A DNA stretch of 53,874 nucleotides from Planctomycetota bacterium (lineage in GTDB: Bacteria > Planctomycetota > GCA-002687715 > DRQF01). Positions within the stretch are counted from its first letter, which is position 1. Each line of letters opens with the position of its first letter. The notes below the pieces were generated by a model. That model ran no database searches. It had not been told where the DNA came from and was given only the letters and a program-made list of their open reading frames with translations. Shown here in pieces: positions 1 to 53,874 of this stretch. A program made the position numbers and the translations under genes. The stretch spans positions 1-53,874 of the forward strand of contig JAZGFI010000052.1 in assembly GCA_036479435.1 (NCBI GenBank), given 5' to 3'.

Positions 1-1166
1 GATGTGTTGTTCGCAACAACTCCGCCAACAATGGAGGTGGCATCAACGGGGCTGGGGGAGAATTCACGATCATCGACTGCCTCTTCGAAGGCAACCAAGC
101 CGCCGACGCTTTTTCCGGACTCGGTGGAGGCGGAGCCATCGCTGTCAGCTTCGGGAAGTTCCATTTCGAGAACTCCCGCTTCTACAACAACTCCGCCAAT
201 CAAGGTGGCGGTGCAGTCATCTTGCTCGCGGGGGCCCAGCAGGCTTTCCCGAGCATGGACCTCCGCAACTGCGAGTTCGTCGGCAATAGCTCCGGGACCC
301 TCCCCTCACTTACGTTGATCGGCGCGGGCGTCATAGAGAATTGTACGATCGCGGGCAATACCTCCACGATGTTCGGCGATATCTACGCCGCGCCGGACGC
401 GGCAGGTTTGACGATCGTGAACACCAACATTTGGGGCAACTCAGCGGGCTTTATTACGCACGACGGCAGCAACCCCCTCACCCTGATGCACTGCAACATC
501 GAAGGTGGTTTTCCCGGCAGCATGAACCTGGATGTCGACCCGATGTTCCGCGACCCGGCGAACGGCGACTACCATCTGCGACCGGAATCGCCGCTCATCG
601 ATCAGGGTCTTTCGACCGCGACGACCCTGACGAGTTTCGACATCGACGGCGATCTTCGTGAGCTTTTGTCAGGCCCCGACATCGGTGCAGATGAGGTCAA
701 CGACGCCGCTCTCGGTCCCTACGCTGCGGGCGCAAGCTCGGTGCCCGGCGGTTTGCTGACGATCTCGGGATCGACAGGCAACATCGCGAAACGGGTTCTA
801 ATCCCGGCCGGTTCGACCTGGACGATAGAGTTGGCGGCCCCTCCGGGCGTCCTTGCGCCAAAATTTGTTCTGGCCGGAGGTCTTGGTGTCCCGCAACTTG
901 AGCACGCCACGCTCTTGCCCTTTGGGATCGGCACCATGGCCTTACCGCCATGCCCGCTGTTTCCACAGTTTTCCAACCTACTGTTTACGATGACCAACAA
1001 CTTAGGGGCTTTGCCCTGCAAGCAGATCCTGGCCTCACACCCCGCTCCTTGGTCTTCGGTCTTGCTGCCCAGCTTACCTGCGGGCATCGAGTTAACCTTC
1101 CAAGGCATCATCGAAGATGGCGTGGGTGGCTTCGAGATCACCAACCTCGTCGTCGCAGAATTCTAG
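1..1166 (+). CDS. 5'-truncated secreted right-handed beta-helix repeat protein with choice-of-anchor-Q-like segment and C-terminal beta domain
   Basis: The frame of ORF 222..1166 is open back to nt 3 (CVVRNNSANNGGGI..FEGNQA..GGGGAI..FYNNSANQGGGAV), giving GGA(I/V)/FxxN beta-helix repeats. It later has the DPMFRDPANGDYHLRPESPLIDQG...DIDGDLR...DIGADE motif. Confidence 0.75.
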   Translation, partial: CVVRNNSANNGGGINGAGGEFTIIDCLFEGNQAADAFSGLGGGGAIAVSFGKFHFENSRFYNNSANQGGGAVILLAGAQQAFPSMDLRNCEFVGNSSGTLPSLTLIGAGVIENCTIAGNTSTMFGDIYAAPDAAGLTIVNTNIWGNSAGFITHDGSNPLTLMHCNIEGGFPGSMNLDVDPMFRDPANGDYHLRPESPLIDQGLSTATTLTSFDIDGDLRELLSGPDIGADEVNDAALGPYAAGASSVPGGLLTISGSTGNIAKRVLIPAGSTWTIELAAPPGVLAPKFVLAGGLGVPQLEHATLLPFGIGTMALPPCPLFPQFSNLLFTMTNNLGALPCKQILASHPAPWSSVLLPSLPAGIELTFQGIIEDGVGGFEITNLVVAEF

Positions 1167-1459
1167 TATGACCTTGCCGCCGCGCGCCAATCTTGGCTGG
1201 GCGCGGCGGCAACGGCGTGAGCTCTTACGGCGTTTGCGGGGCCTTGAACGGCGCGGACGTCATGATCCAGACCGTTGCGCATTTGGGCTTGGCTCAAGAC
1301 AACTTCTTTGAACCCTCCAACGGACAGGTGCTCGAAGGGCTCTAAGCGGGGGAGAATAACCTGCGACAAGCCCTGCGGTCCCAAGGGATCGAGCGGCTTT
1401 CTTTTTAGCCGAGCCTGCGGGTGGCTTGTTAGAGTTGGGCTCCCTCAAATGGAGCAACC

Positions 1460-2728
1460 ATGAACATCCTTGTCGTCGGCAGCGGTGGCCGCGAGCACTC
1501 CCTCGCCTGGAAGCTCAGCCAATCACCTCGCCAACCCAATATTTACTGTGCCCCCGGAAACGCCGGCACGGCGCAGCTCGGTGACAACGTCGATATTGCC
1601 GCCAATGACATCGATGGACTGTTGGCTTTTGCCAAAAAAGCTCAGATTGATTTGACGGTCGTCGGCCCAGAAGTCGCCTTGTGCGCCGGCATCGCGGATC
1701 GTTTTCGGGAAGAGGGGCTCATGGTTTTTGGACCCTCCAAGGCCGCGGCTGCCTTGGAAGGCGATAAGGCCTACTGCAAAGACGTCATGAAGCGGCACTC
1801 GATCCCCACCGCTGGCCATCGTACTTTCCGCAGCTTGGCTCCGGCCATCGCCTTCGCCGAAGATACCGTGGACTATCCCTTGGTGGTAAAAGCCTCGGGT
1901 TTGGCGGCGGGCAAGGGCGTCATTATTTGCGCCAATGCCAAAGAGGCCAAAGAGGCCTTGGTTGAGATCATGGGAGATCGCCGTTTTGGTTCTGCGGGCG
2001 AGACCGTGGTCATCGAGGACTTCCTCGAAGGCGAAGAGGTCAGCGTCCTGGCTTTGACCGATGGCAAGACCATCTTGGTCTTAGAATCCAGCCAAGATCA
2101 CAAACGCGCCTTTGACGGCGACAAAGGACCCAACACGGGCGGGATGGGCGCCTATTCTCCGGCTCCAGTGTTGACGCCGGAACTTCAGGCTCAGGTCGAA
2201 AAAGAAGTCCTCGTGCCGATCGTGCACGCGATGAAACAAGAGCGGCGCCCGTTCAACGGGGTCTTGTTCGCCGGATTGATGATCGGCAAAAAAGGGCCGC
2301 GCGTCCTCGAATTCAACGTTCGCTTTGGCGATCCGGAATGCCAGGCCTTGATGATGCGTTGGCAAGGGGATTTGGCGACGGCGCTCGAGCGCTGCGCGCA
2401 GGGCCGCTTGGATGAAGTCCAAGTTGAGTGGGATCCACGGCCGGCCGTGACGGTGGTCGTGGCGCAAGAAGGCTATCCGGGGCCCGTCTCATCGGGGCAG
2501 GTGATCGCGGGACTCGACGCTCTCGCCAAACTCCCGGATCTGATGGTCTTTCATGCGGGAACCCGCCAAAGTGGAGGCGAGGTGGTGGCCGCCGGGGGGC
2601 GCGTGCTCAATGTCACGGCCCTCGGCGACGATTTTGCCCAAGCCGCCGAGCGAGCCTATGCCGCCGTCGATGCGCTCGATTTCCCTAAGTCCTTTGTCCG
2701 ACGTGACATCGCCCATCGGGTACTCTGA
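1460..2728 (+). CDS. purD: Phosphoribosylamine--glycine ligase
   Basis: MNILVVGSGGREH, APGNAG, VVKASGLAAGKGV, QDHKRAFDGDKGPNTGGMGAYSP, LEFNVRFGDPECQ; GGAG RBS upstream. Confidence 0.97.
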   Translation: MNILVVGSGGREHSLAWKLSQSPRQPNIYCAPGNAGTAQLGDNVDIAANDIDGLLAFAKKAQIDLTVVGPEVALCAGIADRFREEGLMVFGPSKAAAALEGDKAYCKDVMKRHSIPTAGHRTFRSLAPAIAFAEDTVDYPLVVKASGLAAGKGVIICANAKEAKEALVEIMGDRRFGSAGETVVIEDFLEGEEVSVLALTDGKTILVLESSQDHKRAFDGDKGPNTGGMGAYSPAPVLTPELQAQVEKEVLVPIVHAMKQERRPFNGVLFAGLMIGKKGPRVLEFNVRFGDPECQALMMRWQGDLATALERCAQGRLDEVQVEWDPRPAVTVVVAQEGYPGPVSSGQVIAGLDALAKLPDLMVFHAGTRQSGGEVVAAGGRVLNVTALGDDFAQAAERAYAAVDALDFPKSFVRRDIAHRVL

Positions 2729-2823
2729 GCGATCTGCCGCCCAAGGTTCCGGATCCTTCGATGGTTCTGGACCGGGCGCGCAAGGGATGTGACAATCAGT
2801 CCCGAAGGACCGGAGCGAGATTC

Positions 2824-3378
2824 TTGAGCTACAGCTACGACAAAAACCATCATCAGGAGCCCGGAGGCGAAGTCGACGTTTTTGAGGAATACCTCAAAGA
2901 GCGCGGCCTCAAGCTGACCCAGGCACGCCGCGACCTACTGAATCTCATTTTTTCGAATCACGATCACTTCACCGCCGATGAGCTGTTCGACGACTGCCGC
3001 AAGAATGAAGTTCGGGTCTCGAAGGCGACCTTGTACCGGACGCTTACAATCCTGTTGGATTGTAAGTTATTGGTAGATCACGATTTCGGCGAGGGGTCGC
3101 GCTACTACGAACACGTCTTTGGTCACCGCCACCACGACCATTTTTTCTGCACGGTGTGCAAAGAGATCATCGAGTTTCGCAGCGAGAAGATCGAAGCCCT
3201 TCAACACGAAGCTGCTTCGGAACTCGGGTTTCACCCGGTTCGCCACACCTTGGCGATTTTTGGCGTGTGCGCGGGTTGCCATGAAACGGAGCGCGGACGC
3301 GCTACCATTGCGGAGCACAAGGCCGCTGAGCTTGAGTCTTCCAAGGCCAAGGCCGTTCAGAGCGAGTCGGAAGCCTAA
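2824..3378 (+). CDS. fur: Fur-family transcriptional regulator
   Basis: GLKLTQAR, HFTADEL, SKATLYRTL, HHDHFFCTVC and a C-terminal CAGC. Start placed at TTG 2824 after GGAG (ORF is open from 2761). Fur/Zur/PerR subtype not resolved. Confidence 0.88.
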   Translation: MSYSYDKNHHQEPGGEVDVFEEYLKERGLKLTQARRDLLNLIFSNHDHFTADELFDDCRKNEVRVSKATLYRTLTILLDCKLLVDHDFGEGSRYYEHVFGHRHHDHFFCTVCKEIIEFRSEKIEALQHEAASELGFHPVRHTLAIFGVCAGCHETERGRATIAEHKAAELESSKAKAVQSESEA

Positions 3379-3523
3379 GTCTCGCTTGAATCGAGGTGAA
3401 AGCGGAAAAGCTGCACCGTCTGTTGAGCCAAGGGTCGGCTGGTGGCCGTCTCGGCGCTTTCTGAACCCTGCTGCCCCGCGCCTCGTTTTCAGACCCATCA
3501 ATCATTGTCAACCGGAGTGTCGG

Positions 3524-4795
3524 ATGCGAAAAGCTCAATCCTTGTTCAATTTGGGGGCGGCCTTGCTCTTTATGCTCTCCATCCTTGGCGCTTGTTCGAA
3601 AGTGGAAGAGGGGAAGCCAGCGGAGAACGCGACGAACCCTTCCTCGGAGCCGTCGACCCGACATGACGGGGCAAAGCCCATCGCAAAGCGTAGCCAAGAC
3701 GCGATTGACCGCGCCATCAAGTACTTACGCAAGCACCAAGATCCCAAAACCGGAGCGGTGAGCGTGGCGCTTCCCGTCATGCCCCAAACCCGGCATCCCG
3801 GCGTCACTGCGATGGCAGTGCTGGCCTATCTGAACGCGCCGCATCGCAGCTACAACTACAAAGACGACCCATTCGTGCGCAACGCGCTCGACTGGGTGGC
3901 GAGCCTTCAAAAAGATGATGGCTCCATCTACGAGAGCGATTCCATCGGCTACGTGACGAGCTTGGCGGTCGCCGCTTTGGTCGAAAGCGGGGAAGCCTCG
4001 TTCGCGGGGCGCATCGAGAAAGCCCGCGATTTCTTGCTGCGCTTGCAGGCTAATGAGGAAAGCGGCTACCGCCCCAAGGACCGCTTCTTTGGGGGTGTCG
4101 GCTATGGCGGCGACGAACGCCCCGACCTTTCCAACACGCAGTTTGCCGTCGAAGCGGTCAGAAAAGCGGGCCTTGAGCCCGGCCACAAGTTCTTCAAAGC
4201 GGCCGTGACTTACTTGGAGCGCTGTCAAAACAACAGCGAGACTAACGATCAAATCTGGAAAGACAGCGAGGGCAACGAGGTGCGTCCTGGCAACGATGGC
4301 GGCGCGATCTACCTCCCCGGCGAGAGCAAGGCGGGTATCCAGGTCCTTCCCGATGGCTCGCGTGTTTTCATCAGCTACGGCTCCATGTCCTACGCGCTGC
4401 TGAAGACCTATCTGTTTTGCGACATCGATCGCCGCGACCCTCGCGTGCGCGCGGTGGCGAAGTGGTGCGTTTCGAATTTCGATCTCGACAAGCACCCCGG
4501 TTTTAGCGCCGGTGAAAAGGGTACGGAGCAATATCAGGGGCTTTATTACTACTACTACAGCATGGCGAAGGCCTTGGGGGTCTACGGCAAAGACATCATC
4601 GAGGACGAGGCTGGCGTGAAGCGCGATTGGGCCCGTGAATTGTCGGAGAAGCTGCTTTCTTTGCAGCGCAGCGACGGCTCTTTTGTGAATGACCAAAACG
4701 GGCGTTGGCGCGAAGGCTACGCGGTTATTGCCACCTGCTACGCCACCATTGCCCTGGAAATCGCGCTTGAGGCCCTGCAGAACGCGGGAGGGTGA
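3524..4795 (+). CDS. Prenyltransferase/squalene-oxidase-repeat (alpha/alpha barrel) lipoprotein
   Basis: ATG 3524 with GGAG RBS and lipobox LGAC. QW-type repeats (YLRKHQDPKTGA, SLQKDDGSI, RLQ..GGVGY, SLQRSDGSF), PDLSNT, SYGSMSYA, LYYYYYSMAKAL. No DxDD cyclase motif. Confidence 0.8.
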   Translation: MRKAQSLFNLGAALLFMLSILGACSKVEEGKPAENATNPSSEPSTRHDGAKPIAKRSQDAIDRAIKYLRKHQDPKTGAVSVALPVMPQTRHPGVTAMAVLAYLNAPHRSYNYKDDPFVRNALDWVASLQKDDGSIYESDSIGYVTSLAVAALVESGEASFAGRIEKARDFLLRLQANEESGYRPKDRFFGGVGYGGDERPDLSNTQFAVEAVRKAGLEPGHKFFKAAVTYLERCQNNSETNDQIWKDSEGNEVRPGNDGGAIYLPGESKAGIQVLPDGSRVFISYGSMSYALLKTYLFCDIDRRDPRVRAVAKWCVSNFDLDKHPGFSAGEKGTEQYQGLYYYYYSMAKALGVYGKDIIEDEAGVKRDWARELSEKLLSLQRSDGSFVNDQNGRWREGYAVIATCYATIALEIALEALQNAGG

Positions 4796-5592
4796 GAAAC
4801 GCTGGAGCGGCTCAGGGGGCTCGGTGGCCTCGTGTATGGGGCGCTAAAGCCGCGGTTTCGGCGGCCTTTGTTCTTTTCTGGCTGGCATTGAGCGGAGCGC
4901 AAGGTGGGGGCGATGGCCCCCAGGGGCCTCTGGCGTCCCTCATGACCGGATGGCTGTTGTTCGTGCCCTTTGCCCTTGCGACGGTTTCGATTGAGCTTGT
5001 TGGCCGCGAAGGCGCGTCAGCGAGCTCTTGGCGGCGGCAACTCCTGGAAACTTCCGGGGGCATCATGATTGCTACGCTGAGCTTCGCCTTGGGGGCCCGA
5101 ATTATCCTGGGCGAAGACGCCTGGTCTGCGGCACATCATCCCCAATGGGGCTCCCTCGAAGCTCCTCTCGTCCAAATTGTCTTCGCGTTTACGGCTTTTG
5201 TAGGCGGTATGGCCTTTTTTGAGTCTCAGCTGTGGCGGGCGAAGACCGCCCAGGTCTTGACGCTGATCTTGGCCTACTGGCTCATCTTGGCTCCCTTCTG
5301 CCTTGACGGTTTCATTGAAGCGCATCAGGATGCACCGTCCACGGATAGATGGCTGGCCCGCGCGGCTACCTTGTCGCCGCCAGCACTCTTGGCCCAAGAG
5401 ACCTACGGGCTCGACTTGTTTCGGCAGGAAAGGATCTACCGAGACTTCATGATTGGCGAGCAACTGCTGGCCCCCCGCGACTTGAAAGCGGCGCTCTTTA
5501 GCTTGTTCGGAGTTGGTTTTCTGGCGGCGGTTGGGGGTCTGGTCTTGAACCGTCTCCGAGGCCGCAAATGCGAGAGATCGAGGACCCCATGA
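4792..5592 (+). CDS. Polytopic membrane protein of unknown function (permease-like)
   Basis: About 6 hydrophobic segments; GTGA overlap with the upstream stop and ATGA overlap with the downstream start. Confidence 0.6.
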   Translation: MRNAGAAQGARWPRVWGAKAAVSAAFVLFWLALSGAQGGGDGPQGPLASLMTGWLLFVPFALATVSIELVGREGASASSWRRQLLETSGGIMIATLSFALGARIILGEDAWSAAHHPQWGSLEAPLVQIVFAFTAFVGGMAFFESQLWRAKTAQVLTLILAYWLILAPFCLDGFIEAHQDAPSTDRWLARAATLSPPALLAQETYGLDLFRQERIYRDFMIGEQLLAPRDLKAALFSLFGVGFLAAVGGLVLNRLRGRKCERSRTP

Positions 5593-5813
5593 AGCAGCGT
5601 TTGTTCCTAACTTTTAGCGCCGTCCGCCGCGACACTCCGATTTTGAGCACGCTCGCCACGAAATTTGAACTCAGCTTCAATGTCTTCGGGGCGACGATTG
5701 ATGAAGAAAAACAATGTATGGCCCTAGAAATCGAAGGCCCCGAAGAGAAAATTTTGGCCGCCGTCGAGTTCTTGAAGCAGTCGGGCGTGCACTTTGATCA
5801 GGCGGAATCATAG
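5589..5813 (+). CDS. Stand-alone NIL-domain protein
   Basis: 74 aa: RLFLTF..TPILSTLATKFELSFNVFGATI....MALEIEGPEEKILAAVEFLKQSGV matches the NIL (MetN C-terminal) pattern; ATGA-coupled. Confidence 0.8.
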   Translation: MKQRLFLTFSAVRRDTPILSTLATKFELSFNVFGATIDEEKQCMALEIEGPEEKILAAVEFLKQSGVHFDQAES

Positions 5814-6229
5814 GCGGCGGTTCTGCCCCGCTGATTCGCCGAAATCCGAGCGTTTACAGCTTACGCGCCGGATCCCAACAAAGAGTGTTTTTGGCACCTC
5901 AGAGCCGATTTCGGCAACTTTGCAGATTTGCCCCGTGACAGTAGATAATAAATCTTGATAGTGCCACAGGCGCTGTCGTTGGCGATTCGCGAATCGACTC
6001 GATGCCCCATGACTCTTAATAGGGCGAGTCGGCGATGGACACGCGAGGTCCAAAACGTGAAAGCAGAACTTTTCTGAATTCAAGGCGTGAAACCGGGGCG
6101 AACAATGCCCATCATTTGGCCGTACAGCTTATTGCACGGCATTAGCGTTTTAGTACGCTGATCCGCAGACCGAGTCACAGAAGGAAAAATGGGTGGCTGG
6201 TCTCATCACTTTGAGGAGGTAATTCCCTA

Positions 6230-7852
6230 ATGAGGATTTGGAATGTTGTAGCGCTGGTCTTGGCGGCGGGCTTTATGTTTGCCCCGCTCGCACAAGCTCA
6301 GACGGACAACGACCTGCGCCAGGAGGTTGAGCAGCTAAAGCGCGACCTCCGCAAGGTTCTCGATCAGAATGCTCGCATCGCGAGCGAGAACATTGACATG
6401 CGCGACAGGGTCGAAGGCATCGAGGCTGCGGATAGCACCCTCGAAGGCCGTATCAACGCTCTCTCTGAGAGCCTTAACTTTGCGCCGTCGACAACCGTCA
6501 ACAGCGTCGCCAACCCGATCACGATCGGTGGAGAGTTTCGCAACCGTCACGGTTGGACTTTCGACCGCGACTTCGGGCGTGGCAATGATCGCGACGACGA
6601 TGGCAGCTTCTACGATGCTCGTTATCGCGTTGAACTCACTTTTGAGTTCGACCGCAACGTCGTCACCCACTTTTCGATGCAGGCCAACGGCCTCTTCGGA
6701 AACGGTGACACTCCTGCCGGCAACGGCAGTGGCCAGCAGCAGTTCTTCAAAGGCAGCTCGTCCGGCACGTTTGCCAGTTCATCGAGTGGTGACCTGAGCG
6801 ACATCGATCTCTACGAGGGCTACATTCACCTGAACAACCTGTTCGGTCGCCGGGAATTCTCGGTTCGTGCGGGTCGCCAGGAAATCGTGCTCGGTAACGA
6901 GTTCATTTTCGGAAACAACGACTTCTTCTCCGGCGAGACCTTTGACGGTACTCACTGGATGTGGTCGTCCGAAAACTTCGATCTCCACTTCGTCTTCGCG
7001 AAGCTCGCCACCCAAGGTGGCAACTTCAACACTCGTAACCACCCCTACTCATTGCCTGGGGATGGCTTCGATGACGATGAAGTCTACTCGCTTTACTTCA
7101 CGCTGAAGACGATCAAGGATACGGATCTCGATCTGTACTGGGTCTACTTCAACGGCAACAACGGTGGCACGGCAGGAACGGCTGGCAACTCCCTCGGGGG
7201 CGGCGCAGACTTCTTCTTCCACACCATCGGTATCCGTCTTGCGGGTATGTTCAATGTGGCGGCGGGCCTCGATTACAACATCGAGTTCAGCTACCAGTTC
7301 GGTGACATCGAATCCGGCGGCGGCAGCGACATTGACGTCGACGCCTTCGCGGTCGAAGCCGAAATTGGCATCACTTTCAACCGCAACAACAACTTCCGTG
7401 TCTTCGTGCGCTTTTTGTACGCCGAAGGCAGTGACCAGTCCGACGAAGCGGCATTCATTCCGCTCTTCGGCGAGCGTCACGCGCAAGCTGGCTCCGGTGG
7501 TACTACCAACTACCGCGCTCGCTACGGCTTGATGGACATCATTCCGTTGACCAACGTTCTCACGGTTCAAGGTGGTCTCCACTTTGATCCCCGTGCGGAC
7601 TGGACCATCGGTGCGACCTTCATCTACGCCGCGCTCGACGAAGACGTCACCATCGCTGGTAACAGCGAAGACGAAATCGGATTCGAAATCGATGTGTGGG
7701 CCGAGTATCGCTACAGCGATCAGACCACCATGGCTTTCGGTGTTGGACTTTTCTTTGCTGACGAAGCGGCGCCCCTTCTGGGTGGTGGCTTCGCCGGTGA
7801 CGATGATGACCTCGCCTTCCTGTTCTACGGACAGGTTCGCGTCGTTTTCTAA
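6230..7852 (+). CDS. Outer-membrane beta-barrel, alginate-export (AlgE-like) family, with N-terminal coiled coil
   Basis: Signal peptide (AQA), coiled-coil heptads, IGGEFRNR, DLYEGYIHL, RAGRQEIVLGNEFIFG..TFDG, EIGFEIDV, terminal Phe (QVRVVF); strong GAGGAGGT RBS. Confidence 0.8.
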   Translation: MRIWNVVALVLAAGFMFAPLAQAQTDNDLRQEVEQLKRDLRKVLDQNARIASENIDMRDRVEGIEAADSTLEGRINALSESLNFAPSTTVNSVANPITIGGEFRNRHGWTFDRDFGRGNDRDDDGSFYDARYRVELTFEFDRNVVTHFSMQANGLFGNGDTPAGNGSGQQQFFKGSSSGTFASSSSGDLSDIDLYEGYIHLNNLFGRREFSVRAGRQEIVLGNEFIFGNNDFFSGETFDGTHWMWSSENFDLHFVFAKLATQGGNFNTRNHPYSLPGDGFDDDEVYSLYFTLKTIKDTDLDLYWVYFNGNNGGTAGTAGNSLGGGADFFFHTIGIRLAGMFNVAAGLDYNIEFSYQFGDIESGGGSDIDVDAFAVEAEIGITFNRNNNFRVFVRFLYAEGSDQSDEAAFIPLFGERHAQAGSGGTTNYRARYGLMDIIPLTNVLTVQGGLHFDPRADWTIGATFIYAALDEDVTIAGNSEDEIGFEIDVWAEYRYSDQTTMAFGVGLFFADEAAPLLGGGFAGDDDDLAFLFYGQVRVVF

Positions 7853-7884
7853 GCGACACCCGAGCACGATCAAAACGATCTGAG

Positions 7885-7919
7885 GATCGGCCAGGCGAAA
7901 GCCTGGCCGATCTTTTTTT
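7885..7919 (+). terminator. Rho-independent terminator
   Basis: GATCGGCCAGGC-GAAA-GCCTGGCCGATC 12-bp perfect stem followed by T7. Confidence 0.9.
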
Positions 7920-8013
7920 GCGCCCTCGCGGGTATAAGTCCTTGCAGCCGCCCGAGTAATTGGTCAAATGACGACGGTTACAACGCTGGAATGCGAAATA
8001 GGAGGGATGTTTG

Positions 8014-9723
8014 ATGCGCATGCTCATGGCATGTTTGGCCGTCTTGGCGTGGAGCGCCGCTTCGGTTTTAGCGCAGGGTGTCAACTCTGCCGCCGACGGA
8101 TCGAGTTCAGTACAAAGAGATCTCGACTCTTTGCGAAGGCAAATTGGTCAAGCGATCGCGGATCACGAACGCCTGGCGTCCGACCAGCGAGATATTCACG
8201 AACGCATTGTGGGTGAGACGGTGGAGGCCAATGGTCTTGAATTGCGCCTCAACACCTTGGCCGAAGACATCAGCACCAGGTCTGCCACCGACGTGCATTC
8301 GATTGCGAACCCGATCACGATCTTCGGCAACTTTCGCACTCGGCTGTACTACACCGACAACCGTGACTTCGGCAACAACGGTACGGGCCAAGCTCCCGGC
8401 GGCGGCACCGGGCAGATCGCTGGCGGCAGCGGCGGCACCGATACCCCAGAAGACGATCGCGGCACCGCGCTCGTCGGTTGTTACCTCATCGGTTTTGACT
8501 TCAATTTCGACCGCGATGTGACCACGCACTTTGCGGTGCAAGCGCACGGCGGGTTTGCCAACGGCGATACGCCGGGCAACGAGTCCTTCAACTCTGGGCC
8601 CTTGTTCGACAGCCAAGTCTTGGGCAATCAATCTGGAGTCCTGGACGAGATCGATCTCTACGAGGGATGGATTCAGTTCGACAACATTTTCAGCCAGGAC
8701 GGTTTGTCCTGGCGTGTCGGTCGCCAAGAAGTCGTGCTCGGCAACGAGTTCATCTTCGGCAACAACGACTTTTTCACCGGTGAAAACTTCGACGGCGCGA
8801 TGCTCTTTTACGAGAGCGACGGCTGGGACTTGCACGTCTTCTACTTGACGCTCGCTTATCGCGATACCTTCAGCACGCGCAACCACCCCTACGCAAGTGG
8901 TGGTAAGGGTTTCGACGACGATACGATCTTCGGGATCTACTTCGAATGGAAGGGCTCGCGAGCCTTCAACGTTGACGTCTACTACTTGTACTTCGACGGC
9001 AACAACGGCTTTTCGCGTGGTAGCTTGGGCAACTCCCTGTCGGCGTCGCAGTTCGGTGACTTGACGCTCGAAGGCGGCGGCGTCAATGCCTTTTATCACA
9101 CCTTCGGCGCGCGTCTTTTCGGCGTGTTGAACGGCGTGGCGGACGGTTTGGACTACAACGTCGAAGTCGCCTACCAGACCGGTGACCTGCAGGACACCAC
9201 GATCGATGTCGAAGGTCTCGCGATTGAAGCCGAAGTCGGCATCTTGCTAAGCCAAGCCAAGCAAACGCGTATCTTCACCCGATTCCTCTATTCAGAAGGT
9301 GGCGACTCGAACGACACGGGTTACATCCCACTCTTCACCGAACGTCACGCCTACGCGGGAGACGGTGGTTGGACGGGTTACCGTGCGCGCTACGGTTTGA
9401 TGAACATCATTCCGCTCGAAAACGTCATCAGCGTTCAAGTCGGTGCCTACACCGACTTCGCTGCGGAGTGGACCGTTGGCGCCACCGTGTTGTGGGCGAC
9501 TTTGGATCGTTCCAACATCTTGGTTGCGGGCCGCGACGATGACATTGGCTGGGAAATCGATCTTTGGGTCGAGCACCGCTACAGTGAAAACACGCTGGCG
9601 ACCTTCGGCATCGGGATCTTTTTGCCGGACGATGCGGCACCCTTGCCCAAGAGCACGGCCTCGTTGTCGGGCGAAGATGACACGGCCTTTTTGTTCTACG
9701 CCGACATCCGAGTGCAGTTCTAA
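8014..9723 (+). CDS. Second alginate-export-family outer-membrane beta-barrel (paralogue of 6230..7852)
   Basis: Shares ANPITI.G.FR, IDLYEG, GRQE.VLGNEFIFGNNDFF, TRNHPY, YRARYGLM.IIPL with the first; ends in RVQF; GGAGG RBS. Confidence 0.8.
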   Translation: MRMLMACLAVLAWSAASVLAQGVNSAADGSSSVQRDLDSLRRQIGQAIADHERLASDQRDIHERIVGETVEANGLELRLNTLAEDISTRSATDVHSIANPITIFGNFRTRLYYTDNRDFGNNGTGQAPGGGTGQIAGGSGGTDTPEDDRGTALVGCYLIGFDFNFDRDVTTHFAVQAHGGFANGDTPGNESFNSGPLFDSQVLGNQSGVLDEIDLYEGWIQFDNIFSQDGLSWRVGRQEVVLGNEFIFGNNDFFTGENFDGAMLFYESDGWDLHVFYLTLAYRDTFSTRNHPYASGGKGFDDDTIFGIYFEWKGSRAFNVDVYYLYFDGNNGFSRGSLGNSLSASQFGDLTLEGGGVNAFYHTFGARLFGVLNGVADGLDYNVEVAYQTGDLQDTTIDVEGLAIEAEVGILLSQAKQTRIFTRFLYSEGGDSNDTGYIPLFTERHAYAGDGGWTGYRARYGLMNIIPLENVISVQVGAYTDFAAEWTVGATVLWATLDRSNILVAGRDDDIGWEIDLWVEHRYSENTLATFGIGIFLPDDAAPLPKSTASLSGEDDTAFLFYADIRVQF

Positions 9724-9767
9724 GCGGCCTCGAAGACTCACACGCTGGCTTATCCGGCAATCACAAT

Positions 9768-9809
9768 CAGCCCCAGCCTCGGATCCGACCGAAGCTGGGG
9801 CTGTTTTTT
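9768..9809 (+). terminator. Rho-independent terminator between convergent genes
   Basis: CAGCCCCAGC...GCTGGGGCTG stem followed by T6. Confidence 0.8.
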
Positions 9810-9838
9810 AGGAGGCAGGCCCGCGGCTCTCCTTTTCT

Positions 9839-10789
9839 TCAATCTTTGACGGTCGTCGATGCCCTGAGGGCTAAGCACTGCAAGAAAAGAAGAGACCACA
9901 ATGCGGTGGCCATGGAGATGTGCGCGACCTGCGAAATCGCGGGCAAGGTCCAGTAGGCCAAGGTTAGACCCACCCCAACCTGCGCCGCCAATAGCAAAAC
10001 GCTCCCCGTGGTGCTGAAGCGCAGGATGCGAGAGTGCTTCCAAACCGGGAGCCGCCGGGTCATCCAGGCCGCGCCGATGCCCGCTATGAGCGTCGCGAGA
10101 GCGACTTTGCGGTGAAGCCAGTCGCTAAAGCCGACTTCGGCGAGACGGTCGCCACGAGGCAGTAGGGGGTCTTCTGAGGCCACGATTTCCAAAGTGCCTC
10201 GAACGATGGCCCCCAAAACGACCTGTACCGACACGAGAGCTAAGGTGGCTAAGGCCAAACAAAGGGCCCGGCGGACGCCTTGGGACGGTTTCGCCGTGCT
10301 CGCTGCCTTTTCGGTATGAAAACTCAACCATGCAGCATGCACGAGCAGTCCCAGCATGACCAAGGCCAAGACAAAATGGAGGGTGACGAAGCGGGGATCG
10401 AGCTCCTTTTTGACGACCAATCCCCCCAACCAGGCTTGCCCTCCGGTAATGAGGATGGTGCCGATCATCTCGAAGGCGATGAGTCGGGAAGCCTCTTTAC
10501 GACGCCAAGCTCGGATAGCGGCGATCGTCGCCGCGAGAATTAAGAACCCCACGGTCACCCCCGCCAAACGGTTGCCGTACTCAGTCCAGGTCTTTTGCGC
10601 GTTGAAGGCCTCGCGGTCAAAGCCCGGAGGCAACTGATCGGCGGACGTGGGCGGGATCCAAAGACCGAAACATTTTGGCCAATCCGGGCAGCCTAGGCCC
10701 GCACCAGAAGCGCGCACCGTGGCGCCGACAATGATGAGGAGCTGAGTGGCCAAAGTCGCGATGATGATGAGGCGTTGAAGGCGAGTCAT
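9839..10789 (-). CDS. ctaA: Heme A synthase (COX15/CtaA family)
   Basis: GATVRASGAGLGCPDWPKCFG, WTEYGNRL, QAWLGG, His residues in TLHF, WLHRK and VAH; about 8 TM. The first conserved E-x-x-H-R reads EYGNR. Confidence 0.85.
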   Translation of the reverse strand: MTRLQRLIIIATLATQLLIIVGATVRASGAGLGCPDWPKCFGLWIPPTSADQLPPGFDREAFNAQKTWTEYGNRLAGVTVGFLILAATIAAIRAWRRKEASRLIAFEMIGTILITGGQAWLGGLVVKKELDPRFVTLHFVLALVMLGLLVHAAWLSFHTEKAASTAKPSQGVRRALCLALATLALVSVQVVLGAIVRGTLEIVASEDPLLPRGDRLAEVGFSDWLHRKVALATLIAGIGAAWMTRRLPVWKHSRILRFSTTGSVLLLAAQVGVGLTLAYWTLPAISQVAHISMATALWSLLFLQCLALRASTTVKD

Positions 10790-10859
10790 GGCGGATTATG
10801 GCTCGTTCGAATGGCTGATCAAACCCTCAATCCACTTCAACCCCGCGTCAGGCTGATGC

Positions 10860-11768
10860 TCAAATGGCCCGCAGTGTGCGCAGGGGCCCGTGAAATCCCA
10901 ACTCGTCAAAAAAGGCATCCGCGCTCGGTTTGGGCCTTCGCCAGCGCAAGCTGCCGAGCGTGAGCGACTCATCTGACAATGGGACCTCTTGGTCCAAAAC
11001 GACGAGGCGGCGACTGAGAAAAGCGCTCTCACGCCCGGCCTCGAGTTTGGCGGCGAGAGATTTTGACCCGCGGATGGCAAGTTCGGGAACGCGGTCGAGG
11101 TTTTCGTAGATATCGTCGAGCCCGCCGAGAGCTTGGATCAAAGCCACCGCAGATTTCGGGCCGACGCCGCGAACTCCCGGCACGTTGTCGCTTGAGTCGC
11201 CGGCCAGGGCCAACAAATCGACGACGCGATGAGGCGGGACACCGAGTTTTTTCTCGACGGCGGCGGCATCAAAGACGGGGCTGCCCTTGCCGTCCAAGAC
11301 TTCGACATTGTCGTCAACAAGTTGCAAGACGTCTTTGTCCGGGGTCACCAGCACGACTTTCACGCCAGCCTTGGTGGCTCGGTAGGCCATCGTGGCCATC
11401 AAGTCATCGGCTTCGTAGCCGAGGATGCGAAAGAAGGGGAAGCCCAATTCGTCAACCAAGCGGGCCGCGAGGTCGAACTGGTGAGTCATGTCCTCCGGCG
11501 GGGCTTCACGGTTCGCCTTGTAGTCTGGGTAGATTTCGTGACGAAAGTTCAGTTTGGCAGCATCAAACACGACGGTGAGGTGCTGGGGCCGAAGATCTCG
11601 GTAGAGGCGGGCCAAAGTTTGGCCCATTCCCATGACGCCCGCGACCTCCAAGTCACGGGGTGAGCGGAACTTGCCCATGCCGAAGTAGGACCGAAAGAGC
11701 ATCGCCGTGCCATCGAGAACGTGGATGGATCGGGTGGAGATTCCATCGCTGGGGTTTTCGGCTGCCAT
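10860..11768 (-). CDS. Stand-alone 5'-3' exonuclease / flap endonuclease (PolA N-terminal-like)
   Basis: VLDGTAMLFRSYF, VFD, FRHEIYPDYKANR, YEADD, TPDKD, LAGDSSDNVPGVRGVGPKSA (H3TH); 302 aa with no polymerase domain. Confidence 0.9.
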   Translation of the reverse strand: MAAENPSDGISTRSIHVLDGTAMLFRSYFGMGKFRSPRDLEVAGVMGMGQTLARLYRDLRPQHLTVVFDAAKLNFRHEIYPDYKANREAPPEDMTHQFDLAARLVDELGFPFFRILGYEADDLMATMAYRATKAGVKVVLVTPDKDVLQLVDDNVEVLDGKGSPVFDAAAVEKKLGVPPHRVVDLLALAGDSSDNVPGVRGVGPKSAVALIQALGGLDDIYENLDRVPELAIRGSKSLAAKLEAGRESAFLSRRLVVLDQEVPLSDESLTLGSLRWRRPKPSADAFFDELGFHGPLRTLRAI

Positions 11769-11904
11769 GGTTTCAGTCCTTACCTAGGTCGACGTCTCGA
11801 GTCTGAAGTATGCTATGAACCCCCGGACAATCCCGGCGGGTGACCCCCCCGGATAACCCCTGGATGCTGATTAGCAGGGGATCGATCAGATCGGAGAAGA
11901 AAAC

Positions 11905-13086
11905 ATGAGTCATCGCCTTTCACACACCCTGCTGGCAGTTTGCCTTTTCGTTTTAGTTGGCGGCTTCAGCTCGTCGCTCGCCTTTGCCCAAGAAGAAGCA
12001 GCGCCCAAAAAAACGGGCCGAACAACCGAAGACGGTTTGTTCACCATCGACAAGGACCTCGACAACTTGGCGGTCTTGTCGCAAGGAAACACGGGAACTT
12101 GCTGGGCCTTCGCCACGGTATCGTTCTTCGAAGCGGAGATCTTGAGGTCGAGCGGCAAACGTGTCGATCTCTCGGAGATCTATCCGGTGTACTTCACCTA
12201 CTTGCTCAAGGCGCGGCGTTATCTTGAAAAGAAGGGCGAGTCGCAGTTCACCGAGGGTGGACTCTCTCACGATCTTCGCTTGGTGATCGAAGAATTCGGC
12301 GTCGCCCCGCAGTCGGCATTCAAGGGGCTGTTGCCCGGCGACCGCATCCACAATCACTCCGAACTCAGCCGCGTCACCAAAGGCTTCCTCGACGGGCTCC
12401 TCCCAAAAAAGCCAAAGGAAGGTCAAAGAAAGCGCCGGCGCAAGTTTGTTCCGAGCAAGAAATGGGAAGACGCTTATCGCGGCATTCTCGACGCCTACTT
12501 GGGTGAGATCCCCAAGACGGTGACGGTCGACGGCAAGGAGATGTCGACGCAGGAATACGCACGCGATCACTGCGGGTTTAAATCTGAGGACTATCTGGAA
12601 GTCATGTCCAACGGTACAAAGCCGATGTGGGAAGAGAATTCCCTCGACGTCCCGGACAACTGGTGCCGCGATGCGAAGTACCGCAACGTGCCACTGAAGG
12701 ACCTCATGGAAGCTATGGACCACGCCGTCGCCAAGGGCTACTCAGTCGCGGTCGACGTCGACGTTTCCGAGCCGGGTTTCAAGGCGCGCAAAGGCGTGGC
12801 GACACTGCCCGCAGAACTTGAAAAGAAAGGGGCGGTCACGCAGGAAATTCGCGACCAGATGTTCAAGTCCGGCAAGACTAGCGATGACCACTTGATGCAC
12901 GTCGTCGGCACCGCCAAGGACAAAAACGGCAAGGTCTTCTACGTCGTTAAGAACTCCTGGGGCAAGATTGGCCCCTACCAGGGCTACATGTTCATGTCAC
13001 GGCCTTACATGGCCGCGAAGATGCTCGCCTTCATGGTTCACAAGGGCGGCTTGCCAAAACCGGTGATCGAAAAAGTCCAACCCTGA
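11905..13086 (+). CDS. Secreted C1-family cysteine aminopeptidase (PepC/bleomycin-hydrolase-like)
   Basis: Signal peptide; QGNTGTCWAF (catalytic Cys), DDHLMHVVG (His), KNSWG (Asn). Confidence 0.9.
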   Translation: MSHRLSHTLLAVCLFVLVGGFSSSLAFAQEEAAPKKTGRTTEDGLFTIDKDLDNLAVLSQGNTGTCWAFATVSFFEAEILRSSGKRVDLSEIYPVYFTYLLKARRYLEKKGESQFTEGGLSHDLRLVIEEFGVAPQSAFKGLLPGDRIHNHSELSRVTKGFLDGLLPKKPKEGQRKRRRKFVPSKKWEDAYRGILDAYLGEIPKTVTVDGKEMSTQEYARDHCGFKSEDYLEVMSNGTKPMWEENSLDVPDNWCRDAKYRNVPLKDLMEAMDHAVAKGYSVAVDVDVSEPGFKARKGVATLPAELEKKGAVTQEIRDQMFKSGKTSDDHLMHVVGTAKDKNGKVFYVVKNSWGKIGPYQGYMFMSRPYMAAKMLAFMVHKGGLPKPVIEKVQP

Positions 13087-13096
13087 CCCTAACTCA

Positions 13097-14566
13097 CTAG
13101 GGAATCAAGATGCGTTGAGGAGGGAGCGTTAAGATCGCTCCCTCTTTTATTTGGACCGCCAAGAAATCGAGCGTCCAGCCCGAAGGCACGACGCTGCCCG
13201 GAGTGGTGTAGTAGTAGCGGCCAACGGAGTCCGGTTGTACGTGGTAGGGCTCGGTGCCGAGAGGCGAGGTCGCCATGGTAAATTGCAGAGGGCCGAAAGT
13301 GATGCCTGCGACCGGCCCGGAACCGAGAGGGTAGCTCGGGTTGATAACGAAGAGGTGATAAAGGCGCGATCCCTCAGCTCCGACAATTCCGATCTCGACC
13401 TGGCCGGGACTGGCAGAACCGATGCGGGCTCGATGACCGGTCACCAAGGGCGGCAGCACCGTACCCGCGCGCAAGAGCAGGGGTGCGATCGCATTGTCGC
13501 GAATTTGAAAGATGAAGTCCGCACTTTGCAATTCGCTCATCAGCGCTTGGATGACGGCCGACCCACTCCCGGTTCGAATCAGCGCGTTTTGACCGAGGGA
13601 GCGAAGGCGGCGGAACGACAAAGGAGTCGCGCCTGCGGGGCCCCCAAACTCGAATCCCAACTCGTTGTCGGGAACCCAGTGATTGACAATGATGACGCCG
13701 TCTTGCGTCCCCTGCCCGGCTGTGACCAAGATCGTCGCTGGCGAAAAAGCGAAATTCGCGAGGTCAATCCCGGGAGGGCTGTAGCTGCCGGAGGCGAGGA
13801 AAGTCCCGCCGATGATCGGGTCGGCGGCAGGGTTGAGAACGGAGATTCCCGTACTCGTGACAAAGCCGCTGATGGTTGCCGATATTTCGAACTGACCGAG
13901 AGCTGGGTTCAAAGAGACGGTGGGCGTGCCGTCGAAAAGAAACTCTCGAACGTCGATCGCGCCAAGCGCTTGTCCCGGATTGAGCATCCCCGGTGTTGCG
14001 GCCGGCGTTGATCCCAATGACCAATCAAGACCCGTGTTGGTATCGAGGGTCGTGGTGCGGGCAATCACATCGTTGCCGCTGATCGAGTTGCCGCTTCGGT
14101 CAAGCGGATTGGAAAAATTACTGGCACTGGCCCCCGCCGGGAGCTGTAGTCCATCTTGGCCAAAGATGAGCATGTCGCGCTCGACGTTTTTATCGTCAAA
14201 AAGGACGACGGAGCCAGTGCTGATACCGACCCAGCCCCAACCGAATCCCGTGTGAAAAATGGTCGTGAAATTCGCGGGCCCCGTTCCGGAGGCGAAGTTC
14301 GACTGCGATTCCAACAAGATGACGGACTGCCCGGCTGCGATCGAGGTTCCCGCGGGGATTTGGAAGGAAGGATAGACCGAAAAACCGAATGACGACTCGA
14401 GGCGCCAACCGCCAACGTCGACGCTTTGGCTGCTGAAGTTGTAGATTTCGACCCAGTCGGGGTTTCCGGTGTTGACCTCGTTGATCAGGACATCTTGGCC
14501 GCGAAGCCCGGTTTGCGCCAAGGCGGACATGATCAGCGTGCAGATCGCAAAGTTGCGGAAACTCAT
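13097..14566 (-). CDS. Secreted lamin-tail-domain protein
   Basis: Signal peptide, then VLINEV...DWVEIYNFSSQSVDVGGWRL...FQIPAGTSIAAGQSVIL and ATPGMLN; C-terminal beta domain. Confidence 0.75.
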   Translation of the reverse strand: MSFRNFAICTLIMSALAQTGLRGQDVLINEVNTGNPDWVEIYNFSSQSVDVGGWRLESSFGFSVYPSFQIPAGTSIAAGQSVILLESQSNFASGTGPANFTTIFHTGFGWGWVGISTGSVVLFDDKNVERDMLIFGQDGLQLPAGASASNFSNPLDRSGNSISGNDVIARTTTLDTNTGLDWSLGSTPAATPGMLNPGQALGAIDVREFLFDGTPTVSLNPALGQFEISATISGFVTSTGISVLNPAADPIIGGTFLASGSYSPPGIDLANFAFSPATILVTAGQGTQDGVIIVNHWVPDNELGFEFGGPAGATPLSFRRLRSLGQNALIRTGSGSAVIQALMSELQSADFIFQIRDNAIAPLLLRAGTVLPPLVTGHRARIGSASPGQVEIGIVGAEGSRLYHLFVINPSYPLGSGPVAGITFGPLQFTMATSPLGTEPYHVQPDSVGRYYYTTPGSVVPSGWTLDFLAVQIKEGAILTLPPQRILIP

Positions 14567-14785
14567 CCTGGAAACTCCCCCGTGTGGGATTTTATGAAGC
14601 CCTATTTCGTCTCTTTCGATATATCAGCCATTGAGGCCTTCGGACTTGAGGGTGACTGGTGGTCACGGCCCTTGGGTAAAGGTGCTCTGACTTGGCATTC
14701 TGGGGCGCGAGTTCGGGCAAAGTTTTGATCCGGTCGCAAGCCAGCGCACTGGCAACCGGTTTTCTCGGCGGGAGATTTCGCTGAA

Positions 14786-16015
14786 GTGACTTCATTCGAA
14801 TCTGTGGCTCCGGTCGCCACCAAGGATCGGATCTTGACCTGGGACTTGTTGCGCGGCTTTGCGGTCTTGGGCGTTCTTCTCGCCAACATGCCCTTGATGT
14901 CGATGACCTGGCCCTGGACTTTTCATGTCGCCTGGGTGGGCAGCGACCGCGCCGAAGACTATTTCGCCTTTGCCTTCGTGCGCATCTTGGCGGACACCAA
15001 GTTCGTCACGATTTTCTCGCTTCTCTTCGGCGCGGGCCTGGGGCTCATGAGCGAAAAGGCCTTAGCCAACGGTGACCGGCCTTTCGCTGGCCTTTATCTC
15101 AAACGACTTTTCTTCCTGTTCGTCTTCGGGGCGTTGCACGCCATTTTCTTGTGGCGTGGCGATGTCCTGGTTCACTACGCAATGGTCGGATTCGTGGCCT
15201 TGTGGTTTCGCAAGGTGTCCGTCAAGACCCTGGTCATGATGGGCTCGATTCTCAGTGTTCTGGGGATTTTGTGTTGGAGCCTGCTAGCGGTCGGCATGCA
15301 CTTCAAGATGGCGGAGGCGCCCGGTCTTGCTGCGAGCAACGCCGAGACGCTTGAGGCGATCTACTTGCAATTTGACTACCCGCGGCTTCTCGTTTACCGC
15401 GCCAAAGAGTTCATTACCTCCACGGTTTTCGTCACGCTCATTATGGGCCCAAGGACTTTGGGCTTGTTCTTTTTTGGCATGGCGCTCGTCAAGTCGCGAG
15501 TGCTCGTCGACATTGCTCAACATCGGCTGGCCTGGCGGCGCATCGCCTTTTTTGGGCTCCTGTTGGGTCTGCCGCTTCAGTTTATTTGGGTGAATACCAG
15601 TTTTCGCCTCGCCGCTTACTCAGACTCAGCCCCCATGGGCTTGGAGGTCGCCAACTCCCTGTTGAGCGCTCACGCGGCCTACCTGTTGTCGCCGGCCTAC
15701 CTTGCGATCATCGCCCTGTGGACTCTTAAGCCGCGATGGTTGGGGCTGCGTCATCGCCTCGCGGCGGTGGGGCGGATGGCGCTCACGAATTACATCTCTC
15801 ATTCCTTCATCACCTTTTGGATCTTTCAATTCGGCGAGCAGTGGGACCGATGGGGCCGCTTTGAAGGTCTCGCCCTGACTTTTGGGATCTTCGTCTTTCA
15901 GCTTTGGCTCAGCCCCTGGTGGTTGGCTCGCTATCGCTTCGGGCCGCTGGAGTGGGTTTGGAGGAGTTTGATTTACGGTCAGCCTCAGCCCTTTCGCTTG
16001 GAAGCTTCGACTTGA
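14786..16015 (+). CDS. DUF418 (YeiB-like) membrane protein
   Basis: RILTWDLLRGFAVLGVLLAN, KFVTIFSLLFGAG, WRGDVLVHYA, VGRMALTNYISHS, FGPLEWVWRSL. Confidence 0.88.
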   Translation: MTSFESVAPVATKDRILTWDLLRGFAVLGVLLANMPLMSMTWPWTFHVAWVGSDRAEDYFAFAFVRILADTKFVTIFSLLFGAGLGLMSEKALANGDRPFAGLYLKRLFFLFVFGALHAIFLWRGDVLVHYAMVGFVALWFRKVSVKTLVMMGSILSVLGILCWSLLAVGMHFKMAEAPGLAASNAETLEAIYLQFDYPRLLVYRAKEFITSTVFVTLIMGPRTLGLFFFGMALVKSRVLVDIAQHRLAWRRIAFFGLLLGLPLQFIWVNTSFRLAAYSDSAPMGLEVANSLLSAHAAYLLSPAYLAIIALWTLKPRWLGLRHRLAAVGRMALTNYISHSFITFWIFQFGEQWDRWGRFEGLALTFGIFVFQLWLSPWWLARYRFGPLEWVWRSLIYGQPQPFRLEAST

Positions 16016-17211
16016 ACCCTCAAGGCGAGCCCGAGCCCGAGTCCGACGAGCCTAACCCGCAGGCTCCGGCCGACATCGTGTTGGCCGCCGCGCGATGGTT
16101 CGAGTTTGGCGGCATGCAACGTACCTACTTGCGCATTGCCAAAAGCCTCCACGCTCGCGGTCGAAAACTCAAACTCTGTGTTAGCCGTTGGGACGGCCCG
16201 CATCCCGATTTTGCCGAGCTGCGAGAGTTCGGCGTTGAGGGACTCAGCAACCATGAGCGCAACGCGGCTTTCGCGAAAAACCTCGCGGCGGAGGTCGCCA
16301 AAAGCCCGCGGGCTCTCGTGGTCGGTTTCACGAAAGTCTCCGGCCTTGACCTCTACTACGCGGCAGACCCCTGTTTCAATCAACGGGTGAGCGCAGCGAC
16401 TTTTGGTTTCGCCCGAAGATTGTTGCCGCGTTACCGTGAGCTGATTCGGCAGGAACAAGCGGTGTTCGCCCAGGGCGAAAAAACCCAAGTCATGTTGATT
16501 GCGCACGGCCAACAACAGGTCTTCCAGCGCTACTATCAGACCGAATCCGAACGCTTTCACCTCATGCCTCCAGGCATCGACCGGGTTCGACTTGATGAGG
16601 GTTTGGCCCGGCCTTTTTCCGCGGCTGCTTTTCGCGAGTCGCTCGGACTAAAACCTAGCGATCGAGTCTTTTTGACCTTGGGATCGGGATTCAAAACCAA
16701 AGGCGTTGATCGCACCTTGCGCGCGCTGTCCCGCATTCCTGTCCACAAGCGCCAAGGCCTCGTGTTTGTGGTGGTGGGGGAGGGGAAAGTGAAGGCGCTG
16801 GAACGACAGGCCGACCTAGTTGGCGTTCCCCTCGTTGCCACGGGGCCAAGGGCGGATGTCGTCGACTTTTACAGGGCGGCCGAGTGCTTGCTGCATCCCG
16901 CACGGGTCGAAAACACCGGGACCAGTTTGATCGAAGCGATGTATTGCGGGCTGCCGGTTCTTTGCACCGAAAATTGTGGTTTCGCGGACCACGTTCGCGC
17001 GGCGGGGGCCGGAACGGTCATGAAGGAGCCCTTTGACCTCGGCCGCTACACTTTGGCCTTGGAGAAGCGTCTTTTAGCTGAGGATCGCGAGGCTCTAGCC
17101 GCCGCAGGGCGTGCCTACACCCGTGAGCATGACCTCTACGGATTGATTGAGGCGGCGGCAGATCTCATCGAGGCGCAAGCCGATGCAAAAGCGGTGGCGA
17201 TCTCTTCTTGA
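16012..17211 (+). CDS. waaG: GT4 glycosyltransferase, LPS core glucosyltransferase WaaG/RfaG-like
   Basis: FGGMQR, NHERN, VGFTKVSGLDLYYAADPCF, PPGI, GSGFKTKGVDR, LLHPARVENTGTSLIEA, CGFA. TTG start overlaps the upstream TGA. Confidence 0.8.
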   Translation: MNPQGEPEPESDEPNPQAPADIVLAAARWFEFGGMQRTYLRIAKSLHARGRKLKLCVSRWDGPHPDFAELREFGVEGLSNHERNAAFAKNLAAEVAKSPRALVVGFTKVSGLDLYYAADPCFNQRVSAATFGFARRLLPRYRELIRQEQAVFAQGEKTQVMLIAHGQQQVFQRYYQTESERFHLMPPGIDRVRLDEGLARPFSAAAFRESLGLKPSDRVFLTLGSGFKTKGVDRTLRALSRIPVHKRQGLVFVVVGEGKVKALERQADLVGVPLVATGPRADVVDFYRAAECLLHPARVENTGTSLIEAMYCGLPVLCTENCGFADHVRAAGAGTVMKEPFDLGRYTLALEKRLLAEDREALAAAGRAYTREHDLYGLIEAAADLIEAQADAKAVAISS

Positions 17212-18569
17212 AAGTCCTGGTTGATCCCCAAGATGCGCGGGCAAGGGCCGCTGGAGTCAAAGGGGCTTAGCCATCGAATCCTGAGTTTCGTCGAGTCGAA
17301 GCGCAGGTCCTGACGGCCGCTCGAATCAAGACCACAGATAGCTTCGCGGTCCAATGTTTCCATTCGACATCCGAAAAGATCGAATCGGGCGAGGGCCTTC
17401 GCCAATTTCCTGCGGGCGCTGCGGCCCGTGTCTGATCGCTGCCACAGCTCGTCATGAATCGCGTCAGCGATCCCCGCTTCAAAGGCCACCACGGGCCGCC
17501 GCGGAAAGCGGTTAAGGCACAGTCTGGCTCGCAATATTGGCAATCCCCATTGGCCGAGCTGCCGCGCTTCAATCCAGTCGTTGCGGGCGTGAGCTTCTCT
17601 GAAGACGCCCTTTGAAAAGACCAACTGGAGTTTGTCCTCTTGCCATTTGATCGTGACTCTTGCCGCGCGCTTGCCGCGCGCCGTGGCCAAGATTTCTTGA
17701 GCGAGCGCGTCCTCCAGACCCGCCAAGTTCGCGCCCCAAACTCGGTTGATTGCGAATGTTCCGAACTTGATCGCGTGAATTCTCGTGGCGCTGGAATCGC
17801 GTTGAACCTTGCGCGCGAAGCGGCGGCGCCGCTCTTCCCAAAGGAGCTTGCCCTCATTGCGCACTATCTTTTGATCGAGGGGTTCCCCGCCCGCCTTTTG
17901 GTAATGCGAGAGCAGGAACGCAATCGCACCGTACCACCGGGGATCAACTTGAATGAGAAGCGCCGCAAAGTTGCGGGCACGCTCGCGCGGGCTCAAGGAC
18001 TGATCGAAACTCAAGCTGCCGAAGTCGAGAGTCTGAACTCCCAGCTTAGTCGACATGAAATTGCCGAGATGTAAATCGTCTTGCCGGATGCCATTGGCGT
18101 GATGCTGCCCGAGGAGCGCGGCGAGGGCCGCGATCTGCCGAAGTAGCAGTTGGTCGTCTGCTTGGTCAGGTTCCAAGGGCGCGAGCCGCTGAAAGTCGAA
18201 CTGAGACTCTAAGCGTTCAAAAATCAAAACCGGACTGGGGCCGGTCGAATTGGTTTTCTGCAAGGGGCTTGAGCCCACGAAGCCCATGTCGATCAGGGCC
18301 GGGCAGAGCACCCCGCGTTCGCTTAGCTTGCCGTGTGCTTTTTGTTCACGCTGCGCTCGGACCAGCCCTCGGGCGCCAGGAGCGAAGACTTTGGCGAATA
18401 CCGCACGGCCATCGAGGAGGGCGGCGCCGGAGAATCGTCGATCCGGTAAGAAGCGGGCAAGGGACACGATGGAGAGTGTTTTTCGGCCTCGGTCCTTGAG
18501 AGCGACGGATTTGGACTCCAAGCGATCCAAGGACTGAAAAGCGAGATCTACTGGCGGCACGAAGGACAT
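17136..18569 (-). CDS. Lipopolysaccharide kinase (Kdo/WaaP/InaA family) with degenerate C-terminal half
   Basis: LARFLPDRRF..VFAKVF, RE..AHGKL..RGVLCP, HANGIRQDDLHLGNF, TLDFG; overlaps the waaG 3' end by 76 nt. Confidence 0.7.
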   Translation of the reverse strand: MSFVPPVDLAFQSLDRLESKSVALKDRGRKTLSIVSLARFLPDRRFSGAALLDGRAVFAKVFAPGARGLVRAQREQKAHGKLSERGVLCPALIDMGFVGSSPLQKTNSTGPSPVLIFERLESQFDFQRLAPLEPDQADDQLLLRQIAALAALLGQHHANGIRQDDLHLGNFMSTKLGVQTLDFGSLSFDQSLSPRERARNFAALLIQVDPRWYGAIAFLLSHYQKAGGEPLDQKIVRNEGKLLWEERRRRFARKVQRDSSATRIHAIKFGTFAINRVWGANLAGLEDALAQEILATARGKRAARVTIKWQEDKLQLVFSKGVFREAHARNDWIEARQLGQWGLPILRARLCLNRFPRRPVVAFEAGIADAIHDELWQRSDTGRSARRKLAKALARFDLFGCRMETLDREAICGLDSSGRQDLRFDSTKLRIRWLSPFDSSGPCPRILGINQDFQEEIATAFASACASMRSAAASINP

Positions 18570-18609
18570 GGCCAGATCTTACCCGCCGCTTGTCCCCAAT
18601 GCGACCGGA

Positions 18610-19761
18610 TCACCGCCGCTCAGAGAGCGGTTCTAAGACCAAGGTCACCCGTTGTTGGCGACCATTACGCCACAAAGTTATGGGTAATTCGCTGCCCGGC
18701 TTGAGCGTGGCCACACGATTGCGAAGGGTATTGGCGTCTTTGACCAACTCGTTGCCGACCGCGAGGATGATGTCGTTGACTCGAATTCCCGCCTTGTCGG
18801 CCGGTCCGTTCCGAATCACGTCTTCGACGATGCTCCCCGCTGCGGTCGTCAGCCCCGTGCGGTCGGCGGCCTTAGGGTCGAGGTCAATGACGGCGACGCC
18901 GATGTAGCTTCGGTGCACCACGCCGTCTTCAATGAGCCCCTCGATGACGGACTTCATCATCCGGCTGGGGATCGCGAATCCGATGCCGGCGGAGCTTCCG
19001 CTGCGGGATGCAATCGCGGTGTTGATGCCAATGATGTGCCCGTTGAGATTGACGAGTGGCCCGCCGCTGTTACCGGGGTTGATGGCCGCGTCGACCTGAA
19101 TGAACTCTTCGTAGTCCGTGATGCCAACTCCCGCGCGACCCAAGGCGCTGACAATACCGGCGGTGACGGTGTGAGAGAGGCCGAAGGGACTTCCTGCCGC
19201 CATTATCCAATCGCCCACACGCACGGTTTGGGAGTCGCCGATGGTAGCCGCGACTAAATTGTCGGCGCGGATGTGCAAGACCGCGAGGTCCGATCGTCGG
19301 TCGATGCCGACGACAGTGGCGCGACGCACGCGCTTGTCGTGAAGCGTGACGGCGATCTCAGTTGCGGCGGTGGCGACATGGGAGTTGGTCACGATGTACC
19401 CCGTCTTGTCGATGACGACGCCGCTCCCAATGACGGTTTGGGGCATGTCGCGCATGCTCAGCTGAAAACGGTCGTCGTCATGATCCGCCGCGTTCGAGTT
19501 CATCAACTGCCTCGGGATGCGGTTGATGCTCACGACAGAGGGGCCGATGACCAAAGAGACGTCGCGAAAAACGGTCGAGAGGTCGACCGGTCCCGGTGTT
19601 TCGAGGCGACCTTTCGCCCGGTCCCAGGCTTGATAAGGCTCGGGCTCGGGCTCGGGCTCGGCGTCGGCGCGCAGGCCCTGCAGGCTCCAGGCCCCGCCCA
19701 AAATGATGGCGCTCAAAGCGATAAACAGGAGCAGACGATCGAGAAGGCTTGGAGACGTCAT
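18610..19761 (-). CDS. HtrA/DegS-like trypsin serine protease with one PDZ domain
   Basis: N-terminal TM; GSGVVI, TNSHV, DLAVL, QVDAAINPGNSGGPL, GIGFAIP; PDZ GPADKAGIRVNDII. Start uncertain (19761 or 19875). Confidence 0.9.
   Translation of the reverse strand: MTSPSLLDRLLLFIALSAIILGGAWSLQGLRADAEPEPEPEPYQAWDRAKGRLETPGPVDLSTVFRDVSLVIGPSVVSINRIPRQLMNSNAADHDDDRFQLSMRDMPQTVIGSGVVIDKTGYIVTNSHVATAATEIAVTLHDKRVRRATVVGIDRRSDLAVLHIRADNLVAATIGDSQTVRVGDWIMAAGSPFGLSHTVTAGIVSALGRAGVGITDYEEFIQVDAAINPGNSGGPLVNLNGHIIGINTAIASRSGSSAGIGFAIPSRMMKSVIEGLIEDGVVHRSYIGVAVIDLDPKAADRTGLTTAAGSIVEDVIRNGPADKAGIRVNDIILAVGNELVKDANTLRNRVATLKPGSELPITLWRNGRQQRVTLVLEPLSERR
19637..19660. repeat. (GGCTCG)4 encoding an EPEPEPEP linker in htrA
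   Basis: Four perfect units. Confidence 0.85.
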
Positions 19762-19790
19762 CAGTCTGCTCTTTGGCGTCAGGGCGCGGT

Positions 19791-19848
19791 GGCGAGGGCG
19801 AGGGCGAGGGCGAGGGCGAGGGCGAGGGCGAGGGCGAGGGCGAGGGCG
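19791..19848. repeat. Hexamer microsatellite (GGCGAG)9 plus 4 nt
   Basis: Nine perfect units counted; reads (RP)n on the htrA frame. Confidence 0.95.
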
Positions 19849-20098
19849 CCCATGAGTATCTAGGAATGCGCTCATTGATGGTGAGTTGATGAGATGACGG
19901 CTCTCAATCCGATTGACTCCCTCGGGCTCGGTTTTCGACGCCGATGGCTGGAATCTCGGGCCCAGTTGCGGAAAAAGGGCCTCGATCTGCCTTGAGGTGG
20001 AGGGCATCTTGGCCGCGAAATGGGTTCAAGTGCTTTGTCTCCACCAGTTTGGAGATGTTTTGGGGCCAAGGCCACAAAACTCGAAACATTGGCTTAGA

Positions 20099-20108
20099 GG
20101 GGGGGGGG
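20099..20108. repeat. G10 homopolymer in a divergent intergenic region
   Basis: Ten consecutive G. Confidence 0.9.
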
Positions 20109-20250
20109 CCCTTATGATCCATCGATGTCGCGGTGTGGGACTGCCGATCTCCCCGCAGACGCGCCCCAACTGCTTGCAAAACCAAACCTCAGCCCGGCGT
20201 GGTCGTTGAACGATCTCGCCCTGGCCCTCCCTCAAGGAGCGACGCTTCAC

Positions 20251-22194
20251 ATGCAAACCTTCACCAGAGTCCTCGGTCTCTGCGCCCTACTGTCTTTGGC
20301 GCTGGCGGCCCCGGCCGCGGCCCAAAATGTTCCTGATGATTTCTCAGTTGAGAACGTCGTGACTTCCGGAGTGAGCCAGCCAACGGACATGGCCTTTTTG
20401 CCCGATGGTCGCGCGATCATCGCTCAGTACAACGGCGGTCTTCGTTTGTGGCGTCCGACCGTGGGCACCACGGCGACCATCATCGGCACCGTTTCCGGCC
20501 CCAGCATCGAGACCGGATCCGAACGCGGCATGCTTAGCATCGCCGTCGACCCCGATTTCATCAATAACGGTTTCATCTACACCTGGTCGGCACGCTTGAC
20601 GAGTTCTTCGATGTGGCTTTGCCGTCACACTCTTAGCGGCGACCTGAACAACGCTACCAGCTCGAACCTCACGCTCGGTCAGCAGTTCATCCTGTTCAAC
20701 GATGCGCCGGATAACGCCTTCAACCACAACGGTGGTACCGTGCGTTTCGGACCGGACGGCATGCTCTACCTTTCGATCGGTGACGACGCGGTGCAATGCA
20801 GCGCCCAAAACCGCACGATCTTGGCGGGCGGTCTTTATCGCATGGATATGTCGCAGCTTCCGGCGACGGGCACGGGCCCAGCCAATAAGGCCGACCTCAA
20901 CCCCGGTGACAATCCCTTCAGCACTTCGGCCAACTTGAACGAAGCCCTGCTCATCGCCTGGGGACTTCGCAACCCCTTCAGCTTCAACGTCGATCCCGTT
21001 ACCGGCGACATGTTCATCGCCGATGTCGGCCAGAACGCCCGCGAAGAGCTCGACTGGTTCCCCCGCAACTTGGGCGGCACCATCACGGCGCTCAACTACG
21101 GCTGGCCCCTGCGGGAAGGCATTGCTGGCTTTTCGAGTTGCCCCGGTGTGGCCACCACCGGCTTGACCAATCCCATCGATGACTACTCGCAATCCTCGGG
21201 CGGCTTTTCGATCATGTCCGCTGGCGTTTATCGCAACCTCGGGCAAGCGAACGACTGGGGTATGGACTACGAATTCAATGTCTTCCACAACGACTACTTC
21301 AACGGCACCATCGAACGCCTTGAGTTCGACGGTACTTCCTGGTCGAACGCCCCTTCGGTGTCCGGCCAGCCCAGTGCGGCTTACTGGGGAACCGGTTTTG
21401 CCAATTGCGTTCACTTCGAACTCGGCCCCGACGGGTCGATGTACTTCTGCAACCGCACCGCCAACCGCATCTCGCGGATCAAGACGGATGGCCCGGTCAA
21501 CGGTATCGTGGTCATCAGTGGTGACGACCAAGTTGGAGTCAGCGAAGAGACTTTCAAGCACCCGGTGGTGATTGAAGTTCAAACGCCGTCCGGCACCCCG
21601 ATTCCGGGAGCCCAGGTGACCTTGTCAGTTGTCGGCGGGACCCTCGCCGGCTCTGCCGTGGTGACGGCAGATGCTCAGGGCCGCGCAAGCGTCATGATCT
21701 CTGCGACCAACCCGGGCAGCGTGACCTTGACCGCCATCACTCCTGGTGGCAGTGCTGGTGGCACGCAGGTTGTTCTTTTTGCCCGCGGTATCGGTGTCAA
21801 CCACATCCGTTTCGCCGGAAGCCATGACCTGGTGATCGCTTCCTTCGTCAACACTTCGAATGGTACGGCTCCCGTGCCGATCTTGTTCGCGATGACGGAC
21901 GACTCGGTCCCGACGATCCCAACGGCATTTGGTCTGTTGACGGTCGACCTGCTCTCCATGGTTTCGACTATTGTCATCGAAGACCCGGAAGGCCTGTTTA
22001 ACGGCAGCAACATTCAGGGTGGTTTTGGCACGCCGAGCAATACCAACGTCTATAACCTCATCCCCTTGGGCCTGTTGTTCGGGCAGCTTCGCTTCCAGGC
22101 GATCTTCCGCGATGCCACGACCCCGACCTCGGTCTTGGGCCGTATCGACTCTGAACTCGCTCTGTCGAACACGGTCATCATCGACTTCGACTAA
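20251..22194 (+). CDS. Secreted PQQ-dependent sugar dehydrogenase (GSDH family) with Ig-like (Big-1) and C-terminal domains
   Basis: AAGGAG RBS; signal peptide; PTDMAFLPDGR, ERGMLSIAVDPDF, NHNGGTVRFGPDGMLYLSIGD, GLRNPF, DVGQNAREE, NYGWP; then SGDDQVG..PIPGAQV..TADAQGRASV. Confidence 0.85.
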   Translation: MQTFTRVLGLCALLSLALAAPAAAQNVPDDFSVENVVTSGVSQPTDMAFLPDGRAIIAQYNGGLRLWRPTVGTTATIIGTVSGPSIETGSERGMLSIAVDPDFINNGFIYTWSARLTSSSMWLCRHTLSGDLNNATSSNLTLGQQFILFNDAPDNAFNHNGGTVRFGPDGMLYLSIGDDAVQCSAQNRTILAGGLYRMDMSQLPATGTGPANKADLNPGDNPFSTSANLNEALLIAWGLRNPFSFNVDPVTGDMFIADVGQNAREELDWFPRNLGGTITALNYGWPLREGIAGFSSCPGVATTGLTNPIDDYSQSSGGFSIMSAGVYRNLGQANDWGMDYEFNVFHNDYFNGTIERLEFDGTSWSNAPSVSGQPSAAYWGTGFANCVHFELGPDGSMYFCNRTANRISRIKTDGPVNGIVVISGDDQVGVSEETFKHPVVIEVQTPSGTPIPGAQVTLSVVGGTLAGSAVVTADAQGRASVMISATNPGSVTLTAITPGGSAGGTQVVLFARGIGVNHIRFAGSHDLVIASFVNTSNGTAPVPILFAMTDDSVPTIPTAFGLLTVDLLSMVSTIVIEDPEGLFNGSNIQGGFGTPSNTNVYNLIPLGLLFGQLRFQAIFRDATTPTSVLGRIDSELALSNTVIIDFD

Positions 22195-22244
22195 AGTTAT
22201 CACCCGCCCCGCTGTTCTCAGAGGGGCCGGAAACTGACTCTGCC

Positions 22245-22280
22245 TAGGGGCGGGCTTCCCAACTGGGGAGCCCGCCCCTA
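22245..22280. terminator. GC-rich hairpin after the GSDH gene (terminator-like, no U-tract)
   Basis: TAGGGGCGGGCTTCCC-AACT-GGGGAGCCCGCCCCTA, 16-bp stem with one G-U pair. Confidence 0.6.
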
Positions 22281-22336
22281 CGCTATTCCAGTGCTGACCT
22301 TGTTTGTGTTCGATGAAATGATGCTTGGAGTTCTGC

Positions 22337-24214
22337 ATGTTTCGTTTCCTGATTGTCGCTGTCGCGTTCTTGGCAATTCTTCCCGCCTGCAGTAGCTCTT
22401 CGACCTTTGAAGGCGCCGACGATGAAGGCCGGGATCTTCACAGCTCCGCGCGCCCCAAAGAGGTTCGCTCGACCCATCTGGTGCTCGATCTCGAACTCGA
22501 CTTTGGGGCGCGCCGACTCAAGGGAACCGTGGTGCATCACCTGCAGCGGCGATACGGCGACTTGCTTCGGCTCGACGTCAAGGACCTGGACATTAGGGCC
22601 TGTCGTGCTGGACGTAGCGGCGCGATGCGTGAGATAGCCTGGCACATCGAAAAGGGCAGTGAGAGCGGTGGCGACTCCCTGATCATCGCACTTGAACCCG
22701 GTGACGACCGTGCGGCGGTTGACTACTTCACGACGGACGCCGGCAGCGGTTTGCAGTGGTTGCGACCCGAGCAGACAGCGGGCAAAAAAAAGCCCTTTTT
22801 GTTTTCCCAGTCGCAGGCGATTCACGCGCGGACTTGGATTCCCTGCCAGGACTCCCCGGGGATTCGCGTCACCTACGAGGCTCATGTCAAAACGCCGGGA
22901 GATCTTGTCGCCGTCATGAGCGCCGAGAAGACGGGTGGCAATCAGCCCGCTTTAGAGCACCACTTCCACATGCCCCAGGCCATTCCGACCTACCTCATTG
23001 CCTTGGCCGTCGGCGATCTTCAGTTTCGCGAGATGAGCGAGCGTACTGGAGTTTGGGCTGAGCCCTCGGTGGTTGAGAAGGCGGCTTGGGAATTCGCCGA
23101 CACCGAGAAAATGATGACCACCGTCGAGAAGCTCTACGGACCCTATCGCTGGGGTCGCTACGACATCCTCGTCTTGCCACCGAGTTTTCCCTTCGGCGGC
23201 ATGGAGAATCCGCGCCTGACTTTTGCGACCCCTACCATCCTCGCTGGCGATCGCTCCTTGGTGTCGTTGGTGGCGCATGAGCTCGCACACAGTTGGTCGG
23301 GGAATCTCGTGACCAATGCCACTCACCGTGACTTTTGGCTCAACGAGGGCTTCACCGTCTATCTTGAGCAGAGAATCATGGAAGCGGTCTACGGCCGCGA
23401 ACGCTACGCGATGGAGGTCACTTTAGGCCTACGCGGCTTAGAGGAAGAAATGGCCGAGATGGATGCGCGCGACCAGATTCTCCACGTCGATCTTGCCGGC
23501 CGCGATCCCGACGACGGCTTCACCTCGGTGCCTTACGACAAGGGCGCGGCTCTGTTGCGACGCCTAGAACAGGTTTTTGGCCGCGACCCCTTCGACGCTT
23601 TTCTGCGGCGTTACTTCGACCACTTTTCCTTCCGCAGCATCACGACGGCAACCTTTCGCAGTTTTCTCGAGAAAAACCTGCTCGCGAGCAATCCCGAAGC
23701 TGCGGCCAAAGTCGACTTGGACGAATGGATCGAAGGCTCGGGTCTACCCGACGATCTGCCGCGCGAAGCGAGTGAAGCCTTCAAAGAGATCGATCAGGCC
23801 ATCATGGAATGGGATGCGGGGCGTTTGCAACTCGGCTCCACCGGGCATGCTTCCTGGACGACGCAAGAGTGGCTGCACTTCATCGCTTCCCTTGGCGAAC
23901 GACGCCCGGTGGCGAAACTTAGCGAGATTGATCGCGCTTACCGGCTCACGGCATCCGGCAATTCTGAGATCACCGCCGCGTGGCTTAAGCTTTCCATTAC
24001 GAGCGGCTATACCCCGGCGTTTGAAAAAACGGCCCACTTTTTGACCTCGCAGGGCAGGCGCAAGTTTCTAACTCCGCTCTACAAAGCCCTCATGCAAACC
24101 CCGGCCGGGAAAAAACGTGCAATGGAAATTTACCGCCGGGCCCGGCCGACTTATCACGCGATCTCGGTACGAACAATTGATGAGGTTTTGGGTTGGACTG
24201 AGGCCGGTTCTTGA
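22337..24214 (+). CDS. M1 aminopeptidase (leukotriene A4 hydrolase-like), lipoprotein
   Basis: Lipobox LPAC; GGMENP, HELAH..(18)..E (WLNEG), YDKG, GRRKF..PLY. Confidence 0.93.
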   Translation: MFRFLIVAVAFLAILPACSSSSTFEGADDEGRDLHSSARPKEVRSTHLVLDLELDFGARRLKGTVVHHLQRRYGDLLRLDVKDLDIRACRAGRSGAMREIAWHIEKGSESGGDSLIIALEPGDDRAAVDYFTTDAGSGLQWLRPEQTAGKKKPFLFSQSQAIHARTWIPCQDSPGIRVTYEAHVKTPGDLVAVMSAEKTGGNQPALEHHFHMPQAIPTYLIALAVGDLQFREMSERTGVWAEPSVVEKAAWEFADTEKMMTTVEKLYGPYRWGRYDILVLPPSFPFGGMENPRLTFATPTILAGDRSLVSLVAHELAHSWSGNLVTNATHRDFWLNEGFTVYLEQRIMEAVYGRERYAMEVTLGLRGLEEEMAEMDARDQILHVDLAGRDPDDGFTSVPYDKGAALLRRLEQVFGRDPFDAFLRRYFDHFSFRSITTATFRSFLEKNLLASNPEAAAKVDLDEWIEGSGLPDDLPREASEAFKEIDQAIMEWDAGRLQLGSTGHASWTTQEWLHFIASLGERRPVAKLSEIDRAYRLTASGNSEITAAWLKLSITSGYTPAFEKTAHFLTSQGRRKFLTPLYKALMQTPAGKKRAMEIYRRARPTYHAISVRTIDEVLGWTEAGS

Positions 24215-24290
24215 GCGAGGCTATGAATTGGAAATCCATCGACGTGGTGGGCCCGCTCGAACTGTGCCCCCAATCATTTGAGGTTTTTCA

Positions 24291-24902
24291 ATGAAGCCCA
24301 AATCTCGCATGAAAGCCTGCGATCGCCGCGCGCAGATTGTCGAGGTTGCACAGCGTTGTTTTGCCGAACACGGCTACGCCAACTCGACGACGGCGAAGAT
24401 CGCCACGATGGCCGAAGTCTCCGAGCCGATGCTCTATCGCCACTTTGACTGCAAACAAGATCTCTTCCACGAGATCTTGGAGAAGACGCTTCGCGAAGCG
24501 CGCGAGCATTTTGACGAGATCATTCCCAAAGAGGCGAATGGCGCCGAGAAGATCCTTTGTTTGGCTGAAGACTTCCCCCGCTATGCTCTCCAACAAAGCG
24601 GCCTCGTTCGCGTCATTGATTGCGCGGCGGTGAGCGCCGAGGATGACCGGACTCGCGGCCTTTTGCGCCACTACTACGAAGGCTACGTCTTGACGATTAC
24701 CAAGCTGGTCGAAGAGGGGCGCGCGGACGGAAGTATCCAGTTGCAAGTCGAGTCGGAGTCTTTGGCTTGGACTTTGACCATGAATGGTATTGGGTCCTGC
24801 CTGTTGAGACGCCTCAAGGCGGAGTTCCTCGATAGCGAAGTCTTTGCGCGCGACACGCGCGAGCTTGTCACGCGGCTTTTGGGCTACTGCCCCAAGTCGT
24901 AG
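24291..24902 (+). CDS. TetR/AcrR-family transcriptional regulator
   Basis: RRAQIVEVAQRCFAEHGYANSTTAKIATMAEVSEPMLYRHFDCKQDL HTH. Confidence 0.92.
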   Translation: MKPKSRMKACDRRAQIVEVAQRCFAEHGYANSTTAKIATMAEVSEPMLYRHFDCKQDLFHEILEKTLREAREHFDEIIPKEANGAEKILCLAEDFPRYALQQSGLVRVIDCAAVSAEDDRTRGLLRHYYEGYVLTITKLVEEGRADGSIQLQVESESLAWTLTMNGIGSCLLRRLKAEFLDSEVFARDTRELVTRLLGYCPKS

Positions 24903-27538
24903 AGGTGTCCGGCGCGGGGATGGTCTTCGAGCCGCCACAGCGACAAACGATCAAGGTCCACAGATCCCGAGATCAACTCGGCGCCCGTCGTGAGATGGAA
25001 GAAGACATCGGTCTCGCCGGGTACCGTCTTTTCGAATTCGCAATAAGAACGCCAAAGATCCCGGCCGAGGCGACAGCGCTCGGTCTTCCAGCCAACGAGG
25101 CGCTTGCGGTCTAGATCCTGCGAACTGATGACATCGAGTTTTCCCGAGGCAAAGGGGCTGTCCTTGCCGACGTGCGTGATGCCGAAGCGATAGCGACCGG
25201 GTCGAAGGCGCGGGAGCGGAATCCTCGCCAGCTCCTTGATGGGAGTTTTCGGCCTGCAGCGGAGAACCCGGATATCAGGTACTTCCAAACGCCCGCTCAA
25301 CGAAGCCTCAGCGCTGGGAAGCCCATACCAACTGAGTTTGAGATCGACTTGTGGCGACCAGTCGGCATCCACGATCTGAAGCTTGAGGTCTCGCGCGGCG
25401 CGATGGTTCGGCCAGTCGAAGTTGAGCTCTCGTTTTTCATTGGGGCCAAGCGTGAGCTTGAACCTGAACTTGTTGCCAAGCGGGCCGGTCTCGTCTCGCA
25501 AGGAAGCATAGAAGGCATGGTGCTCTTGGGGATCGATGTTGCGAACCCTGACCCTCAGTTGTGAACTCTTGCCGCCTGTCGCGAGGATTAGTTTCGGATC
25601 GCCATCGAGTTGAATCCAAGCCTGCTCGACCCAAAGTTCCGCACAGGCGACGGCGCTGCGATCCGCAATGTAGTTCTCCCAGTAAAGTCTGAGTTCGCCG
25701 TCTGCGGTCATCTCCCTCGGCAAGGGAAAGCGCAGTTCGCCAACGCCGTTCCACAGGCTGTGGGGCCCGTGGATCATGAAGCCGTCGCCGATGAGCACGC
25801 TCGCTGAGGGCCCGGGCACGTCGCCCGCCACATCGCTTCCGGGAGAGGGGTATCGCAAGCGGACCTGATAGCGCCGCGCGGGGTCGAGTTTGTCGACGTG
25901 ATAGGAGAGTTCGGTTTTGTCGATGACTTGAGGCGCGTGGCGAAAACTGTCCTCGGGACGAGCGAGGAGCTTGGCCCCGCGTTGCATAGAAAACCCTCCG
26001 ACGCCCGCCTGGTCGAACAAGCCATGGCCACAGTCAGCGTAGAGAGCGACGACTCCGCGGTCGAATTTCTCACTCGGCACGGAGTAACGGTTGGCGATGA
26101 CTACCGTGGTCGTAAAGACGGAAAAACCAGCGGTCCAAAGGCAAAAGGCAGCCAATACCCAGGCGGCGCGCCGGCCACAAAGTGCCAGGAATCCCAGGGC
26201 AAGGGCTATCGCGACCGGCAGGAGAACGGCGTAGAAGTAGCGCCCGTGGAGGTGGTAGTAGACTTGATTCGCCGCGATGATGGCCGCGCCAAGGAGCAAG
26301 ATTGCGGCCAAGCTCGCGAACAGTGGCAGTCTTGCGCCTGGGTCTAAGGTTGCAGTCTCTTGCGTCTTGCCGCCCAGGTCCTCAGCCGCAACGTTTGATT
26401 TCGCGAACAAGGCGAGGCATGAGCCGAGCGCCGCTCCGGCCAGCAAAGCCTGAGTGCCAAGATAGTAGATCGGGAGGCTTTTGATCTCGTCTTGGCCTAA
26501 GTCACAGAAGAAACTGGTGGCGGCATAGCTCAGAAAATCAAAGGCCGCGAGCGAGTTGGGTTCGAGGCGCAAAAGGTGCGGGGCATGCTCGGCATGGTGC
26601 GCAAGTGCCAAGATGCCGTCTTGTAGCTGCATCTGTCGCAGGTGCCACCAAGCCGCGATTAGTAGCGGCCCTGCGCACAAACCCAAGATCGCGACGGCCC
26701 GGCGCTTTTTGCTTGAGCCACCTTCGGGCATGGCCGCAAACAGAAAAAACAGCCCGGTGAACAGGGCGATGCCGATGGCGTGCAGCTTGATGAGAAACGC
26801 GAATCCCAGAAGTATGCTTAAGACGATGACGGTTTTTCGTTCAAAGAGCCGCTGTGATCGCCATGCTCTAAGCGTGGTCGCGGCGATCCAAGTCGAGACA
26901 AAAGTCGACCAGGGATCATTGCTAACGGTGGCGAAGTGAAAGGCAAAGTGGGGCGTCAACACCAGCGCCGCGGTCGCGAGCAGGGCGTATCCCGGTCGCT
27001 GCGGCAAAACCGCGCCGAGGCCGCGGTACAACAACAACAATGTCGCCAGACCCAGCATCAAAGACAGGAATCGCAATCCATAGCGCACGCGGTCTCGCAA
27101 CTCATAGCGCGCGACCGTCAGGGCATCGACGGGCTGTTCGCGCGCCACCTTTATCTGTTCATCGCTCAACAAGTTGAGGTCGCGGCGGCCGGGACGGAAT
27201 ACCGTGCGTCGTCCCGCAATGTCCCAGCCTATCTGGTCGCCGAAGACCCCGTCTCCCATTTTCTCGTCGATGACCGCGCCAATCCGAAGGCAGATCGCCA
27301 TCACCGCGTAAGCCGCCGGCGGGTGTTGGATTTGCCCGACTGATTCCGAACTCGGATCGGGGAGCCTTTGTTCGTAGGCCAGAAAACAGACGTAGTCGAG
27401 GTGATCGTTTTCATCCGCTCCGTAACCCAGCGGAAAAAGAACGAGGTTGGCGAGCCCGTTGACGAAGAAAAACGCCAGCAACAGGAATAGGCCGGTCCGA
27501 ATCACTGTTGCTTGTCGCGTCATGCCTTCATCGCTCAT
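24884..27538 (-). CDS. GT-C-type (PMT/DUF2142-like) membrane glycosyltransferase fused to extracellular beta domains
   Basis: ADENDHLDYV..LPDP..QHPPAAY, RFLSL, VSND, L.K, HGRYFY across many TM segments; about 400-aa soluble C-terminus. Confidence 0.65.
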   Translation of the reverse strand: MSDEGMTRQATVIRTGLFLLLAFFFVNGLANLVLFPLGYGADENDHLDYVCFLAYEQRLPDPSSESVGQIQHPPAAYAVMAICLRIGAVIDEKMGDGVFGDQIGWDIAGRRTVFRPGRRDLNLLSDEQIKVAREQPVDALTVARYELRDRVRYGLRFLSLMLGLATLLLLYRGLGAVLPQRPGYALLATAALVLTPHFAFHFATVSNDPWSTFVSTWIAATTLRAWRSQRLFERKTVIVLSILLGFAFLIKLHAIGIALFTGLFFLFAAMPEGGSSKKRRAVAILGLCAGPLLIAAWWHLRQMQLQDGILALAHHAEHAPHLLRLEPNSLAAFDFLSYAATSFFCDLGQDEIKSLPIYYLGTQALLAGAALGSCLALFAKSNVAAEDLGGKTQETATLDPGARLPLFASLAAILLLGAAIIAANQVYYHLHGRYFYAVLLPVAIALALGFLALCGRRAAWVLAAFCLWTAGFSVFTTTVVIANRYSVPSEKFDRGVVALYADCGHGLFDQAGVGGFSMQRGAKLLARPEDSFRHAPQVIDKTELSYHVDKLDPARRYQVRLRYPSPGSDVAGDVPGPSASVLIGDGFMIHGPHSLWNGVGELRFPLPREMTADGELRLYWENYIADRSAVACAELWVEQAWIQLDGDPKLILATGGKSSQLRVRVRNIDPQEHHAFYASLRDETGPLGNKFRFKLTLGPNEKRELNFDWPNHRAARDLKLQIVDADWSPQVDLKLSWYGLPSAEASLSGRLEVPDIRVLRCRPKTPIKELARIPLPRLRPGRYRFGITHVGKDSPFASGKLDVISSQDLDRKRLVGWKTERCRLGRDLWRSYCEFEKTVPGETDVFFHLTTGAELISGSVDLDRLSLWRLEDHPRAGHLYDLGQ

Positions 27539-27653
27539 TCGATAGGTCGAGAAAGTCCCAAGGGCATCCTATCTGATTGCCGGGGTATTGCTGATAGGAT
27601 GCGTCGACAGTTCAGGCGCGGCAAGATACCGCGAGAAAACGAGGAGGCCGGTT

Positions 27654-28838
27654 TTGGATATCTACGAAGAATCCCTCGAGATGCACCGCCAACAACGCGG
27701 CAAGCTCGAAGTGAGATCGCGAGTACGCCTTGAGTCTCAGCATGATTTGAGCTTGGCTTATACTCCGGGCGTGGCGCGGCCCTGCGAGGTCATTGCCGCC
27801 GATCCTGGGGCAGCCTGGGATTTGACCTGGAAGGGGCGCTGCGTTGCCGTCGTCTCCGATGGCTCAGCGGTCTTGGGCCTGGGCGACATTGGCCCAGAAG
27901 CAGCCCTTCCGGTTATGGAAGGCAAAGCGACCTTGTTTCGCGAGTTCGCCGGAATCGACGCGATTCCCATCGTCTTGGCGACCCACGACGTCGACGAGAT
28001 CGTCAAGTTCGTCACCCTGATGGCTCCGACCTTTGGCGGTATCAACCTCGAGGATATATCGGCGCCCCGTTGTTTTGCTGTCGAGCGCGCTCTGCAAGAT
28101 ATCGGCATTCCTGTGCTTCATGACGACCAGCACGGCACGGCCATTGTGTTGCTTGCGGCGATGATGAATGCGGCCCGCGTCCAGCAACGTGGCCTCAGCG
28201 ACCTGAAGGTGGTGATTAGCGGAGCGGGGGCCGCGGGTCGGGCCATCGCTCGCTTGTTGCTCTGCGAAGAGCAAGACGATCGCTGCGTCCCGGTGGGGCA
28301 GGTTCGCGTGTGCGATTCAAAGGGCATCATCTATCCCGGGCGCAACGGCAACTCCGAGCTGAAAGAAGACATGGGCCGGCTCTCAAACCCCGAATCCGAA
28401 AAAGGCGATCTGCAACAAGCGCTCAAAGGTGCCGACGTCTTCATCGGCGTGAGTCGTGGCGGGATCTTGAAGCAGGCGGACATCGAAACCATGGCCGACG
28501 ACTGCATCGTGTTCGCGATGGCCAACCCCATTCCAGAGATCATGCCCGACGAGGCCTTGGCCGGAGGGGCCGCGATCGTCGGCACCGGCCGCAGTGATTT
28601 TCCCAACCAGGTCAACAACGTGCTGGCTTTTCCCGGCCTCTTTCGTGGAGCTTTGGAAGCGCGAGCCAAAAAGTTCACGAACTCGATGCTCTTCGCCGCG
28701 ATCGACGCCATCGTTCAATCCGTCGAAGAACCAACTCCGCGACGCATCCTGCCCAGTCCCTTCGATCGCAACGTACCCGTTAAAGTCGCCCGCGCCGTCG
28801 CGGCCGCCGCCAAGGCCTCCGGCGTTTGCCACAGTTAG
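27654..28838 (+). CDS. NAD(P)-dependent malic enzyme (short form, no PTA domain)
   Basis: LSLAYTPGVA, SDGSAVLGLG, PVMEGKA, GGINLEDI, HDDQHGTA, GAGAAG, TGRSDFPNQVNNVLAFPG; TTG start after GAGGAGG. Confidence 0.93.
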   Translation: MDIYEESLEMHRQQRGKLEVRSRVRLESQHDLSLAYTPGVARPCEVIAADPGAAWDLTWKGRCVAVVSDGSAVLGLGDIGPEAALPVMEGKATLFREFAGIDAIPIVLATHDVDEIVKFVTLMAPTFGGINLEDISAPRCFAVERALQDIGIPVLHDDQHGTAIVLLAAMMNAARVQQRGLSDLKVVISGAGAAGRAIARLLLCEEQDDRCVPVGQVRVCDSKGIIYPGRNGNSELKEDMGRLSNPESEKGDLQQALKGADVFIGVSRGGILKQADIETMADDCIVFAMANPIPEIMPDEALAGGAAIVGTGRSDFPNQVNNVLAFPGLFRGALEARAKKFTNSMLFAAIDAIVQSVEEPTPRRILPSPFDRNVPVKVARAVAAAAKASGVCHS

Positions 28839-28999
28839 CTGACGAATAGCAGCAAGAAGTCGTGCTTTGGAATGTCGGTGGCTGACCGCTTTTGGCAAAG
28901 AGCGCGGCAGGGTACTCCCAATGAACTCGAGGCAGCCCGCAATGGACATGTTTTCGGCGGAACGTCTAGGTTGCACAGGTTATTTCAACGATAGGCGGA

Positions 29000-30109
29000 C
29001 TAAGTGTGAGGACTGAATTCGTGGTCCTCGTTTTCGAGGACCTCAAGTAGTCGCGTGTTCACGAAGAGCTTGTCTCTGCCCGAATTCTTTTCGCGCAGTA
29101 CACCCGCACTCGTGAGGTGCTGAAGATAGGTCGACGCCGTCTGACGCTTCGCGATTCCCGCGTTGACGAGGTGAGCGATGCGGCAGTACGGTTGTGTGAA
29201 CAGAATATCGATGAGTTCCTGTGAGTGGATCTTTGGGAGCACGTTCTTGACATGGCGCGACGTTGCCTCGATTAGATGACGGATCGCGGCAATCTTCTCC
29301 AGGGTCCATCGCGCCGTCTCTTCGACTCCGGTGAGCATGTAGAGGACCCAGGGCTCCCAGGCTGATGTGCGCGTGACGCCGAGGAGCAAAGTGTAGTACT
29401 CGGAACGGTGGCGAGTGATGTATCGGCTCAGGTAGAGGACTGGAAGCGTGAGTAGGCCACTCTCAACAAGGAACAAGGAGTTGAGAATGCGCCCGGTTCG
29501 TCCGTTGCCGTCGACAAAGGGGTGTATTGCCTCGAATTGGTAATGAGCGATTGCCATGCGAACCAGGGGGTCCGGCCCTTCGCGATCATGAAGAAAAGAC
29601 TCCCAGTTGCCCAGCAGCGTCCGCAGGTGTGACTCTCCCTCAGGCGGAGTGTAAATCACATTGCCCGTCATGGCATTGGCCAGGGTCGTTCCGGGCACCT
29701 TGCGCACTCGTAATTCGGCGTCTTTGACGCGACTGCAGACTAGTTCGGCCGTCGTCGTGCACAAAGGGCGCTGGCGGAGGCTTCGGTAGCCTTCCATGAG
29801 AGCGAGGCGGTGTCGAAGAGCCTCCTTTGTTGCCGTGTCCGCCGAGCTGTTGTCGTCTAAGTACTGGAACATGCGATCTGTCGTCGTGACGATGTTCTCT
29901 ATTTCGCTGCTGGCACGCGCCTCGAGGAGGGGGAGGATGTTGACGAGCATGCCCTGGTTCGGAATCAGCTCACAGGCAAGCTTGAGCTCACCGAGCAAAG
30001 CACGAGCTTCGATGCATCGTCGTAGGACAGCTTTGCTTTCGACATCTGTTGCTGGCGGGAGGAGCGGCAGCTGGTCATAGGGGCGATCCGCGGCCCAGTC
30101 GGACGTCAT
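29000..30109 (-). CDS. fic: Fic-family protein adenylyltransferase (class II, Fic/DOC N-terminal domain, C-terminal winged helix)
   Basis: Active motif HPFVDGNGRTGR; inhibitory SSEIEN in the N-terminal part; C-terminal IAKRQTASTYL. Start 30109 or 30136. Confidence 0.92.
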   Translation of the reverse strand: MTSDWAADRPYDQLPLLPPATDVESKAVLRRCIEARALLGELKLACELIPNQGMLVNILPLLEARASSEIENIVTTTDRMFQYLDDNSSADTATKEALRHRLALMEGYRSLRQRPLCTTTAELVCSRVKDAELRVRKVPGTTLANAMTGNVIYTPPEGESHLRTLLGNWESFLHDREGPDPLVRMAIAHYQFEAIHPFVDGNGRTGRILNSLFLVESGLLTLPVLYLSRYITRHRSEYYTLLLGVTRTSAWEPWVLYMLTGVEETARWTLEKIAAIRHLIEATSRHVKNVLPKIHSQELIDILFTQPYCRIAHLVNAGIAKRQTASTYLQHLTSAGVLREKNSGRDKLFVNTRLLEVLENEDHEFSPHT

Positions 30110-30160
30110 GTTGATATTCTCTTGATCTTTCGACATGTCCTTGAGGATAGAGTGACGTCG

Positions 30161-30185
30161 TCGACATATCCAGATGATATGTCGA
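30161..30185. promoter_or_regulatory. Inverted repeat upstream of fic (putative operator)
   Basis: TCGACATATC-N5-GATATGTCGA perfect 10-bp arms; related half-site TCGACATGTC at 30130-30139. Confidence 0.55.
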
Positions 30186-30291
30186 AAATTACAATAAAAT
30201 TAAACATATTGGGGCGAATGGGTGATTGCGGCTCCTTGGCACCTAAAACGTGGTCGAAGCCGAATTCGGACTTTGACAGGCCAGGAGCCGC

Positions 30292-30975
30292 TTATTCTTG
30301 TTCTTCGTGTTCGACTTTCCAGTCGATGAGGGCGAGGCGGCGCTTGACGTCGTCTTCGGGAAGCTCGTAGGGCAAATCGAGGACGACGCTGAGCTTGCGT
30401 TGCTCCATGATGCTCTTGGCCTCGATCAATTCTTGGTCGAAGGCCGGGCCTTTCCACAACAGCAGCGGGCCGAAGTAGTTGTTGGTGGTCCATTCTAAAA
30501 GGCGGGGTAGGCGTCCGACAGCGCGGGCTAAGACCATGTTGATGGACTTGCGCTCGGGGCGAATCCAGTCCTCGAAGCGGCTCCAGACGCAGCGGACTTG
30601 TTGGCTCAGGCCCAAGTCGGCCACGAGCTCCTCCAAGAACTTCACCTTCTTTTGGCGACTATCGAGAAGCACCATTTCGAGTTCGGGCATCGCGATGGCG
30701 AGAGCCAAGCCCGGATAGCCAGGTCCGGTGCCCAAATCCAGAACGCGCTGGACGCCGACTTCATCGGTGCCGCTCAGGATGGGGAGGGCGCTTAAAGAAT
30801 CCAAGGCGTGCCGGATGGCCATGCCCTTGGGGTCGCTGATGCGAGTCAGGTTCATGACCTTGTTTTGCTCAGCGACGCGCCAAGCGTGGTGGGCCAGTAA
30901 GTCGGCCCGTTCGGGGACCCACTCTCCGACCTCGGCGAGGAAGATCTCTTTGAAAGACTGTTCAGAAATTTCCAT
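30292..30975 (-). CDS. rsmG: 16S rRNA (guanine(527)-N7)-methyltransferase
   Basis: NKVMNLTRI, RHALDSL, LDLGTGPGYPGLALAI, LDSRQKK..FL, ARAV, WKG. Confidence 0.92.
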   Translation of the reverse strand: MEISEQSFKEIFLAEVGEWVPERADLLAHHAWRVAEQNKVMNLTRISDPKGMAIRHALDSLSALPILSGTDEVGVQRVLDLGTGPGYPGLALAIAMPELEMVLLDSRQKKVKFLEELVADLGLSQQVRCVWSRFEDWIRPERKSINMVLARAVGRLPRLLEWTTNNYFGPLLLWKGPAFDQELIEAKSIMEQRKLSVVLDLPYELPEDDVKRRLALIDWKVEHEEQE

Positions 30976-30977
30976 GG

Positions 30978-31841
30978 CTAAAGCCCAATCGCTAAAACGG
31001 GGACGCGAGATCGCAGAATGGTGGCGTGGGCGTGTCCTAAGGACGCCGACCCACGACTCTTTTTGTAGGCGCAGATGATGAAGCGATCCTCGGCTTCGGC
31101 GAGGCGTGCGGCTTCAGCGGCGGGTTCCATGCCGACTTTTACTTCGAAGATCATTTCAAAATCCTCAGCCTGGCCTTTTCTTTGCAGGGCTGCGATCAGG
31201 CTTCCCGCCAGGCGCGTCTCGGCCCGATCGACCAAGGCCGAACGCATCTCAACTCCCTCTTCGTCGTCGCCCGCGAGATGGGCGATCGCTTCCAGTACTT
31301 CGGGATCTGGGACGGCGAGAACAAAAAGGTTGCCGCCGCGCGCAAAGTGCGCTCCCCAAGACCCCAGGAACGCTTGGCGCTCGGGATGCCAATCCGTCAA
31401 GACCAAGGGGCGCTTCAGGACTTCGGCGGGCGCTTCCATGGAATCTCGAACTACGAAAAGAGGAAGGGGTGAATTGAGCAAGAGCATGTCGATTGTGACA
31501 CTCAGGCTTTTGTCTTCCAGAGTATGAAGGTCGTCGCCAAAAGGAGCGGGCAAGACTATCAGACTCGCGGCTTCTTTCGCTGCCGCATCTAAGATGGGCT
31601 GGGCGGCCCCGTTGACCTCGCAAGTGCCAGCGGGTTTCTCTCTAGTCGAGATAGGGATGAGCAGTCGGTCGCCTAAAGCTGCCCCGAAGGCCATTGCCGC
31701 ACTATCTTGATCCGAGCCATCGAGAACGACCAATAACTTCGACAATACCGGTGGCGGTAAGTCCATCGCCTTGGCGTGCAAAGCCGCTTCGAAGAGACCC
31801 AGGCTTTCATTGATGTCGTCGTCTTCGCGTTGTTCCGTCAT
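30978..31841 (-). CDS. Universal stress protein (two USP-like domains)
   Basis: KLLVVLDGS, ILDAAAKEAASLIVL, SPLPLFVVR, SLGHAHATILRSRVPVLAI. Confidence 0.75.
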   Translation of the reverse strand: MTEQREDDDINESLGLFEAALHAKAMDLPPPVLSKLLVVLDGSDQDSAAMAFGAALGDRLLIPISTREKPAGTCEVNGAAQPILDAAAKEAASLIVLPAPFGDDLHTLEDKSLSVTIDMLLLNSPLPLFVVRDSMEAPAEVLKRPLVLTDWHPERQAFLGSWGAHFARGGNLFVLAVPDPEVLEAIAHLAGDDEEGVEMRSALVDRAETRLAGSLIAALQRKGQAEDFEMIFEVKVGMEPAAEAARLAEAEDRFIICAYKKSRGSASLGHAHATILRSRVPVLAIGL

Positions 31842-31844
31842 GAA

Positions 31845-33293
31845 TCAGCCTCTTGGAAAAAGGTCGAAGGCCTCGAACAAAAGGAGGTAGCCCACGGCGA
31901 CGACTCCTTGCACCAACAACACCAAGGTGCCAACTTTCAAAAACTCACCCCAGCCAACTTTGATACCGCGTTCTTTCTCGAGCGCGTGCAGCGCGATCAC
32001 GGCGGCGACGGAACCGACGGGAGTCGAGTTTCCGCCGAGGTTGGAGCAAATGATGAGCGTCCACCACAAAGGCGTGGTGTCGTAGCCCGCTTCACCCATG
32101 GCCGCGACGATGGGAATGAGGGTCGCTGCGACCGGGATGTTGTCGACGATTCCCGATAGTACGAGCACGAAGACGCCCAAGATCACCATGGTGATCACTT
32201 GGCTGCCCCCGGAGATCACCGTGATGCCTTCCGCCATCTTGGCCAGAAGGCCGGTTTCTTGAACCGCGCCGATGATCACAAACAGGCCGATGAAAAAGAC
32301 AATGAGCGGCCACTTGACGGTCTTGATGGCTTTTTCGGGATCAAAACCGGAAAGCAAAAGCGCGGCAGCGCCGCCAGCCATCGCGATGAAATCCAAGCCA
32401 AGTCCCATGGGCTGCGCCGTCGCGAATCCGATGATCGTCAAGATCAGAATGAACGCGGATCGAAAAAAGATCCGCCGGTCTTTCACCAAAGCCCATTCGT
32501 CGAAGGTCGCCACGAGCTCGGCGCGCGCCTTGCCGTCGTCTTTGACCTCAAGAGCTGCGCGATAAAGGTAACGCAAGATGTAGTAGGCAATGATCGCCGA
32601 GATGATGGCGATGGGCGTGGTGACGCGAAAAAAGTCGACGTAGGCGAGGTTGGCCTTGCTGCCGACCATCATCGTGCAGATGCCCGAGGCAAAAGTCACG
32701 AGCGCGCCCGAGTTCGCCGTAATCGCTACCAGCATGACGTAGGGTTTGGGATCGTATTTCAGCTCTTTGGTCACCGCCAAGGCGAGCGTGACCATGATCA
32801 AGGTGCCCGGCGCGATCGTCAAAAAGGTGCAGAACACGACGGTGAGGGCGCCGATGTACAGGAACAGTTTTTTGGGGCAGCCCTTTGTCCGCTTGACGAT
32901 TTTCACCGAGATGAAGTGAAACAGCCCACTGTGCCCTGCGATCTCAACGAGGATGGACGTGCCGAGCAAGACTCCGAGCACCCCCAAATCATGTCCAATG
33001 GTTAGGTGAACGCTTTCGTACCCATGGGGGTAAAGCCCCAAGGCCATCGCGGCGCCGACGGCGACGACGGCCCCGCCGATTGCGGCGAGGCTTTTGTGGA
33101 CGAGTTCAAAAGCGATGGCGATGTAGGTCGCCACCATGATGCCGCCGATCACAAACATCGGGAGCAAGGCCGTGGGCGGTTCATGGCTCGCGGCAGCTTC
33201 GGGCTCCAAGGCCCAAGAAGTCTCAGCTAGTCCGATCCACATCAGGGTGGTGGCGAAGAGCCCGAGTAGTAGTTTTCGCCCGGTGTGCGGCAT
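31845..33293 (-). CDS. ArsB/NhaD/SLC13-family ion transporter
   Basis: About 12 TM; SGLFHF, ANSGA, FFIGLFVIIGAVQETGLL, SGIVDNIP, NLGGNSTPVGS. Confidence 0.88.
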   Translation of the reverse strand: MPHTGRKLLLGLFATTLMWIGLAETSWALEPEAAASHEPPTALLPMFVIGGIMVATYIAIAFELVHKSLAAIGGAVVAVGAAMALGLYPHGYESVHLTIGHDLGVLGVLLGTSILVEIAGHSGLFHFISVKIVKRTKGCPKKLFLYIGALTVVFCTFLTIAPGTLIMVTLALAVTKELKYDPKPYVMLVAITANSGALVTFASGICTMMVGSKANLAYVDFFRVTTPIAIISAIIAYYILRYLYRAALEVKDDGKARAELVATFDEWALVKDRRIFFRSAFILILTIIGFATAQPMGLGLDFIAMAGGAAALLLSGFDPEKAIKTVKWPLIVFFIGLFVIIGAVQETGLLAKMAEGITVISGGSQVITMVILGVFVLVLSGIVDNIPVAATLIPIVAAMGEAGYDTTPLWWTLIICSNLGGNSTPVGSVAAVIALHALEKERGIKVGWGEFLKVGTLVLLVQGVVAVGYLLLFEAFDLFPRG

Positions 33294-33395
33294 CCTGGCT
33301 CCTTTTGACCGAGCCCAGGGTAACGCGGCTGCAAAGGGAGGAAAGAGGGCCGTGCTGAGATCGCTCTGATACGATGGAGCTTGTCGGAGGTCTTA

Positions 33396-34811
33396 ATGAA
33401 GCAGGCTTGGACAAGTCTTGGCATGGGCGTGGGCATGATGTTGTTGTGGGCCATCGGTGCGGGAGCGCTCTTGGGCCAACAGACGGCGTCCGCTCTTGAG
33501 ACACTCCTCGATCGCGAGCAGGCCTTGCCTCAGCGCCTTGTCGCCATGCGCGAGCTCATGGCAAAGGGGGCCTCGTCGCCTCCGGTGTCGTTTTGGGATG
33601 AACTGCGCAAAGACGGGACGCTTCATCCTGCGCTCAATGAAGACCTTTCCCCTTGGATGAAAGCTCACCCCCAAGACGCCGATCTTTGCCGCTTCACCGC
33701 TCTCGCTTGTTACGACCGATCACCCACGCTGAGGGCGGCCGCGGCCCTGGCGATTGGCCAGGGATCGAGTCCTTTTCTCAGGAGCCACCGCGATGAAGCG
33801 ATGTGGCGAGAGTCTCACCCGGAGGCGAGGAAAGCTTGGCTGCAGTCCATGACCACACGCCGGCCCACGGCCGCCAATGCTGCTGCCGCACTTTCGTGGC
33901 GAAAGAACACTCCCAGCGCTGAGATGAGAGGGCTTATCGACGAAGCTCTTTACGGTGCCGCTTGCACCCGCTTGTCATTGACCACGGTGGCGCGCGTGTG
34001 GCCGAGTCTTGACGACGCTGTCGAACGCGGGTTTTCTGCAGTTCGCGGCGCGGGCCCCATGCGTTCTATTGCGAAGACGAGTCTTCGAATCTCGGTACCC
34101 GTACACGGTCGCGCTCGACATCTTCTTTTGGGCTATCGTCTTAGCGGAAACGCCAAGGTTCAAGGTCGCATTCGTTTGGGCACCCTCGATTTTGGCATTC
34201 AGGAATTCACCCCCGGTCCAGGAGCCTTCGCCTCGCAAGAACATCTGCGGGTGCTGGCATTAGAAGTCCCACCGCAAAAACTGGCGATCCGAGAGTTGAC
34301 CGTCGAGCTTGCTCCCGACGAAGGATTCGTCTTGTCATCTTTGAAAATTCACGGGGTCGTCGTCTTGGAAGAGCAGCTCGCCGCCTACGGTCAGCGTCCT
34401 CAGCATTTCGCTCCTTCCAACCGCCGGGCGCTTTTGGGCCCAAGCAAAAACATGGGTGCTGCGCCCTTCGAAGTCCTCGACGAAGAAGGGGCACGTTTCG
34501 ACAGCACGGGCCGCATCTTGCCGGGCAAAGTAACCCGCATTCGCTTCAAACTGAAAACGGCTGGCTTTCAAGATACCCGCCGGCTTCACCTCAGTCACTG
34601 GAGCCGAGATCCGAAGGGGGCCACGGTCGACGTAAGCCTCAACGGGCGTCCCTTGGTGCGAATCCTAAGCCAGAACCTGCCGCGTCCGGCAAGGGTCGAC
34701 TTTTATCGCCGCGGTTCCTTGGTCCATGCGGTGGAGGGCTGGAACACCTTGGTCTTCACCCGCATCCAGGGCACTTCCTTTGTCTTGGATGGAATCCATC
34801 TCTATCCCTGA
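33396..34811 (+). CDS. Secreted hypothetical protein (HEAT-like N-terminal half, beta-rich C-terminal half)
   Basis: GGAGG RBS; signal-like N-terminus; DRSPTLRAAAALAIG and ESHPEARKA HEAT-like motifs; VDVSLNG...EGWNTLVF..LDGIHL beta-sandwich-like end. Confidence 0.55.
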   Translation: MKQAWTSLGMGVGMMLLWAIGAGALLGQQTASALETLLDREQALPQRLVAMRELMAKGASSPPVSFWDELRKDGTLHPALNEDLSPWMKAHPQDADLCRFTALACYDRSPTLRAAAALAIGQGSSPFLRSHRDEAMWRESHPEARKAWLQSMTTRRPTAANAAAALSWRKNTPSAEMRGLIDEALYGAACTRLSLTTVARVWPSLDDAVERGFSAVRGAGPMRSIAKTSLRISVPVHGRARHLLLGYRLSGNAKVQGRIRLGTLDFGIQEFTPGPGAFASQEHLRVLALEVPPQKLAIRELTVELAPDEGFVLSSLKIHGVVVLEEQLAAYGQRPQHFAPSNRRALLGPSKNMGAAPFEVLDEEGARFDSTGRILPGKVTRIRFKLKTAGFQDTRRLHLSHWSRDPKGATVDVSLNGRPLVRILSQNLPRPARVDFYRRGSLVHAVEGWNTLVFTRIQGTSFVLDGIHLYP

Positions 34812-34882
34812 TATCCTCAGCTTGGTCGTTTTTTTGGGCTCTGCCCCCGGTACTAGCTCCCCAACTGAGAGGCTTACTCCTC

Positions 34883-36115
34883 ATGCTCGCGCGACTTTCA
34901 ATTCTCTGCTTTTTGGCTTGCTGTACTCTCAGTTTGGGCCAAGAAGTGGCGACTCCGGCGAAGGCTCCCCAACAAGATGACAAAGTGCTCACGCGCGACC
35001 ATCGTCTTCGCATTGCGAGCTGGAACATGCTCAACCTCTTTGACAACTTCGACGAGCCCAACAAGCCAGACGAGGGCACGCCTCCGAAGTCCTTCGCCGA
35101 AATGCAGTTTTTGGCGAAAGCCATTGATGATCTCGATGCCGATATATTGGGAGTTCAAGAAGTTGAGAATCGCGCCGTCCTCGAGGCCCTCAACGCGCAC
35201 TTGAAGCGCCCTTTTGTTTACGTCGAGTTGATCGAGGGGAATGACCATCGCGGCATCGATGTCGGCTTGCTGTCGCGTCTGCCGGTAGTCCGGGCCGCGA
35301 GCCACCGCCAACTCGACTTGGAGACCAACCACCGCTTCGCCCGCGATTTCCCCCTGTTTCGCGTGCAGATCGCCAAGGGAGAATTCATCGAAGTCGGTGT
35401 CCTGCACTTGAAGTCAAAGCGCGGCAAGGCGAGCGAGTCCAATGCTTGGCGTCGCGCCGAAGCGGACGGCATCCGGCGCATTGTGGCCCGACAACGCAAG
35501 CTCGAACCGAAGGTCCCGGTGGTCATCATGGGAGACTTCAACGACACCCGCGAAGCCAAAACCCTTGAACCGATTTTCGCCACTTTCAACGACCCCACGA
35601 AAATCGTGCCGGCCGCTGAACGCTACAGTTTTTCCTTTCGAGGAAACCGCGAACAAATCGACTTCATCTTGGGGTTGGGCATGCCGCGCGCCGACAAAGC
35701 CTACTTCTTACAGCGCGCCGACAGCCCTTCCGACCACAGCCCCGTCATCGTCGACTTCGCTGTGACCTCAACTCTGAAGCGGCTCGAGAGTCCAGCCCTT
35801 GGTCCACCCAAAGCTCCGAAGCGTCCGCGCATCAAAGCCAAAGACCTGGCAAGCGCCAAGAAGCACTTCCTTCAAGAAGTCGAGATCGAAGGCATCGTGG
35901 TGAAAGTCCACCACTACAAAGGTGGCGCGGCGGCTTTGAACTTCGACCGCGATCACGCAAGTGCCGTCGTCGTCTATGTGCCCAAAGAAGCCGTGGCTCG
36001 CATCGGGAAGGTCGACGACCTCATCGGCAAGAACGTGAAGGTACGCGGACCCATCTCCAAACACCGCCGCACCTATCAGATCCGCTTGACGCGACCGTCT
36101 CAGCTCGATCGCTAG
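34883..36115 (+). CDS. Secreted endonuclease/exonuclease/phosphatase with C-terminal OB-fold-like domain
   Basis: RIASWNMLNLFD, LGVQEVEN, RGIDVGLLSR, HLKSK, MGDFND, IDFI, SDHSPV; C-terminal VEIEGIV..LNFD..GKNVKVRGPI..QIRLTRPSQL. Confidence 0.88.
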   Translation: MLARLSILCFLACCTLSLGQEVATPAKAPQQDDKVLTRDHRLRIASWNMLNLFDNFDEPNKPDEGTPPKSFAEMQFLAKAIDDLDADILGVQEVENRAVLEALNAHLKRPFVYVELIEGNDHRGIDVGLLSRLPVVRAASHRQLDLETNHRFARDFPLFRVQIAKGEFIEVGVLHLKSKRGKASESNAWRRAEADGIRRIVARQRKLEPKVPVVIMGDFNDTREAKTLEPIFATFNDPTKIVPAAERYSFSFRGNREQIDFILGLGMPRADKAYFLQRADSPSDHSPVIVDFAVTSTLKRLESPALGPPKAPKRPRIKAKDLASAKKHFLQEVEIEGIVVKVHHYKGGAAALNFDRDHASAVVVYVPKEAVARIGKVDDLIGKNVKVRGPISKHRRTYQIRLTRPSQLDR

Positions 36116-36139
36116 ACGAGGCCACCTTGTGCATTTGTC

Positions 36140-37300
36140 TTAGGGCTGGTGATTGGGTTTGCCTCGATGTTCTAACTCGACGCGCCGTCTACGCAGTTCC
36201 TCTTCGAGCTGTACGGCTTTTGGCAGTTTGGTGTGATATTCGCTGGCGAGCATGGTGTTCTCGATGCCCTGCATGGAGTACTCCGCCAGCTCTTTTCTCT
36301 TCGCGACGCAAAGGATGAGTCCGACCGGCGGGTTTTCATCGTCGTGAGTCCAATGTCGGCGCGCGTAGTTCAAATAGACGTTCATCTGTCCGACATCGGC
36401 GTGTGAAAATTCATCGAGTTTTAGGTCCACGATGACGAGGCATCGCAGTCGCCGGTGGTAGAGCAGAAGGTCGACTCGAAACCAAGTGTCGTCGATTCGA
36501 AGCCGCTTTTGTCGGCCGACGAAAGCGAAATCTCCACCAAGCTCGAGCAGGAAACTCTCGAGGTGCCGGATTAGAGCCTCCTCAAGATCGCTCTCGGAGT
36601 ATTCATCTTTGAGGTCTAAGAACTCGAGCAAGAGGGGATCTCTGATCTCCTCTTCGGGTGAGATGGCGTCTCCTTCTTTCGCCTTTTCACCTCTGATGAG
36701 GACCCTTGTCTTTTCTCTCGATAGTGCGGCGCGCTCAAAGAACTGGCTTCCGATTTGGCGTCTGAGTTGCCGGATGGTCCAGCCGCCTGCCAGGGCTTCG
36801 CGCTCGTAGAACTCTCGCGCCCCGCTGTTCTTGACTCGAATTAGCTCGACGTAGTGGGACCAGGGGAGGGGGAATGTTCGGCCAGCAAGAAAGCCACCAG
36901 AAGATTCGGCAGACACTGTCTGCCGAATCTCGTAAGTGCTTTCGGAAGAGCGACTTGATTCATGTCTGCTGACATGCGGCCAAGTCGCATAGAACCGCCG
37001 CATCAATCGCAAGTTTCTTATGGAGAAGCCACGACCATAGGCGGTGCCGAGATCTTCGGCCAAGTTCTCCAAGAGTGCCTGTCCATATTCCGCGCGCTCT
37101 TTGCCTCCTTGGACATACTAGACAATATGGCGGCCAATCTCCCAATAGGTGGTGGCAATGAAAGTGTTAATCGCTCTCGCGCTCGCCCGCCGTCCCGATT
37201 CGAGCGCCAAGGTAATGACGCTGAGGACATCCTCGTAACCGTCAGGTTTTGAAACGAGCTTCTTTGTCACTTCGCCTTCATTCTTCGTTTCGCTTCTCAT
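36140..37300 (-). pseudogene. YhcG/DUF1016 PDDEXK nuclease interrupted by an in-frame TAG
   Basis: Continuous frame YWEIGRHIV*YVQGGKERAEYG...GRGFS.RNL..MRRFY..LPWSHY..RDPLLLEFL..ELGGDFAFVGRQKR..DLLLYHR..DLKL..GQMNVY. TAG at 37118-37120 joins ORFs 37118..37300 and 36140..37072. Confidence 0.85.
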
Positions 37301-37466
37301 GAGCGGACTCTTGCTTCGGCATATCTACAGACGAAGGCTTGAGGTGGCGGTCCGGAAAATACCTGGATGAATAGTGAATTTCCTCAATCGCCACGGATGT
37401 TCAATTCATCGTCGGTCTTGCTGAGGTCGGTTGACGGCATCGCCTTGTACCCCGAAGCTGTTCATT

Positions 37467-38093
37467 GTGAACCCCTTTGTACCGCCTGACCAAGAACTAC
37501 TGCGCCGGCTCGCCCGCGGCGACGAGGCCGCCTTCGAGCAGCTCTACGCTCGGCACCGGGTCTTTGTCCTGAGCATTGCCCGGCGCTACACGCAGCAAGA
37601 AGAAGATGCGCTGGATGTGATGCAGGAGGTTTTCTCCTGGCTGATCCGCCGGGCGGGTTCCATCGATTTGCGGGCAAAGTTGACTACCTTGTTGTTCCCC
37701 GTCATTCGGCATCAGGCCATCGACCTTTTACGTCGGCGGCGGAGGCGGGCGGAGACGACGGCAGGGTCTTTTGACCAAGAGGGTGAAAGCGGATTCCTCG
37801 ATCAGTTTCCCGCGCCACCGCAAAGGCCCGAACCTGGGAGTTCCCGCGAGGCCTTAGCCGAGGTGCTGGCACGGCTTCCCAGTGCCCAGCGCGAAGTGCT
37901 GCTGCTGAGATTTGTCGATGGTCTTGAACTTGACGAGATCGCGGCGGCATTAGCTGTTCCCGCCGGGACGGTTAAGTCCCGCTTGCACTACGCGCTGGCG
38001 CAGCTGCGCGAAGACCCCTTCACCCGGCGTTACTTCGAAAAAAAAGAAAGTTCGAACCCGCAGGACAATCTCGACCCTGGAGAGTCGTTATGA
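37467..38093 (+). CDS. ECF RNA polymerase sigma factor
   Basis: DQELL..GDEAAFEQLYARH, DALDVMQEVF (region 2), LPSAQREVLLLRFVDGLELDEIAAALAVPAGTVKSRLHYA (region 4). Start uncertain (37431 or 37467). Confidence 0.92.
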   Translation: MNPFVPPDQELLRRLARGDEAAFEQLYARHRVFVLSIARRYTQQEEDALDVMQEVFSWLIRRAGSIDLRAKLTTLLFPVIRHQAIDLLRRRRRRAETTAGSFDQEGESGFLDQFPAPPQRPEPGSSREALAEVLARLPSAQREVLLLRFVDGLELDEIAAALAVPAGTVKSRLHYALAQLREDPFTRRYFEKKESSNPQDNLDPGESL

Positions 38094-38680
38094 ACGAAAA
38101 CTCTGAATCCCGAGCTCAGCCCCGCGACCCCCATGCCGGGTCGGAGAGCCTTCCAGAAGCGCTCCAGGCGGACCTGGCGGCCTTGTGGGCCGATCCTGCG
38201 ACGGATGGCGGGGGTGAGCAGGAGCGATTGCTTCGGCGTCAACTCAGGGCTGAGCTGGCGAAACGGTGCGGAGCGCGGCGGAGATTTGCTTGGGCCCGCG
38301 GCGGCCTCGTGGCTGCGAGCCTTTTGGCGGCGATCAGCGTCGGTCTTTACTTCATGCCGGGATCGAACTTGGCTCCGAATGCGAAGCCTGCCGCGGGTCC
38401 AGACCAGATCCTGGCCGATGCCTCCCTCAGCCCCGGGCAAAACGTTAGCTCGCCGCTGGATCGCGATGGGAACGGCCGAGTCGACATTCGAGACGCCTAC
38501 GTTCTCGCCCGGAGTTTGAGGTCCGCTGACCAAGGCGAAAATTTGAGCGTGGATTTGAGTGCTGACTTGAATAAGAATTCAAGTGCTGACTTGAATGGCG
38601 ACGGCAAAGTTGACCGCTTGGATGTTGAACTCATTGCCAAAGCGGCGGTGAAACTCGACGATGTGGAGCAAGGGAAATGA
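38090..38680 (+). CDS. Putative single-pass anti-sigma factor with extracytoplasmic dockerin-type double Ca-binding loop
   Basis: ATGA-coupled to the sigma gene; helical N-terminus, RRR, TM (GGLVAASLLAAISVGLYF), then DRDGNGRVDIRDAYVLAR and DLNGDGKVDRLDVELIAK. Confidence 0.75.
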   Translation: MNENSESRAQPRDPHAGSESLPEALQADLAALWADPATDGGGEQERLLRRQLRAELAKRCGARRRFAWARGGLVAASLLAAISVGLYFMPGSNLAPNAKPAAGPDQILADASLSPGQNVSSPLDRDGNGRVDIRDAYVLARSLRSADQGENLSVDLSADLNKNSSADLNGDGKVDRLDVELIAKAAVKLDDVEQGK

Positions 38681-39150
38681 TGGCGCGACTTCATTTCACA
38701 CTGGCTTTGATCGCCTTTTTCGCCGTCGCGCCTGAGCTTACGGTCGCTGATTCGATGGGGACGACGGCTGCGGTTTCCAGAGCCGCGGCTCGTCCCGAGT
38801 TCCGAAGCTACGGACTCTACCTCGATACCCATGACGCCGGACTAGGCGCCTGGCAAGTTGAAGTCGTCGATCTTGCCGCCAAGTCTCGGCTCGTCGGGAT
38901 CGAAGGTGGCGAACACCGCGCCTTTGCGCAACCTGCGTTCTATGATCCAAAGGCACTACAAGGCGCGCGCATCGTGCTCGCCGCCTTTGCACCCGATGAC
39001 GAACTGCCGCGTGGAAAAACGCGCGTCGCCACCCTTCACCTTCGCGTCGATGCCGACGCGCCTCCCGAATTCAAACTTCGTCTGATCGCCGCGGTCGACG
39101 CCCTTGGAAACGACATCGATGCCGAACTCGAAATCCGTCAGGAGTCCTAA
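38677..39150 (+). CDS. Secreted cohesin-like beta-sandwich protein
   Basis: Signal peptide; YGLYLD..GLGAWQVEV..RLVGIEGG..RIVLAAF..GKTRVATLHLRV..AVDALGNDI resembles the cohesin strand pattern (by eye); ATGA-coupled. Confidence 0.55.
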   Translation: MMARLHFTLALIAFFAVAPELTVADSMGTTAAVSRAAARPEFRSYGLYLDTHDAGLGAWQVEVVDLAAKSRLVGIEGGEHRAFAQPAFYDPKALQGARIVLAAFAPDDELPRGKTRVATLHLRVDADAPPEFKLRLIAAVDALGNDIDAELEIRQES

Positions 39151-39151
39151 G

Positions 39152-41314
39152 ATGGCTTGCTCTGGAAGAACAAGGCCCCTGTATTTACTTTTTGCGGCCC
39201 TCGGTTTGTGGGTGCTCAGTTCCTGTGATTCGGCGTCGCGATCGGGCAGCCTTGATGGAGTTGCCGACAAGCGAGCGCCAGCGGGAGCCTACTATCGTCC
39301 CTCTAGCAAGGCTCACAAGCAGTTAATCGTCAGGTCTGCCATTGAATCCTCAGCGCCGAACCTTGAGGCTCGGTCTGGAATGCGCCGAAACGACGACGCG
39401 GAGCTCATGCAGAGGCTGTCGCCAAACGAGGAGATTTGGATCGTCGAGGACAGTCTGTTCGCAAAACGACGTCACGAGACTCGGCGCGAACATGGCTGCT
39501 ACGCGCAGCTCGATGACGGCGGTGGACAATCCGTCGCGATGCCGATCAAGCTAACCTCCGTTAGGGCCGAGATCGCGGGATTCACCGCTACCGTGGATCT
39601 CAAGCAGGTCTATCACAACCCCTACTCTCAAAAGATCAACCTGCAGTACCTGTTTCCCTTGCCGGTCGATGCCGCCGTCAGTGAGTTCGTCATGACGGTC
39701 GGGGAACGCCGCATCCGCGGCATTGTTCGTGAGAAAAAAGAAGCCGAACAACTCTACCGCGAAGCTCGCGACGCCGGATTGATCGTCGCCTTGTTGACCC
39801 AAGATCGGCCCAACATCTTCGAACAGAAGATCGCCAACATCGATCCCGGGCACGCCATCCAGATCGACTTGCGTTACTTTCAGACTCTTCCCTATCGAGA
39901 CGGTGGCTTCGAATTCAGTTTTCCCATGGTGGTGGGGCCGCGTTTTAATCCCAGTGGATCCAATGATCCGATTCACGCCGTCTCCAGAGGGACGCCGATT
40001 GGCGAAGACGACAAGGCGGTGGTCTACCTCAATAAGGGCGACTACAGCGGCCACCGCATTGAACTGTCGCTTGAGCTGAACGCGGGCGTCACGATCGAGG
40101 ACATCAAAAGCGAAACTCATCGCACCCAGATCGAACGGCGCTCCGACCGCCAAGCGCGCATCACCCTCGCCGCTTCTGACGATGTGCCAAACCGCGACTT
40201 TGTTCTGCGTTATCAAGTGGCCGGCAATCAGCTGAAAACCGGCATCGTGACGCAATCTGATTCGCGCGGAAGCTACTTTTCCTTGATGATGGTGCCGCCG
40301 CGCGACATCCAAGAAAAGTCACGTCGCCCCGTCGAGCTCGTCTTCGTCATCGACACCTCGGGAAGCATGCGCGGGCTGCCGATCGAAAAAGCCAAGGCGG
40401 CGATTAGACGGGCCCTACGGGCCTCGACCCCGTCCGACAGCTTTCGCATCATCCGATTCTCCGAGTCGGCTTCCAGCCTTGGCGAAGAAGCCCTGGCGGC
40501 GACGTCTGGGAACATTCGCCGCGCCATGACCTATCTCGATCGCTTGGAAGGTGGCGGCGGCACCCACATGCTCGCGGGTATTCGCGCGGCACTCGATCCC
40601 CCCGTTGAACGCGGCCGCCAACGCATTGTTTCCTTCATGACCGATGGTTTCATCGGCAACGAAGATCAGATTTTTCGCGCCGTGTACGCCAACGTGAAAG
40701 ACGCGCGAATCTTCTCGTTTGGGATTGGTTCCTCGGTCAACCGACACCTCATCGAGGGGCTCGCTCGTTTAGGACGCGGGGCGGCGGCCTACGTTTCTTT
40801 GGACGGCGACGGGGGGAGGGCGGTCGACGCCTTCTACGATCGCATCCGCCATCCCGCGCTTGAAAACATTCAAATTAACTGGGGTGGTGCCGACGTCGTT
40901 GACGTCTACCCGCGCCGCATTCCCGATCTCTTCGTCGGCCGCCCGGTCGTCCTCACCGGCCGCTTCCGCGGCGGCCCACCGCGTTCGATCCAAGTCGAAG
41001 GTCGTCGCGAAGGCCGGCGCTGCGAGCAGCACATTTCCCTCGGCGGCAGAACTCAAGTCAACGCCGACCTCTCGAAGATCTGGGCCCGCCGCAAACTCGC
41101 CGACCTCGACTACGAAAGCGCCTTGGGCCGCGCCGGCGCCGACCGCGACGCCCTATCATTGGCTCTCGAGTACGGGATCGTCTCGCGCCTCACCGCCTTT
41201 TTGGCGGTCGACGCCAGCCGCAGGACCTTCGGCCATCCCGGCCCCACCATTCCCGTCGCCGTCCCGTTGCCCGAGGGCCTTCAACCCGGCTCGGTGCTCA
41301 ACCGTCGGCGCTAG
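39152..41314 (+). CDS. VIT and vWA domain lipoprotein (inter-alpha-trypsin-inhibitor-like)
   Basis: Lipobox LSSC; VIT (V.AEIAG..A.V..KQ.YHNP..YLFPLP..AAV..RPNIF..IANIDPG); vWA MIDAS IDTSGS, GGT, TDG, FSFGIG; WARRK..Y.IVS.LTAFLAVD; AGGAG RBS. Confidence 0.9.
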   Translation: MACSGRTRPLYLLFAALGLWVLSSCDSASRSGSLDGVADKRAPAGAYYRPSSKAHKQLIVRSAIESSAPNLEARSGMRRNDDAELMQRLSPNEEIWIVEDSLFAKRRHETRREHGCYAQLDDGGGQSVAMPIKLTSVRAEIAGFTATVDLKQVYHNPYSQKINLQYLFPLPVDAAVSEFVMTVGERRIRGIVREKKEAEQLYREARDAGLIVALLTQDRPNIFEQKIANIDPGHAIQIDLRYFQTLPYRDGGFEFSFPMVVGPRFNPSGSNDPIHAVSRGTPIGEDDKAVVYLNKGDYSGHRIELSLELNAGVTIEDIKSETHRTQIERRSDRQARITLAASDDVPNRDFVLRYQVAGNQLKTGIVTQSDSRGSYFSLMMVPPRDIQEKSRRPVELVFVIDTSGSMRGLPIEKAKAAIRRALRASTPSDSFRIIRFSESASSLGEEALAATSGNIRRAMTYLDRLEGGGGTHMLAGIRAALDPPVERGRQRIVSFMTDGFIGNEDQIFRAVYANVKDARIFSFGIGSSVNRHLIEGLARLGRGAAAYVSLDGDGGRAVDAFYDRIRHPALENIQINWGGADVVDVYPRRIPDLFVGRPVVLTGRFRGGPPRSIQVEGRREGRRCEQHISLGGRTQVNADLSKIWARRKLADLDYESALGRAGADRDALSLALEYGIVSRLTAFLAVDASRRTFGHPGPTIPVAVPLPEGLQPGSVLNRRR

Positions 41315-41357
41315 AAGGCCTCAGGCTAGGCTTCTATCGGGAAGTCTTGTTAGCATG

Positions 41358-41376
41358 TAATTAACAGCTAATTAAC
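41358..41376. promoter_or_regulatory. Tandem TAATTAAC repeats upstream of the TA operon (putative operator)
   Basis: TAATTAAC-AGC-TAATTAAC, 11-bp period with palindromic TAATTA cores, 16 nt before the antitoxin ATG. Confidence 0.5.
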
Positions 41377-41392
41377 TGTGACGAGGGTCCCC

Positions 41393-41686
41393 ATGATTCA
41401 ACCCAGCAACATCCATTCATTGACCGACTTTGTGCGCCGGGCGCGGGAGCATAGTGATCGCTTGCAAGAAAGTGGGAAACCAGAGGTCCTTACCGTCAAT
41501 GGCAGTGCCAAGCTTGTCGTTCAATCGGCGGCGGCCTACGAGATGCTGATGGACCGGCTCGAGGAATTGGAAAGCCTGGCAGGAATTCGCCATGGTCTTG
41601 CATCCATGAAGCGTAGTGAGGGGCGTCCCGCGGTCGAAGTTCTCGACGAGCTCCGAGCGGAGTTTGATATCCCTCGAAACGCATGA
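41393..41686 (+). CDS. Phd/YefM-family antitoxin
   Basis: IHSLTDF.R..LQESGKPEVLTVNGSAKLVVQSAAAYE..GIRHGLASMKRSEGRP. Confidence 0.85.
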   Translation: MIQPSNIHSLTDFVRRAREHSDRLQESGKPEVLTVNGSAKLVVQSAAAYEMLMDRLEELESLAGIRHGLASMKRSEGRPAVEVLDELRAEFDIPRNA

Positions 41687-42033
41687 GGCCCAAGTCCAGG
41701 TCCTATCAAGTCATCATCGAACCCCAGGCCGAGCAGGATTTACGTCAACGCTAACGCGAGATCGCAGAAGATTCGCCATTCAACGGAGTTCGTTGGTTCA
41801 ATCGTTTGAACAAGGCAATTCTGAACCTGGGCGAGCTTCCATCGCGTTACCCCTGTGCACCCGAAAACCTCAAGGCGCGGGGATTCGAAATTCGCAATCT
41901 CATCATTCGAAACTACCGTGTCATCTTCACGATCACAGAGGAATCGGTGCATGTCCTTCATGTCCGGCACGGCGCGAAAATGACAGCCGAGAATGATGAA
42001 TTGGAGATGCCCGGCGAGACTGGCGCCACTTAG
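41683..42033 (+). pseudogene. ParE/RelE-family toxin with premature TAA at codon 24
   Basis: ATGA-coupled; YQVIIEPQAEQDLRQR*REIAEDSP..RW...I..LGELPSRYPCAPE..EIRNLIIRNYRVIFTITEESVHVLHVRHGA; TAA at 41752-41754. Confidence 0.85.
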
Positions 42034-42180
42034 ACATTCCTGGCGCCAAGGTTCGCGAACGGCTCGATTCGGCTACAGGGCGCCGAATCTGATAAGCTTC
42101 AGCGACACCGACTTTCGCGATAATTCGAGTTCGAAGCGACGTGCTTGGCACGTTCGCCTTGTCGGTGCTGGCCGGAGAAA

Positions 42181-44256
42181 ATGGCGATGAGAAGTTTGAA
42201 GATGGCGGCGGGGCTGCTGTTGGCAGTCGCGGCCTTTTTTTGTCTGGAGCAAAGTGCTGCGGATGAGGGCATGTGGACTTTTGACCGCTTGCCCAAAAAG
42301 CTCCTGAAGGAAAAGTACGGTTTTGAGCTGACGGACAAGTGGGCACAACACGTCCAGCTGGCGTCGGTGCGATTCAATAACGGCGGGAGCGGTTCCTTTG
42401 TTTCGCCCAACGGCCTGGTGATGACCAATCATCACGTGGGGCTTGATGTCATCCATAAACTCTCCAGCGCTGAGAGCGACTATGTTCGCGATGGATTCTT
42501 GGCCTTGCGGCGAGATGAAGAGATTCGCTGCCAGGATCTTGAGTTGAACCAGCTGATCTCGATTACGGATGTGACGGAGCGCGTTCGATTAGCCGCGACC
42601 AAGAAGACGGCTGAGGAATCGGCCAAAGCCCGTCGCGCGGAGATCTCCCGCATTGAGAAAGAAGAAAGCGACCGCACAGGGCTGCGTTGTGACGTGGAGT
42701 CTTTCTACGGCGGGGATCAGTTTTGCGTCTACCGCTACAAAAAGTACACCGACGTTCGATTTGTGTTTGCGCCGGAAGAATCTGTTGCTGCTTTCGGAGG
42801 GGATCGCGACAACTTTTGCTACCCGCGTTGGTGCTTGGATTGCGCGTTCTTCCGCGTCTACGAAGACGGCAAGCCCGCTAAGACTCCGGAGTACTTCGCT
42901 TGGAGCCGTGACGGTGCCAAAAAGGACGAGTTGGTTTTCGTTTCCGGAAATCCCGGCAGCACGGGGCGCTACGAGACCGCGATTGCCTGTCGCTTCAATC
43001 GCGACCTTTTTTATCCCGCCGTCTTAAAGCTTGTCAAAAGCAACCTCTCCGGTCTTGAAGCCTACGCCAAGCGTGGAGCGGAAGAAAAGCGTCAAGCAGC
43101 GGACGCTATTGCCTCTTGGGCCAACTCATTGAAAGCCTACACGGGCTACCTTCAGGGCCTCGAAGAAGGCCGGGTCATGAAGAAGATCGAAGCTCGTGAC
43201 GCGATGCTCTTGCATCGAGCCGGTGACGAGCGGGCGGCGGTTCAGGCCGCCTATAACGAAGTCGAGGAGGCCTTTCGCAACTACAAACAGTTCGCGCGGC
43301 AGCGTCTCTTCTCACGCCTTGAAGGTCGCTTGGCACAGATGGCGCGGCAGATGGTCACCTTAGTCCGCCAGCTGGAGCTTCCCAATGAAGAACGCAAAGC
43401 TCCCTACCGCGAGAGCAGCTTGGAGTCGACAGAGCTCGGGCTTTTCTCTTCGGCGCCAATCTATATCGATCTTGAGTTGGCAGCACTCCATTCGGGCTTG
43501 ACCTTGGCGCATCGTGAGCTTGGCAAAAAGGACCTATTCGTCGCGGCCTGTTTGGGCCAGAGCTCATCCGAAACCGTCCTTACTGCCTTGAAGAACACTC
43601 GCGTCGGGGATGCTGCTTTTAGGCGCCAGCTAGTGAAAGGCGGGGTCAAGGCGGTCGAAGCGTCGAAGGACCCGATCATCCAACTAATCTTGGCCGCCGA
43701 CCCGGTCATCGAGGGTTTGGCGAAACGCCGAGAGGTCGAGTTCTTCCAGTTGTTTCGGGAGGCCGAAGCGAAGCTGTCGGAGTTGAGGCGGCGCATCATC
43801 GGCCGGCAGGGCGCTCCGGACGCCAACTTCACCCTGCGTTTGTCCTTTGGCGTCGTGAAGGGCTACGAACTCGGGACTACCGATGTTCCCCACACGACGT
43901 CAGCTTGGGGACTTTTCGAACGCCATCATTGCATGGAAGGTGTCGATCCCTATTCCTTGCCGAAAACTTGGCAGAAAGCTCGCACCAAGATCGATCTGGA
44001 CACGCATTTCAACTTCGTGTGTACGGCGGACATCATTGGCGGCAACTCGGGGAGCCCGGTCCTCAACCGCCGCGCCGAAATCGTCGGGTTGATCTTTGAT
44101 GGCAATATTCAAAGCCTCTCCAACCGCTTCGTCTTCGACGAGAAAGTGGCGAGGTCGGTCTCGGTTGACAGCGAGATCATCATCGAGGCCTTACGTCAGG
44201 TGTACGGTGCATCAGGACTCGCCGATGAGCTCGAGGGCCGAAAGACCTTCCGTTGA
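42181..44256 (+). CDS. S46-family dipeptidyl peptidase
   Basis: Signal peptide then DEGMW; GSGSFVSPNGLVMTNHHV, FGGDRDNF.YPR, GNPGST.R, PDANFTLRLSFG, DIIGGNSGSP, LIFDGN. Confidence 0.93.
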   Translation: MAMRSLKMAAGLLLAVAAFFCLEQSAADEGMWTFDRLPKKLLKEKYGFELTDKWAQHVQLASVRFNNGGSGSFVSPNGLVMTNHHVGLDVIHKLSSAESDYVRDGFLALRRDEEIRCQDLELNQLISITDVTERVRLAATKKTAEESAKARRAEISRIEKEESDRTGLRCDVESFYGGDQFCVYRYKKYTDVRFVFAPEESVAAFGGDRDNFCYPRWCLDCAFFRVYEDGKPAKTPEYFAWSRDGAKKDELVFVSGNPGSTGRYETAIACRFNRDLFYPAVLKLVKSNLSGLEAYAKRGAEEKRQAADAIASWANSLKAYTGYLQGLEEGRVMKKIEARDAMLLHRAGDERAAVQAAYNEVEEAFRNYKQFARQRLFSRLEGRLAQMARQMVTLVRQLELPNEERKAPYRESSLESTELGLFSSAPIYIDLELAALHSGLTLAHRELGKKDLFVAACLGQSSSETVLTALKNTRVGDAAFRRQLVKGGVKAVEASKDPIIQLILAADPVIEGLAKRREVEFFQLFREAEAKLSELRRRIIGRQGAPDANFTLRLSFGVVKGYELGTTDVPHTTSAWGLFERHHCMEGVDPYSLPKTWQKARTKIDLDTHFNFVCTADIIGGNSGSPVLNRRAEIVGLIFDGNIQSLSNRFVFDEKVARSVSVDSEIIIEALRQVYGASGLADELEGRKTFR

Positions 44257-44274
44257 TGCATCGGGAACGTTCAG

Positions 44275-45297
44275 TTGTCTGAGTGGCCACGCCTTGCGGC
44301 GGAATTACCCAGCGTCGGTGGCGTGTTCAAAAGCTCCCCGGCCGATTTTGAGGTTGTGGAGCGGCCCTTGTACGAACTGTCCGGTGAAGGCGAACACCTT
44401 TACCTGACCCTGCGTCGCGAGGGCCACACGACTTTTCAGGTGCAACGAGATCTCGCCGACCTCTTCGGGCTTGACCCCGTCGCAGTTGGCTATGCCGGCC
44501 TCAAGGACAAGTGGGCGCGCTGTACCCAGACTTTCTCTTTGGCCTTGCGCGACGCGCCGCTATCTGAAGTCAAGGAACGAGTCGAAGCCGAACTTGGCTT
44601 CGAGATCTTGGGCGCTCAGCGCCACGGCAACAAATTGCGAACGGGGCACCTCTTAGGCAATCGTTTCTCACTGTGGATTCGAGGTGCGGGTGAAGGCGCG
44701 CGTCAGCGCGCTGAGGCCGTGCTGGCGCGCCTGGGCGAACCGGGCTTGCCAAACTACTACGGCGAGCAACGCTTTGGCCGCGGTGGCGATAACGCCGCCA
44801 CCGGCCGCGCGTTTTTGTTGGGTGAGCGCCGTCTGCCTCCGCGACACCGCAAACTCATGCTCTCCGCTTTGCAGTCTCAGCTTTTCAACGACTGGTTGGC
44901 GAGCCGAATTTGCGATGGCTTATTTGATCAAATCTTGCTGGGTGACCTCGCGAAGAAAGAGGATACCGGAGGCCTTTTTTTGGTCGAGGATCTCGAATCC
45001 GAACGCGCTCGCTTTGCCGCCGGTGAGATCGGCTACACCGGCCCGATGTGGGGAAGCAAGATGAAGGGGGCCGAAGGGCCGGCGCGCGAGCGCGAGCTGG
45101 CGGCGCTCGCCGCGGCCAGGCTTGAGCTTGATGACTTTGCGCGAGTGCGGATGCCGGGTTCGCGGCGCCGGGCGTTTTTGCGTTTGGGGCCGGTAGAAAT
45201 GACCGAGGCGCAGGATGACCTGCGCCTCGATTTCGATCTGCCCAAGGGCAGTTATGCGACGACCCTTTTGGCCGAACTCGGCGTTTCTTTGGCCTAA
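44275..45297 (+). CDS. truD: tRNA pseudouridine(13) synthase
   Basis: DFEVVE, GEGEH, YAGLKDK.A..TQ, KLRTGHLLGNRF, PNYYGEQRFG, SALQS.LFN, LPKGSYAT. Confidence 0.93.
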   Translation: MSEWPRLAAELPSVGGVFKSSPADFEVVERPLYELSGEGEHLYLTLRREGHTTFQVQRDLADLFGLDPVAVGYAGLKDKWARCTQTFSLALRDAPLSEVKERVEAELGFEILGAQRHGNKLRTGHLLGNRFSLWIRGAGEGARQRAEAVLARLGEPGLPNYYGEQRFGRGGDNAATGRAFLLGERRLPPRHRKLMLSALQSQLFNDWLASRICDGLFDQILLGDLAKKEDTGGLFLVEDLESERARFAAGEIGYTGPMWGSKMKGAEGPARERELAALAAARLELDDFARVRMPGSRRRAFLRLGPVEMTEAQDDLRLDFDLPKGSYATTLLAELGVSLA

Positions 45298-45319
45298 GGG
45301 CTGAGTCTCGGTTGTGGGC

Positions 45320-47272
45320 CTAAGACATCGCCTTGTGGACTAACTCCAGCAAAAAGGCGCAGAGCAGCCCGGCGTAGGTCCCCAGCACATAGCCAGCGAC
45401 CGCCAGCAGGATGCCGACCGGGGCCAAAGCCGGGTGGAAGGCCGCCGCGACGATGGGGGCCGAAGCGGCGCCGCCGATGTTGGCTTTCGAGCCGACGGCC
45501 AAAAAGAAGATAGGTGCCTTTAGCAGCCAACGGAAAAACAGCAATAAACCGGCGTGGAAGGCCATCCACAGCGCGCCGATCGCCACCAGGGCGGGCGCAT
45601 CGACGATCTTGCTGAACTCGGCGTGAGCGCCAATCGACGCCACGAGCAAAAAGAGAAAGACCGAGCCAACCTTGCTTGCGCCCGATCCTTCGAGGCGGCG
45701 GAGTTTGGTGAACGATAAGGCGACGCCAAAAGTCGTGACCAAAATCACGACCCAGGTGAACTTGCTCACGATGCTGCCGATGGTGGGGAGAATTCCGGCT
45801 AAGGTCGCGGCGAGTACGGTGCCGCCAATGGCGATCGTGACGATCAAGAGCAAGTCAGGCAGATTGGTGGGGCGCTGTACTTCGGCCTCGAAGGCTTCGA
45901 CTTCCTTTTTGCAGGCATCGATGGCGCTCCGGTCGGCCCCGATCTTTTCGTCCATGGCTTTTTCACGGCCGGCAAAAAACAACAGCACCGCCATCCAGAT
46001 GTTGGCCACGGCGACGTCGACGACGATCATCTTTTGAAAGGTGCTGTCTTCGACGCCGACGCTTTGACCGATGGCAACCATGTTGGCGGTGCCTCCGATC
46101 CAAGATCCGGACAATGCAGCGAGGCCGCGCCAGGCTTCGGAACCCAGTTCCTCGGGGACGAGTTTGTAGAGAATGGCGTAGGCGATCGGTCCGCCGATGA
46201 CGATGGTCAAGGTCGCCAGCAGGAACAAACTGAGGGCCTGTTTTCCGAGGCGCAGAATGGCCGGGATGTCCACCGACATAGTCAACAATAAGAGGCTCGC
46301 CGGTAGCAACCAGGTCTTGATGAAACCGTAGAGCGAGGATTCGATGGGGATGACGCCAAGGTTAGAAAACGCGGTCGGCACGAAGTAGCAGAACACGAGC
46401 AGGGGGAGGATTTTGAAGATGCGACCCAAGGTCGGGCTGTTCGACATTGCAAACAGCGCCGCCAAAATGAGCAGCAAGACCGCGAGGACGCCCATTTGGT
46501 TAGTGATCAGAACGTCGCTAATGGGCTTGGACTGCGTTTGGTGGGTCAGCGTGGCCACACCATCTTCGACGACAACCATCGCCAATGGCACGCGACTGTC
46601 AGTCGGGTAATCCGTGTCGGAAATGGCCAGCGTTTTGTTGGCACTACCGCTCGCGAAAGGGAGAGCCGCAACCAAGGCGGCGTTTTTCAGCGGGACGCTG
46701 AGGACACGGTCGCCAATCGTGAAGTTGGATTGAGGTTCTTCGTCTTTGGAGAGGTCGCCGCGAAAAACATAGGCCACGGCGTCCGTGGATCGCCTTGCGG
46801 ACTGTAGTTTGAGTTCTAGCTGTTCGCCGAGGAAGGGCTGCCTTGGACCTACCGATAGGGCACTCTTGACGCTGCGTTCGGTACGGCTGTCGACGAGCTC
46901 AATGGCCTCGCCAAGCTCGACCGCCGCTACGATCTCGAACTTGCGACCGCTGAATCTCGACTCGAAGGGCACGGAAGTCTTGAGCTTGGCCAGGCCGCCC
47001 TCAACGGTCGCCGTGCCAAGTTCCTCGGCGCCGCCGAGCGGAATGGACACCTGGTGAGCCAAGATGGGCGTCACGGTCTTTTCACCGTCTTTGATGCCGG
47101 AGTAAAAGTGAACCAGGCTGCCGTTGGGATACTCGGTCTTGAGCGTGACTTCGATCTCGTCGCCGATCGCCGGGTTGGGCGTGGAGAACTCCAGCTCGTG
47201 GGGTTTGCTGCAAGCGGCAAACAGCAGGGCGCTTAAGGCGAGTGCGAAGAAGGCGCGAAGGCGTGTTGGCAT
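45320..47272 (-). CDS. DUF819-family membrane protein fused to an N-terminal lipoprotein segment with two beta domains
   Basis: Lipobox FAAC; C-terminal ~390 aa with LLPASLLLL, SWIGGTANMVA, VGSKANIGGAASAPIVAAAFHPALAPVGILLAVAGY.LGTY. Confidence 0.8.
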   Translation of the reverse strand: MPTRLRAFFALALSALLFAACSKPHELEFSTPNPAIGDEIEVTLKTEYPNGSLVHFYSGIKDGEKTVTPILAHQVSIPLGGAEELGTATVEGGLAKLKTSVPFESRFSGRKFEIVAAVELGEAIELVDSRTERSVKSALSVGPRQPFLGEQLELKLQSARRSTDAVAYVFRGDLSKDEEPQSNFTIGDRVLSVPLKNAALVAALPFASGSANKTLAISDTDYPTDSRVPLAMVVVEDGVATLTHQTQSKPISDVLITNQMGVLAVLLLILAALFAMSNSPTLGRIFKILPLLVFCYFVPTAFSNLGVIPIESSLYGFIKTWLLPASLLLLTMSVDIPAILRLGKQALSLFLLATLTIVIGGPIAYAILYKLVPEELGSEAWRGLAALSGSWIGGTANMVAIGQSVGVEDSTFQKMIVVDVAVANIWMAVLLFFAGREKAMDEKIGADRSAIDACKKEVEAFEAEVQRPTNLPDLLLIVTIAIGGTVLAATLAGILPTIGSIVSKFTWVVILVTTFGVALSFTKLRRLEGSGASKVGSVFLFLLVASIGAHAEFSKIVDAPALVAIGALWMAFHAGLLLFFRWLLKAPIFFLAVGSKANIGGAASAPIVAAAFHPALAPVGILLAVAGYVLGTYAGLLCAFLLELVHKAMS

Positions 47273-47379
47273 GTCAGAGCTCTGAAAGCGAGGTTGAGGG
47301 CTTAAGAACAAGGGCGCGTTTCCGTGGCCGGAAGCGCGCCCTTGTCGTCTTGGTTCAGGTCAAAAGGCTTGCTTTGGGA

Positions 47380-49434
<2,055 letters not shown>

Positions 49435-49719
49435 GTGCAGAGCCCTCCGGTGATCGTACTTAGCATGGTCCGCTCCAGACGGGTTTCGACGTCAAAACCG
49501 CGCCCTTTGGAGACGCGAAACCAGTTTTGGCTGGGGCTCGCATCTCGCTTTAAGATGGCGTTTTGTATCGGATCGGCGACGGAATGTAAACGTCTGGCCA
49601 GCCAGGACCTGGGATCGGTCGACAAAGGCAGGGGAGAATCGGCCGTGCGCGGGGGGCCAGGGGAGTGGTAGGATCGTGAGCGATCTTGAGCGAATTAGGG
49701 TAAACGGCCGAAAACGGGA

Positions 49720-51180
49720 ATGCTGAAGGCGCTACTGAAGTACTTCTCGCTGGCGGTGCTCGTTCACCTGATCACTGGGGTCCTGACGAAGGTCGTGGAG
49801 CTGCTGGTACTGGGCGGGGCCCTCACAGAGGCTCAGTTCGGGGTCTACCAGCACTATTTACTCGTCGTGGAGATGAGCGCAGGGGTCTTCATCGTGGGGA
49901 TGGAGCACGCCCTCGTCACCTTCATCAATCGCGCCCCCGAAAATTACCTCCGATTTTTGGCGTTTTTCGTCCGCTATGGCGCGTTTGCCCTGCTTCTGGG
50001 GGCTCTCGCCGCGGCTTTTGCCTACCAGCGTTACTCAACGGCGACTGTCTTGGCGCTCGTGGCCTTGGGTCCCTTTATCATCGCCGAACTTGGCAAGCTG
50101 ATTTTTCGAGCTCGCTTGGAGCAAGCCTGGGAGCTGTCGCTTCAAGGCCTCCAAAGTTTGCTGTGGTCTTTGGGCTGCGCTTTGTCGGTGTGGCTTTGGG
50201 CCAAGCCCCAAGGACTTGAAAATGGCGTGGCCTGGCTGCCGTCTTGGTTGCCATTAGCATGGGCACTGGCTGGAACGGTACTGACGGCGCTCATCGTGGG
50301 ATTTGTGTTGTCGCGTCGGCTGCGAGAGCTCACCAAGACCGCACCCGCGAAGCCGGACTTCTTTGGTACCGCCTACCAGCCGTTTTGGGCCGATTATCGC
50401 CAGCTTTGGCTGGGGGGGATGGCCTTCTTGCTGAATATTCAAGTGGTGAAACTGGCCGTTGACCATACCTTGGGCAATGTCGCGCTCGGCCGCTACGGCT
50501 ACGTCATGTCGGTCATGTTGTTCATCCATAAGCCTCTGGCCCTGGTGCAGCGCGCCGCGTTGCCGCTATTCACTCGGCTTCCCGAGGAAGTCCCCGCGGC
50601 GTTTCGCAGCTTGGTGCGTATCAACCTCACGGTCTTTCCGCTCCTGGCCGTTTTCGTCTTGGGCGGCTACGACTACCTGCTAAAGATTCCGAGTTTGCAA
50701 AAATGGGATGGCACCTGGCCCTACCTCGCGATCGTCATCTCTTCGGCGCCGATGTTCAGTGTCGAGTATCTCGTGGCCACGGTCGCCGTGGCCCGCGGCC
50801 TCGCCGCCAACACTCGTCGCGCTAACGTCACGGCATTGTTCGTCAACCTTCCCCTGGCTTGGTTTTTGGTGACGCAGTACGGCTTGATGGGCGCGGCGTC
50901 CGCCGCCTTGGCGTACCCGATGCTCTTTGGAATTTTGATGTTCTGGTTCAATCGCCGGGATCTGCCGAGCTATGTAAAGTTTGCTGCCGTTGCGATTCTC
51001 CGGGCCCTCTTTTGGCTTTGGGCAGCGATCTCGTTGTTGTGGTGGCTCGGGGAACCGGGAAAGTGGTTCCCTTTGGCGGCGCTAATCTACTTGGGCGGGA
51101 GTCTCTTGACGGGGCTATGGAGCCCCGCCGAAATACGCCATGCCTTCGGATATCTGCTTGGACGCCGCGATTCGAGATAG
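49720..51180 (+). CDS. Wzx/MATE-like polysaccharide flippase
   Basis: About 12-14 TM; LTEAQFGVY, D..LG...LGRYG, ALPLF, YGLMGAASA. Confidence 0.7.
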   Translation: MLKALLKYFSLAVLVHLITGVLTKVVELLVLGGALTEAQFGVYQHYLLVVEMSAGVFIVGMEHALVTFINRAPENYLRFLAFFVRYGAFALLLGALAAAFAYQRYSTATVLALVALGPFIIAELGKLIFRARLEQAWELSLQGLQSLLWSLGCALSVWLWAKPQGLENGVAWLPSWLPLAWALAGTVLTALIVGFVLSRRLRELTKTAPAKPDFFGTAYQPFWADYRQLWLGGMAFLLNIQVVKLAVDHTLGNVALGRYGYVMSVMLFIHKPLALVQRAALPLFTRLPEEVPAAFRSLVRINLTVFPLLAVFVLGGYDYLLKIPSLQKWDGTWPYLAIVISSAPMFSVEYLVATVAVARGLAANTRRANVTALFVNLPLAWFLVTQYGLMGAASAALAYPMLFGILMFWFNRRDLPSYVKFAAVAILRALFWLWAAISLLWWLGEPGKWFPLAALIYLGGSLLTGLWSPAEIRHAFGYLLGRRDSR

Positions 51181-51330
51181 GTTCATGATCCGCCCAGATC
51201 TTGCAAAAAAGGCGGCGCCTGTTAACTTTGGCGGCTGCTCTTGCAGCCGAATTGTCGGCTCGGCCTTGCGGCTTTCTTGCCGTTCTAACCGATCCCGCAA
51301 GACTTGATCCCGAGCCCCAAAGGAATTCCC

Positions 51331-52389
51331 ATGTCCAGCTACAGCGAGATTCAGTCAATCCTCGGCGCCGATGCCGCCGGTCTTCTTGGACACGAGTGCA
51401 AGACCGTTTCCAAAGATCAGATCTATCTCCCTGGTCCCGACTTTATCGATCGCGTGCACTTGGATTCCGATCGACCGGTTTCCGTGTTGCGTAACTTGGC
51501 GGCACTGCATGGCCACGGCCGATTGGCCGGTACTGGTTTCGTCAGCATTCTGCCGGTTGACCAGGGCATCGAACACAGCGCGGCGGCGTCCTTTGCGCCG
51601 AACCCGATCTACTTCGACCCGAAGAACATCGTCGAGCTTGCGCTGCAAGGTGGATGCAATGCCGTTGCGTCAACTCTTGGCGTGCTCGGCAGCGTCGCGC
51701 GTCGCTACGCGCACAAGATTCCCTTCATCGTGAAGATCAACCACAACGAGTTGATGACTACGCCGAACACTTTTGACCAGATCGAATTCTCAAGCGTCGA
51801 TCAAGCCTTCGAGATGGGCGCGGCCGGAGTAGGTGCCACGATTTACTTCGGTTCGGAAGAGTCGGGCCGGCAGATCGTTGACATCGCGCGCGCTTTCGAA
51901 AGAGCGCACGAGCTGGGCTTGTTCACCGTGTTGTGGTGCTACCTGCGCAACCCGGCCTTCAAAGTCGATGGCGTCGACTACCACGCTGCCGCCGACCTCA
52001 CCGCCCAGGCGAATCACCTTGGCGTCACCATCAAAGCGGACATCATCAAACAAAAGCTGCCCGAAAATAACGGTGGCTTCAAGGCCGCCAAAACCGGCAA
52101 GACGCACGACTTGGTCTACAGCCAGCTCACCACAGATCACCCCATCGATCTCTGCCGTTGGCAGGTCGTCAACAATTACATGGGGCGTTCAGGCTTGATC
52201 AACTCCGGTGGTGCTTCGGGCGCCAACGATTTGCAGCAAGCCGTGCAGACCGCAGTCATCAACAAGCGTGCGGGGGGCATGGGCCTCATCTCCGGCCGCA
52301 AGGCCTTCCAAAAGCCCATGGCCGAGGGCATCAAGCTCCTCAACGCCATCCAAGACGTCTACCTCTGCGACGAAGTCACCGTCGCGTAA
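51331..52389 (+). CDS. fbaB: Class I fructose-bisphosphate aldolase (DhnA type)
   Basis: [46 protein letters not shown] (Schiff-base Lys), [17 protein letters not shown]. Confidence 0.96.
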
Positions 52390-52416
52390 CTTGCATAAAT
52401 TCAATGAGTTGAATCG

Positions 52417-52450
52417 AGAAAAGGGGAGCCCATCGGCTCCCCTTTTCTTT
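52417..52450. terminator. Rho-independent terminator after fbaB
   Basis: AGAAAAGGGGAGCC-CATC-GGCTCCCCTTTTCT 14-bp perfect stem with a T-rich tail. Confidence 0.9.
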
Positions 52451-52563
52451 GAGTAAACTTCCAGCGCCGCACTGCGACGTTCTTTTCAGAACTTCAATCT
52501 GTTGGAATCGAATCTTCGAGGTCTCCCCCCACCTCGATCGAAACCACATTTGGAGTATGCACC

Positions 52564-53748
52564 ATGAAGAGATTCAATCGATGGGTGACGGCGGGGGCCC
52601 TGGCGATGGCGGCGGCGATGCCGCTTTCGGCGCAGAGCGTCAATTTGACGGGCTTTGTTGCTACTGACTTTGCCGGTTTGACCACCGTCGTCGACCCCGG
52701 CGGCGTGGATGTTTCCATGCCGGCGAATTTCACTGGGCTTACCAGTGGTTGGGACATGAAGGGCTTGGCCCTTCACTACGACTTGGCTTCCGATACTTTT
52801 TTCATCGGCCTCGACTACTACGGTATTGGGGGCGATGCGGATGGCAACGGAGATGCCGGAACCACCGGAACCGAGCTCGACCAGATTCAAGGGCTCGACA
52901 TCCCCGACCTCGGCGCTGGAGAGACTTTTGTCCTCGTCTTTGATCTTAATGGCGACGGCGTCGGCGACATCATGATGGGCGTCGAACCTGGCGGCAACAT
53001 CAACGATTTCAAGACGACCTACTGCCCACCAAGCCTAAACCTTCAAACGGCCCACTCGAACTTCGGGGATCCGGTGGCTGCAGCTCAAGCCGCCACGGTG
53101 TTGGGCTCGCCTTTCGACAACTGCCCCGATATCGAAATGTCGATGGGCGGATTCTGCGAACTTCTGAATGAGTTTGCCGGCCCGGGAACGGAATCCATCG
53201 GGGTCTACGCCTTTAGCGGTTCCTTTGCTGACAGCTCAATCGGCGACGACGAGATCGCCGACCCGCAAACCGGTGGCTTTCTGACGATGTCGCTTTCGGC
53301 CTTCGATGCCGCCGGCAACCTGCCGATCCTCAACAACTTTCGCATGAAGAGTGTTGAGACGATTCCGCAGAGCCCTCACTTTCTCGCGAAGACCGAGTAC
53401 GGCGTGCGCCCGAACTACGGTTGCTGTCTGCTGTTCTCACTCGCCGACAACCTCGCCGGTTGGCAGGTCGGCGCTCCCTTCAACGTCACCGTCAAGGTCG
53501 GTGTCCTTGGAGTTCCCACCTATGTCATCGACCTCGGCGTCCTCGCCAGTACCGTCGCGGCCAGCTGCACACCCAAAGAGGGTCTACAGATCATCCCTGC
53601 AGCTATTGCGGACATGACGGTCTATCTACAAATGTTCTCCTACCCCGCGCCCTTCATCCTGGGCGTCTCCGACACCTACTACACCAGTAATCGCGTCATC
53701 CTCCACCCCGGCCTCTACCCCGTCCCCGAGCCACAAGGCCAATTCTAA
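52564..53748 (+). CDS. Secreted hypothetical protein with Ca-binding-like loops and C-terminal beta domain
   Basis: Signal peptide (LSA-Q); GDADGNGD and DLNGDGVGD loops; GGAG RBS. Confidence 0.7.
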   Translation: MKRFNRWVTAGALAMAAAMPLSAQSVNLTGFVATDFAGLTTVVDPGGVDVSMPANFTGLTSGWDMKGLALHYDLASDTFFIGLDYYGIGGDADGNGDAGTTGTELDQIQGLDIPDLGAGETFVLVFDLNGDGVGDIMMGVEPGGNINDFKTTYCPPSLNLQTAHSNFGDPVAAAQAATVLGSPFDNCPDIEMSMGGFCELLNEFAGPGTESIGVYAFSGSFADSSIGDDEIADPQTGGFLTMSLSAFDAAGNLPILNNFRMKSVETIPQSPHFLAKTEYGVRPNYGCCLLFSLADNLAGWQVGAPFNVTVKVGVLGVPTYVIDLGVLASTVAASCTPKEGLQIIPAAIADMTVYLQMFSYPAPFILGVSDTYYTSNRVILHPGLYPVPEPQGQF

Positions 53749-53874
53749 AACCGGCTATACGGCGTCAGTGCGCTGGGAAAGCTCAGTCAAGGAGTACGAA
53801 ATGACTTAGTCAGATCTGAAACTTTGTTCGAAACCCTATGGGTACCCAATCCCATCCGGCCAAGGTCGACCACC

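Follow-up and report, generated by a model that had tools for sequence, protein, structure and literature searches.

The window analyzed here is the whole 53,874-nucleotide stretch of DNA, in which four co-oriented open reading frames on the + strand encode an ECF sigma factor (gene 1), a dockerin-bearing membrane protein (gene 2), a secreted protein of 157 aa with a predicted cohesin fold (gene 3), and a VIT-vWA lipoprotein (gene 4). The sigma gene extends from TTG 37431 or an in-frame GTG at 37467 to 38093 (+). Gene 2, a putative anti-sigma factor of 196 aa, occupies 38090..38680 (+), gene 3 occupies 38677..39150 (+), and gene 4 runs from ATG 39152 to 41314 (+) and encodes 720 aa, although its longest open reading frame has a TTG start at 39104. 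The stop and start of the sigma gene and gene 2 overlap in an ATGA at 38090-38093, and those of genes 2 and 3 overlap in a second ATGA at 38677-38680. Genes 3 and 4 meet at TAA-G-ATG (39148-39154), which leaves a 1-nt gap before 39152. The original prediction had described just these four genes, with ATGA overlaps at 38090 and 38677 and the 1-nt gap, and all of them are present on the + strand. Judged by their sequence, the ATGA overlaps suggest translational coupling, and we count them in favor of reading the genes as a signaling module.

The sigma factor matches the Pfam profiles Sigma70_r2 (7.5e-14), Sigma70_r4 (4.2e-15), and Sigma70_ECF (1.7e-9), and it scores 109.8 bits against TIGR02937, where the cut-off is 42.9. 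With regions 2 and 4 only and a family profile above its cut-off, it belongs to the ECF (group 4) sigma-70 factors. The GTG at 37467 is the likely start, since alignments with homologues begin at residue 20 of the long (TTG 37431) form. A conserved ECF-type promoter was sought, and none was found for this locus or for the other non-Verrucomicrobiota loci.

Gene 2 appears to begin with a cytoplasmic N-terminal region of ~65 aa and to cross the membrane once, by a single helix; its periplasmic tail is little more than the dockerin. The transmembrane segment, GGLVAASLLAAISVGLYFM, covers residues 71-89 (38300..38356, +) with a hydropathy maximum of 1.89. An RRRF directly on its N-terminal side (residues 63-66, 38276-38287) implies, by the positive-inside rule, that the N-terminus is inside and the C-terminus outside. 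The tail matches Pfam Dockerin_1 (PF00404) over residues 124-184 (38459..38641, +) with an E-value of 1.2e-6 and a score of 29 bits, where the cut-off is 22.9. A type I dockerin is a duplication of a 12-residue Ca-binding loop, with Asp or Asn at positions 1, 3, 5, 9, and 12, and the helix that comes after it. In gene 2 these 12-residue loops are DRDGNGRVDIRD (residues 124-135, 38459-38494) and DLNGDGKVDRLD (residues 167-178, 38588-38623); both contain the full set of Ca-ligand positions, and weak EF-hand Pfam matches are also present. These features bear out the earlier view of gene 2 as a protein of anti-sigma topology, with one membrane segment and a start overlapping the sigma stop, that ends in a dockerin.

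The architecture is shared by the homologues. Dockerin_1 was matched in 13 of 14 aligned sequences, and all 79 dockerin proteins from the fetched loci have a single hydrophobic segment. The dockerin match ends no more than 10 residues from the C-terminus in 72 of the 79 (the other seven include two fusions and two over-called open reading frames), and strict Ca loops number two in 43 and one in 36. Position directly after the sigma gene, a single transmembrane segment, and an N-in orientation together make up the class I anti-sigma layout, and 60 of 80 loci show the same order of sigma gene and single-pass protein. The gene 2 N-terminus has no recognizable ASD or ZAS domain, as none of the anti-sigma profiles of Pfam or NCBIfam, zf-HC2 and RskA included, matches it. 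Among the homologues, zf-HC2 is found in one of 14, weakly (E 0.0069), and the HxxxCxxC anti-sigma zinc motif in one of 79 (L014).

Gene 4 had been read as a lipoprotein with a VIT domain and an intact vWA MIDAS, and each of these parts is in place. A signal peptide ends in the lipobox LSSC (39215-39226, +; Cys 25 of the ATG-start protein), followed by a VIT domain (39551-39877, +; Pfam 2.1e-29) and a vWA domain (about 40334-40786, +; VWA_3 6.2e-20). The MIDAS motif DTSGS is at residues 401-405 (40352-40366, +), with GGGT at 468 (T471) and MTDG at 496 (D498) supplying the rest of the DxSxS...T...D pattern; DxSxS is kept in 63 of 65 homologues. We also considered the marine proteobacterial sortase target family TIGR03788, which was rejected at 474.7 bits against a cut-off of 551.65. 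A sortase signal was likewise rejected, as the C-terminus (...GSVLNRRR) has no hydrophobic sorting tail and the protein has an N-terminal lipobox instead. The same genome encodes a second trio of ECF sigma factor, ZAS anti-sigma factor, and VIT-vWA protein, which ties VIT-vWA proteins to ECF signaling.

The four-gene unit is real and conserved. The source genome, of planctomycete type and 92% complete, contains one Dockerin_1 match, which is gene 2, one copy of gene 3, and no match to Pfam Cohesin (PF00963), in line with the earlier description of a non-cellulosomal organism. Within the same family, gene 3 is found in two of nine genomes, and Dockerin_1 occurs in those two only, with one match each, adjoining gene 3. 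A single-protein query gave no gene 3 match in the dockerin-rich relatives G034 (34 dockerins) and G035 (12 dockerins). A VIT-vWA gene follows gene 3 in all eight loci from relatives; the dockerin protein was found by BLAST in six of them and by inspection in a seventh, and one locus ends at a contig end. For a wider view of synteny we used the best 80 of 178 gene 3 loci, which come from Planctomycetota, Verrucomicrobiota, and others. In this sample, a dockerin reading frame is directly upstream of gene 3 or fused to it in 79 of 80 loci, the one miss being a contig end. Chance cannot account for an arrangement that is repeated in 79 of 80 independent loci. VIT-vWA is downstream in 73 of the 80 (four of the seven misses have less than 1.5 kb of room), and the sigma factor is present in 66, on the same strand and just upstream in 60. 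The gene order, for which the original prediction proposed a synteny search across Planctomycetota, is kept in several phyla. A fifth conserved gene was looked for around the gene 3 loci and none was found.

In six of these 80 loci no sigma gene is nearby despite ~4.7-4.9 kb of upstream sequence, which indicates that the three downstream genes can occur apart from it. Two of the six (L025, L043) have a two-component system in its place, with a histidine kinase and a response regulator, and the conserved N-terminal region of gene 2 is the same in sigma-less loci. Such cassettes could reflect anchoring rather than signaling. Gene 2 would then hold at the membrane a complex, periplasmic or on the surface, that the cohesin-fold protein forms with an adhesion-type VIT-vWA lipoprotein. 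The only part of the sigma factor would be to transcribe the operon, under control of another kind. The resemblance of gene 4 to the surface family TIGR03788, below the cut-off as it is, would agree with this, as would a gene 2 N-terminus that matches no anti-sigma profile. We nevertheless consider anchoring unlikely, given how often the sigma gene is found on the same strand just upstream and the stop/start overlap at the present locus. The HxxxCxxC motif in one homologue and the paralogous trio with a ZAS anti-sigma factor also favor signaling. A mere anchor would have no need of a conserved cytoplasmic region of ~60 aa, although that region does remain unchanged where the sigma gene is absent.

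A signaling role would give gene 3 the task of meeting the dockerin outside the cytoplasm. Its product has an N-terminal signal peptide without a lipobox Cys, and residues 38-157 (38788..39147, +) are predicted by AlphaFold, Foldseek, and VIA to form a cohesin-fold beta-sandwich. The AlphaFold model has an overall pLDDT of 85, which exceeds 90 at 105 residues and over the stretch 40-157, with blocks of 84-98 from residue 41. Against the PDB, the 22 best listed Foldseek rows are all cohesins or cohesin-like proteins (best E 9.9e-4, probability 1.00). Against 48,161 chains, VIA-align placed cohesins at ranks 1-20 with Z-scores of 9.9-7.2, aligning 107-116 residues at an rmsd of 2.6-4.0 and 9-15% identity, and the first unrelated folds are ~3 Z units below. 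Atlas structure matches to Cohesin clusters have TM scores of 0.67-0.76. The model contains seven strands of at least 3 residues, an approximate count, and its fold corresponds to the nine-stranded jelly-roll beta-sandwich of cohesins. We conclude that gene 3 has a cohesin fold, as a structural prediction. Sequence searches with gene 3 gave no match in Pfam (including the PF00963 profile), NCBIfam, or the PDB. A Pfam search of 26 family members at E up to 10 also returned no match, and a PDB profile search at E up to 10 had no cohesin among its matches. Of the earlier claim that gene 3 is cohesin-like, the fold stands, but the cohesin-like pattern it cited is undetectable by sequence methods. 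Membership in the RseB/MucB family was considered as well and rejected; there is no such Pfam or NCBIfam match, and the fold search gives cohesins.

The conserved residues of gene 3 are on strands 70-76, 98-104, and 114-124, and E76, E79, H80, D90, and H121 are invariant. A simple cohesin role does not account for the invariant EGGEH motif (38902-38916, +), and no known cohesin signature corresponds to this motif or to the invariant D, R, and H. The Cu-binding protein YcnI is also among the VIA matches, at Z 6.8. These residues, together with the lack of a sequence link to cohesins, leave some room for a likeness that is only that of a common beta-sandwich, in which case gene 3 would do something else, such as bind metal through its five invariant positions, and would contact the VIT-vWA protein rather than the dockerin. 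This seems improbable, more so than anchoring, as the top 20 ranks of an unbiased search are all cohesins, well separated from the first unrelated folds, and the neighboring partner domain is almost always a dockerin.

The pairing of dockerin and cohesin fold is taken furthest in three natural fusions, each a single open reading frame (L046, which is P0058; L062; and P0037), in which an anti-sigma-like N-terminus is followed by a transmembrane segment, a dockerin, and a cohesin-fold domain. A 209-aa dockerin-linker-cohesin model of L062, made without a control and with three rows in the dockerin alignment, reached a pLDDT of 90.4 and a pTM of 0.84, with pLDDT values of 93-96 in the dockerin blocks and 63-73 in the linker. 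Residues 5-67 of this model resemble dockerins of known structure (2ccl_B, Z 7.2, 58 aligned, rmsd 2.7) with helices at H21-32 and H51-61, and residues 83-207 match cohesins at Z 9.7. Least probable, if by little, is that the dockerin is an EF-hand-like periplasmic Ca sensor on an anti-sigma factor and genes 3 and 4 are co-transcribed outputs that never touch it; complete Ca-ligand sets and weak EF-hand matches would suit such a sensor, but the cohesin-fold protein adjoins the dockerin nearly everywhere, three proteins join the two in one chain, the genome has a single copy of each, and the pTM of the fusion model is high.

We return to a conserved ECF sigma module whose membrane protein exposes only a dockerin to the periplasm. 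The predicted socket for this dockerin is the cohesin-fold protein of the adjacent gene, and to this reading we give about an even chance. The signaling mechanism that we infer would run as follows. The dockerin protein would be the anti-sigma factor, holding the sigma factor through its short cytoplasmic N-terminus, and its Ca-dependent tail would be bound by the cohesin-fold protein, which may serve in the periplasm as a co-regulator or adaptor, in the manner of RseB for RseA. A ligand or state is likely sensed by the VIT-vWA lipoprotein through its MIDAS site. Displacement of the partner, loss of Ca, or engagement of the VIT-vWA protein could then break or alter the dockerin-cohesin contact, which would leave the anti-sigma factor open to regulated proteolysis, with release of the sigma factor. 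A plug-and-socket pair of the cellulosome type has likely been co-opted here for transmembrane signaling. Taken as a whole, the original prediction is partly supported: its domain identities, cohesin fold, and conserved gene order are borne out, and dockerin-cohesin docking that gates sigma release, possibly under VIT-vWA control, is a candidate mechanism.

Cohesins and dockerins are the plug-and-socket pair of cellulosomes. As in the type I cellulosomal pairs (1ohz, 2ccl, 6kgc), the gene 2 module passes Dockerin_1 and has two 12-residue Ca loops, and the gene 3 model superposes on type I cohesins over ~116 residues with Z-scores of 9.9-9.1. In contrast to cellulosomes, there is no scaffoldin, set of enzymes, or cellulosome here, and each genome has a single dockerin and a single cohesin-fold protein. 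The dockerin is carried by a membrane protein that spans the membrane once and whose gene comes after that of an ECF sigma factor, and its pairing with gene 3 is a predicted one. Gene 3 also differs from Pfam Cohesin in having no detectable sequence similarity and an invariant EGGEH of its own. The "Planctosome" hypothesis for freshwater Planctomycetes, as outlined in the part of that source covered here, proposes a large surface scaffold for peptidases; it shares a non-cellulosomal use of cohesins and dockerins in this group but is not a sigma/anti-sigma unit (PMC6461901).

Within the portions of the ECF classification that we covered (Casas-Pastor et al. 2021, PMC7826278), ECF226 and ECF289 have vWA-bearing anti-sigma factors, ECF255 and ECF28 have vWA neighbors, and ECF226 occurs in Planctomycetes and Verrucomicrobia. 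The present locus resembles these four groups in its bioinformatic link between an ECF sigma/anti-sigma pair and an extracytoplasmic vWA domain. In ECF226 and ECF289, however, the anti-sigma factor itself contains the vWA domain (with DUF3520), whereas here it belongs to a separate VIT-vWA lipoprotein. In the same portions of the text and supplementary file 1, a dockerin is mentioned only for the kinase-associated ECF217, and no group was seen to combine a dockerin anti-sigma factor with a cohesin-like protein (PMC7826278). The earlier remark that no characterized system has such a layout agrees with the literature searched and the covered part of the classification supplement, where none was found. 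The four-gene layout is apparently undescribed so far and a variant of ECF/anti-sigma signaling.

SigI-RsgI of Clostridium thermocellum, in the accounts covered, is likewise an alternative sigma/anti-sigma pair linked to cellulosomes, with an extracellular sensing module on the anti-sigma factor. RsgI detects polysaccharide by way of CBM-type modules and controls the genes of the cellulosome, and its sensing interface is not a dockerin-cohesin contact. In the RpoE-RseA-RseB system of E. coli and in AlgU-MucA-MucB, an ECF sigma factor is paired with an adjacent single-pass anti-sigma factor, and a periplasmic protein binds the periplasmic part of the anti-sigma factor and modulates proteolysis of the latter. 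The present locus follows the same plan, with an ECF sigma gene, an adjacent single-pass putative anti-sigma factor, and a secreted protein encoded next that would play the corresponding part. Pfam and NCBIfam give no homology to RseA or RseB, and the likeness of gene 3 to RseB is a functional analogy only. Compared with RpoE-RseA-RseB, the proposed contact here is a Ca-dependent one between dockerin and cohesin, and a VIT-vWA lipoprotein is added as a fourth component.

The unit consists of four open reading frames, all called in one orientation on the plus strand of the window. Gene 1 encodes an ECF sigma factor (Pfam Sigma70_r2, Sigma70_r4 and Sigma70_ECF) and runs from 37431 (TTG) or 37467 (GTG) to 38093. 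Gene 2 (38090..38680) encodes a membrane protein with a Dockerin_1 match at residues 124-184 (29 bits, cut-off 22.9), gene 3 (38677..39150) a small secreted protein without a Pfam match, and gene 4 (ATG at 39152 to 41314) a protein with VIT (2.1e-29) and VWA_3 (6.2e-20) domains. The junctions are as originally predicted, with ATGA overlaps at 38090 and 38677 and a 1-nt gap before 39152 (TAA-G-ATG at 39148-39154). The predicted topology of the gene 2 product was also recovered, with RRRF preceding a single hydrophobic segment (residues 71-89) and two canonical 12-residue loops, DRDGNGRVDIRD and DLNGDGKVDRLD, forming the C-terminal dockerin. The gene 4 product is a lipoprotein, with a signal peptide bearing the lipobox LSSC, and the metal-binding site motif (MIDAS) of its vWA domain is intact (DTSGS, T471 and D498), both as claimed, so that all descriptive points of the original prediction hold. 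A scan for sigma-70 promoters and terminators across 37000-41800 returned nothing above shuffles. Between its two repeats, the window dockerin carries about 10 residues more than its homologues (38510-38590), and this insertion contains a small internal repeat (…VDLSADLNKNSSADLNGDG).

The genes flanking the module appear unrelated to it. Before it lie genes for an exo/endonuclease/phosphatase-family protein (34883-36115) and, on the minus strand, for a YhcG/DUF1016 PDDEXK nuclease (36140-37072); after it lies a gene for an S46 dipeptidyl-peptidase (42145-44256). There is also a Phd/YefM-like antitoxin ORF at 41378-41686 (Pfam E 2.7e-5, below cut-off), and after it a 75-aa ORF (41806-42033) whose ParE_toxin profile match is limited to positions 32-87 of 89 and which therefore resembles a toxin gene that has lost its N-terminal part.

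The synteny search suggested in the original prediction found the gene order kept elsewhere. In the loci of eight relatives, the VIT-vWA gene follows gene 3 every time and a sigma gene is present in five. A dockerin protein precedes gene 3 in six of them by BLAST and in a seventh by inspection (a 299-aa form, L015), and the eighth is interrupted by a contig end. A wider survey, using one genome per species, retained the best 80 of 178 loci encoding a gene 3 relative. By label, 62 belong to Planctomycetota lineages (Planctomycetia, Phycisphaerae and Brocadiia), 12 to Verrucomicrobiota, and one each to Krumholzibacteriia and Binatia; the other labels, on four loci, may be unreliable (co-assembled bins). 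Among these best 80, a dockerin-bearing ORF lies directly upstream of gene 3 or is fused to it in 79, and the sole locus without one begins at a contig end (L052). The VIT-vWA gene is downstream of gene 3 in 73; four of the seven loci that lack it have less than 1.5 kb of room, and the other three (L062, L066 and L090) do have room. A sigma gene is found in 66, on the same strand in 60. No fifth conserved gene emerged, as clusters of flanking ORFs were antisense shadow ORFs and small groups present in at most 18 loci. The protein architecture is similarly constant. Each of the 79 dockerin proteins has a single hydrophobic segment, which in most begins at about residue 60-100. In 72 of them, no more than 10 residues lie between the end of the dockerin match and the C-terminus; the exceptions include two fusions and two over-called ORFs. 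Of 65 VIT-vWA homologues, 63 keep DxSxS and 46 have a lipobox-like signal by a crude test.

The assignment of gene 2 as an anti-sigma factor rests on context: its position directly after the sigma gene, the ATGA coupling, the one TM segment and the N-in topology. It also rests on a single homologue (L014) with the zinc motif HxxxCxxC. A zf-HC2 match (E 0.0069) was obtained for one of 14 homologues, and no recognised anti-sigma domain was found in the window gene 2. Alternatively, gene 2 may anchor a VIT-vWA complex in the membrane. No sigma gene is present in six loci that have 4.7-4.9 kb of upstream sequence, and Pfam scanning of ten upstream ORFs found none, which is evidence against a strict link between the module and sigma. 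For example, in L025 (1080-3743) and L043 (1711-4198) the usual place of sigma, immediately upstream of the dockerin gene, is taken by a response regulator of the OmpR type and a histidine kinase whose periplasmic loop measures about 360 aa. In the sigma-less loci, the dockerin proteins still have a cytoplasmic N-terminus of the same family. At nine loci only (L018, L035, L045, L060, L071-L074 and L091), a clear ECF-type promoter-like motif, TGAACCTTT-N13/14-CACTT, lies some 100 nt before the start of the sigma gene; eight are labeled Verrucomicrobiota and L018 Bifidobacteriaceae. The other 55 upstream regions, including that of the window, contained no dyad above shuffles (best count 7 versus null maxima of 5-8).

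The window's own genome (5.47 Mb, 92% complete) has one Dockerin_1 match, the gene 2 dockerin, one copy of gene 3, and no match to Pfam Cohesin. Among the nine genomes of the window's family, only this genome and G003 have gene 3, and only these two have Dockerin_1, one each, adjoining gene 3. In the phylum, gene 3 is present in 36 of 301 sampled genomes, with one match every time. Two dockerin-rich relatives in the same phylum, G034 and G035, have 34 and 12 Dockerin_1 matches, many in very large ORFs, and a single-protein query found no gene 3 match in either. Their dockerins look like a different, scaffold-type use.

The dockerin could also be a calcium sensor that makes no contact with a cohesin. 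Natural fusions are indirect evidence that it may bind the gene 3 product. Three single-ORF proteins join the anti-sigma-like N-terminus, TM segment, dockerin and cohesin-fold domain, each with Dockerin_1 above cut-off, their linkers being roughly 12 to 60 residues long: P0058 at locus L046 (4296-5366, 356 aa), the L062 fusion (4476-5462, 328 aa), and P0037 (265 aa). All three were assembled from metagenomes, and any one of them may reflect a frameshift error. A search of 6216 candidates returned no longer, fused forms of gene 3, although it was a weak search that also missed the known 356-aa P0058. The dockerin-linker-cohesin part of the L062 fusion (209 aa) was folded from an alignment (A6) with three rows over the dockerin part, giving a mean pLDDT of 90.4 and a pTM of 0.84. 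The model matches solved dockerins over residues 5-67 (2ccl_B, Z 7.2) and cohesins over residues 83-207 (Z 9.7), and its linker has a pLDDT of 63-73. Because the pTM is this high despite a low-confidence linker, the model suggests that the two domains have a defined mutual placement. Another alignment (A5), which added single dockerin and gene 3 fragments to the fusion, was dropped, as MAFFT aligned the dockerin fragments with the cohesin region.

Gene 3 had been predicted to be cohesin-like, with Foldseek expected to return a cohesin fold. A word-indexed search gave 25 homologues, and an exhaustive search of 1.84 billion representatives gave 1080 clusters at E ≤0.001 (827 at E ≤1e-10). The homologues are mostly 136-220 aa with an N-terminal signal-like segment. 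Across 81 sequences, the invariant positions include E76-G-G-E-H80, D90, R116 and A118, and H121 is nearly invariant. A role other than that of a cohesin is an alternative for gene 3, which by sequence falls outside Pfam Cohesin. Pfam was empty for 26 family members even at E up to 10, the NCBIfam search was without a match, and a profile search against the PDB gave two chance-level matches only. The AlphaFold model has a mean pLDDT of 85.4 (84-98 per ten-residue block from residue 41), and the 22 best rows listed by Foldseek against the PDB are all cohesin or cohesin-like modules, led by 6kgf_A (E 9.9e-4, probability 1.00). VIA-align, which is independent of Foldseek, placed cohesins at ranks 1-20 among 48,161 chains (Z 9.9-7.2, 107-116 residues, rmsd 2.6-4.0), with the first unrelated folds at Z ≤6.9. 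A structure search of the ESM Atlas also reached Cohesin-bearing clusters (TM 0.67-0.76). Based on this model and these matches, gene 3 is predicted to have a cohesin fold. Chance or an ORF-calling artefact was rejected as the source of the four-gene unit because the unit is conserved.

The window's own genome encodes a second ECF sigma factor on contig C17 (L098:3714-8105), 36% identical to that of the window. It is accompanied by a 401-aa zinc-motif anti-sigma factor with HxxxCxxC, one TM segment and a large periplasmic part, and after these two comes the sole other VIT protein of the genome. The VIT-vWA proteins of the two systems share 26% identity over 564 residues, and the second trio is without a dockerin or cohesin-fold protein. 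Gene 3 and the periplasmic part of the second anti-sigma factor are unrelated, since the hhalign probability was 0.06%. The recurrence of this trio links VIT-vWA proteins with ECF signalling, and the combination of ECF sigma, anti-sigma and VIT-vWA may represent a wider class of systems. It also fits the idea that, in the window module, the dockerin and a free cohesin take the place of a covalently linked periplasmic domain, the cohesin-fold protein being the adaptor. The MIDAS sites of vWA domains bind an acidic side chain of their ligand, and it is a matter of speculation that the invariant EGGEH of gene 3 serves as such a ligand.

In the mechanism we propose, sigma would be held by the gene 2 N-terminus, the Ca-folded dockerin tail of gene 2 would be capped by the cohesin-fold protein, and a ligand or envelope state would be sensed by the VIT-vWA protein. 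Loss of the cap would then permit regulated proteolysis and sigma release, by analogy with RseA/RseB. We tentatively consider, at somewhat under an even chance, that a widespread bacterial pathway of transmembrane signalling has a Ca-dependent contact between cohesin and dockerin as its sensing interface, in which a free periplasmic cohesin holds the anti-sigma dockerin tail and couples it to the MIDAS-bearing VIT-vWA lipoprotein as sensor, the ECF sigma being released when this chain is broken. The original prediction is partly supported, in its parts and their conservation; binding and gating we infer.

Cohesin and dockerin are the textbook high-affinity pair of cellulosome assembly and a favourite tool of protein engineering. 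If the proposal is true, this would be the first such pair used for signal transduction instead of assembly, in a single-copy module found in about one in eight sampled Planctomycetota genomes, plus Verrucomicrobiota and other phyla. Cohesin-dockerin, as a one-to-one pair attached to an anti-sigma factor, would have a second natural role, in signalling. ECF sigma factors are among the largest bacterial signalling families, and to our knowledge almost no ECF system has been studied in Planctomycetota or Verrucomicrobiota; the module would define a new type of sensory input for them. It also places bacterial VIT-vWA proteins in a functional context for the first time, together with an unannotated family of small secreted proteins with at least 1080 sequence clusters. 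Since the module is small, self-contained and single-copy, with parts that are easy to express, the hypothesis is directly testable.

A full-text literature search found no published anti-sigma factor that bears a dockerin and has a cohesin-like partner. The four-gene module appears to be undescribed in print, and appears to be a variant of ECF/anti-sigma signalling. As far as its passages on these domains go, the ECF classification (PMC7826278) places a dockerin only around ECF217, a group with kinases, and describes anti-sigma factors with vWA and DUF3520 for ECF226 and ECF289. The 'planctosome' proposed in PMC6461901 is, in the relevant passage, a scaffold and not a signalling system.
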